Assembly: GCF_006345805.1 (NCBI RefSeq)
Contig: NC_043025.1
Span: 5,580,001-5,644,000 of the forward strand
Direction of reading: 5' to 3'
DNA length: 64,000 bases
Source: Octopus sinensis
Lineage: Eukaryota
Below the pieces are notes generated by a model, which was not told the origin of the DNA, ran no database searches, and saw only the letters and a program-made list of their open reading frames with translations. Of the stretch, positions 1 to 64,000 are shown piece after piece. Both the position numbers and the translations under genes were made by a program. Numbering within the stretch: position 1 is the first letter of the stretch; every line of letters begins with the position of its first letter.

Positions 1-24
1 CACTTTAACACATTCTCTTTTCCT

Positions 25-335
25 CTTTCTCTTTATACTTGTTTCAGTCATTTTGACTGCGGCCATGCTGGAGCACCGCCTTTTAATCGAGCAACTCGAC
101 CCCGGGACTTATTCTTTGTAAGCCCAGTACTTATTCTATCGCTTCCTCTTGCCGAACCGCTAAGTGACGGGGACATAAACACACCAGCATCAGTTGTCAA
201 GCAATGCTAGGGGTACAAACACAGACACACAAACACACACACATACATACATATATATATATACATATATACGATAGGCTTCTTTCAGTTTCCGTCTACC
301 AAATCCACTCACAAGGCATTGGTCAGCCCGGGGCT
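25..335 (-). mobile_element. SINE family A, partial
   Basis: Reverse complement of the family A 3' half, including the CR1-like tail. Confidence 0.8.
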
Positions 336-619
336 ATAGCAGAAACTGAAAGAATCCCATCATATACGTGTATGTGTGTGTGTGTGTGTGTCTTTGTGTC
401 AGTAGTTGACCCCCGCCACTGCTTGACAACTGGTGTTGGTGTGTTTACATCCCCCCTAACACAGCAGTTCAGTAAAACAAACCAATAGAGTAAATATCAG
501 CCTTAAGAGCAAAAAGGACTGGGTTTGATTTTTTTTTGCAACTAAAATTTCTCATGGCAGTGCTCCAGCATGGCATCAGTCTAAGACAGACACAAGTAAA
601 AGATAAATGATACTAATTA

Positions 620-1304
620 AACCAGAACTCATTCTATGACACACACAAACACACAGACACACACAGACAGACAGCACACACACACACACACACACAGTCA
701 CACACACATGCACAAACACACACACACAAACACACACACACAAACAACACACACAAACAACACACACAAACAACACACACAAACACAGACATACACAGGC
801 ACACACACACAGACGCACACATACACAGACGCACACATACACAGACGCACACATACACAGACGCACACATACACAGACGCACACATACACAGACGCACAC
901 ATACACAGACGCACACATACACAGACGCACACATACACAGACGCACACATACACAGACGCACACATACACAGACGCACACATACACAGACGCACACATAC
1001 ACAGACGCACACATACACAGACGCACACACACACACGCACACACAAACACGCACACACAAACACGCACACACAAACACACAGACACAAACACACAGACAC
1101 AAACACACAGAGAAACACACACACAGAGAAACACACACACACACACACACAGAGAAACACACACACACACACACACAGAGAAACACACACACACACACAC
1201 ACACAGAGAAACACACACACACACACAGACACACACACACACACAGACACACACACACACACACAGACACACACACACACAGACACACACACACACACAG
1301 ACAC

Positions 1305-1337
<33 letters not shown>
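620..1337. repeat. (CA)n-based microsatellite with a 16-bp sub-array
   Basis: agacgcacacatacac repeated from 811 to about 1025. Confidence 0.95.
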
Positions 1338-1691
1338 TTCGAGTGTGTGGTTGATAGATAGGATCATCATAAACCTCTGTGTTTCGTAATCTTTCATCTT
1401 TCTTTGACCTGTAACGTCTAAAGTTCTGTGTCTGATAAAATGGTGATAGATATGTCCTCTCTACCCCCGCACACACACACACACACACTCTTACTAAACG
1501 CCTCTCTGTCTCCATTGTATCAAAAATATATCTAGATATATATATCTTGGAAATGTCTGCCTATCAACTCTGGCTCTCACTTTCTTTTTTCTTCTTCGCC
1601 CTCTCTCCCTGCATTCATGCATACATATATGTATGTGTGTGGGTGTGTGTATACGCACACACACACATACATACATACATGTAGGTATATA

Positions 1692-1728
<37 letters not shown>

Positions 1729-1845
1729 TTATATACACATACATATATATATATGATCTGAATGATATGATATATATATATGTAAAAAATGTAATATATA
1801 AATAAATATCTATAAATATAAACCATCCGATCTGATTACCTCATT

Positions 1846-1889
<44 letters not shown>

Positions 1890-1895
1890 TGTGTA

Positions 1896-1951
<56 letters not shown>

Positions 1952-2037
1952 CACATACATACATATATGTATGTGTGTTTGTATATATATATATATATAT
2001 ATGTATATACACATACATACATATATGTATGTGTGTT

Positions 2038-2075
<38 letters not shown>

Positions 2076-2171
2076 CATACATATATGTATGTGTGTTTGT
2101 ATATATATATATATATATATTTATGTATATAAATACACATACATACTTATATGTATGTGTGTTTGTATATA

Positions 2172-2211
<40 letters not shown>

Positions 2212-2249
2212 GCATAAATGTATATGTGTGTATATATATTCATGTATAT

Positions 2250-3292
2250 CATCATCATCAGATTTGTTTAACGTCTGCTTTCTATGCTGGCATGGGTTGG
2301 ATGGTTTGACTGAGGACTGGCAATCCAGAAGGCTGCACCAGGCCCAGTCTGGTCTGGCAAAATTTCTACAGCTGGATGCCCTTCCTAATGCCAACTACTC
2401 CAAGATTGTAGTGGGTGCTCTTACGTGCCACCGGCACAAGGGCCAGTCAGGCGGTACTGGCAACAGCCATGCTCAAATGGTGCCGCTGGACTGTCTCCTG
2501 TGCAGGTGGTATGTAAGGCAGCGAGCTGGCAGAACCGTTAGCACGCCGGGCGAAATGGTTAGCGGTATTTCATCCTTTCGGGATCGATTAAATAAGTACC
2601 AGTTATGCACTGGGGTCGGTGTAATTGACTTAATCTCTTTGTCTGTCCTTGTTTGCCCTCTCTATGTTTAGCCCTTTGTGGGTAATAAAGAAATAGGTAT
2701 TTCGTCTGTTGTTACGTTCTGAGTTCAAATTCCGCCGAGGTCGACTTTGCCTTTCATCCTTTCGGGGTCGATAAATTAAGTACCTATTACGCACTGGGGT
2801 CGGTGTAATTGACTTAATCTCTTTGTCTGTCCTTGTTTGCCCTCTCTATGTTTAGCCCTTTGTGGGTAATAAAGAAATAGGTATTTCGTCTGTTGTTACG
2901 TTCTGAGTTCAAATTCCGCCGAGGTCGACTTTGCCTTTCATCCTTTCGGGGTCGATAAATTAAGTACCTATTACGCACTGGGGTCGGTGTAATTGACTTA
3001 ATCTCTTTGTCTGTCCTTGTTTGCCCTCTCTATGTTTAGCCCTTTGTGGGTAATAAAGAAATATGTACTGGCATCGGTCACGACAGTGACTTCACTTGAC
3101 TCAGCAGGTCTTCACAAGCACAGTTTATTGGTCAATGGTTAAAGGGTACTCTTAAATCGGCCTGTTATGCTGCACTGGCATAGGCCACGGTTACGGTTTC
3201 ACTTGACTTGCCGGGTCTTCTCACGCACAGCATATCTCCAAAGGTTTCAATCACTTGTCATTGCCTCCGTGAGACCCAACGTTGAAAGGTCT
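2250..3292 (-). mobile_element. RTE 3'-end fragment (family C tail) split by a nested SINE-B trimer
   Basis: 2250-2510 matches the reverse complement of the 22100-22340 LINE tail. 3063-3292 on - encodes DLSTLGLTEAMT...YAVREKT, like the LINE C-terminus. Confidence 0.75.
2515..3063 (+). mobile_element. SINE family B trimer (one head plus 184-bp body repeats)
   Basis: Head gcgagctggcagaa..gttagc, B box GAGTTCAAATT. Junction GAAATAGGTATTTC at 2690 and 2874. Confidence 0.88.
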
Positions 3293-3649
3293 TACTTCAC
3301 GTATATTTATTTGTACACACAATTTATACATTTATCTATCTGTCTATCTACCTACTAATCTATCTACCTACTAATCTGTCTATCTATCTCCCAATCTATG
3401 TACCTATCTACTAATCTATCTATCTGTCTATCTACCAATCTTATTTCTTTATTGCCCACATGGTGCTAAAGATAGAGGGGGCAAACAAGGACAGATAAAG
3501 GGATTAAATCACCAGTGTGTGACTGGTATTTAATTTATTGGCTACGAAAGGATGAAAGTCAAAGTCGACCTCGGCGGGATTTGAACTCAGAACGTAACGG
3601 CAGACGAAATTCGCCTGGCGTGCTAACGTTTCTGCCATCTCGCCACCTT

Positions 3650-3677
3650 ATTTCTATCTACCAATCTATCCATCTAC

Positions 3678-3739
<62 letters not shown>

Positions 3740-3790
3740 CCTATCTATCTACTTATCTATCTATCTACCTATCTATCTACCTACCTATCC

Positions 3791-3847
<57 letters not shown>

Positions 3848-3970
3848 CCTATCCATCTACCTATCTATCTATCTGTCTATCCATCTACCTATCTATCTAT
3901 CTACCTATCAATCTGCATCTCTATCAATCTATCTACCTACCTACCTACCTACCTATCTATCTATCTATCT
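3650..3970. repeat. (TCTA)n tract directly before a TMEM120 acceptor (another at 51545-51725)
   Basis: Visible tetranucleotide array. Confidence 0.95.
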
Positions 3971-3990
3971 ATATTTATTTATTTATTTAG

Positions 3991-4083
3991 GTTTTGTATA
4001 CGTTATGCAGTATTATTACCAAAACGGTTGTCTCTACCGACTTCGTACACTCGGTAAAAGACATGGCATGGACATCACAGTAG
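3991..4083 (+). CDS. TMEM120: TMEM120 family internal coding exon (phase 1/1, 93 nt)
   Basis: tttatttatttAG|...CACAGTAG|GTAAGT. Translates (G)[30 protein letters not shown](E), matching the TMEM120A motif [26 protein letters not shown]. Confidence 0.95.
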
Positions 4084-4361
4084 GTAAGTTGTCTCCCTTG
4101 TTTTTTCTGAATCTTATCTCGGTTATGTCCCTTGAACAATTATTGTTCATATGTTTGTACATTCTTGTATTAACGCAAGGCCGAGTTGCTTTTTAACAGA
4201 ATATCTTTATTGCCAGACACCAGTCTAAATAGAATTCGTGGGATCGTTTGAGCCTTAGACAGGGTGCCTTGTGCTGTTTGCCCTATTTCTTTACATTCTG
4301 AGTTCAAATTCCACTTTGATCTACTTGTTGGGTAGACTTAATTCTTCATTTTTGTTTAACG

Positions 4362-4893
4362 CAGTGGTGTACTCAACCGGGGTTCATATAACAAAATACT
4401 AAATTCGGGATCCAGCAGCAATTTAAGGGCCCCCTGAAAAAATATGCTTTTAATATATGTATTGGTTATGTATTGCAAGAAACAGCTGGGTTTCTTTCTC
4501 CAACATTTTCCATAGTTCAACCTACACAAGTTGATGTGTGAGAAACAAAATAGGAATTTTGAAAGAAGTTTCTATAAAACTAGATTTAAACATTGAATGT
4601 CTATGAAGGTCCACCAGAATGAAATAGTAATCAAAAGGGTCCATAGATAAGGAATAGAGAACCCCTGCTTTAGATGTATGTATTGGTTATGTATTGCAAG
4701 AAATAGCTGGGTTTCTTTCTCTAACATTTTCCATAGTTCAACCTACACAAGTTAATGTGTGTAAAACAAAATAGGAATTTTGAAAGAAGTTTCTATAAAA
4801 CTAGTTTTTAAACATCGAATGGCTATGAGGGGTCCACCTGAATAAAATAGTAATCGAAGGGGTCCATTGATAAGAAATGGTTGAGACCCCTCG
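4362..4893. mobile_element. Degenerate hAT-like MITE with internal duplication of about 220 bp
   Basis: Ends cagtggtgtactcaacc ... ggttgagacccc resemble CAGTGGTTCTCAACC-type TIRs; 4455-4660 is repeated at 4675-4880. Confidence 0.5.
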
Positions 4894-5039
4894 TTTTTTC
4901 CCTGTTGCCTGAATCTTGGTTGCTTTTAGCTGGGTTCACTCTGTTGCAATTACTAGGTTCGTGGGGCAAGTTGGTAAGTAGATGTTGGATGACCCAGCAA
5001 AGGAACCCTAGGTTACTTAGTGGCACACTTTCTGTTTAT

Positions 5040-5425
5040 TTAACTTTTATCTCTTACTTGTTTCACTCATTCGGCTGCGACCAAGCTGGGGCACTGCCTT
5101 GAAGAATTATCAGTTAAACATATCTACCCCAGAATTTATAAGTCTTGTGCTTATTCTATCAGTGTCTTTTGGTGAACTGCTAAGTTATGGGGCATAAACA
5201 CATTAACACTGGTTGTCAAGCAACGGTGGGGACAAACAGACACAAAGACACAAACATACACACACACACACACACATGCGTGATATGGGCTTCTTTCAGT
5301 TTCCATCTACCAAATCCACTCACAAGACTTTGGCTGGCTCAAGGCTATAGAAGACACTTGCCCAAGGTGCCACACAGTGGAACTGAACACAGAACCATGT
5401 GATTGGAAAGCAAGCTTCTTACCAC
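5040..5425 (-). mobile_element. SINE family A, diverged near-full copy
   Basis: Reverse complement of the family A consensus seen at 5603-5996. Confidence 0.75.
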
Positions 5426-5602
5426 ACACCCACGCCTGCGCCTTTTTAATTATAAAAATATGGTAGGATATTTTTTACATATCGAAAGGCTATGAGTGCC
5501 CATCTGAGTAAAATAGGATACCGAGAGGTCCATAGGGTAAAAAATTTGGGGTCCCATTGCTATAAATGTCCCCTATTTGACAATGTCATCATGGACATAC
5601 AT

Positions 5603-5996
5603 GGCGCAGGAGTGGTTGTGTGGTAAGTAGCTTGCTAACCAGCCATATGGTTCCGGGTTCAGTCCCACTGCGTGGCATCTTGGGCAAGTGTCTTCTGCTA
5701 TAGCCCCGGGCTGACCAATGCTTTGTGAGTGGATTTGGTAGACGGAAACTGAAACAAGCCTGTCGTATATATGTATATATATGTATGTGTGTGTTTGTGT
5801 ATCTGTGTTTGTCCCCCTAGCATTGCTTGACAACCGATGTGGGTGTGTTTATGTCCCCGTTACTTAGCGGTTCGGCAAAAAAGACCGATAGAATAAGTAC
5901 TGGGCTTACAAAGAATAAGTCCCAGGGTCGATTTGCTTGACTAAAGGCGGTGCTCCAGCATGGCCGCAGTCAAATGACTGAAACCTGTAAAAGAGT
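5603..5996 (+). mobile_element. SINE family A (tRNA-derived, about 400 bp, internal TA/TG microsatellite)
   Basis: A box TGGTTGTGTGG, B box GGTTCAGTCCC, tail GGCGGTGCTCCAGCATGGCCGCAGTCAAATGACTGAAAC. More than 15 copies in the window. Confidence 0.9.
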
Positions 5997-6124
5997 ATAC
6001 AAGTCGGGGTGGTTGGACATGGCTGAAACTATTTTGATCAGGGGCCACTTAAATTACAACATCAACAACACAAACCACCCTAACTAATCCCCTTAATTTT
6101 GTCCTTGTTTGTTGTCTATTTCAG

Positions 6125-6189
6125 AGGGTTTCATGTCTTGGATGTGGAAAGGGTTGGCATTCCTCCTGCCTCTATTGTTTTTTGGTTAT
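6125..6189 (+). CDS. TMEM120: TMEM120 family internal coding exon (phase 1/0, 65 nt)
   Basis: gtctatttcAG|...GGTTAT|GTAAGT. Translates EGFMSWMWKGLAFLLPLLFFGY (TMEM120A: [21 protein letters not shown]). Phase is compatible with both neighbours. Confidence 0.95.
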
Positions 6190-6269
6190 GTAAGTATTTT
6201 CTCTCACTCTTTAATCTTAATCTCACCTAAGTGGGTAATACTGGTATAATCCCCTGTGCTGGTGCCACG

Positions 6270-6900
6270 TGAAAGCACCCGCGCAGTGCCACATAAAAGC
6301 ACCTGTGTTGGTGCCATGTAAGATTGCCTATGCTGTCTCATGTAAAAGCCCGTGTTGGTGCCACATCAAATTACCCATGCTGTGCCATGTAAAAGTGCCC
6401 ATGCAGTACCACAAAGAGCATCCATGCAGTGCCACATAAAATCCCCCGTGCAGTGCCATGTAAAATCCCTCAAGCAGTGCCACATAAAATCCCCCAAGCA
6501 GTGCCATGTAAAAGCACCCATGCTGGTGCCACATAAAATCCCCCATGCAGTGCCACATAAAATCCCCCAAGCAGTGCCACTTAAAATCCCCCAAGCAGTG
6601 CCATGTAAAAGCACCCACGCTGGTGCCACATAAAATCCCCCAAGCAGTGCCACATAAAATCCCCCAAGCAGTACCATGTAAAAGCACCCATGCTGGTGCC
6701 ACATAAAATCCCTCGTGCAGTGCCACATAAATTCCCCCAAGCAGTGCCACATAAAATCCCCCAAGCAGTGCCATGTAAAAGCACCCATGCTTGTGCCACA
6801 TAAAATCCCCCGTGCAGTGCCACATAAAAGCTCCGAGGCCACTGTCACATAAGAGCACCCATGTCGCTGTCATGTAGATGTGTCCATGCTGGTGTCATGT
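6270..6900. repeat. 24-25-bp minisatellite
   Basis: gcagtgccacataaaatcccccaa / gtgccatgtaaaagcaccc variants. Confidence 0.9.
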
Positions 6901-7067
6901 AAAAAGCACCCAGTACACTCTGTGGAGTGGTTGTCATTAAGAAAGGGCTTCCAGCCTTGGAAACCCTGCTAAAAGCAGACAACGGAGCCTGACAATAGAG
7001 TCTTCTTGGCCAGCTCCTGTCAAACCGTCCAACCCATGCCAGCATGGAGAACAGATGATGATGATGA
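6900..7067 (+). mobile_element. Family C (RTE-tail) short copy in a TMEM120 intron
   Basis: aagggcttccagcc...ccgtccaacccatgccagcatgg followed by (GAT)n. Confidence 0.7.
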
Positions 7068-7086
7068 TTTCTTTTTTCTACTTCAG

Positions 7087-7155
7087 ATATTCCAAATTTA
7101 CAATGCCTATGTATTGTGGACCCTCACATATGATCCTCGGTGTACAGAGTGGCAG
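7087..7155 (+). CDS. TMEM120: TMEM120 family internal coding exon (phase 0/0, 69 nt)
   Basis: ttttttctacttcAG|...TGGCAG|GTAGGT. Translates IFQIYNAYVLWTLTYDPRCTEWQ (TMEM120A: [23 protein letters not shown]). Confidence 0.95.
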
Positions 7156-7529
7156 GTAGGTTATTTGAGCCATTGTCCACTTTTTACCCTTTACGTCCAG
7201 ACTACTTTTCTTTTTACTCTTCATATAATAAGAAAAAAATTTTCTTTTCTTAATATTCAACCAAGCTGAGGTCTTACCTCCACATTTAGCTGGTCATGTG
7301 TGTGTGTGTGGTGTGTGTGTGTGTATGCACCTGTGTGCATGTATGTGTGTCCACCTGTGTAAATGTGTTCACCTCTGTGTGTGTGAGTGGATACAGGCAT
7401 CCAGCAACAGGACCTCCGTAATACCATGATGGACCGTGAAGTCTGGCGTAGCATGGTAAATTCCATTGTCTCGACCACGGTCAAACAATGATGAATGATG
7501 TGAGTGTCCACCTTTGTATGCGAATGGCC

Positions 7530-8750
7530 ACCTCTGTGTGTGTTTGTTTACCTCCATGTGTGTTTGTCCATGTGTGTGTGTCCACGTGTGTGTGTCCACC
7601 TGTGTGTGTGTGCGTGTCTACCTGTGTGTGTTTGTGTGTCCATCTGTGTATGTATGTTTGTGTCCACCTGTGTGTGTTTGTGTGTCCATCTGTGTATGTG
7701 TCCACCTGTGTGTCCATCTGTGTATGTATGTTTGTGTCCACCTGTGTGTGTTTGTGTCCATCTGTGTATGTGCGTTTGTGTCCGCCTGTGTATGTATGTT
7801 TGTGTCCACCTGTGTGGGTTTGTGTGTCCATCTGTGTATGTTTGTGTCCACCTGTGTGTGTTTGTGTGTCCATCTGTTTATGTGCGTTTGTGTCCACCTG
7901 TGTGTGACCACTTGTGTGTATGTGTGTCCACCTGTGTCTATGTCCATGTCAACCTTTGTGTGTGACCACTTGTGTGTATGTGTGTCCACCTGTGTCTATG
8001 TCCATGTCAACCTTTGTGTGTGACCACTTGTGTGTATGTGTGTCCACCTGTGTCTGTCCATGTCAACCTTTGTGTGTGACCACTTGTGTGTATGTGTGTC
8101 CACCTGTGTCTATGTCCATGTCAACCTTTGTGTGTGACCATTTGTGTGTATGTGTGTCCACCTGTGTCTATGTCCATGTCAACCTTTGTGTGTGACCATT
8201 TGTGTGTATATGTGTCCACCTGTGTCTATGTCCATGTCAACCTTTGTGTGTGACCACTTGTGTGTATGTGTGTCCACCTGTGTCTATGTCCATGTCAACC
8301 TTTGTGTGTGACCACTTGTGTGTATGTGTGTCCACCTGTGTCTGTCCATGTCAACCTTTGTGTGACCACTTGTGTGTATGTGTGTCCACCTGTGTCTATG
8401 TCCATGTCAACCTTTGTGTGTCCACCTGTGTCTATGTCCATGTCAACCTTTGTGTGTGACCACTTGTGTGTATGTGTGTCCACCTGTGTCTATGTCCATG
8501 TCAACCTTTGTGTGTGACCACTTGTGTGTATATGTGTCCACCTGTGTCTATGTCTATGTCAACCTTTGTGTGACCACTTGTGTGTATGTGTGTCCACCTG
8601 TGCCTATGTCCATGTCAACCTTTGTGTGTGACTATTTGTGTGTATGTGTGTCCACCTGTGTCTATGTCCATGTCAACCTTTGTGTGTGACCATTTGTGTG
8701 TATGTGTGTCCACCTGTGTCTATGTCCATGTCAACCTTTGTGTGTGTGTC
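7530..8750. repeat. TG-rich degenerate array grading into a 58-bp minisatellite (about 15 copies from 7901)
   Basis: tgtgtgaccacttgtgtgtatgtgtgtccacctgtgtctatgtccatgtcaacctttg. Confidence 0.95.
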
Positions 8751-8838
8751 CACCTACTATTGTCTGACCCTTTCATTTATAACTAAACACACCACCACCA
8801 CCACAATCATTAATCCCCTCTCCCCCTCTCTTCCTCAG

Positions 8839-9312
8839 GTGACTGCCCTGAGTGCGATTACCTTCGGCCTGGCCGCAGGCAACACACTGACCACCCTGGT
8901 TGTCATTCGGGATAAACTCAGCAAAGACGGCTTCACCCTGCGCAACTTCCGTCACAAGTACCGCTACAACACTACGGCCGGCGGTCAACCTGCGCAGGCG
9001 TCCTCTTCGCCGTCGACCTCGAAGAAAACACAGAAGACCACTACCACCGCTACGGCTGCCACCTCTTCGACCACTTCTGTCCCTCCTTCTACTACTTCTA
9101 CTACTACTACTACTACTCCTGCTGCAAGCACTACCACTGTTGATGCGACTACTACTACTACAACTACTACTCCTATTCCTACTGCTACCCCCACACCTGC
9201 TGATATTACTACCACCACCACCACTACTACTACATCTACTACTGCTTCGACCACTACGGCCACTACTCGGCCTTCATCGTCACAAGAACAGGAGACATGC
9301 GAAGTGAAGTGA
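8839..9312 (+). CDS. TMEM120: TMEM120 terminal coding exon: last TM helix plus long Thr/Ser-rich tail
   Basis: ctctcttcctcAG|GTG, phase 0. VTALSAITFGLAAGNTLTTLVVIRDKL aligns to TMEM120A [27 protein letters not shown]. The frame stays open to TGA at 9310-9312. Upstream exons are not seen in the window. Confidence 0.9.
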   Translation: MTALSAITFGLAAGNTLTTLVVIRDKLSKDGFTLRNFRHKYRYNTTAGGQPAQASSSPSTSKKTQKTTTTATAATSSTTSVPPSTTSTTTTTTPAASTTTVDATTTTTTTTPIPTATPTPADITTTTTTTTTSTTASTTTATTRPSSSQEQETCEVK

Positions 9313-9667
9313 AGTGACGTGATGTGAAGGCCTTGATGCATATCTCCCTACTTTTTTTCTTCTCGAACAACAACAGTAACAACAATAACATCAGCAGCAG
9401 CAGCAGCAGCATCGACAAACAGTAACAGCAATAATGATGACGACGACGACAATGACAACAACACTGTTTGACGGTTTTGTCCGTCAATCGAGTGAAGATC
9501 TCCACCGCGACCATCACCACAGACACCATCGCTACAACGATCACAGACAATATCGACAACAACATCCCCAATGAACAATAGCATCCAAAAATTGCAGGGA
9601 ACAACAAGACGGTGACCACCACCACCAAGAAGAACTGTGTCAATAATCAAACAAGAAATATAATATA

Positions 9668-9673
9668 AATAAA
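9668..9673 (+). promoter_or_regulatory. Candidate polyadenylation signal of TMEM120
   Basis: AATAAA about 355 nt after the stop codon, at the end of a CAA/GAC/CAC-rich 3' UTR-like stretch. Confidence 0.45.
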
Positions 9674-9822
9674 AATTTTAAAAAAAATATACAGAAATAG
9701 CTCAGAAAAGATTGTCAACAAAATTATATGTAAATAACAATCAGAACTCCCCCCCGACAACCCTGGTTCATCTCGTTATTATTATTATTATTAGTAGTAG
9801 TTTTATTAATTATTATTATTAA

Positions 9823-11225
9823 GGCAGCAAGCTGGCGGAGTCGTTAACACGCTGGGGGAAACGCTAAGTGGTAATTTGCCCATCGCTACGTTCTGAGTTC
9901 AAATTCCTCCGAGGCCAACTTTGCCTTTCGTTCCTTTCAGGGGCCGATAAATTAAGTACCAGTGAAACACTGGGGTCGATGTAATCGACTGGTCCCTTCC
10001 CCTCAAAATTTCAGGCCTTTTGCCTTTAGTAGAAAGGATTATAACTATTCTTGTTATAATTTTTATTATTATTATTGAGTGAGAGAGCAGTGTACACCAT
10101 CAAAGTGACACTGGGGTAAAATATATGAAGCCCAGTGTACCTACTCATCATGACTACCCGTCTGATAAGGGTACACCAGGCATATGCATCACGACCAAAT
10201 GTGCGCGACATGGTGATCTCATATCAAGATAAACAGCACATGACCTTGCTGGTGGGGCCCAGTTAGAAATTTCTCCTGGTTGAGGAACCCATCCTGCTCA
10301 AAAGGTCCCTGAATAAGGATTGTTTAAGGATGTTGAACGAACCACCCATGTTTCCAAAGGTGAATTATTCAAACCCCAAAGAATCCCTCTCAACACATGG
10401 CTATGATGCTCCCCAACTACTTCCGCTCATGATCAGAGATGCACATATCGTCAGCCACTAAGGGACATGCTCAACTGGTTAAGGTCAAACAACTGACAAG
10501 CAAATCTGTGGTATTGAGCAGAATATTTGCTGTAGCCCATCTTTTATACCAAGACAAAACAATGTACATGATAACACTTCCAGTCAGTTAAGATCAGAAG
10601 CCATGAGAGCCACTGCCTGGAACTGCATCAGGGCATTAGCAAATCTGTGGTATTGAGCAGAATATTTGCTGTAGCCCATCTTTTATACCAAGACAAAACA
10701 ATGTACATAACACTTCCAATCAGTTCAGATCAGAAGCCATGAGAGCCACTGCCTGGTACTGCATCAGGGCATTTATTATTATTATTATTATTATTAAGGT
10801 GGCGAGCTGGCAGAATCGTTAGCACGCTGGGCAAAATACTTAGTGGCATTTTGTCTGTCTTCACATTCCGAGTTCAAGTTCCGCCGGGGTGACTTTGCCT
10901 TTTATCCTTTTGGGGTTGAGAAATTAAGTACCAGTGAAATACTGGGGTCAATGTAATCACCTTATTGCCTCCCACCAAATTTGAGGCCTTGTGCCTCCAG
11001 TAGAAAGGATTATTATTATTATTATTAAGGTGGCAAGCTAGCAGAATCGTTAGCATGCTGGACGAAATGCCAGGTTAGGTTCTGAGTTCAATTTCTGCCA
11101 AGGTCAACTTTGCCTTTCAACCTTTCAGGGTTGATAAAATAAGTACCAGTTGATCACTGGGGTTGCTCTAATCGACTTAACCCCTTCCCCAAAATTACTG
11201 CCTTTGTGGCAAAATTTGAAACCAC
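9823..11225 (+). mobile_element. Cluster of SINE B2 variants with (ATT)n tails (9823-10040, 10795-11020, 11030-11225)
   Basis: Family B head and core but a different 3' end (aaatttcaggcctt...agaaaggattattatt). Confidence 0.75.
10077..10773 (-). mobile_element. Family D non-coding element inserted in (AAT)n, longest copy
   Basis: Both ends abut (ATT)n; terminal block of about 139 bp duplicated. Further copies at 12822-13110, 13577-14041, 14345-14648 and 14657-14930. Confidence 0.85.
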
Positions 11226-11233
11226 CGGCATTA

Positions 11234-11274
<41 letters not shown>

Positions 11275-11440
11275 TTATTATTATGAAGGTGGTGATGGCT
11301 CAGCAAAATCAATAATGACTCGCACTGACCCAAATATCTGGCACGTCCCTTTTCTTAGGCTGGACTCAAAATCATGCTAGGGTCGACTTTGTTTCACATC
11401 ATTCCTTGTCTGGAGATAGGTAACAGGTAATACGGATGCA

Positions 11441-12035
11441 GCGAGCTGGTAGAAATGTTAGCACGTCGGGCGAAACGCTTAGCGGTATTTCGTCTGTCTT
11501 TACGTTCTGAGTTCAAATTCCGCCGAGGTCGGTTTTGCCTTTCATCCTTTCGGGGTCGATAAATTAAGTACCAGTTACACATTGGGGTCGATGTAATCGA
11601 CTTAATCCATTTGTCTGTCCTTGTTTGTCCCCTCTGTGTTTAGCCCCTTGTGGGTAGTAAAGAAATAGGTATTTCGTCTATCTTTACATTCTGAGTTCAA
11701 ATTTCACCGAGGTCGACTTTACCTTTCATCCTTTTGGGGTTGATAAATTAAGTACCAGTTACGCATTGGGGTCGATGTAATCGACATAATCCGTTTGTCT
11801 GTCCTTGTTTGTCCCCCTCTGTGTTTAGCCCCTTGTGGGTAGTAAAGAAATAGGTATTTCATCTGCCGTTACATTCTGAGTTCAAATTTCACCGAGGTCG
11901 ACTTTGCCTTTCATCCTTTTGGGGTTGATAAATTAAGTACCAGTTGCGCACTGGAGTTGATGTAATCGACTTAATCCGTTTGTCTGTCCTTGTTTGTTCC
12001 CTCTGTGTTTAGCCCCTTGTGGGCAGTAAAGAAAT
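11441..12035 (+). mobile_element. SINE family B trimer with a single 17-bp TSD
   Basis: AGGTAATACGGATGCAG at 11425-11441 and 12036-12052. Junctions at 11662 and 11847. Confidence 0.9.
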
Positions 12036-12253
12036 AGGTAATACGGATGCAGTCGTTAATGACAGCCTTTCACAGCCGTCTCCAAATGTCCAGCCTTGTG
12101 AAGCTTGTGTCAGAAACTGTTATTGTTCAATGGTAGAATCGGTAGAGCAACAGACAAAACTGCTGTTGTGGTACTCTGTTGTGTTCCCTTTATATTCTGG
12201 GTCCTTAACTCCATCCGTTTCAGTCTTCTAATGTTGATTAAGTATTAGGGGTT

Positions 12254-12669
12254 TACTCTTTTACATGTTTCAGTTGTTTGACTGTGGTCATGCTGGAGCA
12301 CCGCCTTTAGTCGAGCAACTCAACCCTGGGACTTATTCTTTGTAATCCTAGTACTTATTCTATCAATCTCTTTCGCCGAACCGCTAAGTGACGGGGACGT
12401 AAACACACCAGCATCGGTTGTCAAGTGATGTTGGGGGAACAAACACAGAAACATACACACACGCACACATACATATATATATATATACATATATACATAT
12501 ATATACGGTGGGCTTCTTTCAGTTTCTGTCTACCAAATCCACTCACAAGGCTTTAGTCTGCCCGAGGCTATAGTAGAAGACACTTGCCCAAGGTGTCACG
12601 CAGTGGGACTGAACCCAGAACCATGTGGTTGGTAAGCAAGCTACTTACCACACAGCCACTCCTACGCCT
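12254..12669 (-). mobile_element. SINE family A full copy
   Basis: Reverse complement of the consensus. Confidence 0.85.
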
Positions 12670-12741
12670 ATTACTCATATTTCATGTATTACTTCTCAAA
12701 AAATACTTTTACTTTTGTGCCTCTGTGGGTAATTATTATTA

Positions 12742-12808
<67 letters not shown>

Positions 12809-12821
12809 CATTATTATTATT

Positions 12822-13544
12822 GAGAGAACAGTGGATGCCATCAAAGTGACACTGGGGTAAAATATACGAAGCCCAATATACCCATCATGACTACCCGTCT
12901 GATAAGGGTACACCAGGCACATGCATCACAATGTGCGCGACATGGTGATCTCATATCAAGATAAACAACACATGACCTTGCAGGAGGGGCCTAGTTAGAA
13001 TTTTCTTCTGGTCGAGTAGCCCATTCTGCTCAAAAGGTCCCTGAATAAGGGTTGTTTAAGGAAGTTGAACGAAACCCCCATGTTTCCAGAGGTGAATTAT
13101 TCAAACCCCAACGTTGACTTTTTGTCTGTCTTTATGTTCTGAGTTCAAATTCTGCTGCGGTCAACTTTGCCTTTCATCCTTCAGGGGTTGATAAATTAAG
13201 TACCAGTCAAGTACTGGGGGTCGATGTGATCAATTTACTCCCTCCCCACAAATTTCAAGCCCTGTACCTATAATAGAAAGCATCATTATTATTGTTATTG
13301 TTATTATTATTATTATTATTATTAGTGGTGGTGGTGGTCAGTTGGCTGAATTGTTAGCATGCTGGGCAAAATGCTTAGCAGCCTTTCATTAGTCTTCTTG
13401 TTCTGAGTTCAAATGCTGCCAGGGTTGATAAAATATCAGTTTAGAAATGGGGTCGATATAATCAACTTAGCCTGCCCCACATCATTGTTGACTTTCTGCC
13501 AAAATTTGAAATCATCATTGTCATCATCATCATCATTATTATGA

Positions 13545-13576
<32 letters not shown>

Positions 13577-14930
13577 GAGTGAGAGAGCAGTTCATGCCAT
13601 CAAAGTGACACTGGGGTACAAATATACAAAGCCCAGTATACCCATCATGACTACCCTGTCTGATAAGGATACACCAGGCACATGCATCACAACCATATGT
13701 GCGCGACATGGTGATCTCAAAAGGTCCCCCGAATAAGGGTTGTTTAAGGATGATGTTCCTTGAGTCAAATTATCCAAACCCCAAAGAATCCCTCTCAACA
13801 CATGGCTATGATGCTCCCCCACTACTTCAGCTCGTGATCAGAGATGCACATATCGTCAGCCACTAAGGGACATGCTCAACTGGTTAAGGTCAAACAACTG
13901 ACAAGCAAATCTGTGGTATTGATCAGAATATTTGCTGTAGCCCATCTTTTATACCAAGACAAAACAATGTACATGATAACACTTCCAATCAGTTAAGATC
14001 AGAAGCCACGAGAGCCACTGCCTGGTACTGCATCAGGACATATCATTATTATTATTATTATTATCATCATCAAAGGCAGTAACTGGTCAAAACCAGAACA
14101 AAGGACCAAAGTATTTTCAGTATTTAGTAACACCCCTTGACTATTTTTGTTCTGAGGTCAAATTCTATTAAGAACAAATTTACCTTTTTTGTCTCCCTCC
14201 AGGTTCAATGAAGCAAGTACCAGTAATGTACTGGTTTTGATTAAATTGACTTTTTTATTTTCCCATAAATTTGTGGCCTTGGGCCTCTTTTAGAAATCAT
14301 TATTAAAAAAAATAAAACAAAGAATTATTATTATTATTATTATTGAGTGAGAGAGCAGTGCATGCCATCAAAGTGACACTGGGGCACAAATATACAAAGC
14401 CCAATATACCCCATCATGGCTACCCCGTCTGATAAGGGTACACCAGGCACATGTATCACAACCACATATGCACAACATGATCTTGTATCAAGATAAGCAG
14501 TGCATGACCTTGCAAATGGGGCCCAGTTAGAACTTTCTTCAGGTTGAGTAGCCCATTCCACTCAAAAGGTCCCTGAATAAGGATTAAGGATGTTGAATGA
14601 ACCACCCATGTTTCCAAAGGTGAGTTATCCAAACCTCTAAGAATTCCTTTATTATTGAGTGAGCGAGCAGTGCATACCATCAAAGTGACACTGGGGTACC
14701 AATATATGAAGCCCAATATACCCATCATGACTACCCTGTCTGAAAAAGGTTCACTAGACACATGCATCACAACCGTGTGTACTCAACATGGTGATCTCAT
14801 ATCAAGATAAACAGCACATGACCTTGCAGGTGGGGCCCAGTTTGAATTTTCCTCAGGTCAAGTAGCCAATCCCACTCCAAAGGTCCCCGAATAAGGATGT
14901 TGAACAAAATACCCCTGTTTCCAGAGGTGA
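12822..14930 (-). mobile_element. Four further family D copies, all sharing the gagtgagagagcagtg end
   Basis: Same orientation; three are truncated at the opposite end. Confidence 0.85.
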
Positions 14931-17900
14931 CCAGATCTGTTACTATGCCATACTGCAAACAGACAGAAGGGAAAGGAGCCATGGTGGAGTTGCTGTATAC
15001 ATCCGAGATGACCTCACACCCCAGGTCTTAATGACATACTCAAATTCGGTATGTGACACTTTAATTGTATACATAAGACAACATAATATAGTCATATGAA
15101 ATACATATTGCCCACCTGATGCCCCAAATCACACAGGCAAGTTTGAAGATTGCTTCACAAGAATTAAAGAAATCCTCATGAATCTGGAACACCACGTGAC
15201 CATATTTCTTATGGGTGATTTCAACTTCCCCAACGTCAAATGGCCCGAAGGTCTCCTACTCTCAGGAATGAATCATTGCAAGCAAGTACAGGTGGAGTCC
15301 CTGCTCAACCTCACCAATGCCTTATTCATGGAGCAAGTTGTACGCAAACCAACTAGGGCGAATAACATTCTGGATCTCTGCTTCACGAACAATATAGACA
15401 TCATTCATGATGTGAAAGTGACACCGACATTAGTTTCGGATCACAACATAATAGACCAAAAGGGTACGGGCGTCGCTATATATATACTTATGTATATGTA
15501 AAAAAATACAAACTGGGACAAGAACGCAAAACATTTAGAAGACGATATAAAAAACACGGACAGGACATTCGAAGCCTTCAATCTTCAGTCAAGAACCAGA
15601 TCATCCTCGCAATTTTGGCTGATTAATCTTGAGATTGTTCCGATCTGGCTAGCCCCAAAGGAAAATCTAAGCCAAGCGCATTAGATTCCTTGGAAGAAAG
15701 CCTCGAATGTAGACAAAACAAGGACGGAAAACAGATGATGTTATATATCAGCCAAAATTGTGAGGATGATCCGGTTCTTGACTGAAGATTGAAGGCTTCG
15801 AATGTCCTGTCCGTGTTTTTTGTATCGTCTTCTAAATGTTTTGCGTTCTTGTCCCAGTTTGTATTTTTTTACATCTACATATATATATAGCGGCGCCTGT
15901 ACCCATTTGGTCTTATATGTAAGTACATATTTCTTTAAACTTGGTACGACTCTATAACACTGTCTCTCTCTCCCCCCTCTCCTACATTTCTCTGCCTTTC
16001 ACACTTTGCTCTCCACTTTGATCTGTCTCTTTCTCTCTTTTCTCCTCCTCCCTGTTCCCCTTTCCTCTCTCTTCTCCTCACACGTGACTAACTGACCGAT
16101 TGCCGGCCTTTTGTGCTTAGCAATCGTCACGGCAACACACATTTTTTATCTCCCTGCCCTAAGGCATTTTTCCAACACGCCAGTTCAAAGTTTGCTCGTC
16201 CTGTCGAAAGACGCCTGTGTGTAACGTCCTGTTTTTGTTATTATTATTATCATTATTGTTTTTACGTATTTTTGTATTCTTATTCGTGTAACATCGTCTG
16301 TTTTCCTGTCCTTGTTTTGTATACATTCGAGGCTTTCTTCCAAGGAATCTAATGCGCTTGGCTTAGATTTTCCTTTGGGGCTGGCCAGATCGGAGCAATC
16401 TCAAGATTAATCAGCCGAAATTGCGAGGATGATCCGGTTCTTGATTGAAGGCTTCGAATGTCCCGTCCGTGTTTTTTATATCGTCTTCTAAATGTTTTGT
16501 GTTCTTGTCCCAGTTTGTATTTTTTTACATACGACATAATAGAGCTGTCTATGTTTGGGCCAAAAGTAACCAGAGACATACAGCCTAAAGGAAGCACCTG
16601 AAATCTCTCCAATCTGAACTTCCACAAAGCAGATTGGAAATTGATCCAAAAAGAGATCCTCAGAGAGGACTGGCCGGAATGTCTCTGCACACCAGACATT
16701 GACATGAAGCTAGAATGTTTCATGTCTTCTGTGCAAGCCGTATGCCAGAAATATGTCCCAGAGCACAAGCCAAAACAAATAGGAGCAAGATTCCAAGAGA
16801 CATGAAGATCCTCATGAGACGACGGATGAAGGTTGCAAATCGACTCAACCAACATCCCAAAAGTAGCGAAACGTCCCGCCTAAAAACAACAATGATGGAG
16901 ATCGAAAAAAGGCTGCAAAAATCCTATGTGAGGGAGAAAGCAGACAAAGAAGCCTGGGTTATAAAAAAACATTAAATCAAACCCAAAGGCCTTCTTTCAT
17001 TACGCGAAAGAAACAGTCTCAGTACACTACAAGATAGGACCCCTCCTCCAAAAGGATGGCTCCCTCACAGACAGTCCAACTAAGATCAGTGAGATGCTGA
17101 ATGACCAGTTCAAAAGTATATTTACCACCCCGTTGGAACACAGACAAGTGAAAGAACCAGTGGACTTCTTTGCCGCCTCACCTATAACCAGTGAGGCGGT
17201 TACAATGGAATACATTGACATTAGCGAAGAAGATGTCCTACTAGCCATAGATGAAGTGGACACAAACTCAACTGCTGGTCCAGATGGTTTCCCAGCAATC
17301 CTCCTCAAAGCGCGTAAGCATGCCCTGGCCAACCCCCTCAAGATTCTCTTCCAGAGCTTTCTTACAAATGGCAAACTGCCAAGCAAGCTGAAGGAGGGAA
17401 TAATATACCCAATACATAAAGGGGGAAGTAGAGCAGGTGCCAAAAACTATAGGCCTATCTCTCTGACTTCACACATCAGCAAAGTCATGGAACGGATAGT
17501 CAGAAAGAAACTAATCGCATTCCTTGAGGAAAATAACTTGCTGAGTGATACCTAGCATGGTTTTTGACCAGGTAGGAGCTGCCTGACCCAGCTCTTACAA
17601 CATTATGACTGGGTGTTGAGGCAGTTACTCAACAAATCAAATGTGGACGTAATCTACCTTGATTTTGCAAAAGCTTTTGACAAGGTGGATCAAGGTATGA
17701 TATGCCACAAACTGCGTGACCTCGGCATAGCTGGAAAACTTGGAGTGTGGTTACATGACTTCCTGAAAGATAGGAGTCAGGCAGTAGTGGTTAATGGAGC
17801 CACCTCTATAAACACACAAATAGTGAGTGGTGTTCCACAGGGTACTGTCTTGGGACCACTGCTTTTTATAGTGGCCCTCTCAGATATGCCCTCAAATGCC

Positions 17901-18895
17901 CGGATAGCCACTCTGGTAAGCTATGCAGACGATACGAAAGTCTCGCAGAAAATACAGAACCCCAGCGATGTTGCACACCTGCAGCAGGAGTTGGACTCAA
18001 TCTACAGATGGGCTGAGAATAACAATATGCAGTTTAATGCTGAAAAATTCCAGGCCCTGCGCTACCAGCATAAAAAAAATGAATATTAAACTTACAGGAT
18101 ACACCGGTCCACAGGGAATTTCAATCCCAGAGCCTAAGTCTGTGAGGGACCTGGGTATCGACATGAGTGAGGATACCTCTTTCCAAGTGCACATTACCAG
18201 GATGGCGACAAAGTTCAGACGACTGGCTGGGTGGATCCCAAGAACATTCAGAACCAGAGATAAGGAAACCATGATGGTCTTCTGGTGGACATTCATCCTC
18301 AGCCGCCTGGATGACTGCTTACAGCTATGGTCACCCACCAGTGTGAAATTAACAGCGGACCTTGAAGCAATGCAGAGAAGATTCACAAAGAAGATCGTCT
18401 CTTTGCAACAGCTCAGCTACTGGGAAAGGTTGAAACAACTAAGACTCTACTCCCTGGAGAGAAGACGGGAGAGGTATGCAGTAATATATGTCTGGAAGAT
18501 CCTGGAAGGAATTGTGCCAAATTTTGACATTGTAAGCTACACCAATGCCAGAACGGGACGACACTGCATAGTGCCAAAGATCCCAGTAATGCCATCACGC
18601 TTCAGGACCAGCTTCTGCAACAGCCTGGGTTTCAAGGGCCCACAGCTTTTTAATATTCTCCCAAAGAGTCTGAGGAACTTGCACAAAGTAGATGTAGCGG
18701 TTTTTAAATCAAAGCTGGACATCTTCCTGTCAAGAGTCCCAGATGAACCTACCTCACGGCAAGAGGTGCAAATGAGAGTAGCAATATCAAACTTCTTTCT
18801 TCACCAAATGCCACATATTGGAGGAGGCTCTTCATAATAACAGTGTAGCACAAAACGGCGGTGCTCCAGCATGGCCACAGCTCTGAGCTGAAACA
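14930..18895 (+). mobile_element. 5'-truncated, disabled CR1-group LINE (APE endonuclease plus RT)
   Basis: MGDFNFP, ILDLCFTN, SDHNII, NYRPISLTS, DFAKAFDKV, GVPQGTVLGPLLF and YADD motifs. In-frame stops near 17553 and frameshifts. Interrupted at 15456-16533. Confidence 0.92.
15456..16533. mobile_element. Non-coding composite insertion with inverted segments (Penelope-like pLTR or MITE-like)
   Basis: Flanked by the direct repeat ACATAATAGA (15446-15455 and 16534-16543). 15494-15740 is the reverse complement of 16290-16530, and 15456-15630 is the reverse complement of 15740-15912. Confidence 0.75.
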
Positions 18896-18912
18896 GGAAG
18901 AAAAAAAAACAT

Positions 18913-18944
<32 letters not shown>

Positions 18945-19034
18945 ACACACATATATATACACACACACACACACACATATATATACACAACATACATATA
19001 TATATATACACAACATACATATATATATATATAT

Positions 19035-22000
19035 ATGACACTCTACTGCAGACTACCTCATTGGCGAACTCTACTGCAGACTACCTCATTGGCGAACGAC
19101 AGAGACCTTATCTTTGTGGCTGGTGACTTCAATGGTCACGTTGGACGACATGCTGGGGGCTTCCATGGTGTACATGGAGGCTATGGCTATGGCTCCCGCA
19201 ACGAGGAGGGAACCAGGCTGCTGGAGTTCTGCGATGCAAATAATCTTATGATTTGCAACACTAACTTCAGGAAACCTACCAGCCACCTAGTCACTTACCG
19301 ATCGGGCCAACATACCAGCCAAATTGACTACATCCTTACAAGGCAAAGGGAGAGATGGCTGCTTATAAATGCCAAAACCTTCCCAGGTGAAGAATGTACC
19401 CCACAACATAGACTGGTAGTTAGTGACTTTAGGATCAGGACTAGGAGGACAACCAGAAGACGACAAATATGGAGAAGAAGGATCTGGAAGCTTAAAGATC
19501 CTGCAAATGGACAGAGATTTAGGGACATATTACTTGAAGCCTCTGACGAAGTAGAAGGGGATAGAGCATCACAGGGGGTAGAAGACAGCTGGACGTTTCT
19601 AAGGGACAACCTGCTGAGAGCCACTGACCAGATCTGTGGCTGGTGCAAAGTCCCCTCTCGACCTAGAATAACGTGGTGGTGGAACAATATTGTAGACAGG
19701 GCTATTAGAGAAAAGAGACAGGCTTGGAAGGTCTGGAAAAAGGGGGGTAGCAGGGAATTGTATCAGACTGCCAAAAGAGAAGCTAGGAGACAGGTTTATT
19801 TAGCCAGAGGGGAAGCAGATAAGAAAAAATTTGCCAATGTTCTGCGCCGTGAGGACCAAAGACTGGAGGTGTTTCGTGTTGCAAGACAGTGTTTGAGAGA
19901 GAATCGTGATGTGGTAGGAGAGAAGTGTGTTCGCATGGAAGATGGTTCACTTGCGCTAAATGAGGATGCGAAGAGAGAGGTTTGGAGATGCCACTATGAA
20001 AGGTTGCTGAATGAAGAAAATGAATGGGATAAAGAGAGTCTGCCGAATGTTGACCCAACAGAGGGACCAGCTATCCGAGTTGATAGTTCTGTGGTAGCTA
20101 AGGCAATTAGAAGCATGAAGACAGGGAAAGCCCCAGGCCCATCAGGAATCACTGCAGAGATGCTCAAAATGTCTGGTAGTGTCGGCTATAGCCTAGTCAC
20201 CCATATAGTTAATCAGGTGATACACAAAGGGGTCATACCCAATGACTGGTGTAGCAGTATAATAGTCAACTGCTACAAAGGTAAAGGTGATGCCCTAGAT
20301 ACAAATAACTACAGAGGTATCAAGCTGTTGGACCAGGTGATGAAGGTTACGGAGAGGGTCATAGCCCAACTAATTAGAGAGAGAGTTAGTTTAGATGAGA
20401 TGCAGTTTGGGTTTGTGCCAGGGAAAAGTACTACTGATGCTATATTCCTGGTAAGGCAGCTACAGGAGAAATACCTAGCCAAAGATAAGCCCCTGTACCT
20501 GGCTTTTGTTGACATGGAGAAAGCCTTCGACAGGGTCCCCCGATCCCTTATCTGGTGGGCAATGAGAAAACTAGGGATAGATGAATGGTTAGTGAGAGCT
20601 GTGCGGGCCATGTATAGGGACGCCGCTAGTAGGGTGAGGGTTGGAAATGAGTACAGTGAAGAATTCCGGGTAGAGGTAGGGGTCCACCAAGGCTCAGTAC
20701 TCAGCCCCCTCCTATTTATCATAGTCCTCCAGGCAATAACGGAGGAATTCAAGACAGGATGCCCTTGGGAGCTCCTCTATGCTGATGACCTTGCTCTAAT
20801 TGCTGAGTCGCTATCAGAACTGGAGGAGAAGTTTCAGGTGTGGAAACAAGGATTAGAATCGAAGGGCCTCAGAGTCAATCTAGCTAAAACCAAAGTCGTA
20901 ATCAGTAGGAAGGTAGACAAATCACAAACACCTTCAGGTAGATGGCCCTGCTCGATCTGTAGAAAAGGTGTAGGTAGAAACTCTATAAGATGCACCAAGT
21001 GTAAGCTATGGACACATAAGAGATGCAGCAATGTCAAAGGAAGGCTAACTAGGAAGATGGTTTTTGTATGTGGCAGATGCTCAGGAACAATAAACACTGA
21101 AAATGCTCTGAGACCAACTTCCGTCACTTTCCAGGGAGAAAAACTAGAAATAGTTGATAGTTTCCGTTACCTAGGTGACCAAGTCAGCAGCGGGGGTGGG
21201 TGTGCTGAAAGTGTAACTGCTAGAGTAAGAATAGCTTGGGCAAAGTTCAGAGAGCTCTTACCTCTGCTGGTGACAAAAGGCCTCTCGCACAGAGTGAAAG
21301 GCAGACTGTATGATGCGTGTGTACGAACAGCCATGCTACATGGCAGTGAAACATGGGCCGTGACTGCTGAGGATATGCGTAAGCTCGCTAGAAATGAAGC
21401 CAGTATGCTCCGATGGATGTGTAATGCCGGTACTCACACTCGGCAGAGTGTAAGTACCTTGAGAGAAAAGCTGGACCTAAGAAGCATCAGTTGTGGTGTG
21501 CAAGAGACGTTTGCGCTGGTATGGTCATGTGGCGAGAATGGATGAAGATAGTTGTGTGAAAAAGTGCCACACCCTAGTGGTTGAGGGAACCTGTGGAAGA
21601 GGCAGACCCAGGAAAACCTGGGACGAGGTGGTGAAGCACGACCTTCGAACTTTAGGTCTCACTGAGGAAATGACTAGAGACCGAGACCTCTGGAAGTGTG
21701 CTGTGCGCGAGAAGACCGGCAGGACAAGTGAGTCCACAACCCGTGCCTTCTACATGGGATGGAGCCAGCCTACGTATGCATACCTTCCCTTCTTGGGACA
21801 CAAAACTCTACTTGTGAAGACGTGTTGAGGCAAGTGAGGATCAGAATCGAAATCGATCAATGGAAATTGCGGATGTGCTACCAGTGCCGGTGGCATGTCG
21901 AAACTCTGCTTGTGAAGACCCATTGAGGCAAGTGAGGATCAGAATCGAAATCGATCAATGGAAATCGATCAATGGAAATTGCAGATGTGTTACCAGTGCC

Positions 22001-22340
22001 GGTGGCATGTAAGAGAACTTTCCGTTTCGCGACCGTTGCCAGCACCGCCCCGTTTCGTGTCCGTTGCCAGCCTCGCCTGGCCCTCGTGCCGGTGGCACAT
22101 AAAAAGCACCATCCGTTCGTGGCCGTTTGCCAGCTCTGTCTGGCACCAGTGCGGGTGGCACGTAAAAAGCACCCACTACACTCACGGAGTGGTTGGCGTT
22201 AGGAAGGGCATCCAGCCGTAGAAACACTGCCAGATTTGACTGGGCCTGATGAAGCCTTCTGGCTTCAGACCCCAGTAGAACCGTCCAACCCATGCTAGCA
22301 TGGAAAACGGACGCTAAATGATGATGATGATGATGATGAT
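19035..22340 (+). mobile_element. RTE-clade LINE, 5'-truncated, near-intact ORF with one frameshift near 21500, modular 3' UTR and (GAT)n tail
   Basis: AGDFNGHVG, QIDYIL, NYRGIKLL, QFGFVPG, DMEKAFD, GVHQGSVLSP, LLYADD, a Cys-rich finger (CSIC...CTKC...HKRC...CGRC) and RLRWYGHV in the shifted frame. Confidence 0.95.
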
Positions 22341-22695
22341 ATATATATATATATACATACATACATACATATATGTATATATACATACATACATATATGT
22401 ATATATATATACATACATATATGTATGTATATATATACATACATATATGTATATATATATACATATATATATATACATACACACACATATATGTATATAT
22501 CTATATATATACACACACACACACACACATATATATTTACATATATATACATATACATATATGTATATATACACATATATATACATATATATATATACAC
22601 ATATATACATACATATATATATACATATATATATACTATATATATATATATATACATACATATATATATATATAATATACATATATATATATAAC

Positions 22696-22726
<31 letters not shown>

Positions 22727-23175
22727 CACATATATATATATATATATATTATATACATATATATATATATATATATATACAATATATACACACTATATAT
22801 ATACATATATATACATATATATATATAATACATATATATATACTATATATATATATATATATAATAATAAATATTAGGGAATAAATCCAAATTTACAGGG
22901 AAAAATCAAATGTATGTATATATATATATACATATATGTATGTATTATATATATATTTATTACTTTATATTAAAATTTTTTTATGTATTGATTAAGTCTT
23001 TCCTTGTTTGATTTGCAAAATAGTGGTTTTGTCTCTAATTAATATTATATATACATATATATATACATATATACATACATACATATATACATGCATACAT
23101 ATATACATACATACATATATATACATATATATATATATACATATTATATATACATATATACACATATATATATAT

Positions 23176-23224
<49 letters not shown>

Positions 23225-23230
23225 CACATA
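22340..23230. repeat. (TA)n/(CA)n compound microsatellite between two LINEs
   Basis: Visible array. Confidence 0.95.
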
Positions 23231-23234
23231 TATG

Positions 23235-25590
23235 CCCTCAGTAGCTGCCCAACCTCCTCTGCTGAAGTAGGTGGGACTATATCAGGGAAGCCTTGTATAC
23301 GACATCAATGGATACTTTCAGCATGAGAGAAAGGCAAAACCCAGATTGGTTCAATGCTGGGCTCTCAGAGCTGGAGCCAGTTATCGAAGCAAAGCGTGCA
23401 GCTCTGATGCAATACAAGAGTGACTCTTCTACAAAGTCACTCGAAGAACTCAGAAAGGCACGAAATAAAACCCAACTGACAGCCAGACGCTGTGCAAATA
23501 GGTATTGGCAGGAAATCTGTCAGAGTATCCAGTCAGCTGCTGACAGGGGCGACACCAGTGGGATGTATGCCGGTTTGAAGAAGGCCCTCGGTCCATCCGC
23601 AACCAAGTCAGCCCCTCTGAAATCAACTACTGGAGATCTCATCAGGGATCAAGGCAAGCAAATGGATAGATGGGTGGAGCACTACCAGGATCTCTACTCA
23701 CGGGAGACTACAGTAGCTGAGGCTGCATTGAGAGTGTCAAGATCTTGCCAGTCATGTGCGAACTTGACAGTCCGCCATCTATAGCAGAGCTCACCAAGGC
23801 TGTTGACTCCCTAGCAAGAAATAAGGCTCCGGGAAAAGACGGCATCCCCTCAGAGATCATCAAAGCCGGCAAAAACACCATCCTGCTTCGGCACCTTCAT
23901 GAGCTTCTGTGTCGGTGCTGGGAAGAGGGTACAGTCCCTCAGGATATGCGGGATGCTAACATCATTACGCTTTACAAAAACAAAGGTGACCGTGGTGATT
24001 GTAACAATTACCGTGGTATATCCCTTCTAAGCACTGTTGGAAAGACCTTTGCCCGCGTTATCCTGGCCAGGCTACAACTACTTGCTTCTCGAATCTATCC
24101 GGAATCGCAGTGTGGCTTTAGAAGAAGCAGATCAACTATTGATATGATATTCTCCATACGCCAACTTCAGGAGAAGTCCAAAGAGCAGAAAATGCCATTA
24201 TATATGGCCTTCATTGATCTAACAAAGGCTTTTGACTCGGTAAGCAGAACAGGCCTCTTCCTCCTGCTCCAAAAAATCAGATGTCCACCAAAGCTGCTGA
24301 GGATCATCAAGTCTTTCCATGATGACATGCAAGGCACCATACAGCACAACAGTTCAACATCAGCCGCCTTCCAAATAAAAAACGGGGTAAAGCAAGGTTG
24401 TGTCCTCGCTCCTACATTGTTTGGCATCTTCTTCTCGCTCTTACTTTCACATGCCTTTCAGACATCAGATGATGGAGTGTTTCTGCACAGTAGAAGTGAC
24501 GGGAAACTGTTCAATCTCTCGCGCCTGCGTGCCAAGACCAAAATCAAAAACGTCCTGATCAAGGAGATGTTATTTGCTGATGATGCCGCTCTGGTAACAC
24601 ACACAGAAGAAGCCCTCCAAAGGCTCATTAACTGTTTTGAGCAAGCATGTAACGACTTTGGCTTAGCTATCAGCCTTAAGAAGACCAACATCATTGGCCA
24701 GGCTACATCGGACATACCAAACATACATATTGGAGACCACAGATTACAAGAGGTGGAGAAGTTTACCTATCTGGGCTCTACCGTCACCTACAACCTATCC
24801 CTTGACGCTGAGCTCAATATACACATTGGCAAGGCAGCTGCTGCGATGGCCCAACTCTCCAAACGGGCTTCGGACAACAATAAGCTTACCAAGACCACGA
24901 AAATGAAGATCTACCAGGCATGTGTACTCAGCACTCTACTGTATGGAAGTGAGACTTGGACGCTATACACACGCCAAGAGCGTCGCCTAAACATCTTTCA
25001 CCTGCGCTGCTTCCGAAAAATCCTCCGCATCAAATGGCAGGATCATATCCCCAACAAAGATGTCCTCAAGCAAGCAGGAATACCAAGCATGTTTGCACTC
25101 CTCACACAAAGACATATGAGATGGCTTGGGCATGTTAGCCGTATGGAAGATGGCAGAATCCCCAAGGACATACTCTATGGAGAGCTTGCTAGGGGTACTA
25201 GGTCTGTGGGTAGGCCAATCTTACGTTACAAGGATGTTTGCAAAAGGGACATGAAGGCCTGCAACATCAATATTAGCGGTTGGGAAGCAATTGCCAGCAA
25301 CCGTGGTGATTGGCGACGTACCTTAAAAGAGGGAATACAAAGGAGTGACAGAGAGAGAGGAGAAATGGAAAGACAAGAAAAGACGTCAACAAGAAACTAT
25401 GACATTACAACCAGCCAGGACAAGTCTTCGCTACATTTGCGGCACCTGCCAGAGGAAGTGTTTGTCCAGGATAGGATTACACAGCCACAGCAGGAAATGT
25501 ATCAGGACATGAAATATAAAAGCTGGACTAGACTACTTTGTGCGCAACTCCATTGTCTCCCGAGACAGAAAGGATGCCAATACCAACACC
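23235..25590 (+). mobile_element. RTE (BovB-like) LINE, 5'-truncated, two frameshifts
   Basis: NYRGISLLS, PESQCGFR, DLTKAFD, GVKQGCVLAP, LFADD and RWLGHV. C-terminal CGTCQRKCLSRIGLHSHSRKC lies in a shifted frame after about 25365. 3' end CCATTGTCTCCCGAGACAGAAAGGATGCC. Confidence 0.95.
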
Positions 25591-25747
25591 ATATACACAT
25601 ATATATATATATACATATATACAAATATATATATATATATATATATGTGTGTCACAAGTACAGGTGAGGTCACTTTGGGCAAGGTTCTACAGCTAGATGC
25701 CCTTCTGAAGAACACCAGCCACTTTACTTTGTGGACTGGGTGCTTTT

Positions 25748-27185
25748 TACCCTTTCATTACTGTATTTACTTAGAGATGCTCTGTGTTTCTTTCAATTAA
25801 TCTTAAATATAACAAGAACTTAGTAAAATAACTAAGTTATCATTAAGCTAGTGTTAGAAACATAAATTGTGACTAAGGTTTGGTCGAAGATTTTAATTCA
25901 AAACTTATGAAAACAAGACATTTGTACTACAGAGCCGGTTTCAGCCGGGTTGGTATCAAAAGGGTTAAAAATATCATGGTGACTTGAACCCTTTTGTTAC
26001 CATATTTCTATTGAGATGCTCTGTGTTTCTTTCAATTAATCTTAATATAACAAAGAATTTAGTAAAATAACTAAGTTATCATTAAGCTAGTGTTAGGAAC
26101 ATAAATTGTAACTAAGGTTTGGTGGAAGATTTTAATTCAAATCTTTTGAAAACAAGACATTGTACTACAGAGCCAGGGGTGGTTTCAACCAGGTTGGTAT
26201 CAAAAGGGTTAAAATGTCATGGTGACTTTAACCCTTTTGTTACCATATTTCTGTTGAGATGCTCTGTGTTTCTTTCAATTAATCTTAAATATAACAAATA
26301 ATTTAGTAAAATAACTAAGTTATCATTAAAGCTAGTGTTAGGAACATAAATTGTAACTAAGGTTTGGTGGAAGATTTTAATTCAAATCTTTTGAAAACAA
26401 GACATTTGTACTACAGAGCCAGGGGTGGTTTCAACCAGGTTGGTATCAAAAGGGTTAAAAATGTCATGGTGACTTTAACCCTTTTGTTACCATATTTCTG
26501 TTGAGATGCTCTGTGTTTCTTTCAATTAATCTTAAATATAACAAAGAATTTAGTAAAATAACTAAGTTATCATTAAAGCTAGTGTTAGGAACATAAATTG
26601 TAACTAAGGTTGGTGGAAGATTTTAATTCAAATCTTTTGAAAACAAGACATTTGTACTACAGAGCCAGGGGTGGTTTCAACCAGGTTGGTATCAAAAGGT
26701 TAAAATGTCATGGTGACTTTAACCCTTTTGTTACCATATTTCTGTTGAGATGCTCTGTGTTTCTTTCAATTAATCTTAAATATAACAAATAATTAGTAAA
26801 ATAACTTAGTTATCATTAAGCTAGTGTTAGAAACATAAATTGTGACTAAGGTTGGTGGAAGATTTTAATTCAAAACTTATGAAAACAAGACATTGTACTA
26901 CAGAGCCAGGGGGGTTTCAACCAGGTTGGTATCAAAAGGGTTAAAAATATCATGGTGACTTTAACTCTTTTGTTACCATATTTCTGTTGAGATGCTCTGT
27001 GTTTCTTTCAATTGATTTTAAATATAACAAAGAATTTAGTAAAATAACTCAGTTATCATTAAGCTGGTGTTAGGAACATAAATTGTGACTAAGGTTTGGT
27101 GGAAGATTTTAATTCAAATCTTTTGAAAACAAGACATTTGTACTGAGAGCCAGAGCAGGCTCCAGCCGGGTTGGTATCAAAAGGG
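25748..27185. mobile_element. Tandem array of six piggyBac-type MITEs (period about 243 bp)
   Basis: TTAA-CCCTTTTGTTACCA ... TGGTATCAAAAGGG-TTAA. Left ends at about 25748, 25989, 26232, 26479, 26723 and 26965, with a short constant linker aatrtcatggtgact. Confidence 0.85.
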
Positions 27186-28069
27186 TGAAGTGGCACTTGA
27201 CAGGGTCACCAAGTATTTGCAAGACAAAAGAAAAAAACAGATTTCAAGAATCAAATGGTTTTTTTTTGAGGAGACTTTCGGTGACACTTTTACACATACA
27301 CTTTTTTTTTATATAGGTCTTTCTGATGATGCCCAGTCAGGTAAGAGGGCACCTCGGCAACCAAAGAAGCTGTGGGCACAAGCCTGGGTGAAGCTGGTCG
27401 CAAGTGCAGATCTCTGTGGTAGAAGCAGATATTTTCATATATAAAATTAAATGGCTTCATTTTTGTATAATTTAGTGTTGTTTTCGTGGTCTTGTGGGTA
27501 ACTACACATCCTAAACAAGGTTCAGTCTCCCCAAAAACCATTATTGACAGCCTTTATAAAAATTTAAAATATCTTTTTTTTTTTTTACTTCCTATGGAGA
27601 TAGGTAAAAATAAAGAAATATTTAAAAATTTGACAAGTCAGTCAGTCACCGGCTGACACTCACTGACGATACATCGAAGAGGCCAGGGAACAGAAGAAAG
27701 AAGAAAGACATGCACCCAACACCAGAGCTGAAAACACCTTCAAAAGTGTGTGTGGGGGGGGGCCCCTCCGCCACGTCAAAACGGTAGAGGAGTAGGGGCC
27801 GAAAGCGGACGTGGTTCCTCCTGATGATGTCTTGAGCTAACTGGATCCTATAAAGGAGCTGTTGTGGTAGCAGACCACAAAACACGGTTATAATTCCTCC
27901 TTTAACTCACCCCCACCACTCCACTGCTCTTGAAATTCCTTTATCTGCAAGGACATCCAAACAGACCCCTAATTTGGGGGAGCAAACAAACAGAGATACG
28001 TAAAACCTTTTTCCGTGATTGTTATTGATCTTCAGCTAGGATAGGTTTAAATATCTCATTTTTTCACTC

Positions 28070-30790
28070 TATTTCTGTGGTTTGGGTTTCAATTCCTTCC
28101 CAGTCAAAAAGTAATTTTTTTTTTTGTTATTAACTGAAATAAATTGAAATATCTTTTTTTTTACCCCTTAACATTGTTGCTGTTTTGTCTGTTAAATGGT
28201 GGTTTGGGTTTCAATTCCTTCCCAGTCAAAATGTAATTTTTTTTTTGTTATTAACTGAAATAAATTGAAATATCTTTTTTTTTACCCCTTAACATTGTTG
28301 CTGTTTTGTCTGTTAAATGGTAGTTTGGGTTTCAATTCCTTCCCAGTCAAAATGTAATTTTTTTTTGTTATTAACTGAAATAAATTGAAATATCTTTTTT
28401 TTTACCCCTTAACATTGTTGCTGTTTTGTCTGTTAAATGGTAGTTTGGGTTTCAATTCCTTCCCAGTCAAAAAGTAATTTTTTTTTGTTATCAACTGAAA
28501 TAAATTGAAATATCTTTTTTTTTACCCCTTAACATTGTTGCTGTTTTGTCTGTTAAATGGTGGTTTGGGTTTCAATTCCTTCCCAGTCAAAAAGTAATTT
28601 TTTTTTTGTTATTAACTGAAATAAATTGAAATATCTTTTTTTTTACCCCTTAACATTGTTGTTGCTTTATCTGTTAAATGGTGGTTTGGGTTTCAATTCC
28701 TTCCTAGTCTAAAAATAATTTTCTTGTTATTAAGTGAAGTATTATGATTATAGACAAGTGGCTAGAGATGGTCACAACTGGAGTGTCGTTAATTATAATT
28801 GGTCTGGTAGAGTAGAACTAATCTGGAGTAAACAATGAAGCATAGTGTGTGTGTGTGTGTGTGTGTATGAGTGTGAAAAATGGGTCTCAAGACAGCCTTG
28901 CCATAGTTACCAAATCTTTTCATTAGGCACAAAAATTTAAATATCTTTATTTTTTTTTTTTTTACCCTTTAACATTGTTACTGCTTTGTCTGTTAAATGG
29001 TGGTTTGGGTTTCAATTCCTTCCCAGTCTAAAAATTATTTTTTATTAACTGAAATTGGTCTGGTGGAGTAGAACTGATCTGGAGTAAACAACGAAGCATA
29101 GTGTGTGTGTGAAAAATGGGTCTCAAGACAGCCTTGCCATAATAACCAAATTTAAATATCTCTATTTTTTTTTACCCCTTAACATTGTTGCTGCTCTGTC
29201 TGTTCAATAGTGGTTTTGGTTTCAATGTCTTCCCAGTCTAAAAGTAATTTTTTTTGGTGGTTTGGGTTTCAATGTCTTCCCAGTCTAAAAGTAATCTTAT
29301 TTTGGTGGTCTGGGTTTCAATGTCTTCCCAGTCTAAAAGTAATTTTTTTTGGTGGTTTGGGTTTCAATGTCTTCCCAGTCTAAAAGTAATTTTTTTTTGG
29401 TGGTTTGGGTTTCAATGTCTTCCCAGCCTAAAAGTAATTTTTTTTTGGTGGTTTGGGTTTCAATGTCTTCCCAGCCTAAAAGTAATTTTTTTTTGGTGGT
29501 TTGGGTTTCAATGTCTTCCCAGTCTAAAAGTAATTTTTTTTTGGTTATTTACTGAAATAGATTTAAATATCTGAATTTTTCCATTAATTTTGTAGCAGCT
29601 TCAGTGGCCTAGTAGGTAAGGTGCTAGAAGTAGTGGCATAATAATGGTTGAGGTTTCAAACCTCTGCCAGGAAATTCATTTTTTTTCCACTAGAGACAAA
29701 AAAAAGGGAAAATTTTTGATTTCCTAGCAGAGGTTTGAAACCTCAACCATTATTATGCCACTACTTCTAGCACCTTACCTACTAGGCCACTGAAGCTGCT
29801 ACAAAATTAATGGAAAAATTCAGATATTTAAATCTATTTCAGTAAATAACAAAAAAAAAATTACTTTTAGACTGGGAAGACATTGAAACCCAAACCACCA
29901 AAAAAAAATTACTTTTAGGCTGGGAAGACATTGAAACCCAAACCACTATTGAACAGACAAAGCAGCAAAAATGTTAAGGAGTAAAAAAATAAATAAAGAT
30001 ATTTAAATTTGGTAATTATGGCAAGGCTGTCTTGAGACCCATTTTTCACACACACACACACACACACTATGCTTCGTTGTTTACTCCACCAGACCAATTT
30101 CAGTTAATAAAAAAATAATTTTTAGACTGGGAAGGAATTGAAACCCAACCCACAGACAAAGCAGCAACAATGTTAAAGGGTAAAAAAAAATAAAGATATT
30201 TAAATTTTTGTGCCTAATGAAAAGATTTGGTAACTATGGCAAGGCTGTCTTGAGACCCATTTTTCACACACACACACACACACAATACTTCATTGTTTAC
30301 TCCAGATCAGTTCTACTCCACCAGACCAATTTCAGTTAATAAAAAAAAATTTTTTAGACTGAGAAGGATTTGAAACCCTAACCACCATTTAACAGACAAA
30401 GCAGCAACAATGTTAAGGGGTAAAAAAATAAATTTATTAAAATTTTTGTGCTTAATGAAAAGATTTGGTAACTATGGCAATGCTGTCTTGAGACCCATTT
30501 TTCACACACACACACACACAAAATCTCTTTGTTGAGGGAAATTTGGTTGCTATTTCGAGACTGCTTTGGGGATTCTTATACACACCAGTTTTGAACTTTT
30601 ACTTCAGTTCATTCTCAGGAGGAGTTTGATGTCAATTTAGAACTAAAATAATTTTTAGACTGGGAAGGAATTGAAACCCAAACTGCCATTTAACAGACAA
30701 AGCAGCAACAATGTTAAGAGGTAAAAAAAAAAAAAATATTTAAATTTATTTAAATTTTTGTGCTTAATGAAAAGATTTGGTAACTATGTA
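28070..30790. mobile_element. Foldback-like giant imperfect palindrome with modular arms
   Basis: 29544-29675 and 29719-29850 are 131/132 identical inverted arms. Outward, the arms are built from 48-bp, about 120-bp and about 240-bp modules in unequal copy number. Confidence 0.85.
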
Positions 30791-31692
30791 TATATATGCG
30801 TATGTGTGTGTGTATATATATATATATGAATATATATCATTTCTGACTTATATATGTGTGTGTGTGTGTGTACATATGTATGTATATATATATATATATT
30901 ATATATATATACACACACACACATTATTTTAAACTATAAATGTATATAAAGTTATTTTTATACATCATACATAAAAACATTGACATTTTAATAAAGAGCT
31001 CATTCGTAATTAGCAACTTAATTATTTTGAGGAAAATGAGGGGTGTTTTTTTGTTTTTGTTACAATTAATTTTATGTTAAAAAAAAAACAGTACAATTTT
31101 TAAAATATAGGCATATTTTTTTTATTTCGCTTATTCATAAAATAATTTTTTTTACACAAATTTAAAATGCAAAAACAATGAATATTTCAAAAACAGCCAC
31201 AAAAATTGCTGTTTTTGATTTACAAACGAAGTCACAACATCATAATAATAATAATAATTCTCTTTGTTATAGGTACAAAGGCCTAAAATTTTGAGTTAGG
31301 GGAACAAGTTAATTACATCGACCCCAGTGAATAATTGGAACTGGTTTTATCCACCCCAATAATGATAATAATGATAATAATAATAATAACCAAATGGCAA
31401 AATACTCAGTCAAGACATTGAAGGTTTCGTTCAATACAACAGAAATGGGACAAATATGGAAAGAATAAAAAAGAAAAGTAAGAAAAGATGTTTATGCAAG
31501 TTTGAATTTTTTACACCTCTCGGAGAAGAAATAATGAAGACGCATTTGTGGAGGAGATGAAGGTAAATTTGATTTGCTTGGAAATTTACAAAAGAAAAAG
31601 AAAAAAAAAAAAAAGGTGCTGCTATTTCTAGCATGACCAGGTAGAGATTGCTTAATTGCCTCTTGGTAGGTTGAAGATGATGTTGATGAAGA

Positions 31693-31850
31693 CGATGATG
31701 ATTTTATATAGGAAGGGCATCCAGCCGTAGAAACACTGCCAGATCAGACTGGGCCTGGTGCAGCCTTCTGGCTTCCCAGACCCCGGTCGAACCGTCCAAC
31801 CCATGCTAGCATGGAAAGAGGATGCTAAACGAAGATGATGATGATGATAT
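31693..31850 (+). mobile_element. Family C (RTE-tail) short copy
   Basis: Near-identical to 22200-22340. Confidence 0.8.
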
Positions 31851-32319
31851 ATGATGGTGCCGGTGGTACATAAAAAAGCACCATCCGATTGTGGCCGTTG
31901 CCAGCATCGCCTGGCACCTGTGCAGTTGGCCTGCTCGCTTAGCCAGCGGGGTGGCGTCATTCGAAGGCTAAAACAATGCGAACGCATTGTGACCAGCGAT
32001 GTGTAACAACATCTGATGGTCTGGTCAGTCACGTGATATATATATTATTATTATAATATATATATATATATATACATATATAATTATTATAATATATATA
32101 CATATATAATTATTATAATATATACATATATAATATTATATATATATATATATAATATAATTATTATAATATATATACATATATAATTATTATAATATAT
32201 ATATATATATACATATATAATTATTATAATATATATATATATAATATATATATATATAATATATATATATATATACATATATAATTATTATAATATATAT
32301 TATATATATATATATGCGC

Positions 32320-33101
32320 ATAAGCGTGGTTATGTGGTAAGTAGCTTATTTCCTACCCACAGAGTTCCGGGGTTCAGTCCCACTGCATGGCACCTTGGGC
32401 AAGTGTCTTCTACTATAGCCTCAGGCCGACCAAAGCCTTGTGAGTGGATTTGGTAGATGGAAACTAAAAGAAGCCTGTTGTGTATATATATATGTTTGTG
32501 TGGGTATCTCTTTTTGTCCCCAACCCCCGTCACCATCGCTTGACAACTGATGCTGGTGTGTTTATGTCCCCATAACTTAGCAGTTAGGCAAAAGAGGCTG
32601 ATAAAATAAGTAGTAGACCTACAAAGCACAAGTCCTGGGGTCGATTTGTTCGACTAACACCCCTTTAAGGTGGTGCTCCAGCATGGCCACAGTAAAATGA
32701 CTGATACAAGTAAAAGAAAAGAATATCGCAGGAGTGGCTGTGTGGTAAGTAGCTTGCTTACCAACCACATGGTTCCGGGTTCAGTCCCACTGCGTGGCAT
32801 CTTGGGCAAGTGTCTTCTGCTATAGCTCCGGGCCGACCAATGCTTTGTGAGTGGATTTGGTAGACGGAAACTGAAAGAAGCCCATCGTATATATGTATAT
32901 ATATATATGTATGCGTGTGTGTGTGTGTCTGTGTTTGTCCCCCTAGCATCGCTTGACAACCAATGCTGGTGTGTTTACGTCCCCGTCACTTAGCGGTTCG
33001 GCAAAAAGAGACCGATAGAATAAGTACTGGGCTTACAAAAAGAATAAGTCCCGGGGTCGATTTGCTCGACTAAAGGCGGTGCTCCAGCATGGCCGCAGTC
33101 A
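32320..33101 (+). mobile_element. Two adjacent SINE family A copies
   Basis: Heads near 32322 (diverged) and 32727. Confidence 0.85.
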
Positions 33102-33974
33102 AAGAAGAAGGTTGAGCAACATAAAGACTTCTATGTTGACTTATGGTGTTGTTGATGATGATGATGATGACGATGTGGCTGCAATTTAGCTCCAGCACAC
33201 CTGTGATTAAAGACATTGCATTTGTGACCATCCTGTCTTGGTGTTGTTCAAGAGATAAGGAATGTGGTTAGAACTACGTTATCCAAGACAAAACGGTAAG
33301 GTGCGATGGAATTGAGATTTGGCTGCTATTTCTAGCAACTTGTTGACTTGTGTTGGAGGTGTAAAAGTAACAAATGTCCACACACACACACACACACCAC
33401 ACAGAATCACTTGCACACATACACAAGTGCATACGTACATACACGCATACACACATACACTGAAACAAGCCCATACGCACACGCGTAAACACACACACAT
33501 GCACACATAAATACATGCATCCACACACACACATTCACAAACATGAATACAAACATATACACACACACCACATCTATATACACATACACCACATCTATAT
33601 ACACACACGCACAAGCATCTATATATAAATACATACACACATGCAAATCCACTAGCATATACACATACACACACACATTCAAGCATGCATACATAAATAC
33701 ATACACACAAAAATACCTATTAACATACACACATTCATTTCTATTCACACACAACACACAGTGACTAACATTTTGAAAGTAAATAAACTTTAAAAATATT
33801 TTAAACGCATATTTGTTCGTTAAAATGCAAAACAAGTTTGGTAATTAAAAAAAAAAAAAGCATTTGAAATGAAAACAAAATTAAGAAAAAATAAACTTTT
33901 TTTTAAAAATTGAAAAAAAAAAAAATTTAAATAAAAGGAAATAAAACAAAAATAAAAAAAAAAGGATGGAAAAG

Positions 33975-34790
33975 TTAAGGAAGTTTCTCAATTGGATCAG
34001 TCAGGAGCAAGTTGTCGGAATTACAGGCAAACTTCAGGCAGAATTTATTGCATTTGTGTTTCGCCATGAATGTCTTAATTCCACAGACCCCCTCGTCACC
34101 CCATTCTCTGAATTCATGTTTGCGGGAGTGGACAGTTGGACAGGAGAGGCAACAGGTTCGGTCGCGCACCTCCCCACGGAAGTCGCAAAGAATCATCTCG
34201 CCGTGCATCACGACGAAGCTGAAGTGGGAGAGGGCGTCGAGGATGGAGAGGAGGCGGCTGCTGGGAGCTCCGGGATTGTTGTTGTCGATGCAGGCGCCAC
34301 CGTTGTTGTTGCCGCCGCCGCTGCCGGAGCAGGTGCCGACCATATCGGAGAACCGCTGCCAGCCTGCACCGCCTCCATCCTCCGACTGGAATTCCTCGAC
34401 GACAACAAATTCCTCTTGGCCAAATTCTTTCGGCCCGTTGCGTGCGCACATTCGGTTCAGACTCGATACGCTGTCGATCTGTGCAAGGTGGGGTCGGATA
34501 ACCACCAGGTAGTCATCGTTGAGCACAGATTTGTTAAAGAGGTCGGTGATCTGTTGCTCTAGACTAAGGATGTCGAAATAACTCCTCCAATAACTCTGTT
34601 CCCCGCATGCGTCCTTCTTCACGCGCACCAGGCAACGCTCCCCCTGGCGCGCGCCCTTCCCGTTGAGGAAGCCCTTGTAGAAAAGATGCTCATCAGTCTC
34701 CAACTTTGATTTGTGGCTGAAGCTTGCCCAGTACACCTCTTTCTCTGACCAGTGAAAGTTCAGAGTGCTGTTGTCAAGTTTTAGGTCCAT
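33975..34790 (-). CDS. Alpha-kinase (eEF2K/MHCK/vwkA-like) domain protein, probably catalytically impaired, 271 aa, single coding exon
   Basis: Acceptor ttccaacAG|ATCC at 34808, ATG at 34790, TAA at 33975. Motifs ALSHFSF, ILCDFRG, PTVHS, GDEGVCGI and F..KHKCNKFC are the alpha-kinase C-lobe/zinc signature. GC-rich coding composition in AT-rich surroundings. Confidence 0.85.
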   Translation of the reverse strand: MDLKLDNSTLNFHWSEKEVYWASFSHKSKLETDEHLFYKGFLNGKGARQGERCLVRVKKDACGEQSYWRSYFDILSLEQQITDLFNKSVLNDDYLVVIRPHLAQIDSVSSLNRMCARNGPKEFGQEEFVVVEEFQSEDGGGAGWQRFSDMVGTCSGSGGGNNNGGACIDNNNPGAPSSRLLSILDALSHFSFVVMHGEMILCDFRGEVRDRTCCLSCPTVHSRKHEFREWGDEGVCGIKTFMAKHKCNKFCLKFACNSDNLLLTDPIEKLP

Positions 34791-34794
34791 GATG

Positions 34795-35385
34795 TCACGG
34801 ATTAGGATCTGTTGGAAGAGAGAAAGAAAAAGAGAGCGATTAGGAGGAGGAAAGAAAGGGATCTGTGTGTATGTGTATTGCATGTATGTGAGGAGAGTGT
34901 GTGGATGTATATAGATGTGTGGGTATGTATATGTGAATGACATTTTCACCCAACAACAGAGAATAAGGAAAAAAAATTCATTAATCACGGATTAGGATCT
35001 GTTGAGAGAGAGAAAGAAAGGGAGAGCGATTAGGAGGAGGAAAGGAATAAATGGATCTGTGTGTATGTGTATTGCATGTATGTGAGGGTATATATACATG
35101 AGTGTGTATATGTGAGTGCGTATATGTGAATGACATTTTCGCCCAACAACAGAGAATAAATAAGGAAAAAAATTAATCACGGATTAGGATCTGTTGAGAG
35201 AAAGAAAGAAAGGGAGAGCGATTAGGAGGAGGAAAGGAATAAATGGATCTGTGTGTATGTGTATTGCATGTATGTGAGGGTATATGTGTAGGTGAGTGTG
35301 TATATGTATATAGATGCGTGGGTATGTATATGTGAATGACATTTTCGCCCAACAACAGAGAATAAATAAAGAAAAACAATTCATT
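34795..35385 (-). repeat. About 190-bp tandem triplication containing branch point, polypyrimidine tract and AG acceptor
   Basis: CAG|ATCCTAATCCGTGA occurs with exon boundaries at 34808, 34998 and 35190 (spacing 190/192), each preceded by CCTAAT and a pyrimidine tract on -. Confidence 0.9.
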
Positions 35386-35464
35386 AACAAATACAAACCA
35401 CAATTGGGTATGGAAACATCCGACTTTAATCAATAAATAAGGGTCTTCAGTTCACACACACTCT

Positions 35465-36060
35465 CTCTCTCTTTTACTTGTTTCAGTCATTTGACTGTGG
35501 CCATGCTGGAGCACCGCCTTTAATCGAGCAACTCGACCCCGGGACTTATTCTTTGTAAGCCCAGTACTTATTCTATCGGTCTCTTTTGCCGAACTGCTAA
35601 GTGACGGGGACATAAACACACCACCATCGGTTGTCAAGCGATGTTGGGGGGACAAACACAGACACACAAACATACACACACACATACATATATACGACGG
35701 GCTTCTTTCAGTTTCCGTCTACCAAATCCACTCACAAGGCTTTGGTCGGCCTGAGGTATACTCTTTTACTCGTTTCACTCATTTGACTGCGGCCATGCTG
35801 GAGCACCGCCTTTAATCGAGCAACTCGACCCCAGGACTTATTCTTTGTAAGTCTAGTACTTATTCTATCGGTCTCTTTTGCCAAACCACTAAGTTATGGG
35901 GATGTAAAGACACCACCATCAGTTGTCAAGCGATGTTGGGGGGACAAACACAGACACACAAATATACACACATACATATATACGACGGGCTTCCTTCAGT
36001 TTCCGTCTACCAAATCCACTCACAAGGCTTTGGTTGGTCTGAGGTATAGTAGAAGATATT
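35465..36060 (-). mobile_element. Two tandem 5'-truncated SINE family A copies
   Basis: About 295-bp duplication; both break near ggcctgaggtata. Confidence 0.8.
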
Positions 36061-36072
36061 TGAATAAAGACA

Positions 36073-36712
36073 TCATCATCATCATCATCATTTAGCATCC
36101 GCTTTCCATGCTGTCATGGGTTGGACGGTTCAACTGGGGTCTGTGAAGCTGGAAGGCTGCATCAGGCCCAGTCAGATCTGGCAGTGTTTCTACGGCTGGA
36201 TGCACTTCCTAACGCCAACCACTCCGTGAGTGTAGTGGGTGCTTTTTACGTGCCACCCGCACAAGTGCCAGACAGAGCTGGCAAACGGACACGAACGGAT
36301 GGTGCTTTTTACGTGTCACCGGCACGGGGGCCAGACGAGGCTGGCAACGGACACGAACGGATGGTGCTTTTACGTGCCACCGACATGGGGGCCAGACAGA
36401 GCTGGCAAACGGACACGAACGGATGGTGCTTTTACGTGACACCGGCACGGGGGCCGGACAAGGCTGGCAAACGGCCACGAACGGATGGTGCTTTTACGTG
36501 TCACCGGCATGGGGGCCAGACAAGGCTGGCAAACGGCCACGAATGGATGGTGCTTTTACGTGTCACCGGCACGGGGGCCAGACAAGGCTGGCAAACGGCC
36601 ACGAACGGATGGTGCTTTTACGTGTCACCGGCACGGGGGCCAGACAAGGCTGGCAAACGGACACGGTCGGATGATGCTTTTACGTGTCACCGACACGGGG
36701 TCAGACATGCAA
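36073..36712 (-). mobile_element. Family C copy with about 8 tandem 62-bp modules
   Basis: (CAT)n tail. gatggtgctttt recurs at 36298, 36360, 36422, 36484, 36546, 36608 and 36670. Confidence 0.85.
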
Positions 36713-37062
36713 GAATAATTCCTTCCCAAAAAAACGAAGTGAAAGAAAAACAATTTCTTCTAGAACTTTTCAGACACTCTTTTATTCACTTAACACACAC
36801 ACACACACATACATATGCGCACTGACAAACACACACACACACACACACTCATTCATACGCACACTGACACACACAGCTGGCCATATCCTTAATAGAAATT
36901 TGCTATTCAATTCAAAAGAATTCTTTCCAGTTCAACAGAACTTCTGAAACGTGATCCCTTGAGCCCCATTCCAGACCCCTACATAAACAACAAATATCAG
37001 AAGAGACTCTAAGATAAAATTTCAAAATATGAGAACAAACTTTTTCTGAAATAAAAATAATA

Positions 37063-38052
37063 GGCGTAGGAGTGACTGTGTGGTAAGTAGTTTGTTTACT
37101 AACCACATGGTTCCGGGTTCAGTCCCACTGCGTGGCACCTTGGGTAACTGTCTTCTGCTATAGCCTCGGGCCGACCAATGCCTTGTGAGTGGATTTGGTA
37201 GACGGAAACTGAAAGAAGCCCGTCGTATATATGTATATATATATATGTGCATGTGCGTGTGTGTGTGTGTTTGTCCCCCTAGCATTGCTTGACAACCGAT
37301 GCTGGTGTGTTTACGTCCCCGTCACTTAGCGGTTCGGCAAAAGAGACCGATAGAATAAGTACTGGGCTTACAAAGAATAAGTCCCGGGGTCGATTTGCTC
37401 GACTAAAGGTGGTGCTCCAGCATGGCCGCAGTCAAACGACTGAAACAAGTAAGCGAGTGCGGACATAACAACAGCAGCAACACACACACACACACAAAGC
37501 AGACAAAAAAGAATTCCTTCTAAAACCTTTCTATGACCAGTTTTTCTTATTCCCAAATTTTTGACATAGAATTCTTCATATTTGATAAGATGGACACACC
37601 GCAGCTGGTAACATTTCATAAAAGTCACTCAATGGCGTAGGAGTGGCTGTGTGGTAAGTAGCTTGATAACCAACCACATGGTTCCGGGTTCAGTCCCACT
37701 GCGTGGCATCTTGGGCGAGTGTCTTCTGCTATAGCCCCGGGCCAACCAATGCCTTGTGAGTGGATTTGGTAGACGGAAACTGAAAGAAGCCTGTCGTATA
37801 TATGTATATATATATGTGTGTGCGTGTATGTTTGTGTGTCTGTATTTGTCCCCTAGCATTGCTTGACAACCGATGCTGGTGTGTTTATGTCCCCGTCACT
37901 TAGTGGTTCGGCAAAAAGAGGCCGATAGAATAAGTACTGGGCTTACAAAAAGAATAAGTCCCGGGGTCAATTTGCTCGACTAAAAGGCGGTGCTCCAGCA
38001 TGGCCGCAGTCAAATGACTGAAACTAGTAAAAGAGTAAGAGTAAAAGAGAGT
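37063..38052 (+). mobile_element. Two SINE family A copies (37063-37455 and 37634-38052)
   Basis: Full heads and tails. Confidence 0.88.
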
Positions 38053-38150
38053 AATGTAACAAGTTTAAAACAATCTTGAAAAATACTCTTGTGCTGTTTC
38101 AACCTTTATTTCTAACTACACACACACACACACGTATATATACGCACATG

Positions 38151-38389
38151 TATTTTGTTGGTGCATAATTATTGTGGATTTTTTTCAACAAATTTTATTC
38201 AATAAAAAACAATAACAATATTTAACAAAAACATCTTTAAATGACGGTCTGATCGTCTGCCAAGCAAACAGGAAGCAGTAATTGAAGGAGATGGTGAATA
38301 TGCTCCAGAATAATCATTTAAAGATGTTTTTGTTATTGTTGAATAAAATTTTGTTAAAAATGTCGCAATAATTATGCACCGACCCAATA
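38151..38389 (+). mobile_element. Internally deleted mariner
   Basis: TIRs tattttgttggtgcataattattg / cgcaataattatgcaccgacccaata. Remnant [20 protein letters not shown] resembles a mariner C-terminus. Confidence 0.75.
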
Positions 38390-40099
38390 TATAAACATAT
38401 ATACATATACATGTTGTATGAGTACGTACACACACACAATATATATATATAATATATAATATATATATATATATATATAATATATATATATATATATGTA
38501 TATAGAATATATGTATATATATGTATATATATGTATGTATATATATATGTATATAATATATGTATGTATATATATATATGTATATATATATGTATATATA
38601 TGTATATATATTTATGTATATATATATGTATATATATATGTATATACATATACATATATGTATATATATGTATATGTGTATGTGTGTATGTGTATATGTG
38701 TGTATGTAAATGTATGTATATATATGTGTGTATATATATGTGTGTATATATGTGTGTGTATATATGTGTGTGTATATATGTGTGTGTACATATGTATGTA
38801 TATATATATATATATATAGGTTTGCTTGTGTCTTTGTATCTGTTAGTCACACCCTATCCCTTCCACTGGACAACCAGTGTTGGTTTGTTTACATCTCTTT
38901 GACTTAGCGGTTCAGCAAAAGATATCAACAAAATAAGTTCCCAACAAGCCCACCCCCACCCAGGTGCTGGGGTCGATTTGTTCGACTAAAACCCACCAAG
39001 GCAGTGCTCCAGCAAGGTCAGAACCTAGAAACTGGAACAAGTAAAAGAGAGGTACTTGTTTAACCATAGTTGACCTAGGGTTAAACAACAACCACAACAA
39101 CAATAATCACTAATAACTATTACTAGAGCCATAAGAACCTCTAGGTGGTCACTTGATCTGCTAGAAATAACAGCCAAAATTTCCTTCAAATGTACTTTAA
39201 TGTCTAACAAACAAGGACAGACGCACTGTATGTGTTGTGTAGGTATTTTAATAGAAAAAGGACAGACAGGATGTTCACGACTGGAACGCCTTTCATTATA
39301 GATCCTATCTATGGGGGCCGAGCTAGAGTTAGACAATACAAGACATGCGCAAGCGTGGGTGCCTCCACGTGGTTCTATAGCAACAAGAAATAGCAGCCAA
39401 ACCCCCACTTCTGTCTTTAAAAGAAGGACGTGGAGATAACGTTGTGCCACATACACACAACATTAATAAAACAAGAGGATCCTCCGTCGGTATCTACGAA
39501 GAGTATTCGAGCTGTTCGACCAACCGAACTACACCCACTCAACGAATTCACAGGTAAGTGGACGAATATACCGCAGACGTGTGTACTCGTAATATAATTC
39601 TAAAATAGAACCAGCGAGATACAACGTATATGATGACGAGGTCGGTCCGTTTTTTGAACGACAGGGACAATCCATCGGACAGGGTGGTCACGGAATTCTT
39701 GTCCACCCGAATTTATACTCGTTAAGATTTGGGGCGCGAAGACACCTTGACCGTGACGGAGCCAAGAATTCGACGATTTTATACAACAGAGGCCGGTAAT
39801 TATTCGGCCAGACTCTACCTGGGAACGACAGGACTTACCTGGTGTTAGACAGCAACACGAACAACAGCAATAAACATGAAAACGTCGAGGTTCAAGTCAA
39901 ACAATAAACAAGAAAGATTCGAAATTGCTCTGTTATGACACATCAGTGCCAAGAACGGTAACTGGCGTTGATTATATATGCTAGTTGCCTCCCTTGTAAA
40001 TATCATGCCGTGAAAAGTAGTAAACCTGGTTTTCTACGCCAAGAGTTGGACACATGCTTTGATGTGTTTGCCTGTGTACATATCTATAACAGTGTGTGT

Positions 40100-40142
40100 G
40101 TGTACTACACACACACATATACATACATATATATATATACAA

Positions 40143-40179
<37 letters not shown>

Positions 40180-40960
40180 AACATACATATACATATATAT
40201 ATACATACATATATACAAACATACCTACATACATATATACAAACATACCTACATACATATATACAAACATACCTACATACATATATACATATATACAAAC
40301 ATACCTACATACATATATACATATATACAAACATACCTACATACATATATATATATATATATACATACATATATACAAACATACCTACATACATATATAC
40401 AAACATACCTACATACATATATACAAACATACCTACATACATATATACAAACATACCTACATACATATATACATATATACAAACATACCTACATACATAT
40501 ATATATATACAAACATACCTACATACATATATATATATACAAACATACCTACATACATATATATATATATACAAACATACCTACATACATATATATACAA
40601 ACATACCTACATATATATATATATACAAACATACCTACATACATATATATATATACAAACATACCTACATACATATATATATATACAAACATACCTACAT
40701 ACATATATATATATATATAAAACATACCTACATACATATTATATATACAAACATACCTACATACATATATATATATACAAACATACCTACATACATATTA
40801 TATATATACAAACATACCTACACCTATATATATATATATACAAAACATACCTACATATATATATATATATACAAACATACCTACATATATATATATATAT
40901 ACAAAACATACCTACATAACATACATATAGTCTATATATATAATATATACAAACATACAT
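40100..40960. repeat. ACAAACATACCT(AT)n variable-length minisatellite
   Basis: Visible array of 20-30-bp units. Confidence 0.95.
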
Positions 40961-40963
40961 AAC

Positions 40964-40998
<35 letters not shown>

Positions 40999-41223
40999 GA
41001 TTATATATTTCTTTACTACCCACAAGGGGCTAAACACAGAGAGGACAAACAAGGACAGACAAAGGGATTAAGTCGATTACATCGACCCCAGTGCGCAACT
41101 GGTACTTAATTTATCGACCCCGAAAGGATGAATACACACATATTTATACACACACACACATATACACGTATATATATATATACACACATATATATATACA
41201 CATATACACACACATATATATAT

Positions 41224-41480
41224 ATCATCATCATCGTTTAACGTCCGTTTTCCGTGCTAGCACGGGTTGGACGGTTCGACCGGGGATCTGGGAAGCCAGA
41301 AGGCTGCACCAGGCTCCAGTCTGATCTGGCAGTGTTTCTACAGCTGGATGTCCTTCCTAACGCCAACCACTCCGTGAGTGTAGTGAATGCTTTTCCTGGG
41401 CCACCGGCACAGGTGCCAGGTGGGGCTGGAAGTGGCCACGATCGGTTGGTGCTTTTTACATGCCACCGGCACAAAAGCCA
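41224..41480 (-). mobile_element. Family C copy
   Basis: catcatcgtttaacgtcc...cttcctaacgccaaccactcc. Confidence 0.8.
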
Positions 41481-42249
41481 TATACATATATATATATATA
41501 TATATACACATATATAGATACACACACACACACACATAAATAATTGAGATTTCAGTTGAATCAGGTACTTAAGTTGAGGTACCAAGTCAGTCTGGCATTA
41601 TCCACACAGCTCAAAGTAAGGTGAATAAAATCAAAATAAGCAACAGGATATCAAGAAGTGATGCAGTACGACCGTTGCAAGTGGCCACATTTAATTGAAC
41701 AATGCAATCATTACGTCAATTTAAATGCAGTGACATCCTCAGCTGCACAAATAAATAAAATCTTAACCAGTTGGACACATTAATATAATTTTACTCAAAT
41801 ACTTTAACAGAGCAAGAAGATGGAAGAAATCCATGTTGTCGCTATACTACACTTCCAACAAAAGCATGAAGCCCACTGGGGCCATAGCTTGTAAAGGATT
41901 GTGGTTCATTTCTAATTTATTTGTCTTTTTATTAACTACTAAATCTAAGACTGGCATGAAGAGCAAGAGTGAGCTGACAGCTCATGGCTAGGTATGGTCA
42001 TAAATATTGTGAAGATGTTAGGAGCAGTAAAATGGGTATAAAGTAACTGTCTATAAAGGAAGCTGGGTAGGAGAAGACCCTAAATAATGATGTTAATTAC
42101 CAGTTAAAGGGGAAAGACACTAATAAAACATGATCTTAATACAGAGGAAAATTTATCATGGGGTACTATGAGTGATTGTTTATAAACAATATTGTTATGT
42201 TGTGTAAAGATAAAATTCAAGATGATCAAAATAGGTAAAATGTGTATAT

Positions 42250-42565
42250 ATCATCATCATCATCATCGTTTAACATTCGTTTTCCATGCTAGCATGGGTT
42301 GGACGGTTTTGACTGAGGGCTGGCAACCAGATGGCTGCACCAGGCTGCACTCTTGATCTGGCAGAGTCTCTACAGCTGGATGCTCTTCCTGACACCAACC
42401 ACTCCGAGAGTGTAGTGGGTGCTTTTTACGTGCCACCTGCACGGGGGCCAGTCAGGCGGCACTGGCAACGACCTCGCTCGAATCTTTTACATGTCCCACC
42501 GACACAGGTGCCCTTTTACATGCCACTGGCATGGAAGCCAGTTGGCTGCTCTGGCAACGATCACG
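42250..42565 (-). mobile_element. Family C copy
   Basis: Same tail and body as the other copies. Confidence 0.8.
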
Positions 42566-43477
42566 CTCTATTTTATTATATATATATATATTATATATAT
42601 ATATATATATATATTTGTGAAATAGAAAGATGAATAATTTTGTTGCAGATTAATCAAAAGTTTAACCGATACCTTGGTAGCAAAAATCACAGGAGAAGAC
42701 CTTGCCAACTTGCGGCCGCGCACATATAGAACAGTTCACACACACATGTTTCTAAGTAGATTTTGCCTCGCCCCATATAATACACCTAATATTCTTTAAA
42801 TAGTCAGAACTTTAGTCTCGGTCACAAAGAACATCTACGCACCCCGTGCTCTCACCCACCGGAATGACCGCTGCCTGACCTGTTAAAATCTTCAACGCAC
42901 CCACCACCCGATTTCAACATACATTGATAAACAGTTTGGCCATGGGCTCTTAGGAGCCTTGTTCGATTTGTTTTGCTGCGCCTCTGTTCTGTTTTTGTTT
43001 TTGCCAACGGATTTCCTATTTCTTCCTGAAGAGAAAGACACAATATGGTCTCCTTATTCAATCGGAATTTGGTAAATTGTGGCTTTCAAAACACGTGTAG
43101 AATGCAATAAAACGATTTCTGTTCAAACTTCGTTCGACTCCATTTCTTCAATTCACTAATAATATATATATATATATATATATTAATTTTCGACATTAAA
43201 AAGGAAAGATTACATAGAATCAGTTTAATATTCATTCATATACTTATGTACTTATTAGGTGGTTTACTCTTTTATTTGTTTCAGTCATTTGACTGCGGCC
43301 ATGCTGGAGCATCGCCTTTAGTTGAGCGAATCAACCCCAGGACTTATTCTTTGTAAGCCTAGTACTTATTCTATCAGTCTCTTTTGCCGAACCGCTAAGG
43401 TACGGGGATGTAAGCGCACTAGCATCGGTTGTCAAGCAATGTTGGGGGGACAAACACAGACACACAAACATACACAT

Positions 43478-43539
<62 letters not shown>

Positions 43540-43852
43540 GGGGTAGAAAGGGCTCCTTAGCCGTAGTGAAGGCAATCTATCTAGGGAGATAACCTTACAA
43601 TAAATCACTGGGTCGTAGCTTATAAAACTGGGTTGACGTCCAGCGGGAACAACTTTGTTCATTCAGGAGGAGGAAAGATCTTCTTTAGTACTTGGTTGTA
43701 CAATGCTTTCCAATGTGTGTAGTAGTGGCGCGCGCACACAATATTAGCCATTTGAAAAGACTATGAAAGTCTCGACCACGGTCGAACAATGATGATGATG
43801 ATGATATATATACATATACAACAGGTTTTGGTCGACCCGAGGCTATAGTAGA

Positions 43853-43886
<34 letters not shown>

Positions 43887-44289
43887 CTATATATATATAT
43901 ATACATATATATACGACGGGCTTCTTTCAGTTTCTGTCTACCAAATCCACTCAGAAGGCTTTGGTCAGCCCAAGGCTATAGTAGAAGACACTTGCCCAAG
44001 GTGCCACGCAGTGGGACTGAACCCGGAACCATGTGGTTGGTAAGCAAGCTACTTACCACACAGCCACTCCTGTGCCTTGTATATGTGTATATATATGCAT
44101 ATATACACATATACAATTATTTATACGTTTATAAGGATATAGTATAACCATCTCGCATAGATCTAAGTAGCTGAAAAATCTATTTTTAAGAAGAGTAACA
44201 ATTTTAAGGGATACGAGGTTAATAGGTAAGGGTATCAAAGTAAAAGAACAAAATAATAGGAATTTAGAGAAAGTGATAAGAAATATATA

Positions 44290-44633
44290 AAGGGGGTAAA
44301 GACCCCCTTCGGTCATGAATGACCATGGGATTGCACCTAGAAAGTTACCCTCCTAGACACAAGTCCGGGCAAGGTTGTTTATGGAAGACCAGCAGTCGCC
44401 CATGCATATAAGCCTCCCCTCTCCACGTCACCGATGTTGTCCAAGGGAAAGGCAAAGGTCGATACAGCTTGGCACCTGTGACGTCGCAACTCATTCTACA
44501 GCTGAGTGAACTGGAGCAACGTGAAATAAAGTGTCTTGCTCAAGAACACAACACGCAGCCTGGTCCGGGATTCGAGCTCACAACCTCACGATCGTAAGCT
44601 CGACACTCTAACCACTGAGCCATGCGCCTTCAC
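44290..44633 (-). mobile_element. tRNA-derived SINE family F with 14-bp TSD
   Basis: On -: TGGCTCAGTGGTTAG A box and GCTCGAATCC B box. TSD ATAAGAAATATATA at 44276-44289 and 44634-44647. Confidence 0.88.
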
Positions 44634-44807
44634 ATAAGAAATATATATACCTGACATTTAAAGAGACATTAAATTGGAGTAGGGGAGAGATAAAGGTAAC
44701 CCTAAAAAAGGAGGTAGCAGGTATAGGAGTAGTGAGAGCAACGTTGGGAGTATTCTGACCGAAGAGATCTTATAAGCTACAATGTTAAAAGTACTATTTA
44801 CATATAC

Positions 44808-45502
44808 TCTTTTACTTGTTTCAGTCATTTGACTGTGGCCATGCTGGAGCACCGCCATATACACAACAGGTTTTGGAGCACCACCATTAGTCGAGCAAAT
44901 CGACTCCGGGACTTATTCTTTGTAAGCCCAGTACTTATTCTATCATCTCTTTTGCCGAACCGCTAAGTGACGGGGGACGTAAACACACCAGCATCGGTTG
45001 TCAAGCAATGCTAGGGGGACAAACACAGACACACATACATATATATATGGAGGCGCAATGGCCCAGTGGTTAGGGCAGCGGACTCGTGGTTTCGATTCCC
45101 AGACCGGGCGTTGTGAGTGTTTATTGAGCGAAAACACCTAAAATCTCCACGAGGCTCCGGCAAGGGGTGGTGGCGATCCCTGCTGTACTCTTTCACCACT
45201 CTTTCTTCTGTTGGCCTGCTTGCTTAGCCAGCAGGGTGGCGTCATTCGAAGGCTAAAACAGGGTGAACGCATTGTGACCAGCGATGTGTAACAACATCTG
45301 ATGTCTGGTCGGTCACGTGACGTGATATATACATATATACGACAGGCTTCTTTCAGTTTCTGTCTACCAAATCCACTCACAAGGCTTTGGTCGGCCCGGG
45401 GCTATAGCAGAAGACACTTGCCCAAAATGCCACACAGAGGGACTGAACCCGGAACCATGTGGTTGGTTAGCAAGCTACTTACCACACAGCCACTCCTGCG
45501 CC
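44808..45502 (-). mobile_element. SINE family A copy with nested SINE family E
   Basis: Family A halves flank 45049-45325. Confidence 0.85.
45049..45325 (+). mobile_element. tRNA-derived SINE family E (other copies 47098-47328 and 31920-32036)
   Basis: A box TGGCCCAGTGG, B box GTTTCGATTCC, 3' end tcacgtga. Confidence 0.85.
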
Positions 45503-45906
45503 TATGATTTTATAGTTTCTATTGGTTATATAATTAGGAGACTTATTTGTATAGAAACCATTAGAAATACACATAATATGCTCAGTAGGGTAGAAGATCA
45601 CAGAAAGGAACAGCTATGGGATATCGAATTACATGGTGAATTAAATTGTATTGCATATGTTATAAGCTACATGTTATGGTATGCGGGGTGCTATATGTAA
45701 TTACTATCCCATAAAAACTTCTACATAGTTAGTCAGACTTCATCAAGTTTTTGGTAATTAAATAATTTGTTCATTGCTATAATGTTCTACCCTACTGATT
45801 GTATTATATATATTTATAATGGGTTTTATGCAAGTAAGTCTCCTAATTATATACCCACTAAAAACTATAAAATCATATATGTAATAGTACATTTCACTTC
45901 TTTTTA

Positions 45907-46790
45907 CAGCATCCACCCGGGGTGGGTTGAGCTGGCTTCATTCATCCTCAATGCTGCATCTCTCACAAAAGCCGACCAGGCCTGCCGATTTGAGGCCAAC
46001 GACCGCGTGATCTCCAACCACTCCTTATTCCAGCGGTGAACGCCGTACATATGGGGGCCTAGTTTGGGTTCCAGATCAGCCTTGACTGTCATCAGCCAGG
46101 TTTTTCGTTGTCCACCACATCGCTTTCGCCAACCCTGAAGGGGAGCTGGGGCAATTGCTTCGTAGGTTGGGTTCCAGATCAGCCGTGACTGTCAACAGCC
46201 AGGTTTTTCGTTGTTCACCACATCACTTTCGCCAACCCTGAAGGGGAGCTGGGGCAATTGCTTCGTAGGTTGGGTTCCAGATCAGCCTTGACTGTCATCA
46301 GCCAGGTTTTTCGTTGTCCACCACATCGCTTTTGCCAACCCTGAAGGGGAGCTGGGGAAATTGCTTCGTAGGTTGGGTTCCAGATCAGCCGTGACTGTCA
46401 ACAGCCAGGTTTTTCGTTGTTCACCACATCGCTTTCACCAACCCTGAAGGGGAGCTGGGGCAATTGCTTCGTAGGTTGGGTTCCAGAACAGCCTTGACTG
46501 TTATCAACCAGGTTTTTTCATTGTCTACCACATAGCTTTCACCAACCCAGAAGAGGAGCTGGGGCAATTGCTTCGTAGATGAATTCTCCTGGTTGACGAT
46601 GGAGGGCATGACCCAACCAATGCAGACGTCTCGTTAGGATGACTTGTCGGAGGGAGCTGATTCTGCACTGGTGTCGCACCGAATTGTTGGAGACAAAGTG
46701 ATGCCATCGGACACGAAGGATGTGGCGTAGACAGAGCTGATCGAAGGATTCTAGTCGCTTAATATCTTCCAACCTCATCAGCCATGACTC
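45907..46790 (-). mobile_element. RTE LINE 3' fragment with an internal 103-bp tandem amplification
   Basis: FDQLCLRHILRVRW, RRLHWLGH, KTWLITVK and NRQAWSAFVRDA on -. Unit repeated at 46071/46174/46277/46380/46483. Confidence 0.85.
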
Positions 46791-47321
46791 GCTGCTGTAA
46801 AGGAAAAGTACCTTTAACTTGCGATATATAAGATCTCTTCAGTCAGAATACCCCCAGCGTTGCTCTCACTACTCCTATACCTGCTACCTCCTTTTTTAGG
46901 GTTACCTTTATCTCTCCGCTACTCCAATTTTAATACCATGTCTCTTTAAATGTAAGTTATATATATTTCTTATCACTTTCTCTAAATTCCTATTATTTTG
47001 TTTTCTTACTTTGATACCCTTACCTATTAACCTCTTAACCCTTAAAATTGTTACTCTTCTTAAAAATAGAGATTTTTCAGCTACTTAGTTCTATGCGGTT
47101 TCGATTCCCAGACCGGGTGTTGTGAGTGTTTATTGAGCGAAAACACCTAAAAAGCTCCACGAGACTCCGGCAGGGGATGGTGATCCCTGCTGTACTCTTT
47201 CACCCACTCTTTCTGCTGTTGGCCTGCTCGCTTAGGCAGCGGGGTGGCATCATTTGAAGGCTAAAACAATGCGAACGCATTGTGACCAGTGATGTGTAAC
47301 AACATCTGATGGTCTGGCGGT

Positions 47322-47358
<37 letters not shown>

Positions 47359-47361
47359 ATG

Positions 47362-47407
<46 letters not shown>

Positions 47408-47783
47408 TACATATACCACACACACATATATATATACACACATATATACACACACATATATACACACACACATATACACACCACACATATACACACAACA
47501 CAACACACATATATATGTATATATATATATATATGTATCTCTGTGTGTGTGTGTGTATATCTCAAAGGATGAAAGGCAAAGTTGACCTCACCGGAATTTG
47601 AACTTAGAACATAAAGATAGATGAAATACCTATTTCTTTACTACCCACAAGGGGCTAAACACAGAGGGGACCAACAAGGATAGACAAACAGGATTAAGTC
47701 GATTACTTCGACCCCCAGTGCATAACTGGTACTTATTTAATTGACCCTGAAAGGATGAAAGGCAAAGTCGACCTCGGCAAAAT

Positions 47784-47883
47784 NNNNNNNNNNNNNNNNN
47801 NNNNNNNNNNNNNNNNNNNNNNNNNNNNNNNNNNNNNNNNNNNNNNNNNNNNNNNNNNNNNNNNNNNNNNNNNNNNNNNNNNN
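47784..47883. other. Assembly gap (100 N)
   Basis: N run. Confidence 1.
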
Positions 47884-47884
47884 C

Positions 47885-48400
47885 ACCTGCTAGAATAACA
47901 ACACATCTCCTCATCACACCCCACAAATGTATGTATGTACGTATGTATGCATAGGCCGATGATAAAAACCGCTACATAATAGCTTGAATTGGTGAATATA
48001 GCCGTCAAATCTTCTTCAAATCACACCCTACCGTATTCTGTATGTAGCTTGAACTGCTTAAAATAGTAGCTAATCTCCCTCAAACCACACCCTGTACATA
48101 TATATACGTGTATGAGTAGATGTGAGAAGCAAATAAAATTTCCTTCAAATCATACCCTGATGTCTTACGTATGCATCAACCAGTGAGTGTGTGTGAGAGA
48201 GAGACAGACTTCTACATGGTAGCTAGACCTGGTAGAGATGATACCTAATCTCCCTCAAATCAGACCCTTCTGTTATATTTATGCATTTAAGTGCGAGACA
48301 ACAAACGAAGCCTCTACATGGTAGCAAGAACTTGTTGAAATAGCAGCTAAATATTCAAATCGCACCCTACTGTTTACATACATTCACTCACCCACACCCA
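47885..48400. repeat. Modular repeat with a recurring aaatctccctcaaatcacaccct motif
   Basis: About 6-7 diverged occurrences. Confidence 0.6.
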
Positions 48401-48417
48401 CACACACACACGCACAC

Positions 48418-48752
48418 AAGAGGTTACTGAAAGAGTTCCAAGCATTAAGGGAACCGGCATTAAGGGAAAAGCATATTGGGAGGCCCAAGCTTCCGAGTTA
48501 TTTTTACAGGGCTTAGAAAAACTGAAGAACCACTGCAATAAATGTGTGAATCTGAAAGGGAAATATGTTGGCCTGGTTGGAAAGGTCTGGAGGCCCAGAC
48601 TTCTAGGTTCTTTTACAGAGTCTAGAAAAACTGAAGGGCCAGTGCAATAAGTGTGTGAGTCTGAGAGGGGAATATGTTAAATAAAATCATAATTAACTGA
48701 TTCTCCTGTATTTTCTTTTACCCAAAACCAAGAACTTTTCAACGCACCCTTA
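48418..48752 (+). mobile_element. Mariner remnant with duplicated C-terminal segment
   Basis: GLEKLKNHCNKCVNLKGKYV and a second diverged copy; TIR-like ends. Confidence 0.6.
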
Positions 48753-48784
48753 AGTATGTATATACATATATACATACGTATTTG

Positions 48785-48986
48785 CTCCTTTACTTGTTTC
48801 TGACATTTGACTGCGGCCATGATGGAGCACCGCCTTTTTTAGTCGAGCAAATCGACCCCAGGACTTATTCTTTGTAAGCCTAGTACTTATTCTATGGGTC
48901 TCTTATGCCGAACTGCTAAATTACAGGGATGTAAACACACCAGCATCGGTTGTTAAGCGATGTTGGGGGGACAAACAGACACACAA

Positions 48987-49039
<53 letters not shown>

Positions 49040-49385
49040 CGACAGGCTTCTTTATTGCCCACAAGGGGCTAAACATAGAAGGGACAAACAAGGACAGACA
49101 AAGGGATTAAGTCGATTATATCGACCCCAGTGTGTAACTGGTACTTATTTAATCGACCCCCGAAACGATGAAAGGCAAAGTCGACATCGGCGGAATTTGA
49201 ACTCAGAACGTAACGGCAGACGAAATACCGCTAAGCATTTTGCCCGGTGTACTAACGTTTCTCCCAGCTCGCCGGCTTCTTTCAGTTTCCGTCTACCAAG
49301 TCCACTCACAAGGCTTTGATTGGCCCGAGGCTATAGTAGAAGACACTTTGCCCGAGGTGCCACGCAGTGGGACTGAACCCAGTAC
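48785..49385 (-). mobile_element. SINE family A copy with nested SINE family B (49030-49275)
   Basis: Family A halves flank a family B copy. Confidence 0.8.
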
Positions 49386-49466
49386 CTGTGCCTATGTATG
49401 TATGTATATAAATTGTAGGGTGTGATTTGAGGGATAATTATGAATAATTATATATATATATATTAT

Positions 49467-49880
49467 ACAGAACTTTGGCATCGAGAGTTACACAATTACT
49501 AGAACTGGGCGTCGCTGCATAGTGCCAAGGACTCCAAATTTGCCATCAAGATGTAGGACAAGATACTGTGATAGCCTGGGCTTCAGAGGCCCACAGCTCT
49601 TCAATATCCTCCCGAAGAACCTAAGAGACCTGTATGGGGGTGGATGCAGATGTCTTTAAAATGAAACTGGATCTCTTCCTGTCAGGTGTCCCAGATGACA
49701 CAACTTCACGGCAGGAGGGGCAGATGAGGGCAGCTGCATCGAACTCTCTCATGCACAAATGGCAATTGCTAAAAGCATTCGTGAAGTAAAATCATGTAGC
49801 AACACCGAATGGCGGTGCCCCAGCATGGCCACAGCTCGTGAGCTGAAACTAGATAAATAAAAAAATAAAATAAAAAAGAA
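49467..49880 (+). mobile_element. CR1-group LINE 3' fragment
   Basis: Similar to 18520-18895 (TGRRCIVP, LGFRGPQLFNILPK, KLDLFLS); same GGCGGTGCYCCAGCATGGCC tail. Confidence 0.85.
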
Positions 49881-49887
49881 GAATATA

Positions 49888-50049
49888 GGCGCAGGAGTGG
49901 CTGTGTGGTAAGTAGCTTGCTAACTAACCACATGGTTCCGGGTTCTGTCCCCACTGCGTGGCACTTGGGCAAGTGTCTTCTGCTATAGCCCCGGGCCGAC
50001 CAATGCCTTGTGAGTGGATTTGGTAGACGGAACTGAAAGAAGCCCGTCG

Positions 50050-50128
<79 letters not shown>

Positions 50129-50346
50129 TGTGTCTGTTTGTCCCCCTAGCATTGCTTGACAACCGATGCTGGTGTGTTTACGTCCCCGTAACTTAGCGGT
50201 TCGGCAAAAGAGACCGATAGAATAAGTAAGTACTGGGCTTACAAAGAATAAGTCCCGGAGTCGAGTTGCTCGACTAAAGGCGGTGCTCCAGCATGGCCGC
50301 AGTCAAATGACTGAAACAAGTAAAAGAGTAAAAGAGTAAAGAGTAA
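49888..50346 (+). mobile_element. SINE family A full copy
   Basis: Head ggcgcaggagtggctgtgtgg; (AGTAAAAG)n tail. Confidence 0.9.
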
Positions 50347-50908
50347 TCTGTAGAATTCCCGTGTTTGCGTCTAAACGCAAGGCCTATCTCCTTTATACGC
50401 CGTCAGCTGTTCACAGCCTCCTCTGTAATTCCAATTTGCGCCTGTCTTTATATACAAGATATGCGCACACAGGCGCATGAAATATTCACGGTTCGACATG
50501 GTAAAAACAACAGCTTAATGCTAATTCACCGTCGAATCAAATCCTACAGCATTTGAAGAAGGAAAAAAAAAATCAAAAGATAAAATCAGAAACAAAAGGT
50601 AGGCACACGAAATAATGTACTCTCAGGTATACAATGCCTGAATGAAATAGGGGTTTGTTATGAATATAACATCTTTGATCATGTGTTTGGTGGACAAGCT
50701 TGTGACCTTGGGCTAAAGAACAGCAACAACTACAACAATAACAACAACAGCAGCATTCGTATTTCATGCTGACCGCTGGCTTTGCTAGAAATGGTAGCTA
50801 GATAGCCTGCAAATCATTTTTGTGTTGTTGCTGGTTATTATTATTATTTTTTTTTAAATGAAGGACATGTAATAGTCGCGGTGGCGGGTGGAGGAAAGCC
50901 ATTGTAAT

Positions 50909-51023
50909 AGAAGAAGAAGAAGAAGAAGAAGAAGAAGAAGAAGAAGAAGAAGAAGAAGAAGAAGAAGAAGAAGAAGAAGAAGAAGAAGAAGAAGAAGAAG
51001 AAGAAGAAGAAGAAGAAGAAGAA
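50909..51023. repeat. Pure (AAG)n microsatellite
   Basis: About 38 uninterrupted units. Confidence 0.98.
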
Positions 51024-51170
51024 AGAAACAAAGAAAGAAAGAAGAAATAGCCGTGAATGTCACGGTTGGAATGCATATGAATGCGCGATCATAGATTGGT
51101 TGGATCCAGACTGACCAGGGGCTAAACAATTACAGCAAAATATACGCAATGCCAACATAACACCTACACG

Positions 51171-51221
<51 letters not shown>

Positions 51222-51596
51222 CATATATATATATATATATGAATATGTTAGTATGTATGCATATATATATATATATATATATATGTTTTGTATGTATGCA
51301 TATATATATGTGTGTGTGTATATATATGAGGAAGACTTACAATATAAACAGCTGTATATGTTTGTTCGTTGATAAATATGATAAATATATACATATGCGT
51401 ATATAAACATATACATAATACACACACATGTATATATATATATATATATTTATACGGTGGTGCCCCAGCATGACCGCGACCTTCGGGCTAAAACATTTTA
51501 AAGGATTTTAAGGATTTAAGGATATATAAAAATATGCAGGCACGCATATCTATCTATCTATCTATCTATATACCTATCTATCTCTCTATCTATTTG

Positions 51597-51678
<82 letters not shown>

Positions 51679-51861
51679 CATCTATCTATCTATCTATCTA
51701 TCTACCTATCTATATACCTATCTATCAGATACAGGTAAATAAAATACATTATGAATGCGCACACATAAACAAAGGCATAGAAACATACACACACACACAC
51801 ACACACCACACACACATATATATATATGCACATACACACATCACCAACATACACACGCAAC

Positions 51862-51943
<82 letters not shown>

Positions 51944-52619
51944 GATACATTCACATACACCACACGCACACCTCAAATGGTTCACTAACTATATTTATAA
52001 ACACAATCGCGAAATAATACTCAAAATATTTTCTCCTTTCATTTTCTCCACACATACCATACGTGTGCAATTATATACACACACACACACACACACACAT
52101 AATATATATATATTATATATATATATATAATATATATTATATCATATATGCATGTATGTATGTATGTATGTATGTATGTATGTATGTATGTATGTATATG
52201 GTGTGTATGTATGTATGTATGTATGTGTGTATGTATGTATGTATGTATGTATGTATGTATGTATGTATGTGTGTATGCTCTTCTATCTTGCAAAAAGGAC
52301 TTACCTCTAATTTGAAACGAAGGGTGTTAAAAAAGAAAGTCGCGTATTTTTTCGTCCTTCTTACACCATTTTTGCATCGAAGCATCCCGTTCCACCACCA
52401 CCACCATCACCACCGGCAACTTCACCACCACCACCACCACCATCTCGGCTACGGCAGCGCCGTCCCCCGTCGCCGCCTCCAGTATTTCTTCTTCTACTGC
52501 CTTCATCAATAACAAAGCAGCAGCGGCAGCAGCAGTCGCAATTGTAGCAGCATGACCATGTGTAGTAGTAGTAGTAGTAGTAGCAGTAGCAGCAGAAGAA
52601 GAATTGATTATCAAACAAC

Positions 52620-53563
52620 ACAGTCGTCACCGCTGCCTCCGCCACTGCCGCCGCCTCCACCGCCGCCACCGCCGCCGCCACTGTCATCACCACCACCGCC
52701 GCCGCCACCACCACCATCACCAACATAGTTTTCACAACCACCACCGCCGCCGCCACTATCATCACCACCACCGCCGCCGCCGCCGCCACTATCATCACCA
52801 CCACCGCCGCCGCCGCCGCCACTATCATCACCACCACCACCGCCGCCGCCGCCACTATCATCACCACCACCACCGCCGCCGCCGCCACTATCATCACCAC
52901 CACCACCGCGCCGCCGCCACTATCATCACACCACCACCACCGCCGCCGCCACTATCATCACCACCACCGCCGCCGCCGCCGCCACTATCATCACCACCAC
53001 CACCGCCGCCGCCGCCACTATCATCACCACCACCGCCGCCGCCGCCGCCACTATCATCACCACCACCACCGCCGCCGCCACTATCATCACCACCACCACC
53101 GCCGCCGCCGCCACTATCATCACCACCACCGCCGCCGCCGCCACTATCATCACCACCACCACCGCCGCCGCCGCCGCCACCATCATCACCACCACCGCCG
53201 CCGCCGCCACTATCACCACCACCACCGCCGCCGCCGCCACTACCACCACCACCACCACTGTCACCACCGTCACCCCCACCCCCAATCAACATCGTCTCCA
53301 CCACCCCCGTCATCAATAGCAAACAGCATCATATTCAATAGTCAATCACAACAGCAGCATCAGCACTGATTTTTGCCAACACCCGTCCTACCCCGTTCTA
53401 ACCGCGCCATCGTCATCGATAACACAAGCGTCAGCATCATTCCACAGCAGCCATCATCATCACCATCATCATTACCACCGTCATCATCGTTTGCAAGACC
53501 ATATACTCTGGGTAGTAGTAGTAGTAATAGTAGTAGTAGTAGTAGCGGTGGTGGTGGTGGTAA

Positions 53564-53662
<99 letters not shown>

Positions 53663-54141
53663 CATCAACAGCAGCAGCAGCAACCGAAAACTGCTAATCG
53701 ACGACGACGCCACCACCACCGCCGCCGCCGCCACCGCCACCATTACCACTACCACCACCACCACCACCACCTACTACACTATTCGCTGGAGCAACTCTAT
53801 TGCATCATCATCATCATCACCATCATAAGCGGCAGCAGCAGGAGTATCGGCTGAAGCGGTGGTGGCGGTGGGGGAGAGGAGAGGGGGGGCAGCCTATACG
53901 GCATCGATAATGTCTCTCTCGTTTTAACGCTTACCACACAACACCGAGCGGCTTACATCACAAATGTAGTCGCAGTAGTAGTAGTAGTAGTAGTGGTAGT
54001 AATAATATCGACCGCAGCAACAGTCGTAGTGGTAGTAGTAGTAGTATTAGAAGTATTTGTAGTAACAGCAAGGGCTGTAGCGGCAACAGCAGCAGCAGCA
54101 GTAGTAGTAGTAGTAGTAGTAGCAGTAACAACAGCAGCAGC

Positions 54142-54178
<37 letters not shown>

Positions 54179-54186
54179 ACAACAGC

Positions 54187-54217
<31 letters not shown>

Positions 54218-54225
54218 ACAACAGC

Positions 54226-54259
<34 letters not shown>

Positions 54260-54267
54260 ACAACAGC

Positions 54268-54355
<88 letters not shown>

Positions 54356-54382
54356 ACAACAGCAGCAGCAGCAGTAGTGTTG

Positions 54383-54427
<45 letters not shown>

Positions 54428-54500
54428 ATTCATGCAGTTGTAATAAGAGACCCAGCTATTGGACAACTACCACCACCAGCACTACTACTACTACTATAAC
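52620..54500. repeat. GC-rich 27-30-bp minisatellite (52620-53280) and TAG/CAG/GGT trinucleotide tracts
   Basis: caccaccaccgccgccgccgccactatcat units; (TAG)n runs. Confidence 0.92.
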
Positions 54501-54619
54501 CGTCACCACTGCTATTACTACTACTGTTCGACCCTGAACCATGACCACTTCATCTGACCTCAGAACAAAGACGTTCTGACCATGACCACCTCATCTGACC
54601 AAAGTCAAACAGAAGTCAA

Positions 54620-55790
54620 AGGCTACATTAAAATGTATTTGTTGTTCTTATTTAACCCCTGGTCAGCCCTGCTCCTACTCGAGCAGACCTAGGATCATAG
54701 ACGTTCCAGATGTGCCCATCCCATCCCGTCTTTTATTCAAGCATAATTCACCTAGGACTACATTATCTAATGTCCTCTTGTAATTATTTAACCCCATGTC
54801 AGCCCTGCTCCTAGGTCCAGCAGACCTATGAGCCAATCCAGATGTGGCCATCCCATCCTGTCTTTTATTCAAGCATAATATACCTAGGGCTACATTGTCT
54901 AATGTCCTGTTGTTGTTATTTAAACCCTGGTCAGCTCTGCTCCTACTCCAGCAGACCTAGGATCATAGACGTTCCAGATGTGGCCATCCCATCCTGTCTT
55001 TTATTCAAGCATAATATACCTAGGACTACATTGTCTAATGTCCTGTTGTTATTTAAACCCTGGTCAGCCCTGCTCCCATGTCCAGCAAAACTAGGATCAT
55101 AGACGTTCCAGATGTGGCCATCCCATCAGGGTTTTTAGTCAAGCATAATGTACCTAGGACTACATTGTCTAATGTCCTGTTGTTATTTAAACCCTGGTCA
55201 GCCCTATTCCCATGTCCAGCAAAACTAGGATCATAGACATTCCAGATGTGGCCATCCCATCAGGTTTTTTAGTCAAGCATAATGCACCTAGGACTACATT
55301 ATCTAATGTCCTCTTGTAATTATTTAACCCCATGTCAGCCCTGCTCCTAGGTCCAGCAGACCTATGAGCCAATCCAGATGTGGCCATCCCATCCTGTATT
55401 TTATTCAAGCATAATCTACCTAGGACTACATTATCTAATGTCCTGTAGTAATTATTTAACCCCAGGTCATCTCTGATTCAACAGATTTATGATTAAATGC
55501 ATTCCACTAATGACCATCCCATCTTTTATTCAGGCACAGTATATCTAGGACTACATTATCCAAAGTGCTCTTGTTATTTTGCAGTTGTTATGACTGTTTT
55601 TTAACCCCAGGTCAACATTGATCCAGCAGACCTATGATCCAAGATGTTCCAACTGTGACCATCCCATTTTTTGTTGAGACGTGGTGTTTCTGGGACTACA
55701 TTATCTAATGTGATGTCTATTGATTTGTTTAGCTGTTGCTTAGCTCCAACTCAGCAGACAGTCCAGATGTGACCATCCCTTCTTTTATTC
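54620..55790. repeat. About 134-bp tandem repeat, 7-8 copies, degrading to the right
   Basis: tatttaaccc recurs at 54649, 54785, 54917, 55050, 55184, 55321 and 55453. Confidence 0.9.
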
Positions 55791-55859
55791 AGACTTATCA
55801 ATATTTAGGATTATATTGGTTCAAAATTTTGGCACAAGGCCAGCAATTTAAAGAGACAG

Positions 55860-58380
55860 CTAAACAACCACATCATTAACATCTCAAAGCTATGAGATAA
55901 TGCATGATTAATTCAAAACAAGGCCAGATCCAGCCTCTCACACCTACCCTACAATGTCATTCTAAAAATAAACAATCACATCATTGAAATCTCAAAGCTC
56001 TGAGATAATGCATGATTAATTCAAAACAAGGCCAGATCCATCCTCTCACACCTACCCTACAATGTCATTCTAAAAATAAACAACCCCATCATTGAAATCT
56101 CAAAGCTATGAGATAATGCATGATTAATTCAAAACAAGGCCAGATCCAGCCTCTCACACCTACCCTACAATGTCATTCTAAAAATAAACAATCACATCAT
56201 TGAAATCTCAAAGCTATGAGATAATGCATGTTTAATTCAAAACAAGGCCAGATCCAGCCTCTCACACCTACCCTACAATGTCATTCTAAAAAATACATCA
56301 CATCTTTGAAATCTCAAAGCTATGAGATGATGCATGATTAATTCAAAACAAGGCCAGATCCTGCCTCTCACACCTACCCTACAATGTCATTCTAAAAATA
56401 AACAATCACATCATTGAAATCTCAAAGCTCTGAGATAATGCATGATTAATTCAAAACAAGGCCAGATCCTCCTCTCACACCTACCTACAATGTCATTCTA
56501 AAAATAAACAACCCCATCATTGAAATCTCAAAGCTATGAGATAATGCATGATTAATTCAAAACAAGGCCAGATCCAGCCTCTCACACCTACCCTACAATG
56601 TCATTCTAAAAATAAACAATCACATAATTGAAATCTCAAAGCTATGAGATAATGCATGTTTAATTCAAAACAAGGCCAGATCCAGCCTCTCACACCTACC
56701 CTACAATGTCATTCTAAAAATAAACAATCACATCTTTGAAATCTCAAAGCTATGAGATGATGCATGATTAATTCAAAACAAGGCCAGATCCTGCCTCTCA
56801 CACCTACCCTACAATGTCATTCTAAAAATAAACAATTACATCATTGAAATCTCAAGCTATGATAATGCATGATTAATTCAAAACAAAGCCAGATCCAGCC
56901 TCTCACACCTACCCTACAATGTCATTCTACAAAAACAATCACACATCATTGAAATCTCAAGTTATGAGATAATGCATGTTTAATTCAAAACAAGGCCAGA
57001 TCCAGCCTCTCACACCTACCCTACAATGTCATTCTAAAAATAAACAATCACATCTTTGAAATCTCAAAGCTATGAGATGATGCATGATTAATTCAAAACA
57101 AGGCCAGATCCAGCCTCTCACACCTACCCTACAATGTCATTCTAAAAATAAACAATCACACCTTTGAAATCTCAAAGCTATGAGATAATGCATGATTAAT
57201 TCAAAACAAAGCAAGATCCAGCCTCTCACACCTACCCTACAATGTCATTCTAAAAATAAACAATCACATCATTGAAATCTCAAAGCTATGAGATAATGCA
57301 TGATTAATTCAAAACAAGGCCAGATCCTGCCTCTCATACCTACCCTACAATGTCATTCTAAAAATAAACAATTACATCATTGAAATCTCAAAGCTATGAG
57401 ATAAGGCATGATTAATTCAAAACAAGGCCAGATCCAGCCTCTCACACCTACCCTACAATGTCATTCTAAAAATAAACAATCACATCTTTGAAATCTCAAA
57501 GCTATGAGATGATGCATGATTAATTCAAAACAAGGCCAGATCCATCCTCTCACACCTACCCTACAATGTCATTCTAAAAATAAACAACCCCATCATTGAA
57601 ATCTCAAAGCTATGAGATAATGCATGATTAATTCAAAACAAGGCCAGATCCAGCCTCTCACACCTACCCTACAATGTCATTCTAAAAATAAACAATCACA
57701 TAATTGAAATCTCAAAGCTATGAGATAATGCATGTTTAATTCAAAACAAGGCCAGATCCAGCCTCTCACACCTACCCTACAATGTCATTCTAAAAATAAA
57801 CAATCACATCTTTGAAATCTCAAAGCTATGAGATGATGCATGATTAATTCAAAACAAGGCCAGATCCTGCCTCTCACACCTACCCTACAATGTCATTCTA
57901 AAAATAAACAATTACATCATTGAAATCTCAAAGCTATGAGATAATGCATGATTAATTCAAAACAAAGCCAGATCCAGCCTCTCACACCTACCCTACAATG
58001 TCATTCTAAAAATAAACAATCACATCATTGAAATCTCAAAGCTATGAGATAATGCATGTTTAATTCAAAACAAGGCCAGATCCAGCCTCTCACACCTACC
58101 CTACAATGTCATTCTAAAAATAAACAATCACATCTTTGAAATCTCAAAGCTATGAGATGATGCATGATTAATTCAAAACAAGGCCAGATCCAGCCTCTCA
58201 CACCTACCCTACAATGTCATTCTAAAAATAAACAATCACACCTTTGAAATCTCAAAGCTATGAGATAATGCATGATTAATTCAAAACAAAGCAAGATCCA
58301 GCCTCTCACACCTACTCTACAATGTCATTCTAAAAATAAACAATCACATCATTGAAATCTCAAAGCTATGAGATAATGCA
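55860..58380. repeat. 108-bp satellite, about 23 copies, with higher-order structure
   Basis: ggccagatcc at 55922, 56030, 56138 and onward. Confidence 0.97.
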
Positions 58381-58612
58381 GTTTGCACCTGGTATTTAAT
58401 TTATCGACCCCTGAAAGGATGAAAGACAAAGTCAGCCTCGGCGGAATTTGAACTCAGAACCTAAAGACAGGCGAAATACCACTAAGCATTTCAGTCACTG
58501 TAGTAACACTTCTGCCAGGTTGCCACCTTGCATACATACATATATATATCTTCTTTTCAACTCTATGCACAAGACACCGCTGATAGTTGTTGTTGACAAA
58601 CAACTGCAGTAA

Positions 58613-58960
58613 TTTTATTCAGCTGAATACACATCATTGATTGGTTGAAATTACTGAAACATGACAACTTTAACGTCAAATAACTTCGTAAATATAAGTT
58701 TTATTCAGCTGAATACACGTCATCGATTGGTCGAAATTACTGAAACATGACAACTTTAACGTGAAATAACTTCGCAAATATAAGTTTTATTCAGCTGAAT
58801 ACACATCATTGATTGGTTGAAATTACTGAAACATGACAACTTTAACGTGAAATAACTTCGTAAATATAAGTTTTATTCAGCTGAATACACATCATCGATT
58901 GGTCGAAATTACTGAAACATGACAACTTTAACGTGAAATAACTTCGCAAATATAAGTTTT
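58613..58960. repeat. 86-bp tandem repeat, 4 copies
   Basis: ttttattcagctg at 58613, 58699, 58785 and 58871. Confidence 0.92.
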
Positions 58961-59079
58961 TCTCAAAAACACTCAGAGTAAAAGATGTTTTATATGACAC
59001 ATTCTACCAGTGTTCGAAGTTTGAAAGTGTTTAGTTACAAAAAATTATTTTTTAAATCTGTCGGTCAAAAGGTAAAGAT

Positions 59080-59225
59080 CAAAAAAACAGCTACAGAACC
59101 TGATGAAATGCTTCAGATGTTTTTTGGATTAAGGTGTATAATCCGAGCATTTGTTTTTCAATGGCACAAGAAATTCAAACATGGTGGAAAGGGGGTGGGA
59201 GATGATGGGAAGTGTGGGAGGGGGG
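59080..59225 (+). pseudogene. Mariner transposase N-terminal HTH fragment
   Basis: KTATEPDEMLQMFFG..IRAFVFQWHKKFKHG..VGDDGKCGR resembles mariner KTATETxEML..AYG...VFEWHKRFKEG...DDxRSGRP. Confidence 0.65.
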
Positions 59226-59300
59226 CGAGTGGGATGTCAGAATATCAGAACTGGACGGAGAAAATTCTTACGTTTCTCTCTATCACATATATTCCCTCCG

Positions 59301-59332
<32 letters not shown>

Positions 59333-59409
59333 ATGCACATATTCTGTATGTGTGTGTGTGTTTCTCTTTGATTCCCCAATTTCATTTTATCTTTCCCACA
59401 CACACTCCC

Positions 59410-59442
<33 letters not shown>

Positions 59443-59555
59443 CCCCTCTCTCTCCCCGCTCTATCTCTTGTTACTCATATGCCTCTCTCTACCCTTATCT
59501 ATCTTTCTTTCTTCCACTCTCGATGTCTCCCCTTTCTCTGTCAAACACACTTCAA

Positions 59556-59586
<31 letters not shown>

Positions 59587-59619
59587 TGCTTATCAGACTC
59601 CAATACCTGCAGGCATATA

Positions 59620-60725
59620 TATTTCTTTACTACCCACAAGGGGCTAAACACAGAGAGGACAAACAAGGACAGACAAACGAATTAAGTCGATTACATCGAC
59701 CCTAGTGCATAACTGGTACTTAATTTATCGACCCTGAAAGGATGAAAAGCAAAGTCGACCTCGGTGGAATTTGAACTCAGAGGAAATACCTATTTCTTTA
59801 CTACCCACAAGGGGCTGAACATAAAAGGGACAAACAAGGACAGACAAACGAATTAAGTCGATTACATCGACCCCAGTGCGTAACTGGTACTTAATTTATC
59901 GACCCCGAAAGGATGAAAGGCAAAGTCGACCTCGGTGGAATTTGAACTCAGAACATAACGGCAGACGAAATACCTATTTCTTTACTACCCACAAGGGGCT
60001 AAACACAGAGAGGACAAACAAGGACAGACAAACGAATTAAGTCGATTACATCAACCCTAGTGCATAACTGGTACTTAATTTATCGACCCTGAAAGGATGA
60101 AAGGCAAAGTCGACCTCGGTGGAATTTGAACTCAGAGGAAATACCTATTTCTTTACTACCCACAAGGGGCTGAACATAAAAGGGACAAACAAGGACAGAC
60201 AAACGAATTAAGTCGATTACATCGACCCCAGTGCGTAACTGGTACTTAATTTATCGACCCCGAAAGGATGAAAGGCAAAGTCGACCTCGGCGGAATTTGA
60301 ACTCAGAACATAACGGCAGACGAAATACCTATTTCTTTACTACCCACAAGGGGCTAAACATAAAAGGGACAAACAAGGACAGACAAACGAATTAAGTCGA
60401 TTACATCAACCCTAGTGTGTAACTGGTACTTAATTTATCGACCCCGAAAGAATGAAAGGCAAAGTCAACCTCGGCGGAATTTGAACTCAGAACATAACGG
60501 CAGACGAAATACCTATTTCTTTACTACCCACAAGGGGCTAAACATAAAAGGGACAAACAAGGACAGACAAACGAATTAAGTCGATTACATCAACCCTAGT
60601 GCATAACTGGTACTTAATTTATTTACCCTGAAAGGATGAAAGGCAAAGTTGACCTCGGCCGAATTTGAACTCAAAACATAACAGCAGACGAAATATGGCT
60701 AACGGTTCTACCAGCTCGCCGCCTT
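59620..60725 (-). mobile_element. SINE family B hexamer
   Basis: Units of 171/184/171/184/184 bp plus the head unit, all with the same junction. Confidence 0.9.
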
Positions 60726-60849
60726 CTGCTGGCATATAACCTCAGTAATATGCCTGTTGCAGCCATTGGAGTCTGTCGAGTCATCTATAAAGCTAAGTGC
60801 CCTATAGATACAAAAAAATTGGTCACTCTATGACCAGATATATATTTAA

Positions 60850-61246
60850 CTAGCAGTATCGCTTGGCATTGCTCGGGTTTGTAAGGGAAATAACTATATA
60901 AGCATTTTTAGAGATGTAAAGTATGATAGCCAACTCAATATGGCTAACCACAAAGGGGGGGGGGTTACTGTAGCTTTTTACGTTCTGAGATTTAATAATA
61001 AATTTTTAGAGAGTTACTTCCCTTATATATGCCAAAAATGCATTATAAATGGGAAAAATTTATGGTAAATTTTTTTTTAAATCGTAGACTCATTGTAGAC
61101 ACGCACTAATACCCAGAAGGGCTCGATATGAATCACGACTATAAGATACCCGGTTTTGGTTAAACTGCACCGCAAAATGTGGGAGTAGTTTGGAATCTAA
61201 ATCGTAGGAGACAGACAGCACACAACCTCACTTTTAAATATAAAGA
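60850..61246 (-). mobile_element. Non-autonomous Helitron-type element
   Basis: On -: A|TC start, degenerate CCCGAGCA..hairpin and CTAG|T end; no TSD. Confidence 0.65.
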
Positions 61247-61412
61247 TTTCATGTAAATACATTCCTTCTCTCTACTTTGATTGTTCTTCTTTTTCGGATA
61301 AAAGATCCATTGACGAGATATAATATATATATATACATTACAAAATGTAATCACATGTGAAACGTTGGTGATTTTTTTCTCTCTGTCTTCCTTTTCTATT
61401 GGACTTTCCTCT

Positions 61413-61448
61413 GTTTCTGAAGAAGAGTATTTGCTCGAAACATGAAAC
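61413..61448 (+). ncRNA. Decayed minimal type I hammerhead-like motif in a probable Penelope-like remnant (about 61250-61505)
   Basis: GTTT-CTGAAGA-A-GAGT(ATTT)GCTC-GAAAC-ATG-AAAC; the cleavage triplet is mutated. Confidence 0.45.
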
Positions 61449-61617
61449 CATCTTCCTTTGCTTCCTTGAGCGTCTGCTAATACTTTACATGTATCATGTC
61501 CTCCTGTTAAATCCTTAAAAATCCTTAAAAATGTTTTAGCCCGAAGGCCGCAGCCATGCTGGGGCACCACCGCTGTTGTTGTTTTTTGTGCTTGTTTTTC
61601 GTTTTTTTTTTGTATTT

Positions 61618-61662
<45 letters not shown>

Positions 61663-61709
61663 ATATATATATGTGTATATATATATGTATGTATGTATAT
61701 ATGTATGTA

Positions 61710-61772
<63 letters not shown>

Positions 61773-61775
61773 GTA

Positions 61776-61821
<46 letters not shown>

Positions 61822-61986
61822 GTATTATATGTATGTACATATATATTATATATATTATATATATATGTATATATATATATATATCTATATATATATATAT
61901 ATTATATATATATATATATGTATATATATAATATATATATAATATATATATATATATTATATATATGTATGTGTATATATATATAT

Positions 61987-62163
61987 ATCATCGTCGTTTA
62001 ACGTCCGTTCTCCATGCTAGCATGGGTTGGACGGTTCGACCGGGGTTCTGGGAAGCCAGAAGGCTGCACCAGGCTCTAGTCTAATTTGGCCATGTTTCTA
62101 CAGCTGGATGCCCTTCCTAACGCCAACCACTCCGTGAGTGTAGTGGGTGCTTTTTACGTGCCA

Positions 62164-62166
<3 letters not shown>
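61987..62166 (-). mobile_element. Family C copy
   Basis: Same tail and body, embedded in (TA)n. Confidence 0.8.
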
Positions 62167-62204
<38 letters not shown>

Positions 62205-63139
62205 CACGGAATTCTGTCAGTGAACAGGTCGCGGTCTCAAAGAGACGAAAATATTTTGACAAATTAAATTTGAATGTTGAAGTGAATCTAACAGTTTTTG
62301 TGTGTTTCTTAAAAGGCTTATAAACACCTTCCAGGTTGCAATTGTTTTCGTTCTAGCACACGATCTCAGATCAGGTCACTTGCTATGCAAGTACATCTCT
62401 GTAAATATATATATATATATATATATATGTATATCGATATACACACACATGTAATTGCATGTGTGCATGTGTATGCCTCTTTGTGCATACCCACAAATAT
62501 ACTTGGAGTTAAATTTCTGGGATGTTAAGCACGATAGACTTGGTCATGCGTAGGCAGAAAAAGGGACGGGGGAAGGAGTAAATGCGGAGTGAAGGAGAAA
62601 GAGAAAGAGAGACAGAGGGTAATGGTAAGAGGGAGAGTGTGAGAGAGAGTGAGTCAGAGGAAGAAAGAGAGAGATAACGGAAACGGGGGGGGGGAATAAA
62701 ATACGAACCAATTAAAGATGTTAAGTGTTTAAGATAAACTTTATATGTTCATACATACATACATACATACATACATACATACATGCACACACACATACAC
62801 ACACATACACACATACATACACACATATATACACACATATACACACATGCATGCATACATATATACACACATAGATACATGCACATACACACATATACAC
62901 ACACATATATATATATATATACACACACACACATATATATACACATACATACATGCACACACATATGTATATATATATACATATGCATACATACACATAC
63001 ACACACATATACACACACATATATACACACACACACATATATATATACACACATACATACACACACATATATATACACACATACATACACACACACATAT
63101 ACACATATGCATACACACACACACATATATATATATACA

Positions 63140-63352
63140 CGGCGAGCTGGTAGAAACGTTAGCACGCCGGGCGAAATTCGTCTATCGTTACGTTCCGAGT
63201 TCAAATTCCGCCGAGGTCGACTTTGCCTTTCATCCTTTCAGGGTCGATAAATTAAGTACCAGTTACGCTGGGGTCGATATAATCGACTTAATCCCTTTGT
63301 CTGTCCTTGTTTGTCCCCTCTGTGTTTAGCCCCTTGTGGGTAGTAAAGAAAT
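63140..63352 (+). mobile_element. SINE family B monomer (other monomers or partials: 3445-3645, 47570-47783 and 58385-58520, all on -)
   Basis: Same head, body and gaaata end. Confidence 0.85.
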
Positions 63353-63488
63353 ATATATATATATATACACATACATACACACACATATACACACAAATAC
63401 ATACACACGCATACACACACAAATACACACACACACACCCACATATATATATATACACATACATACACACATATACACACAAATACAT

Positions 63489-63523
<35 letters not shown>

Positions 63524-64000
63524 CACACACATATATACACAAATACATACACACACATACACACACAAATACATACACACACATACACACACATATACAC
63601 ACAAATACATACACACACATACACACACAAATACATACACACCCATACACACACATATACACACAAATACATACACACACATACACACACAAATACACAC
63701 ACACACACACACACACATATAGATACACACACACAGTGTTGGGTTTATATTCTTATCTATGAGTTTCTCTGCTTTGTTGTCTCTCGGATGTTTTATCTTC
63801 GTCTCTTGTAAATATATTTGATGTCTCTGGAGCCAATGGCAATACAGCTTTGCTGATTGTTTACTAGCTGTGGGAAGTGGGCTTTTTTCTGAGAAAAGAC
63901 CCGTGTAATTGCGCTGGTGGAAAAACGAAAAAGGCGGTAAAAACATATCGTTTTTTTTCTAATTTATATGTATATATAGGCGCAGGAGTGGCTGTGTGGT

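What the first reader, a model, noticed from the sequence alone, without database searches (positions are those of the whole stretch)
33975..34790. Alpha-kinase with dismantled catalytic motifs but an intact zinc module: a candidate alpha-pseudokinase
Seen versus canonical alpha-kinase motifs: the P-loop FxxG is replaced by HKSKLETDE; the ATP-binding Lys of VVK appears as Arg (CLVR); KFNSN becomes RFSDM plus a Gly/Asn insertion; DLQG becomes DFRG (Asp kept, Gln lost); LTDP becomes LSCP (metal-binding Asp to Cys). SH, DxGxxG and HxCNxxC are retained and the ORF is uninterrupted. Established: alpha-kinases (eEF2K, TRPM6/7, ALPK1, MHCK, VwkA) need these Lys and Asp residues. Inference: a maintained non-catalytic scaffold or ligand sensor. 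Pseudo-members are well known among ePKs but little described for this fold.
Basis: partly seen in the sequence, partly recalled or inferred. Interest (0 to 1): 0.7.

Follow-up and report, generated by a model that had tools for sequence, protein, structure and literature searches.

The report
Octopus alpha-kinase-fold pseudokinase gene
This octopus gene encodes a small protein with the alpha-kinase fold and its zinc site but without most residues needed to bind ATP and transfer phosphate; it has been conserved across octopuses, cuttlefish and squid-like relatives, so it is very probably a working non-enzymatic "pseudokinase" of unknown role.

Summary
On the minus strand, 33978-34790 (stop 33975-33977) is an intact 271-codon ORF. 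It matches Pfam Alpha_kinase (E 9e-18), and its AlphaFold model (pLDDT 85.6) superposes on MHCK-A, TRPM7, eEF2K and ALPK1.

A 111-sequence alignment anchored on MHCK-A gives these equivalences:
- P-loop PFxxG becomes SKLET.
- K645 becomes R56.
- KFNSN becomes RFSDM.
- D756 is kept as D203.
- Q758 becomes R205.
- D766 becomes C217.

The four zinc ligands and the DxGxxG loop are intact.

The window is from Octopus; an identical O. vulgaris protein is annotated only as "to kinase". Orthologues exist in another octopod, in Sepia esculenta (spliced larval transcripts) and in other decapodiforms. dN/dS is 0.02-0.05, so this is not a pseudogene. The decapodiform orthologues, and the sister paralogue found in other octopods, have Asn at the catalytic Asp.

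Loss of catalysis in a maintained protein is therefore the best reading, but it is inferred, not measured. The wider group of stand-alone lophotrochozoan alpha-kinase domains is degenerate in 58 of 107 representatives. ALPK3 is the published precedent, so this is a new member of a known kind. Function is unknown.

The parts
33978..34790 (-). Complete coding sequence (271 codons) of a stand-alone alpha-kinase-fold protein, all in one exon. It is identical to P0184, and to O. vulgaris 'to kinase' CAI9744376.1 apart from that model's 8 extra N-terminal residues.
33975..33977 (-). TAA stop codon.
34791..34808 (-). First 18 nt of the last exon (ATCCTAATCCGTGACATC, in frame as ILIRDI). This is either 5' leader or coding sequence if translation starts in an upstream exon, as in the O. 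vulgaris model MA|ILIRDIMDL.
34809..34860 (-). 3' end of the intron: CTAAT branch-point-like element, polypyrimidine tract and CAACAG acceptor.
   Evidence: The acceptor position agrees with P0185 and with the decapodiform exon boundary 18 nt upstream of the ATG.
34695..34709 (-). Residues S28-K-L-E-T32, which occupy the P-loop PFxxG position (MHCK-A P585-G589). The Gly is replaced by Thr.
34623..34625 (-). R56 (CGC) in the column of the ATP-binding lysine (MHCK-A K645 by alignment; equivalence to TRPM7 K1646 is from general knowledge).
   Evidence: TRPM7 K1646R abolishes kinase activity (PMC4274504).
34395..34397 (-). E132, the hinge glutamate (MHCK-A E713), retained.
34341..34355 (-). R146-F-S-D-M150 in place of KFNSN.
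34260..34385 (-). Octopod-specific Gly/Asn-rich low-complexity insert (residues 136-177). It is a coding GGC/AAC microsatellite and is predicted to be disordered.
   Evidence: (pLDDT below 50 at residues 152-167).
34224..34229 (-). S188-H189. H189 is the first zinc ligand (MHCK-A H742).
34173..34184 (-). D203-F-R205-G206, the catalytic-loop remnant (MHCK-A D756-x-Q758-G). Asp is kept in octopods and is Asn in decapodiform orthologues. Gln is replaced by Arg.
34137..34148 (-). L215-S-C217-P218. C217 sits at the metal-binding, phospho-accepting Asp (MHCK-A D766).
34080..34097 (-). D232-E-G-V-C-G237, the retained DxGxxG (N/D) loop.
34038..34058 (-). H245-K-C247-N-K-F-C251, the remaining three zinc ligands (MHCK-A H794, C796, C800).
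34795..35381 (.). Three tandem copies of a 192-bp unit. Each duplicates the intron end, the acceptor and the exon start. Only the proximal copy is joined to the ORF.

Best explanation
This is the last exon, carrying the whole CDS, of a real, expressed, coleoid-cephalopod-specific gene. The gene encodes a stand-alone alpha-kinase-fold domain that has lost phosphotransfer chemistry, i.e. an alpha-family pseudokinase.

Shown:
- The fold and the zinc-binding module are intact.
- The P-loop Gly, the ATP-binding Lys, the Lys/Asn of KFNSN, the metal-ligand Gln and the metal/phospho-acceptor Asp are all replaced.
- The catalytic Asp is not conserved among orthologues.
- The protein is nevertheless under strong purifying selection, strongest in the remodelled N-lobe.

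Inferred:
- It does not bind Mg-ATP productively.
- It acts by binding. The zinc-stabilised C-lobe with its retained DxGxxG (N/D) loop, together with the almost invariant remodelled N-lobe, would form an interaction surface for a partner protein or peptide. The protein would then be an adaptor, a decoy, or an allosteric regulator, possibly of catalytically competent alpha-kinase paralogues.
For: - Domain and fold: Pfam Alpha_kinase E 8.7e-18. The AF2 model has pLDDT 85.6 and pTM 0.82. The 41 best Foldseek PDB hits are all alpha-kinase domains (MHCK-A, Entamoeba alpha kinase, TRPM7, eEF2K, ALPK1), with TM scores mostly about 0.5-0.6 (best 0.64) and probability 1.0.
- Residue equivalences come from the 111-sequence profile aligned to MHCK-A.
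- Consequences of the substitutions: TRPM7 K1646R gives complete loss of kinase activity (PMC4274504). MHCK-A D766A and D756A are deposited as 'inactive'.
- Orthologues: the decapodiform orthologues and the sister paralogues P0020 and P0026 carry Asn at the catalytic Asp, and positions 205 and 218 vary.
- All 12 relatives with Arg in the Lys column lack at least one other catalytic residue.
- Selection: dN/dS is 0.023 and 0.045. The N-lobe dN is 0.13-0.15 against 0.32-0.35 for the C-lobe.
- Expression and splicing: Sepia esculenta larval RNA-seq contigs from several runs, and alternative splicing in a second decapodiform.
- Precedent: ALPK3.
Against: - No biochemical data exist.
- The octopus protein keeps the catalytic Asp (D203), the hinge Glu (E132) and a basic residue (R56) at the Lys position. 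It also has an invariant K58 on the same strand, which might compensate in the way the relocated lysine does in WNK kinases.
- C217 is invariant, which hints at some chemistry or metal binding rather than simple loss.
- Expression in octopus itself was not shown: the octopod contigs are collinear with genomic DNA.
- The binding partner, and hence the mechanism, is pure inference.
Confidence: 0.75

Rival explanations
1. It is still an active, non-canonical alpha-kinase. R56 and/or the neighbouring invariant K58 would bind ATP, and D203 would act as the base, at least in octopods.
For: - D203, E132 and the N/D loop are retained.
- K58 is invariant in the family, in a column that is usually Phe.
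- dN/dS in the C-lobe is still low, 0.028.
Against: - Five separate ATP/Mg-site elements are changed at once.
- K-to-R alone kills TRPM7 kinase activity, and D766A alone inactivates MHCK-A.
- Decapodiform orthologues with more than 60% identity have Asn at position 203 and no Lys or Arg at position 146, so catalysis cannot be the conserved function of the family.
Confidence: 0.1
2. It is a non-catalytic small-molecule (nucleotide or metabolite) sensor. The remodelled cleft would bind a ligand without transferring phosphate, and the signal would pass through a conformational change.
For: - The cleft-lining substitutions in the N-lobe (SKLET, R56, K58) and C217 are themselves invariant over the octopod-decapodiform split. 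That suggests a re-purposed pocket rather than a relaxed one.
- The hinge residue E132 is kept.
Against: - Other cleft positions (146-150, 203, 205, 218) vary freely between orthologues.
- No ligand is suggested by any evidence.
- In ALPK1 the ligand is bound by the N-terminal domain, not the kinase domain (general knowledge).
Confidence: 0.12
3. It is a decaying pseudogene or retrocopy that happens to keep an open frame.
For: - The CDS lies in a single exon.
- It is surrounded by microsatellites and retrotransposons.
Against: - dN/dS is 0.02-0.05 with dS of 0.57 to more than 1.5.
- Intact orthologues exist in octopods and decapodiforms.
- A conserved intron lies 18 nt upstream of the ATG, and transcripts are spliced.
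Confidence: 0.01
4. It is only the C-terminal exon of a large multidomain alpha-kinase (a channel-kinase, or an eEF2K- or ALPK-like protein), so it is not a stand-alone protein.
For: - An upstream exon exists, and its position in the octopus genome was not found.
Against: - Decapodiform mRNAs give complete ORFs of 245-324 aa. They have in-frame stops or untranslated sequence upstream, and at most a 53-62 aa N-terminal extension.
- The O. vulgaris model has 279 aa.
- The nearest relatives are also short single-domain proteins.
Confidence: 0.03

Closest known systems
[quoted passage not shown]
   Same: - An alpha-kinase domain with substitutions at conserved interlobe-cleft residues.
- Evolutionarily maintained.
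- A proposed scaffolding role rather than catalysis.
   Different: - ALPK3 is a very large muscle protein.
- It differs at four conserved cleft positions and keeps the predicted catalytic Asp.
- It is not orthologous to this gene.
- The octopus protein is a 271-aa stand-alone domain with a more thorough dismantling: P-loop Gly, Lys, KFNSN, Gln and the second Asp are all replaced.
Catalytically active alpha-kinase domains with solved structures: Dictyostelium MHCK-A (3lkm, 4zmf), Entamoeba alpha kinase (4kuj), TRPM7 ChaK (1ia9), eEF2K, ALPK1
   Same: - The same predicted fold (Foldseek probability 1.0, TM scores mostly about 0.5-0.6, best 0.64).
- The same zinc ligands, hinge Glu and DxGxxG loop.
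   Different: It lacks the equivalents of G589, K645, K722, Q758 and D766. Sequence identity is only 11-18%.
Lophotrochozoan stand-alone 'alpha-protein kinase vwkA-like' / 'eEF2K-like' proteins (scallops, abalones, limpets, Biomphalaria, Nucella, chiton, Lingula)
   Same: - These are the nearest sequence relatives (E 1e-25 to 1e-10 over the full length, 22-31% identity).
- They share the N-terminal NxTL...YWxxF module and the short single-domain architecture.
- 58 of 107 representatives also lack at least one of K, D, Q, D.
   Different: - 49 of 107 keep the full catalytic set.
- Many carry an MG start and PSAP or PPxY tails, which are absent here.
- The cephalopod family is separated from them by a wide gap (E 1e-151 within the family, 6e-25 for the next hit).
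Octopod paralogues: O. bimaculoides LOC106881607 (P0020) and the Argonauta hians protein named LOC115221665 (P0026)
   Same: - They form the sister clade in a neighbour-joining tree.
- They share the P-loop Gly-to-Thr change and the Lys-to-Arg change, and they have Asn at the catalytic Asp.
   Different: - They have also lost the TDP strand and the N/D loop.
- They carry a long His/Tyr/Cys-rich tail ending in PSAPP.

Membership tests
Alpha-kinase domain (Pfam PF02816), fold membership | Significant match to the family profile above the curated threshold | tested here: met
   65.5 bits against a cut-off of 21.3, E 8.7e-18, residues 42-251.
Alpha-kinase domain (Pfam PF02816), fold membership | Three-dimensional fold of solved alpha-kinase domains | tested here: met
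   The AF2 model has pLDDT 85.6. The top 41 Foldseek PDB hits are all alpha-kinases, with E values down to 4e-10.
Alpha-kinase domain (Pfam PF02816), fold membership | C-lobe zinc module (His, then His-x-Cys-x3-Cys) | tested here: met
   H189, H245, C247 and C251 are present. H189, C247 and C251 are invariant in 111 sequences, and the four align to MHCK-A H742, H794, C796 and C800. Zinc binding itself was not measured.
Catalytically competent alpha-kinase | ATP-binding lysine (MHCK-A K645 / TRPM7 K1646) | tested here: not met
   R56 occupies this column in all family members. TRPM7 K1646R is kinase-dead.
Catalytically competent alpha-kinase | P-loop PFxxG glycine | tested here: not met
   T32 stands in a column that is Gly in 98 of 107 relatives and in MHCK-A.
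Catalytically competent alpha-kinase | Catalytic-loop Asp and Gln (DxQG; MHCK-A D756 and Q758) | tested here: inconclusive
   The Asp is present in the window (D203) but is Asn in all decapodiform orthologues. The Gln is replaced by R205.
Catalytically competent alpha-kinase | Metal-binding, phospho-accepting Asp of TDP (MHCK-A D766) | tested here: not met
   C217 is invariant in the family. MHCK-A D766A is deposited as inactive.
Catalytically competent alpha-kinase | Measured phosphotransferase activity | not testable with these tools
   This needs the recombinant protein and kinase assays.
Pseudokinase (a maintained, non-catalytic kinase homologue) | A kinase fold with one or more essential catalytic residues missing | tested here: met
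Pseudokinase (a maintained, non-catalytic kinase homologue) | Purifying selection and expression, i.e. not a pseudogene | tested here: met
   dN/dS is 0.023 and 0.045. Spliced transcripts occur in Sepia esculenta and a second decapodiform. Expression in octopus itself was not shown.
Pseudokinase (a maintained, non-catalytic kinase homologue) | Demonstrated lack of catalysis and a defined non-catalytic function | not testable with these tools
   This needs biochemistry and interaction studies.
ALPK3 orthologue | A large multidomain protein orthologous to vertebrate ALPK3 | tested here: not met
   The products are 245-324 aa single-domain proteins. The nearest relatives are lophotrochozoan stand-alone domains.

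The most novel reading that the evidence does not exclude
The cleft has been rebuilt for a new activity rather than emptied.

The substituted residues are fixed over the octopod-decapodiform split: SKLET for the P-loop, R56, K58, and above all an invariant Cys at the exact position of the aspartate that becomes phosphorylated in MHCK-A and eEF2K. The old catalytic-loop neighbours drift.

The domain could therefore be one of the following:
- a redox- or metal-sensing switch;
- a ligand receptor;
- an enzyme with cysteine-based chemistry on the alpha-kinase scaffold.

More broadly, lophotrochozoans would hold a large, unstudied radiation of such re-purposed alpha-kinase domains, since 58 of 107 representative relatives are degenerate.
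Probability: 0.12. Interest if true: 0.7.

Novelty: new member of a known kind. Interest (0 to 1): 0.42.

Why it matters
Pseudokinases of the classical kinase fold are established signalling scaffolds and allosteric regulators. For the alpha-kinase fold, only ALPK3 has been put forward (2022).

This gene offers several things:
- It is a compact, single-domain, strongly conserved second example from a distant lineage.
- It could be a tractable object for asking what an alpha-kinase fold does once catalysis is gone.
- It exposes an uncharacterised lophotrochozoan expansion in which catalytic residues were lost repeatedly.
- It corrects an uninformative database name ("to kinase").

None of this bears on a long-standing open question, and all functional statements are predictions.

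Tried and rejected
- Single-sequence and 4-sequence searches of PDB sequences aligned only the C-lobe. The N-lobe equivalences needed the 111-sequence profile.
- I looked for the upstream exon(s) in the window three ways: with the decapodiform N-terminal extension (tblastn and regular expressions), with decapodiform exon 1 and 2 DNA, and with the N-terminus of P0186. Nothing convincing turned up. The match at 61307-61350(-) is probably chance in AT-rich sequence.
- A second word-index search with the family alignment found no further orthologue clusters.
- Literature searches for the SRA runs behind P0001 and P0003, and for mollusc or lophotrochozoan alpha-kinase studies, found nothing specific.
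- A second zinc site formed by C202, C213, C217 and H221 was considered and dropped. C213 and C217 lie four residues apart on an extended strand, so they cannot chelate together. This could not be checked in 3D.
- Model coordinates are not exposed to scripts, so the side-chain geometry of R56, K58, D203 and C217 could not be examined.

Full report
**What is there.**
On the minus strand, an uninterrupted ORF runs from ATG 34790 to TAA 33977-33975 and encodes 271 residues. It is the only alpha-kinase-like sequence in the window. It matches Pfam Alpha_kinase PF02816 at 65.5 bits, E 8.7e-18, well above the curated cut-off of 21.3 bits. An AlphaFold2 model built on a 111-sequence alignment is confident (mean pLDDT 85.6, pTM 0.82). 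The only disordered stretches are residues 152-167 and the last few residues. Its 41 best Foldseek matches in the PDB are all alpha-kinase domains: MHCK-A, the Entamoeba alpha kinase 4kuj, TRPM7/ChaK, eEF2K and ALPK1. Probability is 1.0 and TM scores are mostly about 0.5-0.6 (best 0.64). Classical kinases follow only at E > 0.01.

**Origin.**
The exact protein is in the NCBI set on a 21.16-Mb contig (P0184). The O. vulgaris entry CAI9744376.1, named only "to kinase", is identical except for eight extra N-terminal residues (MA|ILIRDI-MDL...). The window is therefore an Octopus chromosome segment. It is rich in microsatellites and non-LTR retrotransposons.

**Checking the motif claims.**
A search of 1.84 billion representative proteins with the family profile returned the family itself at E 8e-151, and then, after a wide gap, 980 relatives starting at 6e-25. 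The named relatives are short stand-alone alpha-kinase-domain proteins of molluscs and a brachiopod. They are annotated "alpha-protein kinase vwkA-like", "alpha-protein kinase 1-like" or "eEF2K-like".

I aligned 107 of these with the four family members (A2). The profile of that alignment aligns over its full length with MHCK-A. A chain offset of +534 reproduces the residue numbers D756 and D766 given in the PDB titles, and by the same offset the aligned MHCK-A lysine is K645. The equivalences, with column counts from the 107 relatives, are as follows.

| Canonical element (MHCK-A) | Relatives (of 107) | Window protein |
|---|---|---|
| P-loop PFxxG (G589) | Gly in 98 | S28-K-L-E-T32 |
| ATP-binding Lys (K645) | K 95, R 12 | R56 |
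| Hinge Glu (E713) | kept | E132 |
| FqKFNSN | canonical | W-Q-R146-F-S-D-M150 |
| Catalytic Asp (D756) | D 62, G 22, N 18 | D203 |
| Metal-ligand Gln (Q758) | Q 74 | R205 |
| Metal/phospho-acceptor Asp (D766) | D 53 | C217 |
| DxGxxG loop | kept | D232, G234, G237 |
| Zinc ligands (H742, H794, C796, C800) | H189, C247, C251 invariant in all 111; H245 in 110 | H189, H245, C247, C251 |

My initial suspicion that F37-Y-K-G40 was the real FxxG was wrong: that Gly belongs to a different conserved column.

**Is it maintained?**
Orthologues were found in:
- a second octopod (P0001, 97% identical);
- probably O. bimaculoides (P0186, a fragment);
- Sepia esculenta (P0002 and 11 close variants);
- at least one further decapodiform (P0003, P0179, P0194).

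dN/dS is 0.023 between the window and the other octopod (dN 0.013, dS 0.57), and 0.045 between the two decapodiforms. Synonymous sites are saturated between octopods and decapodiforms.

The Sepia contigs come from runs that papers identify as larval transcriptomes. In the other decapodiform, three contig types share the last exon but differ upstream exactly at a boundary 18 nt before the ATG:
- exon 1 joined directly to the last exon;
- exon 1 plus a cassette exon that adds an in-frame 62-aa extension beginning MLTK;
- an intron-retaining form.

In the window the same boundary is a CAACAG acceptor at 34809/34808, preceded by a polypyrimidine tract. The O. vulgaris gene model splices exactly there. 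The neutral-decay and retro-pseudogene readings are therefore excluded. Expression in octopus itself was not shown: the octopod Logan contigs are collinear with genomic DNA.

**Is it catalytic?**
This can only be inferred. Evidence against activity:
- Five independent elements of the Mg-ATP site are changed together.
- The Lys-to-Arg change alone gives complete loss of TRPM7 kinase activity (PMC4274504). Equivalence of MHCK-A K645 and TRPM7 K1646 is from general knowledge of the family.
- MHCK-A D766A and D756A are deposited as inactive enzymes.
- All decapodiform orthologues, and the sister paralogues in octopods (O. bimaculoides LOC106881607 and its Argonauta counterpart), have Asn at the catalytic Asp. 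Positions 205 (R/Q/H), 218 (P/S) and the KFNSN remnant also vary. Phosphotransfer therefore cannot be the conserved function of the family.
- All 12 more distant relatives with Arg in the Lys column have also lost at least one of the D, Q, D residues.

Evidence for residual activity, in octopods only: D203, E132, a basic R56, and an invariant K58 two residues further along the same strand, in a column that is usually Phe.

I put the probability that the protein is non-catalytic at about 0.85. The overall explanation, a maintained pseudokinase that acts by binding, I put at 0.75.

**What constrains it?**
The N-lobe (residues 1-133) is almost invariant across the octopod-decapodiform split (dN 0.13-0.15). 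The C-lobe evolves about 2.4 times faster (dN 0.32-0.35). The replacement residues in the N-lobe (SHKSKLETxEHLFYKG, R56, K58) are themselves fixed. So is C217, which sits at the aspartate seen phosphorylated in MHCK-A (4zmf) and eEF2K (9pcq). This pattern points to a re-purposed rather than merely relaxed cleft and N-lobe surface. The likeliest mode of action is binding of a partner protein or peptide. A small-ligand or redox-sensing role cannot be excluded and is the most novel surviving reading.

**Comparison with what is known.**
[quoted passage not shown] The octopus protein works like that concept, but it is not an ALPK3 orthologue. It is a 271-aa stand-alone domain, it is more thoroughly dismantled, and it belongs to a lophotrochozoan radiation.

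In that radiation only 49 of 107 representative proteins keep K, D, Q and D together. I found no paper describing this. The oyster kinome paper merely lists alpha-type atypical kinases whose functions are unknown.

I therefore rate the finding as a new member of a known kind. It is of moderate interest: solidly supported as a candidate, but predicted only, and pseudoenzymes are an expected fraction of any large enzyme family.

**Limits.**
- There is no biochemistry.
- The 5' exon(s) of the octopus gene were not located in the window.
- The species behind P0001 and P0003 were not identified.
- The neighbour-joining tree is a quick distance tree without support values.

Noticed in passing
window 34795-35381: A 192-bp unit is repeated three times in tandem (86% matches). 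Each copy duplicates the intron's branch point, polypyrimidine tract and CAACAG acceptor, plus the first ~15 nt of the last exon. The two distal copies are potential decoy acceptors with no ORF behind them.
   Followed up: partly
window 34260-34385 (residues 136-177): An octopod-specific Gly/Asn-rich insert is encoded by GGC/AAC microsatellite-like sequence inside the CDS. It is predicted to be disordered, is absent from decapodiform orthologues, and is 4 residues shorter in P0186.
   Followed up: partly
loci L012, L015, L016 and L006 (decapodiform transcripts): There is alternative splicing upstream of the kinase-domain exon. A cassette exon supplies an in-frame upstream ATG and a 53-62 aa extension (MLTK...KQHC.TK...KK.K) that is conserved between two decapodiforms. 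Another isoform skips the exon. No counterpart was found in the octopus window.
   Followed up: partly
relatives P0004-P0039, including the octopus paralogue P0020: Many lophotrochozoan stand-alone alpha-kinase-domain proteins begin MGxxxS/T, which resembles an N-myristoylation signal. Many also end in tails with PSAP and PPxY motifs, which resemble ESCRT/NEDD4-binding late-domain motifs. The window protein has neither.
   Followed up: no
alignment A2 (107 representative relatives): Only 49 of 107 keep the Lys, Asp, Gln and Asp together. Loss of the catalytic Asp (to Gly or Asn) and of the TDP Asp is recurrent across mollusc lineages, which suggests many independent alpha-pseudokinases.
   Followed up: partly
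window 17094-21545 (+) and 23293-25667 (+): Two non-LTR retrotransposon remnants. The first has RVT_1 at E 5e-32 with an endonuclease domain and a weak PHD match. The second has RVT_1 at E 9e-34.
   Followed up: partly
window 36238-36707, and related copies near 2400, 22000-22490 and 36120: A 62-bp unit is repeated 7.6 times in tandem, inside a dispersed repeat whose translation recurs (..[23 protein letters not shown]..). It is probably a SINE-like element.
   Followed up: no
window 52000-54500: A GC-rich block (GC 0.53, strong negative GC skew) of long trinucleotide-type repeats. It gives artefactual poly-Pro, poly-Leu, poly-Val and poly-Ser ORFs on both strands.
   Followed up: no
window 61307-61350 (-): A weak, ambiguous similarity to the N-terminal exon of the P0186 gene model (CNVY...SxQW and LHFVM in overlapping frames), in AT-rich sequence. 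It is probably chance, and it is the only candidate found for a 5' exon.
   Followed up: partly
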